From: Octopus sinensis
Taxonomy: Eukaryota
DNA: 64,000 bases
Direction of reading: 5' to 3'
Assembly: GCF_006345805.1 (NCBI RefSeq)
Contig: NC_042999.1
Span: 106,888,001 to 106,952,000, forward strand
The translations under genes were made by a program, and so were the position numbers. A model generated the notes under the pieces. That model was not told the DNA's origin. It made no database searches and saw only the letters and a list, made by a program, of their open reading frames with translations. Positions 1 through 64,000 of this stretch are shown in pieces. Numbering within the stretch: position 1 is the stretch's first letter; each line of letters begins with the position of its first letter.

Positions 1-2154
1 ATCATTTGCAATAGATAGGTTTTATAACTAGAATGAATGTACACGGAATTATGAAGATAGCATGGAAGATAAGAAGGCAACGTTTGAATAAATAACGTGA
101 AAGATATATTAAAATACCATGGATCAAAAACTTAAAGAATTGATCAGGAAAGAACATACAGTAGAATACGGATGAGCAGAAGAGAGTTTTATATGTTGTA
201 AAATTTTTAACTGAAAGAGGTTTGTCATTTAGATCACATGGGGAAAAGTGGGGCTCATCTAATGGAAACTTTATGGAGACTGTTGCAGAATATCTTGAGA
301 ATTTTAAGAATGAGAAAGTAAATACTGCTTATCTATTCAAAACTGTGTATGAAAAATTATTGGAAGCCATGGGAAATCATGTCCATCATGAAATCATCTA
401 TGAGATTAACAACCATGAGACCAAATACTATTATTGTTGCTTTAATGTTTGACCTGATATATGTTGACTAGGTGATAGTTGTAGTTTGATATTATTATAA
501 TCAAAAACTTTAAAGATTTTACTGATAGAAAATAGAGAGATTACTGATAGAAAATAGAGAGACTCTAAAGATTTTATTGATAGAAAATCATCATTTGTTC
601 ATGAACTTGTTCAGCAAAATACAAGTGCTAAATGGACATATGTTTCAACTGAAAGTACCCATAGATAGTTTAATGTTAATGGATTTAATATAACAATCTC
701 AGAAAACAGAGCTACAAGCACTCATAAAAAACATTAGCATGTATACAGACTATGTGCAGCTCATTCATTCACCCTGGTAGTATCCACTATACCTGACACT
801 GTTGAATATTATGGCATTTTGCAGATGCTATTTGTTTTCTATTTTGATCTTCCTGATAGAAGGTTTTAAACACACAAAACAATCTAAACTTTACCCTGGT
901 AGGTTTCAGTACAACTAGATGATCTATTAAAACAAACATATGAGTGTTTTACAAACTCTCAAACACATTCGTGAAGATTCATAAAAAAAACTGGAATGTA
1001 AACATGAAGAATATATGCTATAAACCGGTAAATTTGGAATATGTAGTCTTAACACTAGCTTGGCAAGAAGTGCAGAAACTTTCTAACAATACATGTAAGA
1101 AACTGCAGACTCCTAGTTTTCATGTATTTGAAAGTTATCTTCCACTATGATCTTTTCTTTTGCTTGTTAAAGTTCTCTGAGAAAATTCAGATGAAAAATT
1201 GAAAGCAAAAAGTTTGTATGAATATATCGCCTCAAGTTATTCTACAGCTTCCAAGTGCATTCTTACAAAGAAATTTTCAGATGGAACAAGTGATGATACT
1301 TCTTTGATAAGAACTGAGTAATTTAGGTAAGAAGTTCTAAATCAAGTCTATGACTGCTTGGCTATCCAGTTACATAAGATGATTGAACCCATATAAGCAG
1401 ATTGCTAAAAAGGTTCAATTTCATCTCAGAAATGGGAAGCAATTCTGAAATTGATGAAAATAATATTAAATTTACTACATTACAAAGATGGTATTGACAA
1501 AAAGTTAGTAAATAAGAATTGTCAGTTCAGGTAGCATTTGCACCTTAGCAAATTCCTGACCTGCCATTCAAAATGCAATGCACAGAAATTCTTCAGTCTA
1601 CTTGTGAGCAATACCTAATTGAACTGTTTCCCAATATTACAACTGCACTTAAGCTGAACTTGACAATACCTATCATGTGTTGTGAAGCAGAAAGGAATTT
1701 CTCAAAGCAATCCTTTCTAAAGAACAAATTTTAATCTACCTAACTGAAGAAAGCTTAAATGCATTATGTATACTGTCTCTAGAAAATGGTATTGCAAAGA
1801 TATTCTCATATAACAAAATTTTGCATGAATATATCACAAGAAAAAAACAGAAAAAATGTATTTTGTAAAATGTGTTTCATATAGTATGTATTTTCATAGA
1901 TGTTTAAAATGAAAGATTAAATTGAATTTTGGATTTACTCTGCTTTATTTCATTAGCCTATGATGTAGCAAGCTTGTATATAAATAATCCCTCATTTTCA
2001 TCGTTACCAACCACAAAATCTGTCAAGAAATAGGAAAATGTGTAGGTGTCCAAGTCTTCCAGACCATGTTCGATATTTGTCTGTTATCAATGGTTGGGAA
2101 GAGTCTCCATAAAAATTCAAACTTCAGGGCCCTCAAAATGTAAGTTTGCCACTG
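1..2154 (+). mobile_element. Degenerate hAT DNA transposon (ZMYM1/DUF4371-type transposase relic), 5' end outside window
   Basis: ORF 222-452 has SFRSHGE...NGNF. CAAHS (hAT CxxH motif) at ~753-767. C-terminal dimerisation motif ELFPNITTALKLNLTIPIMCCEAERNFSK at 1621-1707. Ends in ...TTTGCCACTG at 2154 (reverse complement CAGTGGC, a hAT-type terminus). Many stops and frameshifts. Confidence 0.85.
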
Positions 2155-2534
2155 TTTTTAATATCAATATACATTTCAGATTCCTATGAAGGAAGTATAA
2201 ACAGGAGTATGAATGATAAGCAAAATATGCTATAAATACTCTGATTGCCAACTTCTGCATTCTGGCAGGAAAAGGGAAAATACAAAAAACACTGAAAAAT
2301 CCACCAAATCTATCAAACAACTAAAAGTATCAATGAGATTAGAATCCCTTCACAAAAAAAAATGCATTGATTGAATTATATAAATTAACAAATCAAGGAG
2401 ATAACAGAGTATTGCATCATCGTTCTTTATAATCTTGGTCATGTCACATCAAAGAAATTAACTATTAATAGTAATCAAAAATTTACGATACTCTTTCGTG
2501 GTTCAGCCTTTTGTAACTAAACTGGAAACATTGC

Positions 2535-2765
2535 TTAAACCCTTTTGTTACCATACTTCTGTTGAGATGCTCTGTGTTTCTTTCAATTAAATTTAAATGT
2601 AACAAAGAATTTAGTAAAATAACTGAGTTATCATTAAGCTAGTGTTAGGAACATAAATTGTGACTATGGTTTGGTGGAAGATTTTAATTCAAAACTTTTG
2701 AAAACAAGACATTTGTACTACAGAGCCAGAAGCAGTTTCAGGTGGGTTGGTATCAAAAAGGTTAA
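2535..2765. mobile_element. piggyBac-like non-autonomous element (MITE)
   Basis: Starts TTAAACCCTTTTGTTACCA and ends TGGTATCAAAAAGGTTAA: imperfect ~15-bp terminal inverted repeats bounded by TTAA. No ORF. Confidence 0.6.
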
Positions 2766-3276
2766 GATTTCTGATGTGTGAATGTTGGACGAACACCCTA
2801 TCAGGACAAAAGGCAATACTGTCTACAAGGGCAGATGATGTCAGCAAGGAATCAATAACCATCCAACAAACCTACAAGTAGAGTAGGGACCAATTTAAAC
2901 TTTTGAGTTTAGCACTGCAGACCTTTGCAACCCTTTTGCTAGGTGGTCTCTCTTGAATATACATACTGGCCTTGCCTTTCCTCTGAACCAGAGGGTCCTA
3001 GGTAGCAAGAATAGCCTTTTAATAAGTGTGAGTACTTTCCATGGTTGCATAATCCAGCCCTTGAAAAAAATATCATTGTTTATTCTTAACTAGCAATCAC
3101 TTCCCTAACAGAAGAAAACTGCCACTGCAATTACTGATTGTTGATGACTTGATGCTGTTCCTGTCACTGACAGGACCAACAGATGCTTACTGTTCATTCA
3201 ACAACGGATGCATACTGTACTACAGATACTTACTGTTCAGGAATAGCAGATGCTTACAGTGTTATTTATTATGTCT

Positions 3277-3490
3277 TGTGAGCTGGTAGAAACATTAGCA
3301 CATTGGGCAAGATGCTTTGTGGTATTTCATCCATCTTTACATTCTGAGGTCAAATTCTGCCAAAGTCAACTTTGCCTTTCATCCTTTTGAGGTCAATGAA
3401 TTAAGTACCAGTCAAGTACTGGGGTTGATGTGATCAACTTTCTCCCTCACCCAAAATATTAGGCCTTGTGCCTCTAGTAGAAAGTATTAT
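3277..3490 (+). mobile_element. tRNA-headed SINE with Meta-like central domain
   Basis: GAGCTGGTAGAA A-box-like start, GGTCAAATTC B-box-like motif, then GCCTTTCATCCTTTTGAGGTCAATGAATTAAGTACCAG. Homologous copies at ~15880-16000, 38172-38262, 40748-40965, 41418-41578, 58773-58965 (+) and ~12995-13136 (-). Confidence 0.7.
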
Positions 3491-3569
3491 TCTGTATAAT
3501 ATGAAAATGTTCATAGACATCTTAATATTAAATTTTCTGAAAGCCAATGTGAGAACCTAAATATGATAC

Positions 3570-3965
3570 CTTAACCTACTAGAAATAGCAACCAAATTTT
3601 CCCCCAAACCCTCTTTAAGAATCAGATGACATTATATAATTAGACCTAGATATCTTTAAAAAAGGATGGTTGCTTAAGGCTGAAATGCTTTTGGCCACAG
3701 GTCTGCTTGATCAAGATTAATCGGAAGCTAAACAAATAACAACTGTGTAAACAGGACAATAAAGGAACCTCTATGCACTCACTCAATCTGCTAAAAGTAG
3801 CAGCAGACGAATTCCCCTCAAACCTTACCTTGTCATTTTGAAACAGCAAATAGGAGATATTGGATTACTTAACATAGTTTTTAAATTAACATTTCATGAG
3901 TCATGACTGGGACACTTTGATCATAAGAATGCATGTTCAGATCTCAGCAACTGCTAAACAACATT
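3570..3965 (+). repeat. Two adjacent copies of a decayed dispersed repeat (AGAAATAGCA...CTAAACAAC family)
   Basis: Similar blocks recur at ~10320-10470, 30280-30415, 52440-52610, 59555-59650 (+) and ~32320-32500, 51585-51720 (-). Class unknown. Confidence 0.45.
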
Positions 3966-4399
3966 AACCACAATTACTACTAATACCTTTATTATTACTA
4001 TTTATGTTGCAGATAATACTGCTGGTGCTTCTGTTGTTTAATATCAAAGCAAGGATAGTCGATAGTAAAGTGACAAAGAAACTTGAAATCCAAACTGAAC
4101 ATGGATCTAATAATGACTGATGTGATTGTTTGCCAAGATCAGAGTGTAGAAATTACTGAATATCAAGAGTTAGTTCTAGAATCATTTCAGCTATCTCAAT
4201 CAAGTCAGACAATCAGAAATCCACTATAGGGAATGAGATAGATGAAAAGGACAGTATAAGACTATACAGTACAATATTATGTGGGGCTAATTAAAAGTAT
4301 GTAAACAGTAAAATAACAAAAACAAAGAAACCAAAACTTTGAACATGAAATAATTCCTCAAAAGGGAACTATTCCTCTTAGTACATTTCAAATGAGGCT

Positions 4400-5830
4400 G
4401 ACCTCCCAGCTTGTCACTTTGTCACAGTTCTTGTGCAACTGGACATCTGGACTTAGAGAGATCCTCAGCAATTTAACCAGTCCATCCAGCACTGATAGCA
4501 TACATCTGCCTCACTAGGTGTTGAGCTATAAACCCACTGACTTTCCTTGGTTAATTTTTGCTCTTGTCACTTCCTTGCATTCCCTTAGAGTCATGTTAGT
4601 CACCTCAGTATGCTTGGAGTCTTACACTATTGTGGTGTTGTTACCTCCACATGCACATACAGATCTTCCACATCTTAGTTCATGTAGAATACCTCTCAAC
4701 GTCCCTAGTTTTGCAGTAGTGGCTCTAGGATCAATACACACAGAAGACATAGGAGTGGAAAACCTTGCCGGATAGGATGCCTGATGCTAAACTGTTCTAA
4801 TAGGTGGTCATTTACCCTAACCATCTAAAGGCTTTGTACATTGCAGCAATCATGTTCTTGCATATGGGACCAAATCTGGCCATTTTGAAGACAGCCACCA
4901 AGTATCAAGGGTCAGTCCTATCAAAAACTTTTGATTGATCAAAGTTGATAAAGGCCAGGTTCTTTAACCATTCTTCATATAATGCATTACATGAAGTGGA
5001 GGTTCTCATGGATAGATCTGTTTTGGATGGTGCATGTTTGTGCTTCAGTAATCAAATCATCACCATCAAGCTAACTACAAGCTAACCTTTCTACTAACAT
5101 CTGGAACAAATTCCTGACCTTTTCATTTAAAAAAGTTATGAGCCAAAAATTACCAATGTAGTCCCCTTTGAATTCTTACTCTGCAGTGCCACTACTCTTT
5201 GGCTCACAGAACTAGGAATTCTCCCTTCTTCATACCAACTATCTTTGATGTCTGCTAGGAGGTCCCAAACAAGTCTGGCATATTAGCATAAAACTCATAG
5301 GATAGACTACCCAAATCAGATGATCTGCTCCTCATGCTGCCAGATATGGATTCTCTTATATTTCAGTGGCTGTTATTGGTTTCCACAGCAAATTGACACT
5401 ACTGCCGACAGTCACAACAGGACATCGAGTTATGTACTGAAGTCCATTCTGTGATCTGGCTCTCCACCTGTCCCAGGTAGTTGAGCAAAAATCTCCTGAA
5501 AAGCCACACACATCTGCTTAAAAACAAGCAGCATGTACTCGTGATCTACCAAAAACCAAATTGTGGCTTTGTAACCAGATTAAGCTTCTTCCACATGGGC
5601 CCATCGAATGGCTTTTGTTCCTTCATGCCTTACATCATGCACCTACACTCTGACAATGCAGCTTCTGTGCATCTTGTTGAAGAATCAGTCAGGAACCAAT
5701 CTCATGCAAGCACATCAGTTGCAATGCCTTTCCTAAACATCACTTCCTGGTTTCTAAATCACCCTCTAACTTTGTTTTCTCTATCACTACATTCTTACTA
5801 AACTTTATCTATTCTAAATTGCCCTTTTCA
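4400..5830 (+). mobile_element. Highly decayed non-LTR retrotransposon (CR1/L2-group-like) relic
   Basis: ORF 5481-5801 contains RLSFFH...NGFCSFMPYIM, loosely resembling the LSLFY..YHGxCS C-terminal region of L2/Crack-type ORF2. GC is higher than in the flanks. Weak match only. Confidence 0.3.
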
Positions 5831-6127
5831 AGGCAAGCTAGTATTTATTGAATACCCTGTCAGTGTCTGCTTAACTAATTCATCATTCCAGTCCCTGTAG
5901 GCCTGGCGTATTTATTTCAATGTTTTCTTCATCTTGCTTGTCACTGTTATTGTTGTTGTTGTTAGTATTTATAGTTGTGTGAAGTGTGGCAATAGTAGTA
6001 GTGTTGCTTTCACATTTCTTTTCATTTGTGTTGTTTTCGTCATCATCGTTGTCAAGGCTCAACATCTTGAGGTCAGTTCTCACACATCTTAATTCGTCCT
6101 TATATACACACACATATATATATATAG

Positions 6128-6390
6128 TGAAGGTGTGTGGCTTAGTGATTAGGGCATCAGCATCATGAGTGTAAGATTGTGGGTTCGATTCCTGGACCGG
6201 GCAACGTGTTGTGTTCATGAGAAAAACACTTCATTTCACATTGCTCTAGTCCACTCAGCTGGCAAAAATGAGAAACGCTGCGATGGACTGGCGTCCTATC
6301 CAGCTGGGGAACACATATACCATTAAAACTGGGAAACCAGGCACATGAGCCTGGCTAGGCTTTAAAAGGGTGCATTTATTTATTTATTTA
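6128..6390 (+). mobile_element. tRNA-derived SINE with V-domain-like body and (ATTT)n tail
   Basis: A box TGGCTTAGTGA, B box GGTTCGATTCC, body CTAGTCCACTCAGCTG and GCGATGGACTGGCGTCCTATCCAG, then an ATTT tail running into (TACA)n. Confidence 0.75.
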
Positions 6391-6440
6391 TATACATACA
6401 TACATACATACATACATACATACATACATACATACATACA

Positions 6441-6474
<34 letters not shown>

Positions 6475-6488
6475 CATACATACATACA
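6391..6488. repeat. (TACA)n microsatellite
   Basis: Direct reading. Confidence 0.95.
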
Positions 6489-6489
6489 T

Positions 6490-6719
6490 TTTGCAAAACC
6501 ACTATTTTGCAAAACAAACAAGGAAAGACTTAATCAATACATAAAATTTTAATAAAAAGTCAAAAAAACCGCCACTACAATTGTTTCTTGTCCTGATCGA
6601 CAATCTTCAGGTGGACTTCCAATTTTCAAGTCAGTTTCCATTAAGCTTTATGTGTCTTCTCAAACACAGTAAACTGGCAACAGTCTTAGTCTCTTGTCCT
6701 CTCATGGAGGTGATGACAA

Positions 6720-6722
<3 letters not shown>
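6490..6722 (-). mobile_element. Penelope-like pseudo-LTR fragment carrying a hammerhead ribozyme
   Basis: Non-coding unit between (TACA)n and (TA)n tracts containing a complete minimal HHR. Its motif AAAACCACTATT..GCAAA.CAA recurs at ~6795. Confidence 0.55.
6572..6614 (-). ncRNA. Minimal type I hammerhead ribozyme, complete core
   Basis: Minus strand: CCAC-CUGAAGA-UUGUC-GAUCAG-GACAA-GAAAC-AAUU-GUA^GUGG. Stem I CCAC/GUGG, stem II UUGUC/GACAA, palindromic stem III ACAAUUGU, cleavage triplet GUA. Confidence 0.85.
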
Positions 6723-6767
<45 letters not shown>

Positions 6768-6901
6768 ATAATATATATAAATTATATTAGAGATAAAACC
6801 ACTATTAGGCAAATCAATTTATATTTATACTGTGAAATTTGATTTAATCCTAAATCTAATTTTTCCCTGTAAGTTTGGATTTACTCCCTAATATTATATA
6901 T

Positions 6902-6963
<62 letters not shown>

Positions 6964-7047
6964 TTGTCATCACCTCCATGAGAGGACAAGAGACTAAGAC
7001 TGTTGCCAGTTTACTGTGTTTGAGAAGACACATAAAGCTTAATGGAA
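6636..7047. repeat. Perfect 87-bp inverted repeat (6636-6722 / 6961-7047) enclosing two (TA)n tracts
   Basis: TTCCATTAAGC...GATGACAAGTG is the exact reverse complement of CACTTGTCATC...GCTTAATGGAA. Confidence 0.95.
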
Positions 7048-7059
7048 TCTTAGTTGTGA

Positions 7060-7272
7060 CCAGTGCTGGTGATGCTTAAAAGGCACCCATACCAGTGATA
7101 CATTAAAGGTACTCACTACACTCTGGAGTGGTTGGCATCAGGAAGCACATCCAGCCATAGAAACTGAGTCAAAACAGACTGGAGCCTAGTGCAGCTTTCC
7201 AGCTTGCCAGTTTCAGTCAAGTCATCTAACCCATGCCAGCATGGAAAACGGACGCTAAAGGATGAAGATGAT
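7060..7272 (+). mobile_element. RTE-type 3'-end fragment or non-autonomous derivative
   Basis: Ends AACCCATGCCAGCATGGAAAACGGACGCTAAAG plus a GAT-rich tail, matching the 3' end of the RTE element at 47300. Other copies at ~10515-10750, 62165-62208, 62400-62602 (+) and 16248-16570, 19685-19895, 62965-63100 (-). Confidence 0.7.
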
Positions 7273-7274
7273 GT

Positions 7275-7665
7275 ATATATAGTCTAGTGATAGTCTGCTC
7301 TTCGGCAGGTGCTGTTCATGGGAATTTCTCCAGCATTCCCGACACAATCTGAGAGGGTCTCTGCTGCTGTTCGGTAGACTACTGGAACTTTGGTTTCCAT
7401 GACTAGACTTGGAATGAGTAATGGAGTGGTTTTCCATTGCTTTCTCCAAGCAGGTGGGACTTGAACCTAGAATGTAGAGAGTTGAAAGATATACTGTTAT
7501 GCTGCAAAGCATTTTCTGCTGATACGCCAATAATTCTGTGACTCTCCCACCCACAGAGCAATGTGTAATGAAATGTTCTACTCAGTAACACAACGCACCA
7601 TCCAGTCTGGTAGCTGAACCCATAATCAAACATTTGTGAGTGCAACACCCTAACCACTAGGCCAT
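7275..7665 (-). mobile_element. tRNA-derived SINE with Bov-B/RTE-like tail
   Basis: Minus-strand head TGGCCTAGTGGTTAGGG...GGTTCAGCT. Tail GGAGAAAGCAATGGAAAACCACTCCATT and GAGAAATTCCCATGAACAG resembles the Bov-B 3' segment. Confidence 0.6.
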
Positions 7666-7758
7666 GTGAGAGTGTGTATATATAGAGAGACAGACAAATA
7701 GATAAAAACATATACACACACACACACACATATTATATAGACATACGTATATGCATAT

Positions 7759-7804
<46 letters not shown>

Positions 7805-10719
7805 GGATGAGAGAGAGAAAGAGAGAGAGGAGAAGCGAGAGAGGAGGAAGAGAGATAGAAAGAGAGACAGACAGACAGACAGAGAGGTTTTTATAATTCT
7901 ATATCATAATGTGCCAATGTTCAGAGTAAATATATTAACGTATATATGTGATTATTTACAAGACTGACATTAATATTTTCACAAGAAAAAATGGTATATC
8001 TCTAATTATAAGTGCACAATAACATATATTACGTGTGAGCCTGTTGATGTGTGTAAATGTATATGTTTACATCTTATTGTACATGTACTAGTATGTGTTT
8101 ATGCATACACTGTTATGTGCCATGTGTATATGCTGATATTTGTATGTGTGTCTGTGTGCTTGCTTACAGTAAATATACATACTCACATTTGCATCTATGT
8201 CTGAATGTGTACCTACAGAGTATACAAGTAAGCTTGTATATATTATGTTTTTTTTGTTGTAAAAACTATATAAACAATAGAAAAAAATCAGTGAGTTTAT
8301 ATTACATCAGTTGTTTATCTTCGTTGCCATCTAATACAATTTGACTAAAAATGTTATCTGTAATTTCTAATAAGAGTTATTGAGCTTTATATCTGGGAAT
8401 GGATGTGAATGGGGGAATTTAATACGTCTCTTGCTTTATATAAAACAGAACTAATTACTAGAACTTCTGACTCCAGAAACTATTTCATATATATACAGAT
8501 TGCAATGTCTGAATAAAAACTCTAAGCTAAAATAGGACGATTGAAATGCGGTTTGCTGTTTTTGCTGTTGCATTAATGTTTAATATGATATTATGATATA
8601 GATAACAGAACTTTTTATGTGTTAGCAGTTGTAATAATACTGCTATCTGGAACAATCTTTTGAGTAGCTAATAGTAATACACTGGTACAATGTAATATCT
8701 CTGTAATTACAACATAGCTTATTTGTGTGGGTTAGCTGTACATTTTTTGGTACTGTTGTACGATTGCAGCTTTAATGGTCGACTTTGGGTAGAAAGATCA
8801 TAACTGATTTGCTGTTACTGTCATGATGAACTTGCGTACTTATACAATTCATCATAATAGTGGACGACAGCAAGACTGATATGAGATCCAGTAATATCGT
8901 TTCCCTCACTTTAACATCTTGTTAATTTATGTTAGTATCATTGTCTCTCTCATTTGAGAATTTGAGCTCAGCACTGCAAGTTAAATATAAAGAAAACACA
9001 AATGTCCAGTGATAGCGTCAGCCAATTTTAGTCATTATATATATAGTAGTTAATCTTGAACAATATACATAATAGTTTATATATATATATTGCAGTTAAT
9101 CCACAAGTGTCTTACTATTTTTAAAATGTGAACCATGTACATGAACATTTGTTATTAAGACAATCCAACTATTACAAAATTTGAATACTCATGTCTATAA
9201 AGCAAATCAAGTAATTATTTATTAATTACATCTATGCTGCAAAACTTCTCAAGAAAGATTTATCAGAACTCCCCAACAGATCATCATCATCATCATCGTT
9301 TGATATTTTAAAATATATAATTGATTGCCCTTTGTGAACAGTATTATTCTTGGTTTCTGTTTTCTAACAGGTCACTCACTAGTACATTGCATTGAAGCTA
9401 ATGTGAGTGACGAGAAGCATCTATAAAATTCAGGCAGAATGAATATGGCAGATTTTTCTGCTAGAAAGCACTGATTCATCAGTTTCTACCCAACGTTTTA
9501 CACAACACACACAACAACACACACACATGCACACATATACAGGAGGGCTTCCACACATTTTCAGTCTACTGAATTCCTTTCAGAAATCATTGGGCAACAT
9601 AAGACTCTGGTAGAAGACATTTACCCATGGTGCATTCCAGCAGGGCTGAACCTGGAATCTCAGTGCTGTAAAGCAAACATTTACTCCCACACTCTCAACA
9701 ATAACCGTAAAACCTTTCTTCTTGAACAAGATCTCTTTGCTACCAATAATGTAGAACCCTAAGAACTGTATACAAACCATAGTCCCTTCGGTTACAAGAA
9801 TTAGAACAGCACCCACTCGATTCATTCTGCTGCAGCTCTCAGTAATATTTTTTATACAATCTCAGTAAATTTAATAGATTTAATATCAACATATATTGAA
9901 ATGTTATTTATTTGCTTTTTTTCTATAACGAATTAAACAATTCAGTGATATTTTATTAGAAAACAAAATCAAATTTAATATGATTTTAACTTGAAGACAT
10001 GTAAGAAATACATAAGAAGCATTTGAACATTATAGAAACATGTTACAAAACATATAAATTAAAAACATTTGAATATAGAAGTATGTAAATCTAAAGTGTG
10101 TTTGAGTTCAGAATCACTGCTACTTTTCACCATTTTATTAGAACTTTAGTTATATTGCTTTAGTTATAAAACTGTTGGTTATCAAAGGAGAAAGTTTAGT
10201 CAATCTATTTGACCCCAATCTAATTACAGCTGCATATTTTGTTGGTTTTGGAGAGATTAAAAGCATTGTCAGCCACAAACAGTGAAAACTTTATAGTAAT
10301 TGAATCAATGGGGGAAACTTCTAGGCAGTTAATCATTCAGTTAGAAACAACAGTCAAATCTCACTCTAATCACATGCTAGTATCTTAAATAAAGAAATGT
10401 AATGTGGTGAAGGCCAATCTCAAGATGCTGAGCCTAATGAAGGAGATGACTAAGGACTGAAATATCAGATACCTTGCAGTACTCACGAAGACTTGTCCAC
10501 CACAGCAGAATCAATACCGATGCTGGTGTTATGTAAAAAGCACTCATGCTAGTGCCACATTAAAAGCACCCAGTACAAAATATGGAGTGATTGGCGTTAG
10601 GATGGGCATTCATCTATAGAAACCATGCCAAAACAGACAATGGAGCCTGGTATGTTCCATGGCCTTACCAACTCAAATCAAACCATCCAACCCATGAGAG
10701 CATGGAAAGCAGACATTAA

Positions 10720-10752
<33 letters not shown>

Positions 10753-10886
10753 CTGATTATTTTAAGAAGGATGTATACATATGCTCAGCTCATGCCAATA
10801 ATACCTTTGATCATAAGCCTACTTGATCAGTGTTCGTTCTGGGCTAAACAGAAAAATCGTGAACTACTTGAGCAAACAAGGAACTT

Positions 10887-11990
10887 ATATAATAATGAAA
10901 TTATTGTATACAGTGCTCAGGTGCACCACAACTTGTCAGAGTATATGCAGTAATGTACAAATGTCTGGAAAGCAAACAATGCATGAGTCAGATACATGCT
11001 TGTGTGCGTATGGAGGGGAGAAAATCAGGTGTAGTGTTGGCGAATCTCAGAAAGCATGGAAGTTTTGAAGGATGCAGTGCTCCGACAACTAACAACTGAT
11101 GCCGGCAGTTTGTTCCATGCTTCAACAACTCTCAGCATGAAAAAATGTTTCCTGAAGTCATGGGAGCTGTGCTGTTTTCTGACTTTGTAAATATGTCCAC
11201 GGGTGTTAGATGGGTGGAGTTTGAAAAGGTGCTCAGAGTTATTGTTTGTACGATGGTTGATAATTTTATGGGTGTCTGCCAAGTCAGCTGCCAGACGTCG
11301 GAGTTTCAATGTGTCCATGCCCAGGGAAGTAAAGCGTTCAGGATATGGCAAATGCCTGGTGGAGGGTATTCTTTTGATTGCACGTCGCTGAACGGCTTCC
11401 AGACGATTGATATCCTGGGCAAGATAGGGGTTCCAGACCGGTGATGCAAATTCCAGGTGAGGTCTTACCAAAGCTATATAAAGCCGCAGATAGATAGTCG
11501 GAGAGCGACTCACAAAGGATTTGGTGAGTGATGCCAAGACACCCTCAGCCTTCTTGACAATTTTAGCAATGTGCTTTGTCCAACGCAAATCACTGTCGAC
11601 AATAACACCCAGGTCACATTCACATGAAGACTTTTTGAGACTAGTGTTGTGGAGGGAGTAGGTGGACGCTGGGTTTCTCCTCCCAAAATGCATGGTGGTA
11701 CATTTGTCCACAGCCAGCTTGAGTTGCCAGTCCATGATCCACTGCTGCATTGTGTCCAGGTCTGCTTGCAATAGAGATATATAGTGTACAGGATCTGACC
11801 TCTTTATTTCGAGGTACAGCTTGATGTCATCTGCATATTTCAGCACTGTGGCATTCTTTAAGTTGGCATCTATGTCGTAAACATATGCAACAAATAAAAA
11901 GAGGCCAAGAACAGAACCCTGTGGTACACCAGATGCCATCTCATAGGGCAAAGAGTACTGTCTTAGAACTGTGACAACCTCTTTTCGGAC
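10887..11990 (-). mobile_element. 5'-truncated CR1/L2-group LINE
   Basis: Contains the RT ORF below, a short 3' UTR and an ATT-type terminus near 10887. Confidence 0.9.
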
Positions 11991-11996
11991 GATCAC
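11025..11996 (-). CDS. Reverse transcriptase C-terminal half (LINE ORF2 fragment, no true start)
   Basis: 323-aa uninterrupted ORF with SGVPQGSVLG, YADD, DLGVIVD, RPHLEFASPVWNP, TRGH and RVVEAWNKLP, the typical CR1-clade ORF2 motifs. Confidence 0.9.
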   Translation of the reverse strand: MIVRKEVVTVLRQYSLPYEMASGVPQGSVLGLFLFVAYVYDIDANLKNATVLKYADDIKLYLEIKRSDPVHYISLLQADLDTMQQWIMDWQLKLAVDKCTTMHFGRRNPASTYSLHNTSLKKSSCECDLGVIVDSDLRWTKHIAKIVKKAEGVLASLTKSFVSRSPTIYLRLYIALVRPHLEFASPVWNPYLAQDINRLEAVQRRAIKRIPSTRHLPYPERFTSLGMDTLKLRRLAADLADTHKIINHRTNNNSEHLFKLHPSNTRGHIYKVRKQHSSHDFRKHFFMLRVVEAWNKLPASVVSCRSTASFKTSMLSEIRQHYT

Positions 11997-12589
11997 ACTC
12001 GAATGGTGCTTTTACCATGCCACTGGCACGGGTGCTAATCAAGCAGTCATGTAATATATATATTTCACTTCTTCTGTTCCTACAAGATCATATAATATTT
12101 CTGTATAATACTGTGGTACAATGTCTCGAAGCTGAGGAGAAAGGGATGGTATAGTTGATTATATTAGTCCCAGGACTTAACAGTACTCTATTTTACTGGT
12201 CTTAGAAAGATAAAACATAAACCTGACCTTCCAAAATGTAATCCTTTTGCTACCAATCCACCTCAGATATTAAATGGCTATGAATAAATTTTACATCCCA
12301 TTGCAATTTCTTCTTTGCTGTTTAGTCAGGGAGGAAAGGCCAGTAAGTTGTGTTCCCTTAATTTTTAGAATCCTCAAAACCAGTCAGAGGAAGAGAGAAA
12401 GACCAGTAGCCAAGTCTAAATCTTTTAACAGGATAAAGTCTGCTAAGTGGCCCAAGGACCAGGTGATGGTGCGAAAAACCAAACAGCAAATTAAGACTAC
12501 AACCCAAGAATTCAAAACACAAATATTAAAATGAATGCAAGTCATTTCATCTGATACTATGGCAACTCCACTACAAGGACAGGTTATTT

Positions 12590-12980
12590 GGTTCAGAAGC
12601 TCACTTTGCAGCCACGGATTCAATCTTACTGTGGGCTGTGAATGAATCTGGTAAATGGAAACTGTGTGGTAGCCTTTCCCTGTCATTTATGCGTGTATGT
12701 GTGCTTGTGTGTGTGTATGTATGTGTGTGTGTGCATGTGTGTGTATATGTGTGTGTGAGTGTGTGTGTGTGTGTGCTTGTGTATGCATGTTTTTGTGTCT
12801 CCCACACCACTTGACAAACAGAATTGGTTTGTATACATTCCCATAACTTAGCACTTTGCTAAAAGAGATTGATATAATAACTAAAAAGATAGATCTGTTC
12901 AGCTAAAACCCTTCAAGACTGAACCCCAGCATGGCTGCAATCCAATGACTAAAGCAAGTAAAAATAGAAAAAAGAAGATA
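12590..12980 (+). mobile_element. Abundant tRNA-derived SINE (family A), diverged copy with internal (TG)n
   Basis: GAATCTGGTAAATGGAAACTG, internal TG tract and CCAGCATGGCTGCAATCCAATGACTAAAGCAAGTAAAA tail align with the copy at 35473-35899. Confidence 0.7.
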
Positions 12981-14600
12981 TTCCACTTCCATGGTCTGGC
13001 ATATACATGTTATTGATCCACAAACGGATGAATGGTAAAGTTAACCATAGGGAAATTTGAACTCAGGGTGCAGAAAGCTGGAACAAATATCACAAGGCAT
13101 TTTGTTCTAGGCTTTAATGACTCTGCCAATTTGCCACATATGCTCTATTGATTCCCTAAATCCACCATCCTCCCTTTACCATATGATATTTCTTTACAAA
13201 ACTGTAATTTTAGGTGATATTATATTAATAATTCAGTAATATCAAGCAGCAACAGATCAGATGGAATAGGAAGAAGCAAGGAAAAAAATAAACCAAATAC
13301 GGTGTTATTGGTATTTGTGAAAGCCATATGAAGCGTGACTACAGAATACAAAATGTGAATTATGAAAATTATTAGTAAAAGAAATAAGACAAAAAAAAAA
13401 AGAGAAAGAAAAAGGAAGAGGATAATGCAAATATTAACAGTGAATGAAAAACAACGCATGGCTGTGAGTATATATACATGAAAACACATGTATGTGTGTA
13501 AGGTAAGATCCTGCTTCTGTGCATATACACACACACATACACACACGCATACATACATACATGCATACATACATGTTTATTTATATATTTTACTGTATAT
13601 TTGTATGCTTTGTGTGTGTGTGTGTGAGGGTGAGTTGCTTATATAATTCTTTGAATCACTCCTGTAAGTAAATTGGTTTCAATCTAAAAGACAAAGCTCC
13701 ACCATTGGAATTTAGATAGAATCAACAATAAAGTACTATATATTTTTCAGAAATGTCTTTTCCCTATTTTTCTGTTCCAGTTACAAAATGAATTTTCAGA
13801 AAACAAGTTTGATGTTTCTCTTTCTCTGCTGAAAATACAAGCTTTCCCAGACTATTACTTACACATTTAGTAACATGATTAACCAATTAACCCAGTGTGG
13901 CATGATTACACTGTGTGACAGATTTTTTAAAATTTATTTTCATTGTCTTTGGTCAGTAGGTGTTGTTTTTTATTTTCTTCTGTTTAAAAATCAAAGGAAA
14001 TTACTACTATTCCCTATGAGCTTTGCTTTTGTGACATGGACATCAATGTTTTGAAACTGACCTATTTTCCATTACATTTCAGATTCAGTGCTGAGTTGCT
14101 GAAGCAGAAATATCATTATAGCAAATATTCTGCTCAATACCACAGATTTGCTTATCACTTGCTTGGCCACTTGAGCATGTCCCTTTGTAGCTGACCAATA
14201 TGTGCATCTCTAACCATGAGCAGCAGTAGTGGAGGAGAATCACAGCTATGTTTCAAGAGGAATTATTAATATTAACCATTTTCATACCTTCTAGGGTATG
14301 AAAACATATAGTAAATAACAGTTGTTACCCAAGGACAAAAGTCATCTTACAGCATTATTGTTACAAATGTAAATTTATAATCTGATTCTGAGAAGTTACA
14401 GATTCCAAAAGATGTGACCTTAAATTTCCTCTTTTTCACTAATTATTTTCAAAATATTGACACCTCCTTGAAAGCTGAACTCCGCAATACTAAATGAGGT
14501 TGTTTTCTCTCCTTAACACTTATATCAATAAATTACATTATAGCTTCTATAAGTTGTTTTGACAAGAATGTCCCACAAATTTCTTGTGCTGAAATTTATC

Positions 14601-15524
14601 TATGCAGTGGTATCAAAATGTTCCTGGACTAGTTCTGTAGCATGCCAACAGATGGCAGCACATAATTGTGTGTGAAGTGAGAGCTAGCAGAGACCTTAAT
14701 GAGGCAGTGTACTGAGTGACATCACTGTGTTTTCTTCACAAGTTGTGAAGTTTGTGTTTTTGTGATCATGTGTATGCTATCATCTGCAATTTTATAATGG
14801 ACAGGAAATTGGAACCAAGAACCACCATGAAATTTTGCATTAAACTTGGGAAGTCTGCTACAGAGACATTGAGCATGCTTTGGCAAGCTTACGGTTATGA
14901 GGCAATGGGTCATACACAATGTTTTGAGTGTCACAAAAATTTCTAAAGTGGAATAACATCCATAGAAGGCGATGAGCGACCTGGAAGACCTGCCATGAGC
15001 ATCATCCCCAGAAACGTGGTATTGTGCATTGAGAATTTGTTCCCAAGGGCCAGACTGTTGATCAAGTTCTACTGCAATGTTTTGAAGCATTTGAGGGAGT
15101 ACGCACAGTGAAAGTAACCTGATCTAAGGAGCTTGAAGAATTGAAGTGTTGGCAATGATAGTGCACTCTGTCACTAAATTCTCTTCACTCATGAGTCTAT
15201 CACCAAAAACAACATAGTCCACTTCCATACCTGGCCTATTTGTCAGATTTAGCACCTGCAGACTTCTATTTCTTCCCCAAGATGAAAAGGCAGATCAAGG
15301 GTCGCCATTTTAACACCATTGTTGAGATCTAGAGCAAATCACAGAAGATCCTTGACTCGCTTACAGAAAACATCTTCCAGACCAGATTCCAGAAGTAACA
15401 GAAATGCTCGGACCCTTGTATTGCTGTGCAAAGGGACTATTTTGAAGGAGATGATGTTAAATCAAAAATGAGTTATTTCTTATTAAACATAACAAGTCCA
15501 GGTACCTCTTGATACCACCTTGTA
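14601..15524 (+). mobile_element. Internally deleted mariner transposon
   Basis: TIRs TA-TGCAGTGGTATCAAAATGTTCCTGGACTAGT and ACAAGTCCAGGTACCTCTTGATACCACCTTG-TA. HTH region MKFCIKLGKSATETLSML...DERPGRP, then GIVH.EFVP.GQTV and YLSDLAPADFYFFPKMK. Contains stops. Confidence 0.9.
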
Positions 15525-16699
15525 CATACTCACATCAGTTGGTTTTGATATTTGTTCCGGAGCCATCCATTTTACGAATGGTATGGTATATTATTTTGGC
15601 AATAATAACGTGCAACATAGGAAGATAGCTCATTAATACTTCTGGACAGCTATTGATCATATGTGCAGTTTTTCTCATAGACATATGGCATAACTGATAT
15701 TTTTCTGTCATGTCTCAATATTCTACAGTCTCTGCTTTTTTTCATTTTTCTTTTCTCTCAACAGGTAATTTGTAGCTATCTCCTGCTTCTGGATTTTAAA
15801 GAAATGACACTCAAAACATGTTACAATGTAACAGTCATGAGTTTTGACAATACTTCTAGTCAATATTAGTATCACTATTTTGCTAAAGTCTAATTTGCTT
15901 TTCATCCTTTCAGGGTCAATAGAATAGGTCGACTAGAATCAATATAATTGACTTACCCACCCACCCAAACTTGCTGGGCCTGTCCCATGATTTGAAACCT
16001 ATATTAATATCACCATTAAGTCTGTGTGAAATATGCACAGTCTTTTACTGGTACCAAGGATGTTCCTCCAGCTGTTCTGGGGTCACACAGAATATCACAT
16101 AGAAGTCAATTAATTCAAAAATGATCTCATTATTGGAAATTGGATTGTTGTTGGTGTTTAGCTGGTGCTGTTTGAGGAAAACAATACAGTTTTCAAAGGA
16201 TTTCTAGGTGGGCCATAAGCTCTTCCTTTTGTCTTTCTTCATAAGTAGCATCATCATCATTATCATCGTCATAATCATCATTTTATGTCTTCTGTCAATG
16301 CTGGCATGGTTTGGATGGTTTGGCAGGAGCTGGCAAGTCAGAAGATTGTGCCAAGCTTTATTGACTGCTTTGGTATGGTTTCTGTGGCTGGAGGCCCTTC
16401 TTAACACCAACCATTTTATATAGTGTACTGGATGTGCTTTTTTATGTGGCACCAGCAGCAGTGAGGTCAGCAAGTAACCTACAAGACAAAACCCCCTCAA
16501 CTGAGGTGAGAGAAGCGGGGAGAGAGTTGGCTTTGTGCCAGTTGATGACAGATTAAAGTACGACCTCATGAGGAGAGAGAGAGAAGAGAGAGGAGAGAAA
16601 AGAGAGAGGGGAGAGAGAGATAAGAGGGAGGAGAGAGAGAGAGATAAGAAGGAAGAGAGAGGAGATGATGAAGATGTGACTCAGGGTACACTCATGTAA

Positions 16700-16822
16700 G
16701 TGTGGAAGAACCAAGGATTGGATAGGGGGAGTGGTTGGATGAATTCACAAGATTGCAAAAAGAGAGTAGGAGATGGTGAGGAGGGACTCTGTGAAAGATT
16801 TCACCTAAAGTTAGGACCTTGT
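16700..16822 (-). repeat. ~120-bp segment duplicated at 18177-18293 (probable L2/Crack-type LINE fragment)
   Basis: GGAAGAACCAAGGATTGGATAGGG...CACCTAAAGTTAGGACCTTG aligns end to end with 18177-18293, with scattered substitutions. Confidence 0.65.
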
Positions 16823-17254
16823 TGGTTTTAATATCTATAGTCCAGTTGTGTATTCCAAGTGATGTTATCACCATTGATACAGAAAATTGTGGATATAACA
16901 TTAATTCAGATTACTCTCTTAAATGTTGTGCTTATTTTATTCTTTTATTTGTTTCAGTCATTTGACTGTCGCCATGCTGGAGCACTGCCTTCAGTCAAAC
17001 AAATCAACCCCAGGACTTATTTTTTGCAAGCCTGGTACTTATTCTATCGGTCTCTTTTACCAAATCACTAAGTTACGGGGAAGTAAATACACCATCAATT
17101 GTCAAGCAATAGTGGGAAACAACAGACACACAAACACACACACACATACATATATAAATACGACAGGCTTCTTTCAGTTCTATATTTAAGAGATAAGGAA
17201 TTATGTACATTATTTACATTTGACGGATATTTGTCTTCATCTTGTTTGTTGTTA

Positions 17255-17298
17255 ACACAATGTTTCCGCTGATAGACCTTCCAGCCTTCATCAGGTAT
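17255..17298 (-). ncRNA. Degenerate minimal hammerhead ribozyme in the PLE pseudo-LTR
   Basis: Minus: AUAC-CUGAUGA-A-GGCUGG-AAGGUCUA-UCAGCG-GAAAC-AUU-GUGU. Core boxes are present, but stem II closure and stem III (ACGU to ACAU) appear mutated. The plus-strand copy at 17814-17830 has lost stem II and GAAAC. Confidence 0.6.
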
Positions 17299-17653
17299 CT
17301 TGGGGAAATTTCAAATCTAGGTTCTCATTCCTAAGGTATTTTTCGATGTTATTATTATTATTATTATTATAATTATGATTCAGGTCACTGCCTTGAATCA
17401 AACTCGGAATCTTGGGGTTAGTAGCCCATGCTCTTAACCACTATGCTATATGCCCATGGGATGAAGTTAAAATAACAGACAGAGAACACTACCGGAAAAT
17501 ACAAAAACTAAAAGAAGCAGCACATATTCTAGGACACAACAACCTCCTAAGCAGACTGAGGGCAGATATGAATAGCACATGGGAACTGGTATTAAGGAAA
17601 GATAGGAAAATATTAGATTTATAAACACTAAAATTCACTCCATGATTGCCTAT

Positions 17654-17726
17654 GGGCATATGGCGTAGTGGTTAAGAGTGTGGGCTAGTAACCCCAAGAT
17701 TCCAAGTTCAATTCCAGGCAGTGACC
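17654..17726 (+). promoter_or_regulatory. tRNA-like Pol III internal promoter inside the PLE pseudo-LTR
   Basis: A box TGGCGTAGTGG (17661-17671), anticodon-like arm GGGCTAGTAACCC, B box AGTTCAATTCC (17705-17715). Mirrored at ~17384-17455 on minus. Confidence 0.65.
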
Positions 17727-18861
17727 TGAATAACAATAATAATAATAATAATAATAACAGCAACATTGGAAAATACCTTAGGAATGTGAAACCAGGTTCG
17801 AAATTTCCCCAAGACACCTGATGAATGTGTTAACAACAATGAAGATGAGGACAAATATTCATCATATGTAAATAATGTACATAGGTTTCTGTCTACCAAA
17901 TCCACTCACAAAGCTTTGGTTGGCCCAAGGTTATAGTAGAAGACACTTGCCCAAGGTGCTATGCAGTGGAACTGAATCCAGAACCATGTGGTTGGTAAGC
18001 AAGCTACTTACCACACAGCCACATAGTTATAGCTTTGAAATTTTGGTGATGCAGTTGTATATTTATAGACTGATATTATAGGGTAGGTGCAAGAGGCCAG
18101 ATCTGGTCAGGCTTAACATAAAACTGGTAGAATATTTGGGCCAGATATGACTAATTTAAATGCTAAAGTAAGACTGGAGGAACCAAGGACTGGATAGGGT
18201 GAGTTGTTAGATGAGTTCATGAGATTGCAAAAGGAGAGTAGGAGATGGAGAGGAGGGACTCTGTGAAAGATTCCACCTAAAGTTAGGACCTTGGTGTAGT
18301 AAACTTTGGTTCTTCTATTTTGTTAATATTTTTATATGACATACTTTCATCAATGCCAATGTCTCTGTTGCACTCATTGTCTGATATAATGAGGATAGTG
18401 ACACCATTGACGTTACTGTTTCTTTTTGTTTTGTTTTTTTGTTTTTTTTGTGAAGTGGCTTTCACACATTAAAACAGGAACATTTCACTCATTCAATATG
18501 AAGATATACGTAGACAATATCCCACCAATGTTCCAGTTCATAACACTGTTACACTGTTATTTAATCCAGCTGTTTCTCAGCACTGTAGTTAATTCTTGTG
18601 AAGATCTTCAGATTGTCAGCAGAGAATATATGGATTTCATGGCGTTGAAATAAACAACAAACTTATTGATGTCTTCTAATTTGTTTGTTTTTTCCTTATT
18701 TGTTACAAGAATTCTGTTATGGCAAGCCATCTTGGTTTGTCTATTTGACTTGTCATGTATATATGTATGCTATATATATATGTATGTATGCATGTATGCA
18801 TGTATATATGTATATGCTGGAATGAATGTATGTCTTGTATCTATTTGTGTGTGAGTGCATG

Positions 18862-19032
18862 TACGAGGTTGTATTAGAAAGTTCCTGGACTAGTTCTGTA
18901 GCTTGCCAACAGATGACAGCGCATGGTTGCGTGTGCAGTGAGATCTCAGAGTAACCTTCATGAGGCAGTGTGTCAAGTTACATTGCTGTGTTTACTTTGC
19001 AAGTTGTGAAGTGTTTGTCTGTGTGATATGCT
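18862..19032 (+). mobile_element. 5' end of the same mariner family as 14601-15524
   Basis: TACGAGGTTGTATTAGAAAGTTCCTGGACTAGTTCTGTAGC... is collinear with 14601-14780 and is truncated where a SINE begins. Confidence 0.8.
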
Positions 19033-19036
19033 GTAG

Positions 19037-19114
19037 TCTACTATAGCCTCGGGCTGACCAAAGCCTTGTGAGTGGATTTGGTAGACGGAAACTGAAAGAA
19101 GCCCATCATATATG

Positions 19115-19152
<38 letters not shown>

Positions 19153-19346
19153 TGTGCCTGTCCCCCCAACATTGCTTGACAACCGGTGTTGCTGTGTTTA
19201 TGTCCCCAATACTTAGCGGTTCAGCAAAAGAGACTGATAGAATAAGTACTAGGCTTACAAAGAATAAGTCCCGGGGTCGATTTGCTCAACTAAAGGTGGT
19301 GCTCCAGCATGGCCGCAGTCAAATGACTGAAACAAGTAAAAGAGTA
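19037..19346 (+). mobile_element. Family A SINE, 5'-truncated, well conserved
   Basis: CTACTATAGCCTCGGGCTGACCAAAGCCTTGTGAGTGGATTTGGTAGACGG, internal (TG)n, tail CCAGCATGGCCGCAGTCAAATGACTGAAACAAGTAAAAGAG. Confidence 0.85.
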
Positions 19347-19956
19347 AAGGAGTTTGAGTACTTTTAATACCATGTATGCATTTGAGTATAAGCATATATG
19401 TATGTATGTGTATATTCATTATTGTCAAACAATATGACAAATAATTAGTCAAGAAGTTACCATCAGTTTCATGTTGCAGGACAGAAGCAGATTGCTTCTT
19501 TAGAGCTGGACATACATAAACTCTAGGCTCACACTCAGAAGAAAGAGGAGTTATTTCCCTTGGCTTGGGGTATAAAAAAAAAATTTTGAAAATTAGCAGT
19601 GAAAATGAAAATTCTTAGATTTTAAAGCTGTTTTATACCTACTGGTTACCACTGCTACTGCTGCTGCTGCTGCTGTTGCTGCTGCTGATGATGATTTAAC
19701 ATATTCCATGGGCTGAACTGTGCAACAGGAGCTGGCAAGTCAGAAGACTGTGCCAATTTGTACTGTCCCCTTAGGCATGGTTTCTTATGACTGGATGCCC
19801 TTCTTAATGCCAACCACTTTACAGAATTTTTACTAGGTGCTTTTTACGCAGCACAGTAGCAGCAAGGTTGCCCAGTAACTTGCAAGACAAGATTCCCAGT
19901 AGGCACAATATCTTCAATCAACAACATCGCAATATTGGATGCTGTGCAATGTCTTT

Positions 19957-19966
19957 AATAATAGTA

Positions 19967-20016
<50 letters not shown>

Positions 20017-20134
20017 GGTGGTGGTGGTGGCGGTGGCGGTGGTGGTGGTGATAATGATGATGATGATGGCGATGATAATGATGATGATGATGGCGATGAT
20101 GATGATGGCAATGATGATGATGATGATGATGATG

Positions 20135-20174
<40 letters not shown>

Positions 20175-20176
20175 TA
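19957..20176. repeat. Compound (GAT)/(GGT)/(AAT) trinucleotide microsatellite
   Basis: Direct reading. Similar compound tracts at 23460-23700 and 40638-40748. Confidence 0.95.
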
Positions 20177-20789
20177 ACTCTTTCTAATTTAAGCAAAAGG
20201 CCAGCAATATTAAGGGGTGGGCCTATTGATTTCTTCTACTACTCAGCATGCAATATTAACGAAGTCATTGGGGGAAATTGTTGGTATATTGGTTGGAGGA
20301 ACTAAACTTTTGTCCATAGCTTCATTCTCATGTTTGCTATTGTTTTTGTAAATGTTGTTATTATTATTGTGTTTTTTTTTTCCTTTGCCTTGTGTTGCTG
20401 TTTTGGTTGACACTGGTTGTGACAATGGTGGTATTGCTGCTGATTTGAGACAATGGTGGGAAAAAGCTTTATTGAAATTTTTGTTTTCACACTTCAATAA
20501 ATGTCATAAAATTTTATTCTCTGTTTTCTTCGTTTTTCACGCGAGGTAAATTTTGAAAATAAAATAAGATTTCAGACACTCAAGTGATAAAATTGAATGA
20601 AGCTAACCTCATGAAGGTTTGTAAGTTTGCTTTTAAAACATATGGTAAAACAAAAAAAATGTATAACCGTTTCCAAAAATTAACAAATACCTGCAGAAGT
20701 TGTGACCATGTGTCTTTTCTTTTCAAGTACAAAAGAAGGAGGAGGAGGAGGAAGATTTTCGAAAGAAATATGTTCAGTGAAGGAATAAC

Positions 20790-22670
20790 CTCAGCAAAGA
20801 TCTATCAAAACAATGAACACAGCACATGAACATCTCTGGACCCCTATAACAACTGAAGAGGTCACACAGGCACTGCAAAAACTAAGCAACTGGAAGGCAC
20901 CTGGACATAACAAGATCCCCACCTTCTGGTTAAAATACTTAACAGGAATACATAAAAAGCTGGCTGAGAAATTTAATGACATACTAGCAGAGCCAGAGAC
21001 AATGCCTGAATGGCTCATGGAATGGAAAAACTATCCTAATTCCCAAATCCACTGAAACAGTAAACCCACAAAATAACAGACCTATAACTTGTCTCCCTGG
21101 AATTTACAAAGACCCTTTACTGCAATAATATTGTAGAGAATGAGCAAGCATCTGAAAGAAAACAACCTGTTTCCAGAAGAGCAGAAGGGATGCTGCAAGG
21201 GCTCACACAGCTTTAAAGATCAGCTACTGATCAATAAAGACTTAACTGAAGACAGTCACAGAAAGAAGAAGGGTCTAGATATGGCCTGGATCGATTATCA
21301 AAAGGCTTTTGATAGCATTCCCCAAATATGGAACACTAGCCATGAAAAAGGTAGTATCAATAATCATAAAATATATAAAATAATCCATGAATAAATGGCA
21401 GACATTGCTACAACTCCAAACAAAAGAGAGACTCATAAAAACTAAAGTCATCCTCATTAGAAGAGAAATATTCCAGGGAGACATACTCTCTCTCCACTCC
21501 TTTTCTGCTTGGCACTGACACCTTTATCTGACATGCTAAACAGAACTAGATGTGGATACAACTGTTATGGCCAAATAAACAGCCACCTCTTATATATGGA
21601 TGATCTAAAACTGTAAGCTACAAATGATAAGCAATTGGAAACATTACTACAAACAGTACATGGATTTACCAAAGAAATAAACAACGAAATTTGGCTTAGA
21701 AAAATGTGCCAAAGCAACCTTGTAAAGAGGAAATCTGGTTAAGAGTAGCAACATCACTCTAGATAAAGCAAATGAAATAAGATATTAGACCAAAGCCAGA
21801 CATACAAACTTAGGAATCAATGAACTAGATACATTGCAACACACATAAAGGAAAGAGAAGATAAAAAAAGAATATTATAGACAAGTCAGATTAATACTGA
21901 AAACAGAGCTCAACGTGAAAAACAAGATAATATGTATCAACACACAAGCTGTCCCAGTTATAAATTACAGCTACAATGTTCTTAACTGGACATTTAAATG
22001 AACTAATCAAAATAGACAGGAAAACAAAAAAAATAATGACAGAATTTAGGATGTACCACCCACAATCAGACATAGAAAGCTTATATATCCAATATATGGA
22101 AGGTGGTAGAGGCCATATAACAGCTAGAAAACTATTACTAAATAACTACCATAAGACTACAGAAATGGTTGCTTTCTCTAATAGTGCTGATGTTGACAAA
22201 GCCTTTACTCATCAATGGTTAGTGTCTTCTGGCTTAAAATCAGAAACAGAAGGGCTTATCATAGCAGTCCAAGATCAATGCCTACCTACAGGGAATTACC
22301 AGGCCAGCATATTACAGAATGTCAGTAGCCCAATATGTCATGTATGTCAACAGCAAAATGAAACTATTGATCATGTCTCCATGTGCAGTCTTCTTGTACC
22401 TACAGAATATCTCAACGGGCATGATAGAGCAGTAACATATATTCAAGGGTAATTGGAGAAAAATCTGGATCTACCCCATGATAAAAACTGGTGGGAACAC
22501 AAACCGCCTCCAGTGCTTGAAAATGATCACATCTCACTCCTCTGGAACTTCACCATTCAAACTAACAGAAAGATAGATGCGAATAGGCCAGATATTATAT
22601 TGAAAGACTTCAGACAAAAATCATGCCTCCTCATTGATATGACTGTACCAATCAACAGTTATATTTAAAG
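20790..22670 (+). mobile_element. Decayed R4/Dong-clade (RLE-type) non-LTR retrotransposon
   Basis: WKAPGHNKIPTFWLKYL, EEQKG, WIDYQKAFDS, HLLYMDDLKL (~21583-21613), CCHC finger CHVC...ETIDHVSMC, and RLE motifs LWNFTIQT...RPDII...LIDMTVP. Multiple frameshifts. Confidence 0.9.
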
Positions 22671-22782
22671 TAATTGAAAGAAACACAGAGTATTTCAAAT
22701 TAAATACAGTAATGAAAGGGTTAAATAGATTAGCAAAAAATTTCCTTCGTGTATCAATTAAAGTTGGGACTGGTAAAAGGCT

Positions 22783-22786
<4 letters not shown>

Positions 22787-22866
<80 letters not shown>
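22787..22866. repeat. (AGT)n microsatellite
   Basis: Direct reading. Confidence 0.95.
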
Positions 22867-25644
22867 ACCTGTCAACGTAGAAGATTTCAATTTATTATCC
22901 CTTAATTACAATCAGAAATTGCAATCACTTATATAGATTTTGAGTCAATTACGATATTAAAACGTTCATCTGAGAAGCACTGCATACGAGAAGCTCAGAG
23001 GTGATATTTCAAATGTCCGGTTAAAGGAGCCACCTCTGTCCATGAAGGAATGAAAGTATAGGTTTTTAACCATCACAATTTCAATATCATATTGTTATTC
23101 CCTGCTACATTTAAAGATAAAAGGAGTCAGGTAAATTTATTTGCTTGAAGTTGGTGCCATGCTATATGCAACTAAAACAGGTGTGTAACAAGCCATTTGG
23201 GATCTTATAGCATAACAGATATGTGATGTTTTGTGTACCAGGGTTTGCATTATTTATTTATTGATATGTTCCTCTGTATACCACATTTTGAAGATGAGGA
23301 AATGTAAATGGATCACATATAAAATGGGTGTGACTTTTGAAATAGGAATGGAAGTTGGGAGATGAACAAACCTTGAAAGTTCATATATTTCAGTAATACT
23401 AATATAAAGGTCTGAAATCTAATTACTAGTGTAAAGCGTGCTGTAGATAGAATTATTACTGATGGTGGTGATGACGATGGTGATGATGATGATGACGATG
23501 ATGGTGATGACGACGACGACGATGATGATGATGGTGATGATGATGACGATGACGACGACGACGACGACGATGATGATGATGATGATGCAGGTGGTGCTGG
23601 TGGTGCTGGTGGATAATGAATATGATATTGGTGGATAATGGTGAATGCTGATGATGGATAATTTTGACGATAATAATGATTATATGTAATGAGAGTTGGG
23701 GATATTTGACATTCATGATAATGATGAGGAATAGTTAGAGAAGGAAAAGGGAAAAAAACAACAAGTGACAATAATAATTACAGTATAAACCATGAAAAAA
23801 TTGGTAAGTGTATCTATATTACATATAACATAAAAATGGGGGTTATATTTCCCACAGAAAACAGGAAAAAAACATGCAAAAAGAATACGAAATATATTTG
23901 CATAAGTAGCAATAACTGCTAACTCTTTGCAGTTATATGTCATTCGATTCATCTCCTATTTTATATCTGAATATCCCTTCTCGTGTATCTGCATTTAAAA
24001 TCTGTTATTCTCTTTCATATTTGTGTAAATGAAGTTTGACATTTTAACCAGATTATTTCTCTTCATGTATGCTCATTAATATCATGCATGAATATCTCTT
24101 GGAAAACTGATTATCTCACAAAAGCTGTGTTATCACACCAAAAATAAAACCTATTTACTCAGTAATGGTAGTGTTTGATTAAGATGGGAAGCAGTTGCTA
24201 GGAAAGTGTGGATGCAGAAATATTTGAAAATGTACGTGAAAGCTGACAACAAAATCACTGATACATCATGGAGATGGAGATGGATCCACTTCCATTGTTC
24301 TAAAGACTTCCTCTATGTTTGGTTGAAATATAGGTGTAAATGGAAACATATATATATTTACGAAAAGAGAGAAAAATGCCATATTGGGATGGAATAAATT
24401 ATGCTTATTTGTTGGATTGTTTACATGCAAAAATGTAGATTTCATTTTTTTTATAAATGTTACAACCTGTGGCCATATATTTTTGGTAAAGCAATCATAA
24501 AAACACCATGCTTTTCTAATGACTTAACTCCAGGGGAATAATACACATGTTGAGAATTTTGTTTTTAGCATGCTTAAATTTATATCAATACCTTGATGAC
24601 AAATCCTTTGATTGATCCACATGCAAATCAGTATTAAGTTAAAAATAACATCATCTAACTTCAAATAAATGAAGATTATTGAACTTGTTTTTAATGAAGG
24701 CATTTTCTAGTGTGTGCTTACAGCAAGTATGAAACCATTTTAAGTCATTTATATGCTCAATATTATTTGCTGTGAAATATAACGCACAGCTGTATTATTT
24801 TACATATAACTCTCAACAAATTTCCAAAAACACATATTAAATTCTAATTAACCATTTTTTCTCCCCCATTTGAAATGTTATCAATATAACTTGATAGAAA
24901 CAAATATTGGAATATTTTCATTATCGTTATTCTTTTTTTTTTAACATTTCAAAAGATTTTTTTCTTTTTAGTTCAATAAAATTGCAAATTTATATTATAA
25001 CATTCAGCAAGTGAAGAAAAAAATATAGAGATTACGAATGTTAAATATATTATTTTCTTTTCTTATCCTCTAAGAAGGAACTTATCAAAATATATAGTGA
25101 AAATAATCCCAAGTTTGATTGGCTTTACAATCTTAAATCCATACAAGCATCATTTTATTACAAGAAAAATACAAATAAACAAGTATTTATCACTTCCAGA
25201 TATTTCTAATTCAAGGATAGAATTTCTCATTTACTATAGTACTAAGCAAAGCAGTTGTATATTTTATTTTTGTATTTATTTATTGTTTGTTGAACTCATA
25301 ATGCATATCATGACATGTTGAGGAGATCCTGCTGTAAGATTTTTACTTGTTTGTAAAATTTTTGGTTAGTTGTTTCATTCATAATTTTAGCATTTTCTTG
25401 AAATAAGATTTCTGATATTCTAAATATATTATTTATAAGCAAATAAACATGTTTACAAAACCCTTATGTTACTTAAAGAATTTCCTCTCATGAATATTGA
25501 TAATTTTAAATTGATTACATTTATGGTTACAGGACCGTTAACTAACACACACATATGAAGCATAATACATACATACATGTACACATATATGCAAACATGC
25601 ATGTACACCCACACACATGTGAACATACACACATACACACTCAC

Positions 25645-25685
<41 letters not shown>

Positions 25686-25998
25686 CATACAGGCAGATAT
25701 AAGTTAACAGCCTTGTATAAACATGCAAGCATAGAGAAATTAATGTACAAAGTACACATATCGGCACTAACTAAAAGAGATATAAAAACACAAAAATGCA
25801 ATATCATATCCGTAAAAGTACAAATATCCACACAAATAAATAGAAAGAGTAATCTAGATATCTAGTTTCAGAATCCAGTTAGATGAAGTTATATATCTTA
25901 GTTTAATTGCATCATTAAAATAATTAAGTAAAATTTTGATTAGATGCACACTACAGTGCAAATCTAATAAATGGTGACACATACAGTTAAATTCATGT

Positions 25999-26050
<52 letters not shown>

Positions 26051-26052
<2 letters not shown>

Positions 26053-26767
26053 GCTGTTTTTACTGAGATCTCCCTTTTTAGTAGAAGAAATAGCTATAAC
26101 CCTTTGACTGCTATTTCTAAATTCGGTATGTGGTAAGGCAACTCGTTGCTAAACCCTTATTGCTTAGTATTACTTAAATTTTCCTCGAATGAGGCTTTTA
26201 CATGCCGAAGACTACTTGGTGTAATTGATAATTTTTCCAAATTAATTAATTTCACCCTTCATTATTACGGATAACCATATTTTATCTCAGTAGATGACCA
26301 CAGCATCTTGTTTTGGCTACACGCGGGTGGGAAGGGGCTGTTGACACAATCGTTTCATTCACAAATTGAATTCGGTGATACCAGTTGCGGATTCTAGCTC
26401 GCTCTGATACTGAGTTGAGTTGGTGCCTTCTGGTATCTCAAAATTCAATATATAATCATTTATGATTATAGTATTCTACGCTGAAGAGAAAAGAAGTTTC
26501 GGTAAGATAGAATTATTTAATATTTAATATTTAATTCTTATGCTTTCCTAAAAACTTGATTTCGAAACGTACGTCCGTGGATAACTAAAAAAATGTATGA
26601 TAGATTGCAGTCAATTCATTCTCTCTTACCTGTTTGTGTCTGCCTTCCAAATGCTGTTTTTACTGAGATCTCCCTTTTTAGTAGAAGAAATAGCTATAAC
26701 CCTTTGACTGCTATTTCTAAATTCGGTATGTGGTAAGGCAACTCGTTGCTAAACCCTTATTGCTTAG

Positions 26768-26770
<3 letters not shown>
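26051..26770 (+). mobile_element. Non-coding HHR-bearing element: 600-bp unit plus exact 120-bp terminal direct repeat (retrozyme/PLE pseudo-LTR-like)
   Basis: 26051-26170 is identical to 26651-26770 (period 600). Flanked on both sides by (TA)n. Internal HHR and several hairpins; no ORF of 60 aa or more. Confidence 0.8.
26475..26581 (+). ncRNA. Type I hammerhead ribozyme with extended stem II, complete core
   Basis: UCUACG-CUGAAGA(26481-26487)-GAAA...76-nt stem II...UUUC-GAAAC(26564-26568)-GUAC-GUC^CGUGGA. Six-bp stem I, G10.1-C11.1 pair, palindromic stem III ACGUACGU, canonical GUC site at 26573-26575. Confidence 0.85.
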
Positions 26771-26809
<39 letters not shown>

Positions 26810-27074
26810 CACACACACACATATATATATATATATAGCTCTTATTTCTAGCATTGTAGGTGTTCTCACACCCTAGTTATATTTAGTGACAATTATAGTT
26901 TTCTTTTTTGGTAGCACATTGCACATGGCTGTCTATATTAATTTATTTATATATATATATATATACACAGTAAAGCTCCTCCTCTATACACAGTTATGCA
27001 CACGCACATATATAACATATAATATATGTATATACACATATGTACATATACATGTATACATACCTTCTTCCATC

Positions 27075-27320
27075 TTTTTACTTTTACTTGTTTCAGTCAT
27101 TAGACTGCGGCCATGCTGGGGCACTGCCTTTGGGAATTTAGTCAAACAAACCAACCTCAGTACTTATTTTATTTTTCTTGAGCCTGGTACTTATTCTATT
27201 GGCTTTTTTGCTAAACAGCTAAGTTACAGGCCCTTGGTTGGCTCAATGAGGTGCCATGCAGTGGGACTGAATCTGGAACCATGTGGTTTGGAAGCAAACT
27301 TCTTACCACACAGCCAGGAT
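27075..27320 (-). mobile_element. Family A SINE with internal deletion
   Basis: Tail TTACTTGTTTCAGTCATTAGACTGCGGCCATGCTGG and head GCAGTGGGACTGAATCTGGAACCATGTGG...CCACACAGCC. Confidence 0.8.
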
Positions 27321-27328
27321 TGTAATGC

Positions 27329-27359
<31 letters not shown>

Positions 27360-27383
27360 ATATTATATATTATATATATATAT

Positions 27384-27475
<92 letters not shown>

Positions 27476-27524
27476 AATGCATTACAATAAGCACAAAATA
27501 GTAGTGGTAGTTTCCCATCCAACC

Positions 27525-28959
27525 ATGAATCCATTTAGTTTATTATTCTAAAGAACTTTTATGCCAAAGTCTTCTTCAGCTACAAATAAAGCCCAAATAA
27601 AATAAATTCCAAATAGGCAACAGGTACATTGACATTATCCATTGAAAAACTTTCCTTACTCCTTACCAACACCATGAGTCTAGAACAGTGAACTGCTGTG
27701 CATCTGCCATCAACTTGTTGCTTAAGCTAACAAACAAACCACCCTATGGGATTTACCTGGATGTACTTTGTGGATTTTTATCTATCTACATGTAAATCTA
27801 TCTTGCTGAAAACCCCTGATTTCAGAGAGAAGTTGTTACAATTACTAATTTAGACACCAGAATAATAAACACGATTATGTTACTATTATACTATAAAGAT
27901 ACCCACTTAGTCAGCAAGATAGTGAAGGTTTGTTCAATGTCTGCTTCGAGAAGTTTAACCTTTGAATAAGAATGAATCTGAAGTGGCTAATATGATTACC
28001 TACCTTTGCTACAGTCAGAGGCTTCACTCACACAGCCTTGGAGTGTATAGAGATAATGGCTTAGCAGTTTTATGCAATATTAACCAACATTCATGATTTA
28101 AAGGGTTATTTAAGGAGTAAACTTAATCAGTAACACTAGTTTAATAATAGCCAATTTTCCAGATGTAATATAAGATTAAAAATACAGGCCTTTGTAGTTA
28201 AATCCTCTATTATGATGATGATGATGATTACATCCAGTGTTACTTATCTCCAGCAGAAAGTCGCATGAAGACTTTATGTATATCTAAAGAAATTTTTAAC
28301 TACTGCTCATCTACAACTGGGAATCATGCAGATGTTTCTGGTATATCCTTGGACTAGAGCATATTTCTCATGACTGTCTCCAACTATAATGTTACACCAG
28401 CTACAAGATGCTTCAGCATGAAACTTGTATACATGGAAAATCTCTATTGCACACTGGAATAGATCCAAGGTGAGAACATGGCTTAATCGCCATTAGGTTG
28501 GATGTTATCATGATCAAAGCCATAAACATTCTAACTTGATTAAGACAACACTTTTCACTAGCATGCAAGTACAATAAACTTTCCTACATGCACAACATTG
28601 AGATTATTGAGTTATTTCTACCGAGGAAATATCACTCTGCAGATCACACACTACTATAAAAAATAAACAACCTCACATTCCCATGCCAACACAATTATGT
28701 CTGTCAAAATGTTACCATTTGCTGAATCAGATTTTTCTTTTTCTCTAAAGTAGTTGTATATCTAACATCCATAACATGCCTGGGTAATATTGGAAGAGTA
28801 TTACATAGAATTCCTTGTAATCACTTTTCAAGAATGAAACACCCCACAACATTTTTTGCTCATTTAGATCAAGGAATAGGAAAATGCCCATATTTCTGTC
28901 CTAATTCATCAGGAAACGTTCAAACCAAGTATCTGAATGCCACACAATAATGGTAGTGA

Positions 28960-29006
<47 letters not shown>

Positions 29007-29330
29007 CATGGAGCTTAGTCCATAAAACCACTTTCATACATCAGTGGATCAAGAAAGCACAAGACTCACCTAACAGAAATGTTCCAGATATTAAAGCAAT
29101 CAGAGATTTGCCTTAATCAGAGATGATGGTGTTATTCAACAGTCACCATCAGTGGATATTTTTTGGGGGACAGTTTCCAGGTGCTTAACATCTCCAAGTT
29201 CACTAACACAAATTTATACATTTCATAAATCAAAACTGGTTTGTTGCTAATGCTTTGCTGATGTTATTTTTGTTAGTAAAACTATTGTACGTGTGCATAC
29301 CAAGTCAATTTTGATTGTGTGTTACATGTA
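27525..29330 (+). mobile_element. Decayed Naiad-type Penelope-like retroelement (RT plus GIY-YIG), interrupted by (TA)n at ~28962-29004
   Basis: Ordered broken motifs: VDFYLSTCKSILLK (27771), LFNV, LGVYRDNGLAVL (28037-28072; cf. GLYRDDGL), NTSLIIANFPDV, RQHFSLACKYNKL, KVVVY, and TWSLVHK...YISGSRKHKTHLTE...CLNQR (29005-29120). Confidence 0.75.
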
Positions 29331-30944
29331 AAATATACATACACATGTCTGCAGAAGACCCACCCATTTACACTATGATACAAGATACACTGTACACATA
29401 ACTCAAAGAGCTACCTCTGCTACACACACACAATCACACTGAGTTTGTTTGAGAATTATCATATTAAAAAAATGACATTGAATGAATTCTCTTTTTGAGG
29501 ATTTTGTATCACAGTATAAGTGCCTCAGTATTCCCCAGATATGTAGAATACTCTTCCACTCACACAACGAACTGGCATTAATTCAATGTCATTTTCTCCA
29601 AATCTATGAATGCCAAAATTAATCTGTTTGATTGTGATAGATGTCACATTGTTAGTTTAGTTTTGCCAATGTTAAGAATTATCTTCTGCAACAGAACTTC
29701 TTACATTCACAACTGATTAGATTCACACCACAGGGAATGAGAACTTATATTAGAAGTTGATATTAGAATTTCTGAAAGTAATAAAAATTGTTTTAAATTT
29801 TAGTTTTATTTTCTATGAATCTTAGATAACATATAACCTATACCAGTGATGCACTTCTAAACAACTCTTTATGTGGTATGATTTTAATGGTAAAGTCAAG
29901 GAAGAAAACAGTGCCATGTGCTACTTTCCTTCCTGACTTGACTTTTCAGGTTCTTCTTGAGACTGATATGTGGTACATTTAATTTGAGTATTCATAAATC
30001 AAAAGATAGGTGAAGGTGGAAGCTGATTTTAGTGGGTTACATTTTAGGAAGAAATGACTGGATAATTATTATAGTGGAGTTTCAGAAGTGAAGTACAGTA
30101 AAAGTGATGAGAAAAAGAGTAGATATTGTGTTGGGTAGGCTTGAATGGTAGTGATGCTTAAAAGGATGCTTCGGATACTGACTGAGGTACACCGTGCCAT
30201 GAAATGTATAAAAAAGTGGGTGTGGGGGTCGGGATTGTCTGACTGGACTACTTTATGTCATAGACTATATCTGTTATGATCTTGCTCAGTCTGCTGAAAA
30301 TGGCAAGAAATTTTCTTTTATAATAGCTACCAACTTTAGAATAAATTAGCATGGTCATAGCTGAAACATTCTTGATCATGGGCCTGATCTGTGGCTAAAC
30401 AACAGCAACAACATTCAGTTGATTATTCTTAGGCATTCAGTGTTAAACAACAGTGACAGAATACAAAGCACTGTCCTTGCAGTCAGTTGTATGATACTCC
30501 ACAAACTCCACAATCCATATACCTTTCCATTATTACAAATACTTTCATCACCAAATGCTCTTTCAATAGCCATCAACATGAGTACAACCATGGTTGTGTG
30601 ATTAAGGAATTTGTTTTACAACCATGTAATTCTATCGACATTCTCACTACATAGATGATGCCTTAGATCATATGCCTTATTAGTTTAAAATTTTTTTAAA
30701 ATTTTAATAAGGTATCAGGGAATTTATTTGAAATATAAAATAGATGAGATATCTGAATACTTATTCATGCTTCTAAATTCAAAACCTGTTGAGGTTGAAT
30801 TAGTTTTACATTGAAAGGTTTGGGTATTTTACCTGACAATCTAGGGATTATGTGAATGAATATTGTTAAATATAGATTATGTATGTTTGTATGCATAAAT
30901 ATATGAATCTAAGCATATCACTGCTGTTATATATATATATATAT

Positions 30945-31534
30945 AAAGAGTGAGAGAGAGAGAGAGAGAGTGAGTATATATGCTTGGGTGCGTAAATGTA
31001 TGCATGAATCTGAGCAGAGCAATGCAGTTATGTTGGTGTAGTTGTATATTTACATATGAATATTAAAGTATATGTATTTCTATACTAACACTTCCATGAA
31101 GTGCCTTGTGGTGTAACCCATTCTTTTGTACAAATACTTTGTGTTTCTATCAAGTACTTCTTTTTTATAAATGATACATGAATCACAAATATCTATTTTC
31201 ATACATATGTGTGTATATATACCTACATATATATATATATATTATATATATATATAAAGAGTGAGAGAGAGAGAGAGAGAGTGAGTATATATGCTTGGGT
31301 GCGTAAATGTATGCATGAATCTGAGCAGAGCAATGCAGTTATGTTGGTGTAGTTGTATATTTACATATGAATATTAAAGTATATGTATTTCTATACTAAC
31401 ACTTCCATGAAGTGCCTTGTGGTGTAACCCATTCTTTTGTACAAATACTTTGTGTTTCTATCAAGTACTTCTTTTTTATAAATGATACATGAATCACAAA
31501 TATCTATTTTCATACATATGTGTGTATATATACC

Positions 31535-31538
<4 letters not shown>
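30945..31538. repeat. Exact 283-bp direct duplication (30945-31227 / 31256-31538), bounded by (TA)n
   Basis: Both copies read identically, period 311. Confidence 0.9.
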
Positions 31539-31590
<52 letters not shown>

Positions 31591-32739
31591 CACATACATA
31601 TATATGGCTTTCAATCAATGTAAATAAGTTTATTTACTTGTTTCCTGCTATTTATACATATATTTGTTTACATGTATCATTAGCTGTCGGTAATCTGAAA
31701 TAATTTCAAAAGGAATTGAAAATGAGAACTTGGATTTCTGGAATGAAGTGCAGAATACTATATTTTTTTTTCACAACTAGGCACAAAACCCATTTGTAAA
31801 GGAAAACAGGTAATAATCAATTGACTTGACAGAACATGCCATAACTTGAGGTGATATCTAAAAATACTTAATAGCAAACCAATATGTGTCTACATAAGAG
31901 GCATCAAGCATAAAGGATTAGGTAGAAGTATCAGCAGACTTAATATATCTCCATCTTGCTTCACAACAATATTTTTCAGAATCAAAAAAATACAAACATG
32001 GAAATAGGAAAAAAATACAATTCATGATGCAAAGTGTAAAATAAATATGGGTTTAATGGGATGTTGGAATTTGAAACTTATGCATAAAAAGATTTTCAAT
32101 ATGATTTTATGCTTTGATTTTATTTTTGCTATATTCAAAACATGTTGATGGAGTGAGTTAGGTGCCTTTATCACGCTGGCAGAAAATATTGTTTCCAGAT
32201 TTAGAGTCATCCTGATCAAATTCTATAGGCTAGTGAGAAAGTTGTTGGCTTTGCAGCTAAATAACTCTTTGGATAAATATAAGTTCAAAACATGCTATAG
32301 CCATTGTGTTATAGGCAGTTTTTTCTTGTCGATGTTTAGCTTCGAGTCAACCCTGGTCTAACACTTCTGATCAAAAGTATTCAGATCCTTATCATCCCAT
32401 CTTTTTCACATGTTCAGAATTACATTGGCTAATGGGTCTTTTCATATTTAAAATAGGATTTAAGAGAATTAGATTGATGTTTCCAGCAGATCAAGATTTT
32501 ATATACAGAATCTCTCAGTACCACAATCTGTCTCACTGGCTCAATCTGTTTCTTATTTACTTAATACTTTTCCATTGATTTCAGGCTCTCTCATTGATTG
32601 AAAATTCTTTTATTATTAGCTTATACATTTAAGAAAAGAATAAAACACTATTTTTCTTGATCTCTCTCTCTCTCACTGAAAGTAGGTACCAACCATACTT
32701 CAAGAGTGCATTTTTATTTATTTTCTTATTCATATTATC

Positions 32740-33101
32740 CTTTTTTTCTTATTTGTTTCAATCATTAGACATTGGCCATGTTGGTGTACCATCTTGAAGA
32801 ATCTTTTTTCAGTCAAAGTGCTTATATTTTGCTAAGCCTGATACTTATTCTAAGATACAGGGATGTAAACACACAAGCACTAGTTGTCAAGAGGTAGGGG
32901 AGGGAGGCACAGACACACATACATACACACACAAATATACGATGGGCTTCTTTCAGTTTCCATCTACCAAATCCACTCACAAGGCTTTGGTCGGCCCATG
33001 GCTATAGTAGAAGACACTTGCCCAAAGTGCCACACGGTGGGATTGAACCCAGAACTATGTGGTTGGGAAGCAAACTTCTTACCACACAACCACCCCTGTG
33101 C
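32740..33101 (-). mobile_element. Family A SINE
   Basis: GGGCTTCTTTCAGTTTCCATCTACCAAATCCACTCACAAGGCTTTGG...CTTACCACACAACCAC. Confidence 0.85.
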
Positions 33102-33334
33102 CTATTATATTGCAAAATGTGAACAATAATGTTGTTGCTTACAGCTTAAGACATGTCAAATGAATTTTTTTGTAAAGCATTGTTCTTTCATTTTTCTCAC
33201 AAATGTTTATAACCTATAAGATATTTGCACACACATAACTACATATATATTTATAAGTATTCCATTTTAAACTCTGCAATTTTTTCTATATCAGGTTAAC
33301 ACGTCGCCAGCTGGTCGTTAAGTGGCACTGGGTG

Positions 33335-33577
33335 GGCGAACCACTTGACAGATTTATGGAGCACCTCAGAAATGTCTAACTTCGCAGTGGGCCACCTGTT
33401 TCTCAACATTTCCACTCAAATGACAATTCCACCAACACCTTTTGGTTTTCAGCATGACTACCACCATTGCATTCCTAAGTAGGGATCACTTTTTTCTTTC
33501 AAAGGCAACAAAGGTTCACTTTTTCTTTCCAAACCTATACACCTTACAATCTCAATTCTCCACCTCAAATCTTCTAA
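33335..33577 (+). pseudogene. Penelope-like (Neptune-type) GIY-YIG endonuclease C-terminal relic followed by a CT/CA-rich tail
   Basis: GEPLDRFMEHLRNV*LRSGPPVSQHFHS then QRQQRFTFSFQTYTPYNLN match the RxxEH...PVxxHF and ExxxIxxLxTxxPxGLN patterns. Confidence 0.6.
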
Positions 33578-33916
33578 TCTTATTTTCTCCCCACCCCTCC
33601 TCATTACACCTCTTCTTTCAGCTTGCTTCTTTGCCCCTACCCTGCCGTCTTTCATGTGGCTCACCCACACCCACACTCACACTGTCTTCTACTATCCATA
33701 TCTCACCCTCACACTCACCTATATATCTGCAATACACTTAAACTATTGCTACATCCTTGCATTCCTGCTACTCTATACCTCCACATCTTCATACATGCAT
33801 ATACACATTTCATCTTTTCTGCCATTTTTCCCCTTCACACCTCATGAACACCAGTGTGTCCACACACACACACACACACACACAGCAACACACACGATCA
33901 TCATCTTGCCAACATA

Positions 33917-34367
33917 TGCAGGAATGGCTGTGTGGTAAGAAGCTTGCTTCCCAACCACATGGTTCCAGGTTCAGTCCCACTGTGTGGCATTTTGGGCAAG
34001 TGTCTGCCTTGGACTGACCAAAGCCTTGTGAGTGGGTTTGGTAGATAGAAACTGAAAGAAGCTCATTGTATATATGTGTGCGTGTATGTGTGTGTCTGTG
34101 TGCACGCAAGTGTGTGTATGTATGTGTGTATGTACACATTTATGTGTATGTGTGTGTGTTTATCCCCCCTGCCATTGCTTAACAACTAATGCTGATGTGT
34201 TTATGTCCCCATAACTTAGAAGTTCAGCAAAAGAGAATGAGAGAATAAGTACTAGGCTTACAAAGAATAAATCCTGGAGTCAATTTCTTGGATTAAAACC
34301 CTCCAAGTTGGAGCTCCAGCATGGCTGTAATCTAATAACTGAAACAAGTGAAAAAAAATGAAAGAAT
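33917..34367 (+). mobile_element. Family A SINE, near full length
   Basis: Head GCAGGAATGGCTGTGTGGTAAG...GGTTCAGTCCC (A/B boxes), TTGGGCAAGTGTCT, internal (TG)n, A-rich tail. Confidence 0.9.
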
Positions 34368-35472
34368 ATCCCCACATACCTACTCCCCATCCATGTACAC
34401 CTTCACACTCACATCTTGCCATTTGCTCACCCTCTTGTCTTCCTGACACATATTCATGTGACCACTAACTTTCTACTTACATGCACATAGACACATTCAA
34501 ACACACTTGCACAAGAATCCACACATATATGCTTACACTCACACACACACACACACACACATCTCATTCACTCCTACATTTCATGAAGTTTCATATTTAG
34601 ATGCTTTTATTAACTCCATTCAGTTGATAAACATAATTAAATCTTGAAATTAAATGGTTTTGATTTACTGTCAAGTGACTCTCGGCTAACCCTGGATACA
34701 TACATATATATATTTATATATATAAAGTAAGGAGGTATGATATGAATATATTTATTTCACCAGTTGGTATCTATAAGATTAAGATTGCTTTGCAGCCAAA
34801 ATCATAGGACTATATTTTACACCTTCTGTATTGGTTTACCATGTGGCTTGTAGCCTGGTCTACTAAAGGAGGTTGTTTTTGTTAGTACCACCAGATTATA
34901 TAAATCCATATATTGTGCATTAAATTTGTGTGTGTGTGTGTGCGTGAGAGCACATGGCTTAGTGGTTGGGGTGTTGCACTCATGATCCAGCAATTGTGAT
35001 TTCAATTCCTAGAGCAGGTAGTCTTGTGACCATGCAACAGAGGCTCATGTTTGTATATCATCAAGTCTATTCCTTCTCTGCTCAGATGTCTTCTGAGCTC
35101 ACTGCTGATGACAAGATTGCACCTCTGTATTTCATGTATGTTCCATTTGTTAGCCTTCTACACAGTTTCCATCTGCCAAATTTAGCTCAGAAAGTATGGG
35201 TGAACTTGAGGATGTAGAAAACGGGAAATTGCCCAAAGTGCTACATGCTACAGGATCACACATAGGAACTGCAATTGTGTGCATGTGTATGGCGTCGGCA
35301 GTGTGCATGTGGTGTATTTGCAGTGTGCATGTGATGTGTGTGCGTGTGTATGTGTGTGTGGTGTGTATGTGTAGATGGTATGCATGTGGTATCTGTGTGG
35401 TGGGGTGTATGTGTGTTTGTGTTTACATCAGTTAATTTCATTTTAGAATGTCTAGGCTAAATTGAAAATATA

Positions 35473-35679
35473 CTTTTTTACTCTTTTACTTGTTTCACTC
35501 ATTTGACTGTGGCCATGCTGGAGCGCCACCTTTAGTCGAGCAAATCGACCCCAGGGCTTATTCTTTGTAAGCCTAGTACTTATTCTATCAGTCTCTTTTG
35601 CCGAACCGCTAAGTTACGGGGACATAAACACACCAGCATCTGTTGTCAAGCGATGTTGGGGAAATAAACACAGACACAT

Positions 35680-35734
<55 letters not shown>

Positions 35735-35899
35735 CATATATACAACAGCATTATTTCAGTTTGCATCTACCAAATCCACTCACAAGGCTTTGGTTGACCC
35801 GAGGCTATATTAGAAGACACTTGCCCAAGGTGTCCACACAGTCTGACTGAACCCGGAACCATGCGGTTGGTAAGCAAGCTACTTACCACACAGCCACTC
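35473..35899 (-). mobile_element. Family A SINE, near full length
   Basis: Reverse complement of the family consensus inferred from the other copies; internal (CA)n(TA)n. Confidence 0.9.
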
Positions 35900-36696
35900 A
35901 ATGAATTACCCAAATTACTATACCATGTCTTCCAACCAGGAACCACATAGTTGTAAAGTGAACTTCTTTCTTAACCATACACCCACACATGTACCTATGT
36001 TGAGAACAATTATAGTGTTTAGTGATTAAAAATCTTAAGGTTACAAAGCAAACTTCTTAACTACACTGCAGTGTATGTCTGGGTCTGCACTCATTAATAC
36101 TCACTCTATATAATTTTTTACATCACAGCTGAGTGCTATCTTTATTTTCATTATTTTCGTTTCTAGTCTTGTTAATTTACTTCTCTTCCAATAGAGGATA
36201 TAACAGTAGTTATCATAACTGAAACAGCTATGATATTAATAACTATTATTTTAGCTTTAGCATTTATTTCAGGTTTAGGTATTAATCTCATGTGTATATA
36301 TACTCTTGATATTGTCTGTATGTGCTTTACAATTCAGTTTATTGATTTCTGAGTATCTTTGAGATTTCTTATCTGGATATAACTGATATTTTTTATTAGA
36401 CATTTTATCTGTTCAAAGTGGGTTTTGTGAGTGCTTCTAAACTAGGTTTTATTAGCATTTCTATATGGAATTCCTATGCTGCTGGTTACATGTGCTCAGT
36501 TGTATGTCATCTTCAAAATACACTTTGAGCTTATTCTTATAAAAACAATCATTTAGTATCATCCCATAGCATGCTTATACATGTGAAGTTTGGTTTCATA
36601 TAACGGTTAAAGGCGTAGGTTCCAGATAAAAGAAGAATGGAGAAATCCCATTCTCTTTAAGTATTCCTTAATTATTATTATTATTATTATTATTAG

Positions 36697-37660
36697 TCTT
36701 TCTTCTTTCAATTTTGTGTCCATTTCTTGCTGAGTGTCTTCCTGACACCCAGGGAAAAGAAACTTACTGTATACATTGATAGCCCATTTAAATAAACACA
36801 CCAGATTGTTCATTTACAAAGTCAAGTTATGTGAGGAAAAAAAAGAAGAAAAGGAAAAGAAAAAGGAAACAAAAAGGAAAAAAGAAAAAAGGAAAAGAAA
36901 AAATTTACATCGATTGTAATCATTCTCACAGCAACAATGCTCTTCTTAATACAGGTAACGTACGAGTTAAAACAATCTTTTGCCATTTCTGCCTGGATGA
37001 TAAACCAGGAATCATTCTCAAATAATTTTCAGTTCCTTTTTTCATCTTTCAAAGTACTCTTACAATCACTGGTATTGTAACTGTCTTGAGATGCCACATT
37101 TTTTTCAATTTCCTTCACCAAATCTTTATATTTTCTAAACTTGTCAAATTTCTTTGCCAAGATATTATAATCACATGTCAATCAATAAACAGATTCAATG
37201 TTTTGCTCTTTCACAACAATATCCAATTTATTAGCTTTGATGGTTCTGATGATATTTTCTGAAAATCCCAAAAAATCATTACTTTTTCTTCCTCATTTAC
37301 AACTTCATGGTGGTGTATATATGACTTGTCACCAGTTTCGATTTTAAAATGCTATCATATTAACCAGTGTAGATATTGGCTCTGTTATGTCTTGGTTTAT
37401 ACTCTTTCAGTGCGTAAACTTTGCATCCAGAGATTAGGTGGTCCATTGTTTTAATCTCATCATTGCAGCAGCGGAAATTTGGATCTACTCCATTTTCTAT
37501 TACATTGACTTCATAGTTTCAGGTCAATAATCTTTGATTTTAAGCAGCCGAGATGAAGTCTTAGCTCACTGCCTTTAGTCCTGAGCTCCACAGCCACTGA
37601 TGAGTATGCTTCTAGTCAACATCAGCTTCTTTGCTATATGCCACATATTTACTAGCTTTT
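36697..37660 (-). mobile_element. R4/Dong-clade 3' fragment ending at a (TAA)n tract
   Basis: Minus strand encodes HQWLWSSGLK, a CCHC-finger remnant and RLE remnants. 3' UTR abuts (TTA)n at 36670-36695. Confidence 0.75.
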
Positions 37661-38262
37661 AAGCAACTGACCCTGAATGAGAAGATCTGCAAACAGATCT
37701 CTGACTTGTTTTGGAGAATTTGTTGCAATTGTTTCTTCTAGAGCCATATCCTAATGATGATCATATTTGTTGCTGTAAAAAAATCATGTAAAATAAAAAA
37801 CAATCACAGTAATGAAAACATAAGAATCCAAAATTTCAGGATTACAGGTCTGGATTTGGCCTGGAATGTTTTTAATTTACTCACAGAGTTAGCCTTTAAA
37901 TTATAAAAATTATTGTACAAAAAAATGGAATCCAAAATTTCAGAATTATGGGCCCACATTCAGCAGGAAATGTTTTTAATTTACTCACAGAGTCGGCCTG
38001 ATTCCAAAATGGTATGATATGTTGGGCTATGGCCTCTAGAAGTAAAGTTGAAAAACTGTGGTACACTAACACATTGACATTATATTATATTATATTATAT
38101 TATATTATATTATATTATATTATATTATATTATATTATATTATATTATATCATATATTACTATATTAAATCAAGGTGGCGAGCTGGCAAAATCATTAGCA
38201 TGCCAGGTGGAATGCTTAAGGGTATTTTGTCTGCCATTAAGTTTTGAGTTTGAATTCTGCCA

Positions 38263-39738
38263 AGACCTTTCTTCTTTCTGTGGCAGTCTTCAGTTAAGTC
38301 TTTATTGATCATTAGTTGATCTTTACAGCTGTATTAGCCCTTGCAGCAACCCTTCTGGAAACAGGTTGTTTTCTTCCAGATGATTGCTCATTTTCTGCTA
38401 TATTATTGCAGTAATGACTTTGTAAATTGTAGGAAGACTAGTAATTGGTCTGTAATTTTGTGGGTTCACCATTTCAGTGGATTTGGGAATTAGGATGGTT
38501 TTTCCTTTCATGAGCCATTCTAGTATGTCATTAAATTTCTCATCCAGCTTTTTGTGTGTTTCTGTCAGATATGTTAACCAGAAGTTGGGGATCGTATCAT
38601 GCCCGGGTACCTTTCAGTTGCTTAGTTTTTGCAGTGCCTAGGTGACTTCTTCAGTTGTTATAGGAGTCCAGAGTTGTTCAGGTGCTGAGTTTGTTGTTTT
38701 AATAGACCTTTTCTGAGGTTGTTCCTTCGCCGACCATATTTCTTCCCAAAATTCTTCCACTTCTGCTGCAGGTGCTGCATTGATGTCTATTTTATTTTTG
38801 CCAAGTTCTTGGTAGATTCTTTTGGGGTTGGAGTTGAACTGTTTGTTAAAGAAACATTGGCATTTCTCATACCAGCAGATCCATTGTGCTTTGGTAAGGA
38901 TATCTTGCTTTAGCTGTTCTTCTACCTCAGGTAAACCCTTTTCTGTAATGTATTTGCAGAGTATTTTTGCTCTCTTCTTGTTGCTTAGTAGTGCTGATTG
39001 TTTACTAGTTTCGTTAAGGATTCATAGATCTTTTCTCTTGTTTTCTATTTTTTCTGGATATTATTTATCCACAGGGTTTATTTGGGTGGTGGTGCTCCTG
39101 TTTGGATGGGTTTGAGGGAGTATCCAGCTTCTTTTGTGGCCACAGTGGCTGCTGTATATATTATGTTGTTTAGCTCAGTGATATTGACATTTGTTTCTGT
39201 GGCTATTAGTTCTGTAACGTCCAGGTTCATGCTATTTATTATTGATGTTGTTTTATTATCTATTTTAATTTTTGGGAGGTACAATCGGTGGTCCATACTG
39301 AGATCTGGGGCTTTCAGTTCTTTGATTATGCCCATTTTCAGAGTATCATAATCATTAGGTTCATCTTCATTGTTTCCCAGTTTTAGATTTGTTTTGCCTT
39401 CCTTTTCATTCATATGTTTGTCTGTAGTATTCTGGTTTGATGCTTTTTGCACATCATTATACATTCCTGCGTTCAGTGTTTGTTGTCTTTCATTATTTAC
39501 TTTGCTTTTGTTGGAAATGCTACGTCTGTCTTCTTGCTTTACAGTTCCAACACTTATGGTATTATTTGGCATTGCTGTGTGGATTTACTATCAACATTTT
39601 CCTGATGCATTTTTCATTTTAAGTGTTCTATTTCTAGATATCATTTTTGTTTTGAGAATATATCTTCGTATGTTAGCTGGTTTATTAGGATTCATTGCTG
39701 TATCCAAGTCTTTATTTAGGTTACTTTTCTTATTCGGA
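38263..39738 (-). mobile_element. R4/Dong-clade 5' half (N-terminal domain to start of RT)
   Basis: ORF 39078-39572 with ITELNNIIYTAATV. 38263-38720 is the reverse-complement homologue of ~20800-21275. 5' end abuts (TTA)n at 39739-39805. Confidence 0.85.
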
Positions 39739-39741
39739 TTA

Positions 39742-39797
<56 letters not shown>

Positions 39798-39805
39798 GTT
39801 ATTAT

Positions 39806-40635
39806 CATTTATGATTTCCTTTCATTATAACTTCATTTCAGCTGCCTTATTACTGGGCATCCTCCAGAGGCCAAGAGTAGCAAGGACAATTTTGTTTTAC
39901 TATTCATGCTAAAATTATCACCACATTTATTCCATTTTAGATGGAGATTGCTTTCCGTAGTATACAGGCTGTACCCATCAAGGTTATCCTTTGTAGTTAA
40001 CAGAGATTGGAGTTAAGGAGTTGCTTAATATATTTCTTAGCTCCCTTCTTTATCATTCCCAATGCACCAATCACTGCTGGTATTATCGTAGTACTAATCT
40101 TCCACATTTTTGCGATTTCAGTTTGCATATCTTTAGAGTGAGAAAGCTTTTTGTATTCTTTTTTTGAGACATTTGGATCTTGTGAGACAGAAATATCTTT
40201 TAACAGACAAGTTCCTCTGTTGTAGTCCTCAATCACAATGTCTGGTCGATTGCAGTCATTTTTTCTTTCTGTATAGGGAAGTTCCAAAGGAAGGTGACAC
40301 CCTCACCATTTACTACATCCTCTGGATGGTACCTGTACCACTTATTATGGGATTTAATTTTGTAGTATTTACAAGCATTCCTGTGGATGTACTGCCTTAT
40401 TCTCTCATGTCTTATGAGGTACTCCTTTTCAGCGTGAACTGGGCAGCCAGAAACAACATGATCAATTGTCTCTGAGAATTTTCTGCAAATTCTGCATGAG
40501 TTGTCAGATCCATCTTTAAGGATGTTTGCATGGTAGTTTCTGGTAGGTAAGGTAAGCTCTGATCTTGCACTGCAATAACAAGACCTTCAGTTTCCCCTTT
40601 CAGACCTGTCCCTTGTAGCCATTGGTGTGTTAAAT
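39806..40635 (-). mobile_element. R4/Dong-clade 3' fragment (RLE domain)
   Basis: HQWLQGTGLKGETEGLVIAVQDQSL, RPDIV, KEYKKL, IIPAVIGALG. 3' UTR ends at the (TTA)n tract. Confidence 0.85.
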
Positions 40636-40716
40636 TTTCATCATCATCATCATCATCATCATCACCACCACCACCACCACCGCCGCCGCCACCACCACCA
40701 CCACCACCATCACCAC

Positions 40717-40748
<32 letters not shown>

Positions 40749-40979
40749 AGGTGGCAAGCTAGCAGAATCATTAGCACCCCCAGTGAAATGCTTTGTGATA
40801 TTTCATCTACTGCCACGTTCTGAGTTCAAATTCCACCGATGTTGATTTTGCCTTTCATCCTTACAGAGCTGGTAAATTAAGTATCAGTTGCATACTGGGG
40901 TAAATGTAATCAACTAGTCCCCTCCTCCAAATTTTGGGGCCTTTTGCCTTTAGTAGAAAGGATTATTATTATTATTATT

Positions 40980-41012
<33 letters not shown>

Positions 41013-41036
41013 ATTCAGGCAGCACATTGGAAAGGC

Positions 41037-41402
41037 TTATTACCTCCGTCTTAGCAAAGGCGGAGGTATTGTTTTCAGTCATGTTTGTTTGCTTGTTTTT
41101 TTGTTTGTCCATGGATAAAATATCTCAAGAAGCACTGGATGGATTCGGATGAAATTTTCAGAGATGATTGGTATGAACTGATTAGATTTTGAGATAGATC
41201 TGGTACCGGACAAGGATTCTGGATTATTTTTCCTGTTTTTTACTTAATTTTTGAGAGCGGTTAGATTCATTTTTTGTATTCTCGTTTGTGAGAGCAGTTG
41301 AGTTAATTTCAGATATTTTCATTTTAAAAATCATCTCTGGCTAATCGTTGAGAGGATGTTGGTGTTGCCTTGGCGGAGGTTTGTGCTTTCTGAGTGCTCT
41401 TA
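41037..41402 (+). mobile_element. Helentron-associated non-autonomous element (HINE/DINE-1-like)
   Basis: 5' ATTACCTCCGTC with nearby inverted GGCGGAGGTA, GTTT/GTCC microsatellite, 3' sub-TIR GGCGGAGGT (41372-41380) followed by a degenerate hairpin ending GAGTGC; T-rich flanks. Confidence 0.7.
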
Positions 41403-41601
41403 TTATTATTGTTATTAAGGTAGCAAGTTGGAGATTCATTGGCATAAAAGAGAAAATGCTTAGTGGCATTTGCCCATCTCTATTCTCTGATTTCAAATTC
41501 TGTCAAAGTTGACATTGTTTTTAATCCTTTGGGAGTTAATAAAATGCATTCCAGTGAAGTACTGGGGTTACTGTAATAATAATAATAAGAAGAAGAAGAA
41601 G

Positions 41602-42133
41602 AAATGCCCTGATGCAGTACCAGACAGTGGCTCTCATGGCTTCTGATCTTAACTGATTGGAAGTGTTATCATGTACATTGCTTTGTCTTGGTATAAAGGA
41701 TGGGCTACAGCAAAAATTCTGCTCAATACCACAGATTTGCTTATCCATTGTTTGACCTTAACTAGTTGACCATGTCCCTTAGTGGCTGACGATATGTGCA
41801 ACTCTGATCACAAGTAGAAGTAGTGGGGGAGCATCATAGCCATGTATAAAGGAATGCTTGGATGTTTGGATAATTCACCTTTGCAAACATGGATGGTTTG
41901 TTCAACATCCTTAAACATTCCTTGTTTAGGGACCTTTTGAATGGGATGGGCTATTCGACAAGAAAATTCTAACTGGGCCCCACCTGCAAGGTCATGTGCT
42001 ATTCATCTTCATATGAGATTACCATGTCACACACATATGGTTGTGATGCATGTGCCTGGTGTACCCTTATCAGACTGGGCTTCGTATATTTTACCCCAGT
42101 GTCACTTTGATGGCATGCTCTGCTCTCTCATGC

Positions 42134-42192
<59 letters not shown>
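41602..42192 (+). mobile_element. Retroposon-like repeat ending in (AAT)n
   Basis: Segment TTCTGCTCAATACCACAGATTTGCTTATC...AGTAGTGG recurs at ~14118-14260; terminates in a long AAT tail. Class not assigned. Confidence 0.55.
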
Positions 42193-42196
<4 letters not shown>

Positions 42197-42951
42197 GATT
42201 TATTTGCAAGGGAGATATAACAAGATTTATTAGATTTCTGCTTTTTTGAAAGGTATAGCCAAGAAAGTAAAGTTGATTAGTTTTTGCTGAGAATTGAAAT
42301 GAATTTGTAAAATTATATTCCTGCACAGCTGCTTCCCTGCTGCAATACTCACTCCTCATAAATCATTTTATAATGATTTTTGCTATATTTTTTTGTGTTT
42401 TCCATCATAATTGGAATGAATTATGATCCCAAACATAGGCAGAAAAAGCAAACATTTCTGGAGTTGTGTGCAGTTATAACCAGTACTTTACTGGTACTTC
42501 TTTTACCAAATTTGGATGAAAGACAAATCTGAGACCATAAAGAGACATTCTGCAAAGCATTCAATTCAGTGTTGTACCAGATAAGCCAATCATCATTTTT
42601 ATATTGGAGAAAGAGTGATAACAATTTTGCAAAGATATACAAATGAGAATAATGATTTAATAATTTAACATTAAAGGGAAGTGTATGGAATAGTCATAGT
42701 ATTTGTGTCTTTCTGATATAGATTAGTGAAGTGATTAATGTTCTGCTTGATAGAATTCTTAGAGACATTAAACTGAAGTAATGCTTCATCTTGCAGACAA
42801 GTAAACTACAGCAAATTAACCACAACTGGTCACATTTTAGGAGTCAGACTGCCAAATCGAGCTGCTACTTTGAATTCTAACAGCACAGACATTTCACTCT
42901 GCCTGGGTAATATTTATCCCCACTTAAATGTGGATGTTCTGTGAGAACAAA

Positions 42952-43105
42952 CTATACTGCCATAGATACCATGAGAGAACCTCTCTTTGGCTTTTGGTGC
43001 AAAATGCACTTTTGTTCACCTCCCCTGCTAGTGATATGAACAAGAGTACATTTTGCACCAAAAGCAGAAATAAGAGTTTCTCTCATGGTATCTATCACAG
43101 TATAG
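42952..43105. repeat. Palindromic hairpin (MITE-like)
   Basis: ATAGATACCATGAGAGAA / TTCTCTCATGGTATCTAT and GCTTTTGGTGCAAAATG / CATTTTGCACCAAAAGC arms with a short loop. Confidence 0.85.
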
Positions 43106-45489
43106 GTTGCCTAAAAGAACATCCACATTTAATTGGGCATAAATATTACCTCTTAGCATTAATACTGTCTCTGTTGCTAATATATATTTTTACTCTGTCT
43201 ATCTACTGTACAAGTCTTGCATTTTAGGTGATTTGAACCTGGAAATGAAATTTATCATGCATCTATGTTGTTGTGTTTGTCGAATATTATAATGCATTTG
43301 TCTGAATCAAATAAAAGAATTGGTAAACTTAGAATGCTTCTATGATAGTTAGCACTGCTTTCACATGTCAGTAATGCTTCTATTTGTGTATATGTAATTG
43401 CAGATTCTGTATTGGTTATGACATTTATTGGCCATGAATTATGCCAAATTATTTCTATATTAAAATGTGTTAAAACGAACATTGATTAAGCTATATATTA
43501 TCAACATTGGTCAATTTAAACACATGAATTCTCAAAATACTTATACCAGGCTTTCCATCTAAATTATATATGAAATATGCTAAATATCAATAAATAGTAA
43601 TTAAATATGAGAAATATGAGATGTGGTAGGTTTACGAAATTAATAAAAGCAGTGTAAGAAATCAAAATATAACATCAATTAAAGCAACATCAATTCAGAC
43701 AGGATTAATGTTTGTAAAGATCCGTAAAGATCCTTCCTTTACAGGAAAATATTGTCTTCTTTCTTTCATAAACACTGAAGCCAATAACTGTCAATATGTG
43801 AACAGCTACTGCAAGCCTCTGCCAACAATTTAGCATTGCTCAAATTAAATGAAACATTTTCCTGACAAAGAGCAACTGCAAGCATTGAAAAATGTTGTAA
43901 GAATTTATAAGATTAATCTTGAAGCAGATTAATTGCTGGAAGCCTCATATAATATGCAAGCTTTTGAAAGAGAACAAATTATTCTCTATTGATTTCCCCT
44001 TCATTTTGCCAAAACTGTGAAACAGGTAACTCAACAAACAATCTTAAGTTCTATTGAATAAAGTGCTAACACTGAAAAGAAAAAATATTTTCTATTCTAT
44101 GAATATAAGTGTTTAATTAGTAATATAAAGCAAGCAACAGAAAATACTAAAATGTTTAGTTCTATTGTTGGTCTCATGAGAAAGCAGAACTACATTTACT
44201 ACAACAATATGAGACAATAGTGGAAATTCTGATGTTATTAGCTTTTATTGCTTATTGTACAAAATATCTCTATTGAAATTGTTATTATTCGGATCACAAT
44301 CCTTATCAATCATATTATCATTACCATCATTATATTATTATTTCATTATCATCATTGTTGCTATTAACATATACAGTTTTTCACTGAAATTTAAAGTTTG
44401 ATTTCCTAAGCCCTGTTGATTGAGATATGTGATACTCAAAATATCCTATTCCTATTCTGTTTTATGTTTTCATTTTTTTCAGAAAGGCCTAACAACATTT
44501 AATAGAAAGCCCAAAGAGGCTTAGGAAATGTTATTAACCAGCATGTCATTAAAGAAAAGAAAGATTAATATCCCATAACAGAAATATATGAATATCAATA
44601 ACTTTATTAATAATATTGTTGTTGCCATTATTACTATTATTATTGTTATTGTTGTTGTTGTTATAAATAACAATATTAATAGTTATCATTGCTTTTATTA
44701 CCACTAGAACCCATTCATGTGTACTAAAAGCATATTACAAAATTATTACAAACCCATGTGAAGATGTACAAAGTTTTCTAAAAATTGGCTGTAAAGAACT
44801 AAAATGTTTTTATTTATGAATTTATTGAAAAATGATTAATAAAAATATATAAACACTTAATATAATTGATAGAGGGTAATTCACCAAAATGCAAGTGAGA
44901 AACCACAACATGAGTTAGAGCACACTGGTAGTCAGCATTTATATGCATGGCAATACTAAGAGCTGATTTTAGTCTGTGTTGTGTATGTGTGCATGTATGT
45001 ATCTGTGTATATATTTATATATGTATGTGTGTGTATGTATGTAAATATATATATATATGTGCTAGTATATATGTGCTTGTATATATGTATATGTGTGTAT
45101 GTATGTGTGTGTGTTTTTCTGTATGTGTGTATGTGAATATGTAAATATGTGTGCATGTGTTTGTGTTTGTGTGTGTCTGTGTGCATGCATGTGTATATCT
45201 TTTATCTTTTACTTGTTTCAGTCAGACTGTGGCCATACTGGAGCACTGCTTTGAAGAATTTTAGTCAAATAAATCAACCCCAGTAGTTATTTTATTTTTT
45301 TAAGCCTGGTACTTATTCTATTGGTCTCTTTTGCTCAACTGCTGTATATATATATATATATAAAGCCTGTATATATATAAACTCAACCGACCATAGCACC
45401 ATTCCTTTGGGGGTAATTTTTCAATATTTTCAGTAAAATAAGCATTAATTTTTACATTCTAATGCTTTGTTTTCCTTTCTTTGCAGATT

Positions 45490-46591
45490 GCATTATACCA
45501 TAGTAGTTACATACATATTGATTTTACCATTTTAAAATGAATTTAGATCAGACACTGCATGCTAAATGAGTTCAAAAAGACCCTTCAGCAATAAAAGTGG
45601 CAAGAAATATTTGTTCTGCTTGTGAAAATGAAGCTCAGACACCCCAACAATGCTTTTGTCAGATTTGTTCTGGTAATTTTCCTACGGTAGATTCCCCACG
45701 ATCAAGATAATGTAGTTCTGTTAATATTGAGCTTCAGAAATCTGTAATTGGGAAAAAAAATCCAAAGTAACTGTATGATAAGTGGTAAGTCACTTCAATT
45801 TAAGTCACACATCATTAATCATCTTCAGGAAGAACTGAAGATGCAATCTGACTGATTCTCACCTAAACCAAAGCACTGATGTTTGCTCACCATTGAAGAG
45901 ATGACTTACTACCAAACCTTTCTTTGGTGGTATCATTACAAAAGATGAAAAAAAAAGAATTCTCTATTGTTATATCCAATGAAAAGAAAAATGGTTAGCA
46001 CCCAATAAAAAAAGGAGACTCCCAACCAGAACTGCACTCCAAAAAAGTTGTGCTCTGTGTTTGGTGTAAATGTGAAGGGTATCATTTATCATAAGGTGTT
46101 AAAACAAAGCAAAATGGTTAATGCAAAGAGATATTTTTATCACTTGGAAGCATTGCAGAAAAATTTACTGGAAAGGTGCCCTTCATTAGTCAATCATGAA
46201 GTGGTGTTGCTCTTGCATGATAATGCCAGACCACATATTGACCAAGTCATTCAGAAAAAGGTTCTGGCACTAAATATGGTGGATTTCACTTATCCATTTA
46301 CTCTGTCGAGCTTGCTCCAGCTGACTATCATCTTTTCAGATCATTGCACGATTATTTAGAGAGAAACTAGTTTATTATTTGTGAAGAGATAAAAAAAATT
46401 ATATTGAATGTTTCTGTACTTCAAAGACCTCAAGAACTTTATGCTTGAGAGATCAATGATTTGCCAAAGATATGGTATTGTGTTATCAATAATGATAGGT
46501 GTATCTTGATTAAATATATCAGTGAAGACCAAAGAAGTACTTGTTTCTTTCCAATCTTGAAATATTACAGGTCTTTCTTTCCAACTTAATA
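45490..46591 (+). mobile_element. Decayed mariner transposon
   Basis: IITKDEK, GIIYHKVL, LLHDNARPH and ELAPADYHLFRSL motifs in order. Right end TTTCCAACTTAATA is TIR-like; left end not resolved. Confidence 0.85.
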
Positions 46592-46599
46592 TATATATA

Positions 46600-47250
46600 G
46601 GTGTGAGCATGGCTGCATGGTTAAGAAGTTTAATTCTCAGCAATGTGGTCTCAGGTTCGGTCCTACTGTGCACTAACTTTGGTAAGTATCTTTTATGTTC
46701 CAGAAAACAAAAGCCTTGTAAGTGGATCTGATAAATGGAAAATGAAATAAACCTACAGTATATATATTCATTCTTTTACTTGTTTCAGACATTTGACTAC
46801 AGCCATGCTGGAGCACCACCTTGAACGGTTTTAGTCAAATAGATAGACCCCCAGGACTTGTTTTTTAAGCCTAGTACCTATTCTATCGGTCTCTTTTGCT
46901 GAACCACTCTATGTTACAGGGACATAAACACACCAACACTAGTTGTCAGGTGGTGATGGGAACAAACGCACACACACATATATATATACGACGGGCTTCT
47001 TTCAGTTTCCGTCTATCAAACCCACTCACAAGGTTTTGTTCAGCTTGAGGCTATAATAGAAGACACTTGCCCAAGGGGCCGTGCAGTGAGACTGAACACA
47101 GAACCATGTAGTCAGGAAACAAGCTACTTGCCACACAGCCACACCTGTAAGTTCTAGTTGGTAATACAGTAAAAGAAACTGATAGAATAATTACTGGAGT
47201 CAGGCTATACTCCAGCATGGTTACAGTTCATTGACTGAAATAATTACAAG
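46600..47250. mobile_element. Family A SINE (46770-47147, minus) nested in an older plus-strand copy
   Basis: Plus-strand head at 46600-46760 and tail at 47170-47250 flank a complete minus-strand copy. Confidence 0.75.
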
Positions 47251-47299
47251 TGCAAATGAAACAAAGTCAAGTAAATGGCTTGTTTAACTCATGACAACC

Positions 47300-48575
47300 A
47301 TTATCATCATCGTCGTCGTTTAATGTCCACTTTCCATGCTGGCATGGGTTGGACGGTTTGACTGAGGGCTGACAAGCCAGAAGGCTGCACCAGGCTCCAA
47401 TCTGAACTGGCAAAGTTTCTACAGCTGGATGCTCTTCCTACTGCCAACCACTCCAAGAGTGTAGTGGGTGCTTTTTACCTGCTACCGGCATGAGGGGCAG
47501 TCAGGTGGTATTGTCATCAACCATGCTTGGCTGGTGCTTTTTACATGCCATTGGCATGGGACCAGTCAGCTGGCACTGGCATCGATCACGCTCGAATGGT
47601 GCTTTTTACGTGCCACAGCATTGACTGATTGGATGCCAATCAGTCAATGCTGTCATTGGCCATAGCAATGGCTTCACTTGATTCAACAGATCTTCACACG
47701 TGCAGTTTATTGCCCAATAATTAAAGGATACTCTTAAATGGGCTGGTTATGCTGCACTGGCATAGGCCATAGTTATGGTCTCACTTGGCTTGCCAGGTCT
47801 TCTCAAGCACAGCATATCTCCAAAGGTCTCGGTCACTTGTCATTGCCTCCGTGAGGCCCAACGTTCAATGGTCGTGCTTCACCATCTCATCTCAGGTCTT
47901 CCTGGGTCTATCTCTTCCACAGGTTCCCTGTACCACTAGGGTGTGACACTTTTTCACACAGCTGTCCTCATTCATACGCAACACATGACCATACCAGCAC
48001 AGTCACCTCTCTTGCATACCACATGTGATGCTTCTTATGTCCAACTTTTCTCTCAGAGCACTTACACTCTGTCATGTATGCACACTGACATTACACATTC
48101 AGCAGAGCATACTAGCTTCATCCCTTGCAAGCTTAAACATATCCTCAGCAAGTATGGCCTATGTTTCGCTGCCATGTAGCATGGCTGTTCACACACATGC
48201 GTCATACAGTCTACCTTTCACTCTGAGTGAGAGGCCCTTTATCACCAGCAGAAGTAGGATCTCTCTGAACTTTGCCCAAGCTATTCTTATTCTAGAAGCT
48301 ACACTCTCAGAGCATCCACCCTGGCTACTAACTTGGTCACCTAGGTAACAGAAGCTATCAACTACTTGTAGTTTTTCTCCCTGGCATGTTATGGAAGCTG
48401 TTTTCTGCACATTTTCAATGTTTATTGCCTCTGAGCTTCTGCCACACACAAAAACTATCTTCCCAGTTAGCCTTCCTTTGATATTGCTGCACCTCTTATT
48501 TGTCCATAGCTTACACTGGGTACATCCTATGGAGTTTCTACCAATGACTTTTCTACAGATCAAGCAGGGCCATCT
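47300..48575 (-). mobile_element. 5'-truncated RTE-clade LINE with PHD-like finger
   Basis: VVDSFCYLGD...RIRIAWAKFRE...KGRLYDACV; C-terminus DRDLWRYAVLEKTWQAK* ends at 47781. 3' UTR has repeated GGTGCTTTTTAC motifs and a (GAC/GAT)n tail. Confidence 0.9.
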
Positions 48576-50521
48576 AACATAAAAAAAAATTCTATATATT
48601 AATTTATGATTTGTGAGCCGTTTAGTAAGGAATTTTAGCATGTAAATAAGTGCCTTCTTCAGCTGTTTCCAGAACGTTTTTATTATATTTTTGTGGTTAT
48701 AACATTGGATGAGTTCCTTATAAGAAATTTGGAGAGAATTTCTAAATGTACCTGATCTGGTTCTTGACAAAATCTCTCAAACGATTGCAGAAAATATTTT
48801 GAATCTGAAAATATAGTCTAGAGTTGAAAGATCAGCAACAAAGTAGTGAAGTTATAGAGAAAACTTAGGTTGCTCTGATTAGATCCAAGAAAGCTATAAA
48901 CCACTTTGATACCACTAATCCTCAAGTTATGCTTTCAACTTTATCTGAAAACTTTTTTACAAATTTTTGAAATGAAAAATTAAAATGATTTTGCATTTAT
49001 AAATCATTTAAAATCTGTAAGCCAATGGAGAGAACGATCTTTGTAGTAGCTTCTGCTAAATTAAATAACCTCTTATGTGCTGCGGTATCATCACTTGGGA
49101 TAAGATATTATAATTCTGACATCAAAGATTCTGCATCAAATCATTCCTGTTTCACATTACTTACAAATTTTTTCTCTCAAACTTTCTTGAAACAGACATT
49201 TATTTTCTTTGCACTTTGACTCTTCACTGATTAATGAGTGAAATATAATACCCAGTTTCGATTATCTTATTTAAGTAGTACATTATTATTTATTGTTTTC
49301 TTTTAAATATTGTTTTGTATTTTCATAAATATTCCATTTCAAAAGGATATTGTTAGTAGCATTGGCTAATTTTCAAGCTGAAATATATAATTGAGTTATT
49401 GAGTTAACTTTTAGAATTGTAAATATTTTATTTTCCTTTGGCTGTTGTAATATAAAATGTTTATAGAAATAAATGCTCATAGTTCCAAGCCAAATATTCA
49501 GATATTTCTCATTCATATTGAAAAACATGTAAATTTGGCTTTTTCTAACCTCTTTGGATGGAGAATATTTTTTTGTTCCAAAACATTTTTAAAATGCTAT
49601 AAAAATGCTGACTGCATGAGTGTCAAGAACCAATATTTTATAGGATGAAAAATAAATAATGCATTGGTGATTATATGGTATATGTAAACTTATTTTTTCT
49701 CATTAGGAAGAAAGTTTAAAGTTAAAATGGTTTGCATGATAACATTATATGAATTTTTACAGTTCTTTTCTTAATCAGAATGCATTTTAAGTTTTATTAT
49801 ATTTTATTTAGATGTATAGCAGACTTAGAAAAATTACAGGCTTCCCTTCATCTTAGAGCTAAAGCATTTTAAAAAATATTGTTAGCTAAAAGTTCTGACA
49901 ATAATGCAGGGTTGACAACACATCTTCAGGATCACACAGTTTAGGAATTAAGAAACTTTGAATCACAAAAATATATTTAGCTCTCATTAGAAAAACTTTC
50001 AAATTTACAGAAAGTATTTTAAGCAAGCAATGTAGTCCATTTGTGAAATGATCTTACTTAATATGTATAAAGTTGTGTATAAGATCTCGATACTGTGTTT
50101 TGAAGGCAAGTAATGGGTGCATAAAATAGTTTCAGTGAGATATACGAAGACTGACAGAGAAGCAGAGCTTTTAGTATAATAGATGCTTGAGAAGAGTTAA
50201 CACAAATTGGAAATGGATGTAGATGTAAAAAACGTCAAGTAGCTGGGTTAGGTAAAGAGAGGAAATTTATAGTAAGGTATTACTTCTTTTGACAATGAAA
50301 GGCTTATCATATTGAACAAAAAAAGCAGTTTGCATGAATGTATAAGGAATATGATGCTACATGGACTCACTGTCATGGAACATGAATATTGAATGGAAAG
50401 ACCAACAGATGCACAACAGAAATGACGCCAACATAATCTGTTGGATGAGCATATTCTCTCTGGTGTGTGCATAATAAACAGAGAAGCAATTGGGTATTAT
50501 CTGAAGTCTGATATTCCCTTC

Positions 50522-50797
50522 AGTCATGATGCTGACCATGGGATTGCACCTAGAAAGTTACCCTCCCAGGCATAAGTCCAGGCAAAGTTGTTTATGGAAG
50601 ACCAGCAGTCACCCATGCATACCAGCCTCTCCTCTCCATGCCACCAGTGTTATCCAAGGGAAAGGCAAGGGCCGATACAGCTTGGCACCTGTGATGTCGC
50701 AACTCATTTCTACAGCTGAGTGAACTGGAGCAATGTGAAATAAAGTGTCTTGCTCAAGAACACAACACGCAGCCCGGTCCAGGATTCGAAATCACAA
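50522..50797 (-). mobile_element. tRNA-derived SINE (same head as 6128 family, different tail)
   Basis: Minus: TTCGAATCCTGGACCGGGC...TGTGTTCTTGAGCAAGACACTT...CTCCAGTTCACTCAGCTG. Related head at ~57245-57375 (-). Confidence 0.75.
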
Positions 50798-51114
50798 AGT
50801 TGGGTATTAAAGGCACTGGTTAAAGTGTGACAGTAACAACTGCAATGTTATGAATATTTAATATGAAAGATAGTATGTCCACAGAGAAAAATTGGAATGT
50901 TCTTAGTGAAGAAAGACTATAAAAGATGAGGAAAGAAGTATTGTGATTAGAACTAAAAATATTTGGCCTCATAGAAGAGATGGTGAAACATTAATATGCT
51001 GTATGATATATTTGTTAATGCATATCATCCACATCATCATTTTTCTGTTTTGGAATTTTTTATAACTAAGTCAGGAAGAGAAGGGGTAGCATGCATGAAA
51101 TTCCCAAGTTTTCC

Positions 51115-51360
51115 CAAACTTGTGAGTTTGATGTGGTTGATGTTCATTGAGAACGTCTGTAGGACAATGCCTGTGAGAGAAATGTTGGCAGGGAGAGAGG
51201 TAATTTTAATGTGTTCTGTCCTTGAAGGAAAATGAGGTAGAATTTTGCAACTGGAGTCTGGAAGTTGAGACACTGAACAGGTGATGTTAGGAAGAGAGAT
51301 AGGAACTTAGTCTGATAGGTCCAAGTCAAGACAGAACAGCTATTTTATTCAGAAGAGCAG
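51115..51360 (-). mobile_element. L2/Crack-type LINE 3' relic
   Basis: FPSRT...SLPANISLTGIVLQTFSMNINHIKL matches the FPRT..WN.LP....L..FK..IN pattern also seen at 52835-52940. Confidence 0.45.
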
Positions 51361-52679
51361 AGGTCATTGTACTAGTGATAGAAAGAGCAGAGAAAAGAAA
51401 ACACATTGTTCAGCTATTGATTAAAGTATATTGATTAAAGTATAATATCGAATGAATCATTGCCAATAAGTTGAATGACCTTCTATTGGTTACAATTTAA
51501 TACACAGCACCAAATACAAGATGCAAGCAGTTTTGCAATGTTTGTCCAACTTGAACTTTTTAAAGGGTTTTCTATGGATCAGCAGATATTGTTTAGCCCT
51601 AGGTCTACCTTGATTAAGCAGACCTAATTTTGTATATGACAGACCTATTAACCAATGTCTCCTTCATTTTGTAAGTTAGTAGGGTGGAGTGTAAGTAAAT
51701 ATGTCTGCTTTTTTAATCAAGTCAAACATTTATAGAGAATCCCTCTTATTCCCTCATAAGTGACGAAGTATCTCATAATTATAGAGAATTCTAGTTAATG
51801 AAGTTCTATTTCTGATGGAAACAAACATTTTGAGCCCATTTTGTATTTCTCCATAAATTTACCTTTTTCACGTAGTCGTGAAGCAAATTAAAACTGTTAG
51901 TACCATCTTCTATACAGAAAGTAGCAAAATGATTTTCACAATTCATTCAGCTAATATTTGGACATGCGCTACTTGTGATAATTGCTATTAAATACAGTTA
52001 CACAGCAATCCATATACACTTTGTATGTGGAGATCAGGCTTCTAAAATTAAGAGTTTACATTGGAACGGTATTAGTAAACAGGTCACAGATGTATGACAA
52101 AAACATTTGATATCTCATGAAATGAATTTAGAATACATTAATAGTTATATGTTATCAAATAGCTATAATGACTCTTCTATGATGTAACTGCTCCAGTTTT
52201 TTATAATTCTCTCTGAATGGTGTTGTTAATAAAAACTCTGCACTAAAGACTGAAATAAAATATTTTTATTTTAACAATAGAAGGATCAATGATTGCCCAC
52301 AGGTACAATTGACCGACATGACTGAGTTGGCAGCTGCATTCATTGGGTAACATCCTGACAGTCTAATGCAAAAACAAGGATGATGTATATGTACTAAACA
52401 CAGTATAAAATAATCCTACAGTAGTCTAGTACATACCTGTACAGACTGACAAAAACTAACACCACAACTTTCTCAAACATGGTCTTACCTCTCTAAAAGG
52501 AACACATTTCCTGAGGAATTAACAGAATGATCATGGCTTGAATGTCTTTGATAACAAGTCTGGTTGACAGACACTGGTTCAGAACAATAAAACAAAAAAA
52601 CAAAATTAACAACAGTATCTGATTTTTGGTAAATATTCACTCACATATCACAATTAGTTCAGCCCACAAAATACACTGC

Positions 52680-52945
52680 TTTGTTTCAGTGGCTGCTCTT
52701 ACAAGTAGATTCAGTACCTCAGAACATGCAAACTACATTTCATTTCCCCATAACCCCACCCAATACATCCAATGTTCCTCATATCTACTTTGCGTTAACA
52801 CCAAATTCCTCAGCTAAACATATTTCCGAATCATTTTCCTAGAAGTACTACCTTCTGGAATTTAGACCCTGTCCACCTTTCTTTTCCTACTGATATCAGT
52901 CTACAAATGTTCAGTTTAAATATCAACTGCATCAATCTCAGGTCA
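52680..52945 (+). mobile_element. L2/Crack-type LINE 3' relic
   Basis: FPRSTTFWNLDPVHLSFPTDISLQMFSLNINCINL read from ~52837. Confidence 0.5.
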
Positions 52946-53405
52946 TAATGGACTTCTAACGTTATGGGTATCGCTTTTGATTGCATAATTAAAAATCATT
53001 GATAATATTTATCTGATTACAATAGATGCAAATTCCATATCTATAAAAATTAACAACCAAATTTCGTTTATCACATTAACTTTTGCCACTAATGCACTTG
53101 GTTTATTACATTAACTTTTGCCACTAATGCACTTGGATAACAGGATAACCTTTTATTTTACTTCTATAAACATGATAATTTGTACTAATATAAAACAATT
53201 TGTGTATTTCTGAATAATAATTCAAAGATAGCTAATCAAAAGCAACAGAGATGAATTACATTATTTAGTTTCAACTTTTTCAGGTTAGTGTTTTAAATCT
53301 GCAATGGCTGACTTTCTTTATTCATAATTTGCGTTACATTAAGTTCCAGTAATATATTGACATGGAACCAAACAAATATACAGTTTTCCTTGTAACAATT
53401 AGCAA

Positions 53406-53464
<59 letters not shown>

Positions 53465-53510
53465 TATAATATATATATATATATATATACATATATATAA
53501 TATATATATA

Positions 53511-54411
53511 TATGATGGGGTACCCAAACGAAACCAGAATTTTGCAATATTATTTTGTTCACTTAACTTTACATGTTTACACTTTGATTGCCTTCAAAGT
53601 ATTCTCCATTTGAAGCAATGCATTGCTCCAGATGCATGTTTCCACTGTTCACAGCTATGCTGGAACTCTTATGAAGTGATGTCTTTTAACACCTCTGTCG
53701 TTTTTCCTTTCAACTCTTCCACATCTGCAAATTCTATAGCATCAGATTTCATCACCAGTGATGACCTTCAAAGTAAGGCCCAGACTAACTTCTAACTGTT
53801 CTTTCAGTTCATGACATGCATTCAGTCATAACTGCTTTTCGTCTTCCATGAGCAAGTAAGGCACAAATTTTGCAGCAACTCTTTTCATTCGCAATTTCTC
53901 ACTCAAAATTCGTTTGCAGGAGCTCCAGGACACACCAATAGTATCAACAAGTTTGTCAGTTGTTCAGTGACGTTCCTCCAAGACCAGTTCATGAATTTTC
54001 ATGATTGTTCATTCATTCAGGAGGTCAATGTTCATCCTAAACAAGGTTGATCTTCAAGGGACAAGTAACCGTTTCTAAAGCAGAAAAAACCACTCGTAAA
54101 ATTGTATTTTGCTCATGGCAGTGTCCTTGTAAGCTGTTTGAAGCATGACAACTGTTTTGGCTGCTGTTTTACCCAGCAGAAAACAGGATTTCATGGAAGC
54201 ATGCTGTTCATTCTTTTCAGTCATTGCAAAAATCAATAAACAGGGGAGAAGCACTACAAAACAAAGACGTATGACTTAGCAGTACGATCGCATAGGTTGG
54301 CAGACTAATGCCTGAGGCTTGCATCGAGTGGCTTCTAGCAGCAGAATCCTGAACTGCAAAGAGCTTGTCCAACAGAAAATGTTTCCAGTTACTTTCGGGT
54401 ACCTCCTCATA
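53511..54411 (-). mobile_element. Internally deleted mariner transposon between (TA)n tracts
   Basis: TIRs TATGATGGGGTACCCAAACGAAACCAGAA and (reverse complement) TATGAGGAGGTACCCGAAAGTAACTGGAA. Minus strand has mariner-like HTH, VITDE and YFEG remnants. Confidence 0.8.
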
Positions 54412-54447
54412 CATATGTGTATATTTATATCTGTATACATGTACATA

Positions 54448-54522
<75 letters not shown>

Positions 54523-55215
54523 GTATATACATATGTATATGTGGGTGTGCATGTGTGTGTGCATGCATGTATGTGTAATTCTTTTCGCATTTTACTGAAA
54601 TGCATGTTTGTCCTACAACAGTATTATTTTCTGCTTATTATTGTTAATATATTGGTTTGGTGATTGAACGTGCATCTCTATATTAAAATGAATTTCAGAT
54701 ATTAATTTTGTTTAGAATTTATTAACATACCATAGTACTTTCAACAATTGTCTTTATTTTTAATGGTAAATTTAAAAAGTTAGATGAAAATTTAAAAGAA
54801 AGAGAAAGATGAAATAAAAATCAAAAGCTGAAGTAATGGGGCTTCTTCCAGGATACAAAGCTAACTTCAAACCATTGAGTAATTACATTTTCTTGACACT
54901 ATTTGCTGATGTTACAATTAATCAGCCAGACTGCTTTTGATTAAAACTGGACATTGAGTAGTAAAAAAACACAACTTATGCTTTTAAGCATTCAACCAAT
55001 CAGGACATCAGAAAAACAGCTGACATCTTAAGTGAGTCTGACAAATAGAGTGTTAGACTACTGTCAGACAAAGACAAGTAACCAGAACATTTGATAAACA
55101 AATAATGTCCACAGTCAGGGAAATAAACCAAAACAATGGACCAGGTAGACAAGAATAACTGATGTTATTGAATAAATAACCAATCAGGACTTGAATCTGT
55201 CTTAAAACCTACATA

Positions 55216-55744
55216 TACAGGGTGTCCCAAAAGTCATTGATGGGTTTCGGTTTTTAATAACTTCTTTAACTTTACAAATAAATGCATGAGATTTTGATAC
55301 AACATAAAGTACATAATAGAAAGTAATATGCACAAGTCAAATTTTGCAACACTACTACACCACGTATACAAAAATGACATTGCATAAAACCATTTTCGGC
55401 TTTGCACACCCATATTCTTTCCAAAACTTGCACCATAACACCCCCAAGAATTTCAGACTCCACTTCTCTGATTTCTCTATTAATGTTCTCCTTCAGTTGC
55501 ACCAGGGTATCCCTACAGGAAAAAATCTGGGCAAGTCAAGTCTGGGAGTATGGGTGTGCGAAGCCAAAAATGGCTGCCATATAAGGGATGTCATTTTTCA
55601 TGTAGTGATGTTTCAAAATTCGACTTATGCACATTAATTTTCAATATGTTCTCTATATTGTATCAAAATTTCATGCATTTATTTGTAATGTTAAGGAGAT
55701 TATTAAAAATTGAAACCCATCTGTGACTTTTGAGACACCCAGTT
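55216..55744. mobile_element. Tc1/mariner-type MITE with ~210-bp terminal inverted repeats
   Basis: TA-CAGGGTGTCCCAAAAGTCATTGATGGGTTTC pairs with GAAACCCATCTGTGACTTTTGAGACACCC. Complementarity continues inward to GGCTTTGCACACCCATA / TATGGGTGTGCGAAGCC. Confidence 0.85.
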
Positions 55745-56000
55745 ATAAAGCAATACTCCAGTTCCACCTTTGAACAAATAAAACAAGTGACAAACAATTC
55801 TGCCTGATTTTTAAATTGATGTAATGTTTGCATTGTTCAATTAAATGGAGTCGCATGAAACGATTGTACTGCATTACCTCTGGATATCCTTGTTGCTTAT
55901 TTTGATTATAATCACCCCATTTTGAATTATATGGATAATACCATACTAAATTCTGGTGCCTTTAACTTAAGTACCATATTCATCTGAATCTAAATTTTAC

Positions 56001-56051
<51 letters not shown>

Positions 56052-56182
56052 TATATATAATCATATATCCATATATACATGTATACATATGTATATACAT
56101 ATTTATATATGTATATATATATATGTGTGTATATTATATATGCATATATATATGTAGATATAAATGTGTGTGTGTATGTATG

Positions 56183-56217
<35 letters not shown>

Positions 56218-56220
<3 letters not shown>

Positions 56221-56415
56221 CAATCCAAACATAAACAAGCAAGAAAAAACAACATGAGGACATGGAATAAGTACAGTGTTATTGGACGCTCAGGAAAGGA
56301 AAGAAAGGAAAGAGGATTTCACATTTTGAACGGAACTCTTCATCAGAAATATAGAAAATGTCCAAAGAACGGAAGACGGAGAAAGAAAAAGCCAACGATA
56401 CACACAGTCACATAT
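56218..56415 (-). mobile_element. PLE pseudo-LTR-like fragment with decayed hammerhead motif (56316-56350)
   Basis: Minus: AUUU-CUGAUGA-A-GAG-UUCCG-UUC-AAAAUGU-G-AAAU. CAAAATGT is derivable from CGAAACGT by two CpG transitions. Adjacent to (TA)n. Confidence 0.5.
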
Positions 56416-56447
56416 TGAAACTCCTCAACTCTTAGATATATACATTT

Positions 56448-56810
56448 AAGAGTTAAGGAATGGAGTAGATAAAACTGGGCTGCATGCTTCAAAGCAAGTA
56501 GAACCTCAGAAGTGATAATCCAAGTGAGATGTATACAACAGGCTACTCTTCAGGCCAAGGGTGTCTTGATTAAATGAAGCTTACTTTGTTGTTAAGAGAC
56601 CCCTGTTAACACACAGAGGAGTTTTTTTAGAATCCTCCATGTGTTGACATGGGTTCCAAATGATAAAGTAAACTTCATTTAATCAAGATACCCTTTGCCT
56701 CAAGAGTAGCCTATAGTATACACCTCATTCGAATATTTACTACTTCCAAGGTTCTGCTCACTTTGAAATGTATATAGGCTGGATTTCATCTATTCAATTC
56801 CTTAACTCTT
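56448..56810. mobile_element. Foldback palindromic MITE-like element
   Basis: AAGAGTTAAGGAAT / ATTCCTTAACTCTT, AGGCTACTCTT / AAGAGTAGCCT and TCTTGATTAAATGAAG / CTTCATTTAATCAAGA pair symmetrically around ~56627. Confidence 0.8.
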
Positions 56811-57386
56811 GGATTTTTATTCTCATACCTGGCAACCTTAGCTGCCAACAGTGAAATATAAAATAATTTCTTTTGGCTTATCATACGTCAATATGGGAAA
56901 TATTCACAACCTTCCACCCCAATAAACCACTATTGTTCCCGAAAATTGTGTTTTTTTAAATTTTCTATGGATTGCATGAAATCGTTTTCTTCCTACACTT
57001 TGATCCTTAGAAATAATATATATATATACACACACACATATATATATATGTGTGTATGTATATATGTATGTATATATGAATGTATATATGTCATTGTATC
57101 AGCCAGACTATTGGATGTTTTTATACATTGCTGGTCACAATGCCCTTCGTATTATTTTAGCTTTCAAATAATGCCACTCTGCTGGCTAAGTAAACAGGCC
57201 AGCATTGCACCTGATCGGAAGGCTATTCTATCACAGGGTTACTTATTTACAGTTGAGTGAACTGGAGCAATGTGAAATGAAATGTTATGCTTTAGAACAC
57301 AATACACCACCTGGTCTGGGAATCGAACTGATGATCTAGTAATCATAAGTGTGTCATTCTAACCACCAGGCTACATATCTGCACAA

Positions 57387-57423
<37 letters not shown>

Positions 57424-60400
57424 TTCCATAAAGCTGAAGTAGCTAATAGCATAACAAACCAGATGTGAAACCTAATTCAATTGCTAAAACAGAACCATTT
57501 TGCATTAGTTACACAGCTAATGAGCTTTTGAAAAATAATGAATATCACAACTTCTCATTTTTCCATCCTGTTCAATGGATCTGGAACATTACACTTACAT
57601 AAGAAATCAATATTTCTGATAAGCTTTTTAATTGAACTCAGTTTGGTAACACATTTTTTTATGAAATGTGAGAAAGTTGTAGTGATTTCAAACATATGAA
57701 ATATTACTGTTTCTCAAACAACAGATTGAATGAAAGGATACTTTGAGATAGGGATTGAAAAACAGAGAGTGAGTGTGATGTAATTAGAAATAGAAAGTAA
57801 AAGAGAAAGAAAATCAAGATTTGGAATTATGTATGAAGATAAGAGGTAAATAGCTCTGCAAGGAAATTAACTTTATGCATAATTGAAAGTTAATGAAACA
57901 TGAAGTAAAATAATAACAGCTACAAATAAGAAATGCTTTCTGTTCGAATAGAATTTTGGAAATGAGGCAGAATTTATTCTTCCATTCAAATTATCTCTTG
58001 TATTTCAACAACAAGAAATAATGACAAAGGAAAAACAAATTTAATGACACAGCAGAATATTGCACTAAACTTCAAAATATTTACAAAACACTGCATGAAG
58101 TCAACCATATTGTTTAAAGGAAACAAAACTGAATTATTTAATTATATTTTTCAGAAAAATTAAATTCTATTCTTTTAATTAAATAGATTGTTCTGTTTTT
58201 ATGACATTAATTTGGTGTCACTCATTATGTGTGTATCATTTAGAAAGCTTCTAAAAGAGTTATTTTAAACAGCCTTCAGTAAATTAAATTCATAATTTAA
58301 ATTATAACAAATATAAATAAAAATAATTTCACACTATCTACTATCTATTAGGAAACCTTCCGCTTCTGAACATTCATTTTTAAACTCTTTTAAGCAGGCA
58401 GTAATAGACTGTGGCAATTTTTTAATGCATATTTTTAGAAAGTATTGCATGCATAACTTAATGGCTTTCTGTTCAAGGTTTGTCATTAATGTTGTTGCAT
58501 TTGTTTTGTTCTACTAGACATTTACTATAGTAAGATCCTCTTCCTTTATGAAATTTCATTTCTCCTTGTTTCATTCTATAAAAATGAAGAAGAAGGAAAT
58601 GATAATGAACGGATTTCAATAATATTATGTTATATGAAATGATTTAATTCTAATCATGACTCCAATAACATCTGTTAGGTAACAAATTCTTGAATAATCC
58701 AGAAGTAGAAATCACTTTTAGAACTGTAAATCTATTCAGAATGAATATTTATTGTTGTAAGTAAAACCAAGTTGGTGAGCTACTAGAATAATTTGCACAC
58801 CAGACAAAATGCTTAGTAGGATTTCATTTGTCTTTGCATGCTGAATTCAAATTCTGCCAGAGTTGACTTTCAGGGTTGATGAAATAAGTACCAACTAAGC
58901 ACTGGTACTAGCTCCCTCCTCCCACAAAATTTCAAGCCTTGTGTTTATAGTCAAAAGAATTATTATAGGTAAAACCTGAAAAGTAAAAACATGAATGTGA
59001 AAATTGTTTTCAAGTTATTGTATAGCTCTTTTAGCAGCATTATTATTAACAAAACCAATACAATTGTCATTCTCTTTGCTTCCAACTCCTTTCTTAAGAC
59101 AAATTAGATAAGGCCTATATTTATTTGGCAACCCTTTTCTCTTTTATTATTTTCTCAGATGCTAAATTCCCCAATCTTTTCTTCAATGGCATCATAAAAT
59201 TTCCATTTCCAATTGGAAGCTATTTATTATACTCCAATAAGGATTCCTTGAATTACCCAAACCAAGTTTATCAAGTTTTCTCAATCAAAGTGATAACTCA
59301 CAAGAATTATCAAAGAATATTGCATTGTACACAATCTTCAAGGAAGGAAACACTCTTCTGACCTCACCAAGTATTGCCATTTCACTTTCATCCTCAACAT
59401 TTCACTAGCAATAAGAATAAACATCAATGATTATACACACCATCAAATTGCTCTTTCTATCTCCTTATCAGCCATAAATATGGAATTAGAAAAGTGACAT
59501 CAACTACTAGGATTATAAACAGCCTCTCATGAGCCAATAACAGCATGTTCACATGGCCACTCAGTCAGCTGAAAATAGCAGGCAAATCTTATTTAATCAC
59601 TCCTTACCTTCTTAAGAAATAAAGTAGTCATTTGTAACATTAAACAATGCAGTCCTAAACTGAGGAAAACAAAATGTCTGCAGGCACTGATTAATAAGAT
59701 TGATTCACAACCATGCAGTTTTGGATTCAGCTCCATACTGCAAAAATTTGGTTAATAGACTTCTTGCAGAACCTTGGGTTATCTAAAACCTTTTGAGTAA
59801 AATTTGGTACATAGAAATTGTGGAATCCCATCAAAGAAACTACTTCTACTCTGGTATTGTAGACTTAATCCAGTTTATTATCCAGTTCAACACCACCACC
59901 TAAATCCTTTCCTTTCACCAACCTTGGATGCCCTAAAAGGATCATGGATGTTGCCTTTTCTCCTTTCACTAAAATAATAAGAAATTGTGGATATAGTAGT
60001 AACTGCCTTGGAATTAATGGGCAACAGCAAATGTAACTATAGTCTTTCATTTTAGAAAATTTTAGCGGAGTAAAATCTATACTGCTTGGTGTTATCTTCT
60101 TCCTTGAAACTTTATAACCTACAAACCTTCTAACTAAAACCTATCACTGTAGATGATACTTAATTAACTCACCACTTTTTTATCTGGATAGGGCTGGAAG
60201 AAGGAACTCTGCTGCTTTCACAAGCTCTCCAAGACCAAAGAGGCAGGGGCAGTAATTATTCCTAATAAACTGAGTTTACTCACTGAATGTTTTGTATAAG
60301 TTTATGTTAATACTGTTATTTCAACTTCCCACACTAATAAACATTAATATCGTTTAAGAATCAATCAGCACCTGACACTCTTTCTTCCTTTCCCAATCAT

Positions 60401-60621
60401 CATCCATCCAATAGCAACTTTTAAAAGATAGAGGCCATTCAGGACTAATATGTTCATCAGAAGCTCTCATCAACCATTTACATCTTTTATCAAAGAAGAA
60501 CTTTACTACATCCTTCAATGAAATTTGACAAATTCATAATTCTTTGATTTAGCTGCTGGAGTGGCAGTGTGATAAGAGGTTTGCTTCCCTACCACGTGGT
60601 TTTGGGTTCTGTCTCACCCAT

Positions 60622-61345
60622 TGGTCCACTGATAAACGATAACAGCATTCTCCAACATGATGCTAAAGAAATAGCAGAAATACATGCTGCAGAAACAATA
60701 CTGCTCTGTCTTTAGTGATCCTGGAGATGTTGATGCAAGGGAGATAAATAAACTCAATACTCAACATATCTGGGACATAATTTTTACTGCTTCAGGCATC
60801 ATAGCAGCAATAAATAAAATCAGGTACTATTCTGCATTTGGCCCCAATAGATTCCTCATAAGTGTCATGAAGGGATGTAGACACCAATTTGTAATCCTTC
60901 TAACCAACCTCTGGAGAAATTCTTCAGACTCAGGCTATATACTGTCATCCAGGTGTTGAAAAAGGGAAACAGATTTCTCACAATTAACTATCACCCAATC
61001 TCATTCAACTCTCATATCATCAAAGTGCTTGAAAGGGTAGTGAGACAAAGGGTAACTGGCTTCCTGAATAACTACAAACCTTATAAATTCTAACCAGCAT
61101 AGCTTTCACTGTTGCAGGGTCTAGCTAACACAGCTCTTACATCATATATATACTTTCCTAATCTGTTTCAGATGATCTTGCTCAGAGAACCAAGATTTAT
61201 TAAACCTCCAGGATTAGTCCTCACCATTTGATACAGATCCTCTTCAAATGAGGTTTTTACTGCTCTATTATTGAGACCAGTCTTCCTGATTGATATCCAT
61301 CCAAGAAAGAGTTGCATTGCTACCCTTACAAAATTCCTGAAGCAT
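60622..61345 (+). mobile_element. Decayed CR1-clade LINE RT N-terminal fragment
   Basis: LQKQYCSVFS...SAFGPN...LWRNSSDSGYI, then KKGNR...NYHPIS..SHIIKVLERVV...NQHSF...TQLL. Frameshifts and stops. Confidence 0.8.
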
Positions 61346-62053
61346 GCAATGCCAAATATACAGCTCATTAAAGTCCATGTTATCAGTTGAAGCATATATA
61401 CTAACACAACACATGTCCACATTAACTTTTGGTCATTGACTGTGATGATTGGTTGAGTGCAAGGATACCGTTTATTAGCTTGTAAACTCATTGTATTATG
61501 ATATCAGACTATTTGCTTGAAAATACGTTACTTTCCAGTACTTCTAATAAGTGTGTATGTAATGACATTAAACTGACAGTAACCTTAATATGTGGGTATG
61601 TATGTAATGACATCTGGTGGTGAGGCTCCAGTTCTGATGTTGTGCAGAGTATAGAGTCACAGACCCATTCTAACCAGAAACAGTAGTACTTATAAGGGTT
61701 AAATAGATTTCCCAGGGGTAAAAAAGGGTACCATTATTTTTGGCCAAGTCTTAGGACAGGCAACTCCTCTAGAAGAAAGATCCTCGGACATAAAACTTGC
61801 AGTCAAAACAGTACCAGACCTATTAAGACAACTGAGAATGTAACAAAAGTGTTGTACAAGGTTTTGTCATTTGAATCCAGTAAAATACAGATATCTCACT
61901 ATCATTTCATTTCTTGATTTGCTTTGTATTTTATGAAGTCTTATTGTGATGGATGCATAGCATGAAAAGTTATATTTGTGCACATGCAAAGATGAAAGTA
62001 AATCAGAGCTATTAGGTTGAATGTGAGATAGCTATCATCTGACTAAATGAGGC

Positions 62054-62136
62054 AAAAGGGTAAAATTAATTAATCAATAAATAATTAATAATTTTACCAA
62101 GTAGTTCGGTATGTTAAAAGAACCATTATCAGTAAA
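62054..62136 (-). repeat. Fragment homologous to part of the 600-bp HHR element (26183-26260)
   Basis: Minus CTTTTAACATACCGAACTACTTGGT...ATTAATTAATTTTACCCTT vs plus CTTTTACATGCCGAAGACTACTTGGT...ATTAATTAATTTCACCCTT. Confidence 0.55.
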
Positions 62137-63650
62137 CTTATACAAAAATTCTATAATTATGAGTAACCCATGCTAGCATGGAAAACGGACGCTAAACGAC
62201 GATGATGATATTTATAATTAGGATTCAGCAAAATTTGCTTCACCACATACTGAAATTTAGAAATAGCAGCTAAAACTACTATTTCACTACCATAAGAAAA
62301 TCTCCCAGACAGCAATACTCATACTTATAGAATTTATATATATACATATATATATGCCAAGTAAAATCACTGTCTCCCACACATACAAGATTGTCCTTTC
62401 AGGTGCTGGTTCCACTCAAAAAGCACCCATGCCAGAGCTGCGTTATCACACCCAGCACATTCTATTAAGCAGATGGCATCAGGAAGGGCATCCAGCCAGA
62501 CAGCTAGAATTTGGACAGCTCTCTGCTAGCCACCTCCATGCCAAACCATCCAACCCATGCCACCATGGAAAGCATACATTAAAAAATGATGATGATGATG
62601 ATGGTGTGTGTGTGTGTGTACACACACTAAGAGTAAATTATCTCTTATCACTCATGTGCTCGGTACCATGACATAGCAACAAAGTTATTTGAGAAGAAAC
62701 ATTTCCATTCTACATTATATAAACTAAACTATAACTTTTCAAACTGTATTTTAATTTCACCATTACAGTCAAGCTAATCACTTTGTGCTTGTTTTGGGTA
62801 AAGCTATTACTCTCTGGACACTGTCATAAAGATCATATTATGTTTTAATATACTGTCACTTAAGATGATTTCACAGCACATTTTCCAGAGAGAAAAATAA
62901 AGGCAAATAGAATGTTATTTAGAAGAACAAACCTATTGTATTTTTACAGAAAGTGTATGAAAACATCATCATTATTATCATCATCATCATTATCATTAAT
63001 ATCATCATCCTCATAATCATCACTATTATCATAACTGTTGCTGCTGCTGTAGTTGTTATCACTTTTACATCTACTTTTTCCATGTTGGCATGGGTTAGAC
63101 CAGAATTCTAAGGCAGTACAGTTAGGATTTACAGATGGATTTCTTAGGTTATACTGAAGTAGGTGAGGTGTATGAGAAATTGAGAGAGTGACAGACAATT
63201 CCTAATGCCAGACATTTACTTGTTTTCAAATAAGACACTTTATTCCATTGGGATAAACAAATGTCACTGCTACACATGTGATGTCAGTCTGAAGACTTGC
63301 AAAAATAAACATTCATATGTATATGTGTGTGTGTGTGTGTCTGCATGTGTGTGTGTATATGTGTCTGTGAGTGTGTGTGTATACACACATGCATGTGCAT
63401 GTGTGTGTGCTTGTCTTGAGAGAAGTGTATAGGTTTCCAAACAGCACTTGTCATCTTAATTGCACACACATGGTATTGATCCAGCTGAGACTGTAGTAAA
63501 AGATGTTTGTGTTGGGAAGAAGAATTGTAAGAGTGGCTTGACAGGAATGTATTGCATGCAGGACATAAATAAAACAATATGCTTTTGGGACCTCAGTTTT
63601 GCACATTGTGTCTATATATGCATATATATATATGTATGTATATATGTATG

Positions 63651-63696
<46 letters not shown>

Positions 63697-63843
63697 TCGT
63701 CAGTGGATTATGTATCTGTAAAGGAAGCCACCATTGAGCTTGACAAGCCATCTATAAAGCCTAGTACTTTATGTATGCAAAACCATTGGTCAATCTATGA
63801 CCGGACACATATATTTAACTACTTGCAAATATATGTGTGTGTG

Positions 63844-63874
<31 letters not shown>

Positions 63875-64000
63875 GTGTGTGTGTGTGTATGTATGAGTGA
63901 GTAATAAAGAGGTGCAGGTGTCAATCCATAATGGCTGTTTCCAACGACTCCTTTAATTGGTTAATGAGAACATTATATCATTGTAAAGAAACCATTTTCA

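Follow-up and report, generated by a model that had tools for sequence, protein, structure and literature searches.

We have analyzed a stretch of 64 kb of the Octopus sinensis genome (the window, 64,000 nucleotides in all) that contains, inserted in a TA-rich microsatellite, a short repeat arranged as a partial tandem. The unit of 600 nt occupies positions 26051–26650 of the + strand and is followed by a second copy of its own beginning, 26051–26170 and 26651–26770 being identical over 120 bp at a spacing of 600, with 0 bases of extension at either side in the self-comparison. The first two nucleotides (AT) and the last three (TAT) of the repeat match also the flanking tracts, so that the unambiguous duplication is of about 115 bp. 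The left flank (26001–26052), presumably a part of the target, is formed by (AC)n from 26001 to 26033 and then by (AT)n up to ~26052, and the right flank is a (TA)n microsatellite at 26768–26837. The insertion has its 5' end at 26051, where the first copy of the redundancy starts. The second copy, similar to a pseudo-LTR, provides the 3' end, with a 3-nt TAT microhomology to the tract. The whole locus amounts to 1.2 units with a single ribozyme, located outside the repeat.

The unit appears to be non-coding. The longest stop-free stretch in the six frames was of 58 codons, reading the doubled unit round its junction, and there were no Pfam matches in the 600 nt. A frame of 47 codons with an ATG, located 3' of the ribozyme, was also without Pfam match and was treated as a chance occurrence. 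Nothing of the RT/GIY-YIG kind was found in the unit or in 29 scanned ORFs, most of which (21) lie no more than ~5 kb away. The GC content is 35% and the CpG dinucleotides have been retained (17, with an observed/expected ratio of 0.93 vs. 0.22 for the window, a level that ~1% of the 600-nt windows get to). An earlier note on this DNA had already claimed the exact 120-bp redundancy at period 600, the TA tracts on both sides, the absence of ORFs and the retained CpGs, and all four are borne out by these data. A reading as a tRNA-derived SINE or other pol III transcript was dropped, given that there is no tRNA gene in the 64-kb window, no B box in the unit and one loose A-box-like match only. 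The unit has neither a poly(A) signal nor a poly(A) tail.

A type I hammerhead ribozyme is predicted at 26475–26581 of the + strand, with all the core positions present. Helix I pairs 26475–26480 with 26576–26581 (6 bp), CUGAAGA is found at 26481–26487 and GAAA at 26564–26567, and the base of helix II pairs 26488–26491 with 26560–26563 (4 bp) and carries an arm that encloses 76 nt in all. Helix III has 2 bp and a palindromic GUAC loop, the triplet is GUC, and the predicted cut falls after C26575. Apart from the long arm, these helix sizes (6/4/2 bp) are the ones given for canonical metazoan hammerheads in PMC4209133. The note had placed one complete hammerhead in the unique middle rather than in the repeat and had read the monomer as 26576–26650 followed by 26051–26575, and both the location and the cut site that this reading implies were correct. 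The hammerhead descriptor gave two hits in the real window vs. none in 150 block-shuffled windows of 64 kb. Rfam at the gathering score found no match in the whole window, and at E values up to 10 the region 26000–26800 gave 16 chance-type matches, none of them to a hammerhead family, likely because of the long helix II; the passages considered in PMC3088659 do not describe a long helix II of this kind. Taken in isolation, the ribozyme region folds no better than shuffled versions of it (z −1.07), so that its support comes from the motif and from the variants described below. The catalytic fold is predicted to cost 1.1 kcal/mol over the local minimum. The pair probability of helix III in the monomer is 0.03–0.04, and its palindrome self-pairs between two copies at −9.8 kcal/mol. 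With a helix III of only 2 bp closed by a palindromic loop, the ribozyme would be expected to cut mostly in dimeric form. If cutting does depend on dimers, transcripts with a single ribozyme would stay whole and multimer transcripts could release monomers and circles.

The unit folds strongly on the + strand. The linear fold had a z of −5.7, with 0 of 100 shuffles as good. The circular monomer, whose folding the earlier note had suggested, gave a closed and nested structure with a z of −6.2 (40 shuffles), 64% of the positions paired and a minimum free energy of −157.9 kcal/mol vs. −127.8 kcal/mol for the antisense. As a background, a rough z of about −5 or less was also reached by two of 26 non-overlapping control stretches of 600 nt, which belong to other repeats. 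The prediction has two parts, a branched domain A (26051–26306) closed by 26051–26057 with 26300–26306 (mean pair probability 0.97), and a long rod B (26308–26650) that bears the ribozyme at its tip and includes the hairpin 26365–26384/26430–26449. Both hairpins named when extensive hairpins were first claimed for this element are found in the predicted fold. We had considered 26051 as a sharp boundary between the domains, a view that had to be softened, as the circular fold puts this position inside a predicted helix spanning 26648–26657 that links the two. In the cut monomer, helix I is predicted to keep both ends together, with pair probabilities of 0.83–0.97.

Several other repeats were detected in the window. 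A second, compact type I hammerhead is located at 6495–6722 (− strand; core 6610–6604), with helix II of 5 bp, helix I of 4 bp, a palindromic ACAAUUGU and a GUA triplet, within an element of ~230 bp placed between (TA)n and (TATG)n. An inverted copy of this element (6963–7056, 94 bp, 97% identical) lies across the TA tract. The element has no similarity to the 600-nt unit and no Rfam match, its isolated fold does not form the ribozyme, and it looks like another PLE-type family. At 30928–31568 there is a tandem duplication of 311 bp, 99.4% identical, between (TA)n tracts and without hammerhead, which could be either TA-mediated or an assembly artefact. A LINE remnant at 11025–12011 (−) retains a 328-codon C-terminal fragment of the RT, with O. 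sinensis (70%) and, over half of the query, O. vulgaris (88%) as the closest named hits, so that the host is Octopus-like, and broken remnants with weak zf-RVT matches at 21964–22668 (+) and 38638–40825 (−) are R4/Dong-like. Inverted repeats or palindromes of 75–84% identity were found by self-comparison at 42906–43150, 55217–55743, 56448–56810 and 6627–7056, and the stretch 55201–55800 folds at a rough z of −17.7. These long inverted repeats are possibly MITEs or inverted PLE ends.

The 600-nt family is young and abundant in octopus. Among 24 public sequencing runs listed, the stretch is present in 20, and 19 have at least half of the 64 words sampled from it. These 19 runs span 11 studies and nine coded organism labels (which may be sister species or synonyms), each label has a run with a share of at least 0.86, and some of the word-rich contig sets have only 5–6 million letters. 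The contigs of four runs (X1, X3 and X7, all DNA-like, and X17, RNA-like) were aligned to the monomer written as 26111–26710, a cut point chosen so that both insertion ends were internal. Aligned contigs numbered 6078, 2190 and 1268 in the three DNA-like runs (listed by size) and 72 in the RNA-like one; all 30 bins were covered, leaving no gap round the circle, and no contig listed spans a whole unit. Most contigs of the DNA-like runs were 95% alike or more to the monomer. The summed depth in these runs was of 30,000 to 1,350,000 per bin, vs. ~7–650 for the single contigs listed, from which we infer, a summed contig depth being no copy number, that the copies are roughly in the thousands. A young, non-coding, structured retroelement with a hammerhead, as was inferred from this one locus, is thus what the family data support (19 of the 24 listed runs, no ORF, z about −6). 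Exact-motif scans of metagenome contigs, viral contigs and prokaryote genomes gave 0 matches, as expected for an animal repeat.

The depth was continuous across 26650/26651 in X1 and X3, and in the three DNA-like runs the fraction of contigs that continue into unlike sequence is 0 after rounding. A joint that goes back 600 positions was seen in all four runs. We rejected it as evidence of tandems or circles, because the cut point of the monomer lay inside the 120-bp repeat. One contig of X1 (depth 50.7, n = 1) joins 26484 to 26576, that is, the interior of the ribozyme is missing and the sequence resumes exactly at the predicted cut; the polymerase may have jumped across a cut ribozyme or skipped at the base of helix I. 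A diverged relative in X7, with a loose end at 26528, seems to have the core in its U7 form. In two contigs each of X3 and X7, which have two different organism labels, the same ~50 nt of foreign sequence precede 26512, which may be a truncated insertion common to both, mark a subfamily or point to a partner element. Within the window itself there is a decayed relative at 62046–62316 (−) that corresponds to domain A only (unit ~26051–26263; E 1.4e-7 for each of two pieces; alignment score of 178 vs. a maximum of 143.5 in 30 shuffles). It begins beside a degenerate TA tract and is interrupted by another repeat.

The variants found in the contigs mostly keep the predicted pairs. We considered 30 DNA-supported variants among those listed (40 of 56 rows), leaving out the 10 of the 40 that are essentially confined to X17. 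Placed on the circular fold, 14 fell in unpaired positions, nine keep the pair, three are paired only with a partner variant and four break it. The pair-breaking variants are at most seven, counting the three partner-dependent ones as breaks, vs. 12.8 expected (P = 0.009). All three variants in helix I (26477 T>C, 26579 G>A and 26581 A>G) keep the pairing, and none of the 13 core positions varied among the variants listed. The pair C26382-G26432 has matching T and A variants that would give a U-A pair, although unphased, and the loop-3 variant 26571 A>G would leave the self-pairing in place by wobble. An apparent compensation between 26341 and 26614 was dismissed, as the shares of the two variants are far apart (e.g., 75% vs. 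2% in X1), and both were counted as breaks. The pattern is what selection on the RNA, favouring the pairing of the modelled fold, would produce.

A different pattern was found in X17, whose RNA status is a guess and whose organism label is the same as that of X3. None of the runs listed is recorded as RNA, which has no bearing on the expression of the family. Here, 31 of 43 changed places were A>G (19) or T>C (12), vs. 8 of 30 in X3 (Fisher P = 1.5e-4), although the comparison is with DNA from other animals and the contigs give no strand, level or circularity. The excess is clustered at 26581–26602, and A>G at 26590, 26591, 26592 and 26602 had zero depth in the three DNA-like runs. This is likely A-to-I (hyper-)editing of transcripts of the family, from both strands. 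Several of the changed sites are unpaired in the unit's own predicted fold, which suggests duplexes between inverted copies.

The ends of the insertions are clustered on one side. We examined the best 24 of 257 loose-end rows, chosen for support, which favours hotspots. Seven of them are junctions into (TA)n, involving 39 contigs of X1, X7 and X17, all at the 3' side, and X3 has no TA junction among these rows. One cluster at ~26170 has nine contigs (one of X7, one of X17 and seven of X1, the latter of a diverged variant listed at 26159). The other and best supported one, at 26266–26280 (sites 26266, 26273 and 26280), has 30 (23 of X1, five of X7 and two of X17). All the 3'-end sites in these 24 rows are contained in domain A, and the clusters sit 195 and ~290–305 nt downstream of the predicted cut. 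UAU at 26168–26170 is in a predicted loop (unpaired probability 0.70) and is the end type used by the copy described here (26768–26770), so that the right end of this copy is a recurring end of the family. The same three positions would be the place where reverse transcription started. In the second cluster, AUAU at 26277–26280 is in a predicted hairpin loop (0.96) and 26271–26273 in a predicted stem. Other unpaired AUA/UAU sites (26095, 26407 and 26520) had no junction among the best 24 of 257 rows. The earlier note had expected circularly permuted starting points, an expectation that the data do not support for the 3' ends, since the seven TA junctions are without exception 3' ends at ~26170 or 26266–26280. 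It had also named fixed ends or an attachment to PLE ORFs as the marks of an ordinary pseudo-LTR; the 3' ends do cluster, and no ORF-like tail was present among the best 24 of 257 rows.

At the 5' side the picture is more diffuse. No 5' TA junction, for instance at 26651, was present among the best 24 of 257 rows, and the 5' ends of the family may well be scattered. A preferred 5' end at 26051 is weakly suggested by three observations. The decayed relative at 62 kb starts at about this unit position. The summed depth of X7 is 2.65-fold higher over 26651–26690 plus 26131–26270 than elsewhere, with no overlap between the two sets of bins (the same step was 1.3-fold in X3 and 1.8-fold in X1, in the latter not significant, P = 0.14). 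Finally, 26051 lies within the predicted helix that links the domains.

Taken as a family, the 600-nt repeat is very probably a non-autonomous element of the PLE/retrozyme type. Starting from the observed anatomy, ribozyme motif, abundance and clustered 3' ends, we have reconstructed a way of mobilization in which the partner enzyme, the form of the template, the 5' preference and any cleavage are our proposals, and which we consider, taken as a whole and with an uncleaved linear RNA longer than one unit as the template, to have an even chance of being right. Transcription of a head-to-tail source locus would yield RNAs whose 5' end lies preferentially near 26051. A (TA)n tract would be nicked by a PLE protein supplied in trans, our guess being one of the Neptune type, and the nicked end would pair by 3–4 nt with UAU or AUAU inside domain A. 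Reverse transcription would begin there, in the interior of the RNA, at 26170 or 26266–26280, and copying through the uncut ribozyme as far as the 5' end would leave a partial tandem with an overlap of 120 bp, as here, or of ~225 bp when the downstream site is used. If reverse transcription began already in the first domain A, the product would be limited to this domain, as is the relative at 62 kb. With one ribozyme there is no release of unit-length monomers from this copy, which is probably a dead end.

The Poseidon PLE of the anole initiates internally, from two sites of a stem-loop placed 3' of its hammerhead, on AT-rich nicks, and in this one PLE tested in vitro the unprocessed (uncleaved) RNA was the dominant template (PMC11167929). 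A bias towards microsatellites has been reported for Neptune and Naiad; Naiads prefer (TA)n, have no hammerheads and are found as dead remnants in cephalopods (PMC8557442). PLEs make up 6.83% of the O. vulgaris genome, with 190 families of which 31 were recently active, and the rows consulted of the supplement to that work never mention a ribozyme, a retrozyme or a hammerhead (PMC13282606). Some points stand against the proposal. No autonomous partner came to light in the 29 ORFs, the 26273 end is in a predicted stem, the spacing of the two 3' clusters and the apparent microhomology differ from those of PLEs, as detailed below, a linear uncleaved template does not account by itself for the conservation of the catalytic core, and the ribozyme has the canonical helix sizes of retrozymes and not the minimal PLE form (PMC4209133).

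As the insertion crosses the predicted cut site, the template must have been either an uncleaved transcript of more than one unit or a circle. It is possible, with rather less confidence than we have in the linear template, that the Penelope-type enzyme has a 600-nt RNA circle as its template, on which it would start at fixed internal loops, and that the copies go into TA microsatellites. Multimer loci would provide monomers cut by the ribozyme (26576–26650 plus 26051–26575), a host ligase would close them, and the enzyme would start at the loops of domain A and run more than once round the circle. This idea explains directly why the cut site is crossed, something that a cut linear monomer cannot template, and fits well with the closed and nested fold predicted for the whole unit and with the modelled helix I that would hold both ends of the cut monomer together. 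The conserved core, with even the diverged relative of X7 apparently in the U7 form, the uninterrupted coverage of the 30 bins and the single contig that rejoins at the predicted cut go in the same direction, and fixed 3' starts are compatible with it. Retrozymes of mussel, coral and axolotl do produce circles (PMC7229834), and rolling-circle retrotransposition, including a circle as the origin of copies longer than one unit, has already been published as a hypothesis for animal retrozymes and PLEs, without being demonstrated there (PMC4209133, PMC7229834). Against the circle, this copy has only one ribozyme, a circle should give scattered 5' ends and yet the three hints mentioned above indicate 26051, and an anole PLE RNA with a dead ribozyme was inserted as usual in vitro (PMC11167929). 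We favour the linear template because of the 5' hints, of the predicted dimer dependence and of the in vitro precedent of Poseidon.

It is unlikely that there is no free-standing family at all and that these are ordinary pseudo-LTR remnants, i.e., truncated partial-tandem end copies of an autonomous PLE with its ORF. PLE pseudo-LTRs do carry hammerheads, form partial tandems and are mostly found in truncated copies (PMC4209133, PMC8557442), and the 3' ends cluster here as they do in PLEs. In such remnants, however, the end of rod B should not run straight into domain A with no ORF between them, as it does here with continuous depth at 26650/26651 (X1 and X3). Besides, hardly any contig of the DNA-like runs continues into unlike sequence, no ORF-like loose end was present among the best 24 of 257 rows, and the 29 ORFs scanned had no PLE domain. 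Still less probable is the mobilization by a LINE that targets microsatellites (Dong/R4 or RTE) in place of a PLE. The window has R4/Dong-like fragments at ~21.9–22.7 kb and 38.6–40.8 kb (zf-RVT matches below the curated cutoff), with which the unit has no blastn similarity. Families of Dong-R4 and RTE have been recently active in O. vulgaris (PMC13282606). The type I hammerhead, the partial tandems and the internal starts are traits of PLEs, and the lack of a poly(A) signal or tail also goes against a LINE. Finally, a misassembly in which a high-copy repeat was collapsed is a very improbable origin of the 120-bp redundancy. In its favour are the 100% identity, the second near-exact duplication bounded by TA at 30928–31568 and the fact that, of the 32 pieces listed out of 9691, none bridges 26650/26651 with 31 letters at both sides (record 24 crosses it by 7 letters and record 32 by 5). 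Against it, the 26170 junction recurs at the 3' side in X7, in X17 and, as a variant, in X1, two records (18 and 25) span 26170/26171 with at least 31 letters at both sides, diverged relatives also pass from B-like sequence into ATGCTG, and an artefact would even so leave the family standing.

The non-autonomous PLE-type reading, with retrozyme-like features, agrees also with the comparison with known systems. The element shares with the animal non-LTR retrozymes a non-coding unit with less than 50% GC in head-to-tail arrangement and a canonical type I hammerhead (PMC7229834; 10.64898/2026.07.22.740005), as well as a stable self-paired fold that leaves the ribozyme free to fold and a high copy number (PMC7229834); a retrozyme of this kind is known in a mollusc, the mussel, with 350–390 bp (PMC7229834), and the class is further described in PMC7761336. 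The octopus unit is larger, 600 nt vs. the typical 170–400, although within the range of 51–972 of Li et al. (10.64898/2026.07.22.740005), its helix II encloses 76 nt vs. 4 bp and a small loop in the animal non-LTR retrozymes, and the locus, dispersed and 1.2 units long, has a single ribozyme and is inserted in (TA)n, unlike the head-to-tail arrays of retrozymes. Li et al. call active a retrozyme with two or more consecutive ribozyme-bearing units. With 1.2 units and one ribozyme, the octopus locus can only be a derivative of the monomer class. What it has of a retrozyme is the intact type I core and a highly self-paired, non-coding unit with 35% GC. What it has of a non-autonomous PLE is the ORF-less partial tandem, more than one clustered internal 3'-end site and the (TA)n target, which is found on both sides of this copy and in the 39 contig junctions.

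Canonical PLEs and their pseudo-LTRs are similar in the partial tandem, in the hammerhead located upstream of more than one internal 3'-end site (PMC11167929, PMC8557442, PMC4209133) and in the AT-rich or microsatellite target (PMC11167929, PMC8557442). The octopus unit differs from them in the absence of ORF and in having a canonical and not a minimal ribozyme (PMC4209133). Its end clusters are ~105 nt apart vs. 30–40 nt for the PLE tail, and priming involves an apparent microhomology of 3–4 nt vs. a non-homologous start site in the anole PLE (PMC11167929). MRC1, a non-autonomous Chlamys PLE of Chlamydomonas, is also ORF-less, with pseudo-LTRs and head-to-tail insertions, and belongs to a microsatellite-biased clade, although green-algal, biased to (CA)n and mostly without hammerheads (10.1101/2021.04.23.441226). 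The LTR retrozymes of plants are similar in unit size (circles of 600–1000 nt), hammerhead and terminal repeats and differ in the type III ribozyme inside both LTRs, the PBS/PPT and the target duplications of 4 bp (PMC4918200); here the ribozyme is of type I, single and outside the repeat. The choice between a retrozyme and a PLE pseudo-LTR, as put in the earlier note, was right in pointing to this kind of element, but the opposition is largely false, since animal retrozymes (51–972 bp) have been argued to be themselves non-autonomous derivatives of PLEs (10.64898/2026.07.22.740005). We file the family as non-autonomous PLE-type and retrozyme-like, because the locus does not have two ribozymes in tandem.

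The class was known, and the locus alone would be no surprise. We found no cephalopod hammerhead retrozyme in the open literature searched, in which this appears to be the first element of the retrozyme type noted for a cephalopod, although it may already be an unnamed entry of Repbase, Dfam or the O. vulgaris library. A long helix II that escapes Rfam indicates that surveys of ribozymes may undercount such families. The RNA of the family looks like an ADAR substrate, in a group of animals known for heavy editing. With its 3' ends at discrete internal loops, the family connects the retrozymes with the chemistry of internal initiation demonstrated in a PLE, and given so many young copies a tally of ends and unit numbers can decide between a circular and a linear template. 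If the circle were the true template, the thousands of near-identical insertions, including the join of 26484 to 26576, would be a genomic record of rolling-circle retrotransposition.

Follow-up and report, generated by a model that had tools for sequence, protein, structure and literature searches.

A complete type I hammerhead motif lies on the plus strand of a 64,000-nucleotide stretch of Octopus sinensis DNA (hereafter the window: contig NC_042999.1, positions 106,888,001 to 106,952,000), and we consider it quite probable that it belongs to a young, 600-bp non-coding non-LTR retrozyme whose RNA would be cut after position 26575 through stem III pairing between tandem neighbours, after which the RNA would likely be closed to a circle and copied into (TA)n by a Penelope-type enzyme that the element borrows. 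The same reading takes its unusually long stem II as a 4-bp helix and an internal purine loop to which a tolerated hairpin has been added.

Architecture of the hammerhead

Read directly from the sequence, the motif occupies 26470-26586 (+) and is built from the following parts.

26470-26480, plus strand: 5' strand of stem I, with the distal helix (26470-72), internal loop 1 including U26474, and a 6-bp helix (26475-80)
26481-26487, plus strand: catalytic core CUGAAGA, its columns invariant in eight family representatives
26488-26493, plus strand: 5' strand of the basal 4-bp helix II (partner 26560-63) and 5' side of internal loop 2 (A26492, G26493)
26494-26557, plus strand: appended 64-nt hairpin, in which the helix 26494-99/26552-57 covaries and the distal part has alternative pairings
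26558-26563, plus strand: 3' side of internal loop 2 (G26558, A26559) and 3' strand of the basal helix II
26564-26575, plus strand: GAAA (26564-67), self-complementary stem/loop III and C17, with the predicted cut between 26575 and 26576
26576-26586, plus strand: 3' strand of stem I with U1.7 at 26582

Stem I pairs 26475-80 with 26576-81, and its distal helix (26470-72/26584-86) carries the motif slightly beyond the interval 26475-26581 which an earlier sequence-only reading had assigned to it. The canonical core and GUC site claimed by that reading are borne out: the CUGANGA, GAAA and UH core elements meet at a three-helix junction with stem I open, and the GUC has its C17 at 26575. Stem/loop III, ACGUACGU, spans 26567-74 and is flanked 5' by the GAAA at 26564-67, with A26567 common to both.

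Folded alone, the 126-nt stretch has an energy that is not beyond chance (z -1.5, 14 of 200 shuffles being as good), and so it is not on folding energy that we judge the motif to be a non-chance one, but on copy number and covariation. A 17-mer across stem III and the cleavage site has 2,896 exact copies in the genome, compared with none for its reversed control. Covariation was scored in 18 long-form sequences, selected from ~70 distinct rows after removal of near-identical copies that probably carry sequencing indels. The named structure is paired in 93.4% of cells and five of its pairs are altered on both sides, four in the two basal stem II helices (including two of the four pairs in the basal 4-bp helix II) and one in stem I, a score reached by 3 of 500 shuffles and made up of few independent changes among related sequences; slid controls gave at most two such pairs.

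U26474, A26492, A26559 and U26582 are invariant across the eight representatives, whose mean identity is 56%. According to the accessible text of PMC2632901, loop 1/loop 2 contacts typically involve a 5' U and a 3' pyrimidine in loop 1 together with a 5' purine and a 3' A in loop 2; our four bases fit this pattern, so that a contact is predicted, and the 3' side of internal loop 2 also fits the RNnA loop 2 motif given in that text.

Rfam 15 reports no hammerhead at gathering score over the window and none at E<=10 over 26000-26850, which agrees with the earlier expectation that standard models may miss a form with a long stem II. The part of that claim which makes stem length responsible fared less well, and the 76-nt length alone may not explain the miss: sister hammerheads with 26-, 32- and 55-nt stem II are likewise without an Rfam match, the short-stem ones against expectation. 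Because they are missed too, we read the non-match as a limit of the model.

The 600-bp unit and its arrays

The window is AT-rich and rich in microsatellites (assembly size, 2.72 Gb), and the ribozyme sits in a mobile element of which the sequence-only reading makes no mention. Its layout is as follows.

26001-26052, no strand: left target, (CA)n followed by (TA)n microsatellite, the last two bases assignable to target or element
26051-26650, plus strand: one full 600-bp non-coding retrozyme unit, marked by a direct repeat with 600-bp spacing
26080-26275, plus strand: conserved structured module, with site 1 at ~26165-26180 and site 2 at ~26265-26285
26365-26449, plus strand: long hairpin upstream of the ribozyme, an inverted repeat formed in the circular fold
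26651-26770, plus strand: 120-bp partial repeat (pseudo-LTR-like), 100% identical to 26051-26170 and ending at the fixed 3' site 1, where 3' ends cluster
26769-26837, no strand: right target, (TA)n

G or C make up 209 of the 600 bases, ORFs of at least 120 aa do not overlap the unit, and its circular fold is more stable than shuffled sequence (z -6.3, 25 shuffles; three relatives gave -6.6, -3.9 and -6.2). A search of the octopus's own genome, in which 40 of 520 candidates were scored, returned at least 198 matches, 97-100% identical among the 150 listed; they lie on many chromosomes and mostly in head-to-tail arrays, which reach up to about 15 units. With dispersed, multi-copy tandem units that are non-coding, low in GC, self-paired and each equipped with a type I hammerhead, the element is a young non-LTR retrozyme. 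It is not an autonomous Penelope-like element, neither the unit nor the window having an ORF with reverse transcriptase (RT) and GIY-YIG domains.

The module is far more widespread than the ribozyme's own 17-mer: a 17-mer from it has 31,451 genomic copies, its control one. Against a distant sister family, 70 of 91 and 71 of 99 module positions are identical, as opposed to 34 of 87, 43 of 88 and 47 of 85 elsewhere. We infer that a Penelope-type protein recognises the module and primes within it.

Variants common to all units and to both arms are numerous in 14 long arrays (for instance L346, L347, L349 and L355), a pattern that copying one template again and again would produce. L348, L352 and L359 are mosaic for variants and do not fit a single monomer circle. 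In L347 (G000:C6:55418000-55427900) and L349, four of eight array-wide private changes are A>G (three of them in L347), compared with 2 of 62 single-unit changes in 27 arrays; one more A>G in L347, its fourth, is shared with an older subfamily. These changes, seen in two arrays, may reflect A-to-I editing of one template RNA that was then copied many times. An excess of A>G/T>C in sequencing runs guessed to be RNA (X2, X8 and X12, absent in X9 and X13) comes from contigs carrying neither end nor strand information and was excluded from the evidence.

Other traces of related elements were seen in passing. At L082:365-2837 a young 600-bp unit stands directly before a 568-bp sister-family array, across a short TA tract. 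Within the window, 62056-62308 (-) holds a sister-family module fragment split by an insertion of ~90 bp, and a small hammerhead candidate with palindromic stem III at 6610 (-) adjoins an inverted repeat of 144 bp and 97% identity that brackets a TA tract (6627-7056), the two together possibly being another Penelope-type insertion. The window also has a 328-aa open frame at 11025-12011 (-), which we take to resemble the C-terminal part of a LINE reverse transcriptase.

5' ends at the predicted cut

If the RNA is cut where the motif predicts, some genomic copies may start there. With the cut position predicted beforehand, we sought copies that depart from the element's sequence at the base just before a given position. 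Of the 64 hits at the predicted cut, 15 were classed as junction ends (12 events, eight of which lay directly on a TA tract), 25 as mutated copies and 24 as chance matches. The control positions gave six junctions (one direct) in 29 hits at 26556, two (none direct) in 20 hits at 26573, and one (none direct) in the 30 examined of 103 hits at 26644. Direct 5' ends at 26576 hence number eight as against one, none and none (binomial p 5e-4), and all junction events 12 as against nine (p 0.01), the three controls being of our own choosing and covering slightly different subfamily sets. We regard this excess as an indirect mark of what may be self-cleavage 3' of H17. The L009 family also seemed to have 5' ends at the cut, but these proved on inspection to be a profile-boundary artefact and disappeared. 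Three inverted insertions (L175/L176, L262, L280) have both arms starting exactly at the predicted cut and look like the fold-back of a run-off cDNA end.

We infer the following cycle. Arrays would be transcribed, and the tandem transcripts would fold as double hammerheads and be cut after each C17. The freed 600-nt unit RNA would be ligated to a circle, a step for which RtcB is a precedent in that it ligates other retrozymes in vitro (PMC7229834, accessible text), and the ribozyme of such a monomer circle, being without a partner, would stay quiet. A Penelope-type protein, acting as a dimer, would then nick (TA)n, use site 1 for priming on one strand and site 2 on the other, and roll round the circle by reverse transcription to give multi-unit arrays. 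Now and then a cut linear RNA may be copied instead, leaving a 5' end at 26576.

Several observations count against this cycle: no partner element was found (see below), read-through of the cut dominates, some arrays are mosaic, and there are the anole and Xenopus results given next. All but the first also speak for templates of another kind, uncleaved or partly cleaved linear multimers transcribed from existing arrays, with a hammerhead that is weak, protein-assisted or largely a passenger and a circle that is unnecessary. Most copies do read through the cut (2,896 spanning it versus 12 junction events), which is expected from ligated circles as well as from uncleaved multimers. In the sole in vitro study, on the anole Penelope system, unprocessed RNA was the main substrate, cleavage was dispensable for insertion and, in the part of PMC11167929 accessible to us, no reads ended at the cut; in Xenopus, one of nine retrozyme dimers was cleaved in vitro and most stayed uncleaved (bioRxiv 10.64898/2026.07.22.740005, accessible part). 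Set against this are the excess of 5' ends at precisely the cut position, the retention of core, tertiary bases and self-complementarity across deep families, arrays of ~15 units with array-wide private variants, and the accumulation of coral, mussel and axolotl retrozymes as circles (described in the accessible text of PMC7229834). So to our minds, linear multimer templates are on the unlikely side, and we stay with cleavage and a circular template.

Stem II and its appended hairpin

The 76-nt stem II proposed by the sequence-only reading (26488-26563, three helices) holds up in folding, with pair probabilities of 0.91-1.00. Since the tertiary-contact bases are invariant and at their canonical place, 4 bp from the core, this stem reads as a normal 4-bp helix followed by internal loop 2 and an appended hairpin. 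In such an arrangement, the internal purine loop 2 would make the usual docking contact with stem I and the hairpin would likely point away from the core, tolerated rather than needed.

Homologous families form a length series with stem II of 24-26, 29, 30-32, 54-56, 59-61, 69-70, 76 and 83 nt. Within the young lineage, stem II has stepped up from ~61 to 69, 76 and 83 nt by duplication of a 7-nt unit in its AU tip; the window copy has 2.9 copies of this unit (26516-26535). Families at the short end (25-26 nt) have the same stem III and form multi-unit arrays, and may be taken as a natural trimmed control for the extension. With relatives ranging from 24 to 83 nt and a tip that grows by 7-nt slippage, a special function for the extension is unsupported, and the ribozyme, standard in other respects, could likely do without its long arm.

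The earlier suggestion that the extension may provide a protein-binding or tertiary module is therefore not supported: the contact bases lie where they canonically would, at 4 bp from the core, slippage makes the AU loop vary, and sister families manage in multi-unit arrays with a stem II of only 25-26 nt. Cast as a selected module (protein-binding site or second tertiary contact) that aided expansion of the subfamily, the suggestion can draw on the covarying helix next to loop 2 and on the invariance of GGUAAG and UUAUGCU in the 18 long-form relatives. The extension is also slightly more conserved than the spacers in comparison with the L143 subfamily (31 of 37 positions identical versus 62 of 84 and 65 of 87), and several unrelated repeats in the same genome have a 51-68-nt stem II, too. 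It is countered by homologous families that form arrays and spread with 25-32-nt stem II, by the different extension sequence of the 54-56-nt family and by the 7-nt shifts in tip length inside the young family. In addition, alignment consensus and single-sequence fold disagree about the distal pairing, the consensus distal helix having a probability of 0.00 in the window copy folded alone. We hold a selected module to be unlikely, and prefer the tolerated hairpin.

Hammerhead candidates in repeats without the module (L063:6916(-), L218:1869(-), L066:7129, L295:851 and 7262, L081:2759(-), L088:3000(-), L103:2507(-)) have a stem II of 51-68 nt and mostly a 6-nt palindromic stem III; long stem II seems to be common in the Octopus sinensis genome. 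Among the short-stem sisters (L360-L382, L009, L122, L170, L386) the first stem II pair is replaced by U-U, A-A or C-A, and several of these families have U at the cleavage position.

Stem III and predicted cleavage in dimers

As a monomer, stem III amounts to one C-G pair capped by a palindromic tetraloop, with a hairpin energy of +2.4 kcal/mol and a C-G pair probability of 0.04, whereas as a self-duplex it forms 8 bp at -9.8 kcal/mol. For two real adjacent units (L001:718-1435) the unconstrained minimum-energy fold is predicted to be a double hammerhead with swapped stem I strands, in which the inter-unit helix III has probabilities of 0.84-1.0; it persists with 250-nt flanks and is 7.1 kcal/mol better than with stem III unpaired. 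Sister families with stem III of 6, 9 or 10 nt differ in sequence and remain fully or nearly self-complementary (-7.5 to -11.6), self-complementarity being lost in the worn copy L368.

For elements of this kind, a palindromic stem III and cleavage as a dimer are already established (PMC4209133, PMC3088659 and PMC6765202, in their accessible parts), and an axolotl ribozyme of the same architecture cleaves to 6% as a monomer and efficiently as a dimer (PMC7229834, accessible text). The double-hammerhead fold, the retained palindromes and the analogy to axolotl thus support the prior proposal of dimer-dependent cleavage in multimeric transcripts, and cleavage as a pair of neighbouring copies appears well supported by model and analogy. 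With its 1.2 units, the window copy has a single hammerhead, so it can neither pair in cis nor release a unit by itself, and it is likely a dead-end insertion.

One may argue that the monomer cleaves well, the tertiary contact compensating for a weak stem III, and that the palindrome is incidental. Coral and mussel retrozyme monomers do cleave efficiently (PMC7229834, accessible text), and newt monomers cleave thanks to looped helix I extensions (PMC6155905, likewise). The octopus stem III, however, is of the axolotl type with its 6% monomer cleavage, its C-G pair hardly forms in the monomer fold, and one sister family has a 6-nt palindrome whose loop is too short to close at all. Efficient monomer cleavage hence looks quite unlikely to us, and pairing between neighbours remains our preferred route.

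Insertion anatomy

We compiled 95 complete, distinct insertions, a search-biased sample in which some one-armed rows are older-subfamily fragments. In these, 121 of 130 3' ends run into (TA)n. One-armed copies (n=60) end at site 1 (unit position ~120) in 49 cases, at site 2 (~215-235) in eight and elsewhere in three. Among 35 two-armed inverted insertions, 32 combine a site 1 end on one arm with a site 2 end on the other. Both 3' sites fall in the region most conserved with the distant sister. 3' ends are thus fixed, 5' ends are variable or inverted, and the target is (TA)n.

The anole Penelope protein, a predicted dimer, acts on AT-rich DNA, where it cuts both strands and extends them, starting at two sites inside the RNA (PMC11167929, accessible text), and the pairing of site 1 with site 2 in 32 of 35 insertions is what such two-strand, two-site initiation in vitro leads one to expect. 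The insertions agree with the general Penelope layout, as far as the accessible text of PMC8557442 describes it, in their partial tandem (pLTR) structure, fixed internal 3' ends with a tail, 5' truncation, inverted 5' arms and microsatellite target. Spread as satellite DNA by DNA-level processes, with a fossil hammerhead, is scarcely credible: the arrays are head-to-tail and homogeneous and local amplification by unequal crossover is allowed for (bioRxiv 10.64898/2026.07.22.740005, accessible part), but arrays dispersed over many chromosomes share their two 3' ends and a (TA)n target, vary at the 5' end and have inverted arms, which together form a signature of retrotransposition.

Search for a partner element

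A GIY-YIG scan, in which 150 of 5,029 candidates were scored, yielded two intact RT + GIY-YIG families of 775-781 aa (L062:2253-4592(+), L065 and L066; L063:3245-5569(-) and L291-L293), one of them with near-identical copies and both ending in (TA)n in the copies read. Both appear Neptune-like, going by a CxxxxCxxC linker in the translations and the linker description in the accessible text of PMC8557442, and we regard them as candidate mobilisers. A core-variant hammerhead candidate (U3-A8) lies in the 3' region of one family. We dropped the hammerhead beside the L063 ORF as that element's own pLTR, since it belongs to a separate inverted insertion.

Neither intact family shares the module by blastn or nhmmer, and pLTR homology was absent from 30 GIY-YIG loci and 25 longer regions (again with 150 of 5,029 candidates scored). 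Short inverted module pairs in L046 and L053/L074 were read as separate insertions. No autonomous partner with the module turned up near 30 module-bearing loci; a protein search with RT + GIY-YIG returned its own family, and searches from two sister modules and the module motif returned non-coding relatives.

Novelty and implications

Our surprise is moderate, since there are precedents for the element class, for cleavage as a dimer and for an internal loop 2; what we found no description of is the architectural variant. In the literature covered, where supplementary data may hold cases, there was neither a comparably long stem II in an animal retrozyme nor a cephalopod retrozyme, and the main text of an octopus repeat annotation has no mention of hammerhead, ribozyme or retrozyme.

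The element touches on how animal retrozymes move and on whether the hammerheads of Penelope-type elements cut in vivo. In its young family the footprints can be counted, be it 5' ends at the cut, the strict pairing of 3' ends or variants that run through whole arrays; combined with a natural stem II series of 24-83 nt, they make direct tests easy, and ribozymes of this kind missed by Rfam number in the thousands.

A wider scenario is conceivable, though we put it forward tentatively and below the point of calling it probable. The superfamily, with over 31,000 module copies, may keep a whole RNA-circle life cycle in DNA: a dimer-only hammerhead would cut multimers and fall silent in the monomer circle, and a dimeric Penelope-type protein would prime both (TA)n strands from two sites of the same circle for up to ~15 rounds, sometimes fixing one RNA's A-to-I edits in every unit. 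Hammerheads with an internal loop 2 and a free hairpin would then be a large class that standard models miss.

Comparison with known systems

Comparisons are with the accessible parts of the cited papers. Like the metazoan non-LTR retrozymes of PMC7229834, the octopus element has one type I hammerhead per tandem unit, is below 50% GC, non-coding and self-paired, and its stem III resembles that of axolotl HHR_Amex1 in having one pair, a palindromic tetraloop and the tertiary bases kept. It differs in unit length (600 bp versus the 150-450 bp described there), in the 64-nt hairpin on internal loop 2, in (TA)n insertion, in its two fixed 3' ends and in its inverted arms; moreover, those retrozymes were seen as circles, whereas ours is known from DNA.

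With the minus-strand viroid hammerhead of CChMVd (PMC2632901), it has in common an internal loop 2 beyond which helix II continues and the contact between the loop 1 5' U and the loop 2 3' A, here a predicted one. The viroid's loop 1 is a hairpin loop, in contrast to the open stem I and internal loop 1 of this genomic retroelement.

Anole PAc (PMC11167929) and Neptune/Naiad (PMC8557442) share with it internal two-site initiation with a 'tail', cutting and extension of both strands, AT-rich or microsatellite targets, 5' truncation, inverted 5' copies and partial tandems. Unlike these, the octopus element has no ORF, its sites are ~100 nt rather than 30-40 nt apart and its ribozyme is full-size rather than minimal.

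In bioRxiv 10.64898/2026.07.22.740005, tandem type I hammerhead units likewise co-occur with EN+ Penelope-like elements and non-LTR retrozyme consensus lengths of 51-972 bp cover the 600-bp unit. That work is centred on vertebrates and based on co-occurrence and pLTR homology; in octopus it is the ends of the insertions that give a mechanistic link.
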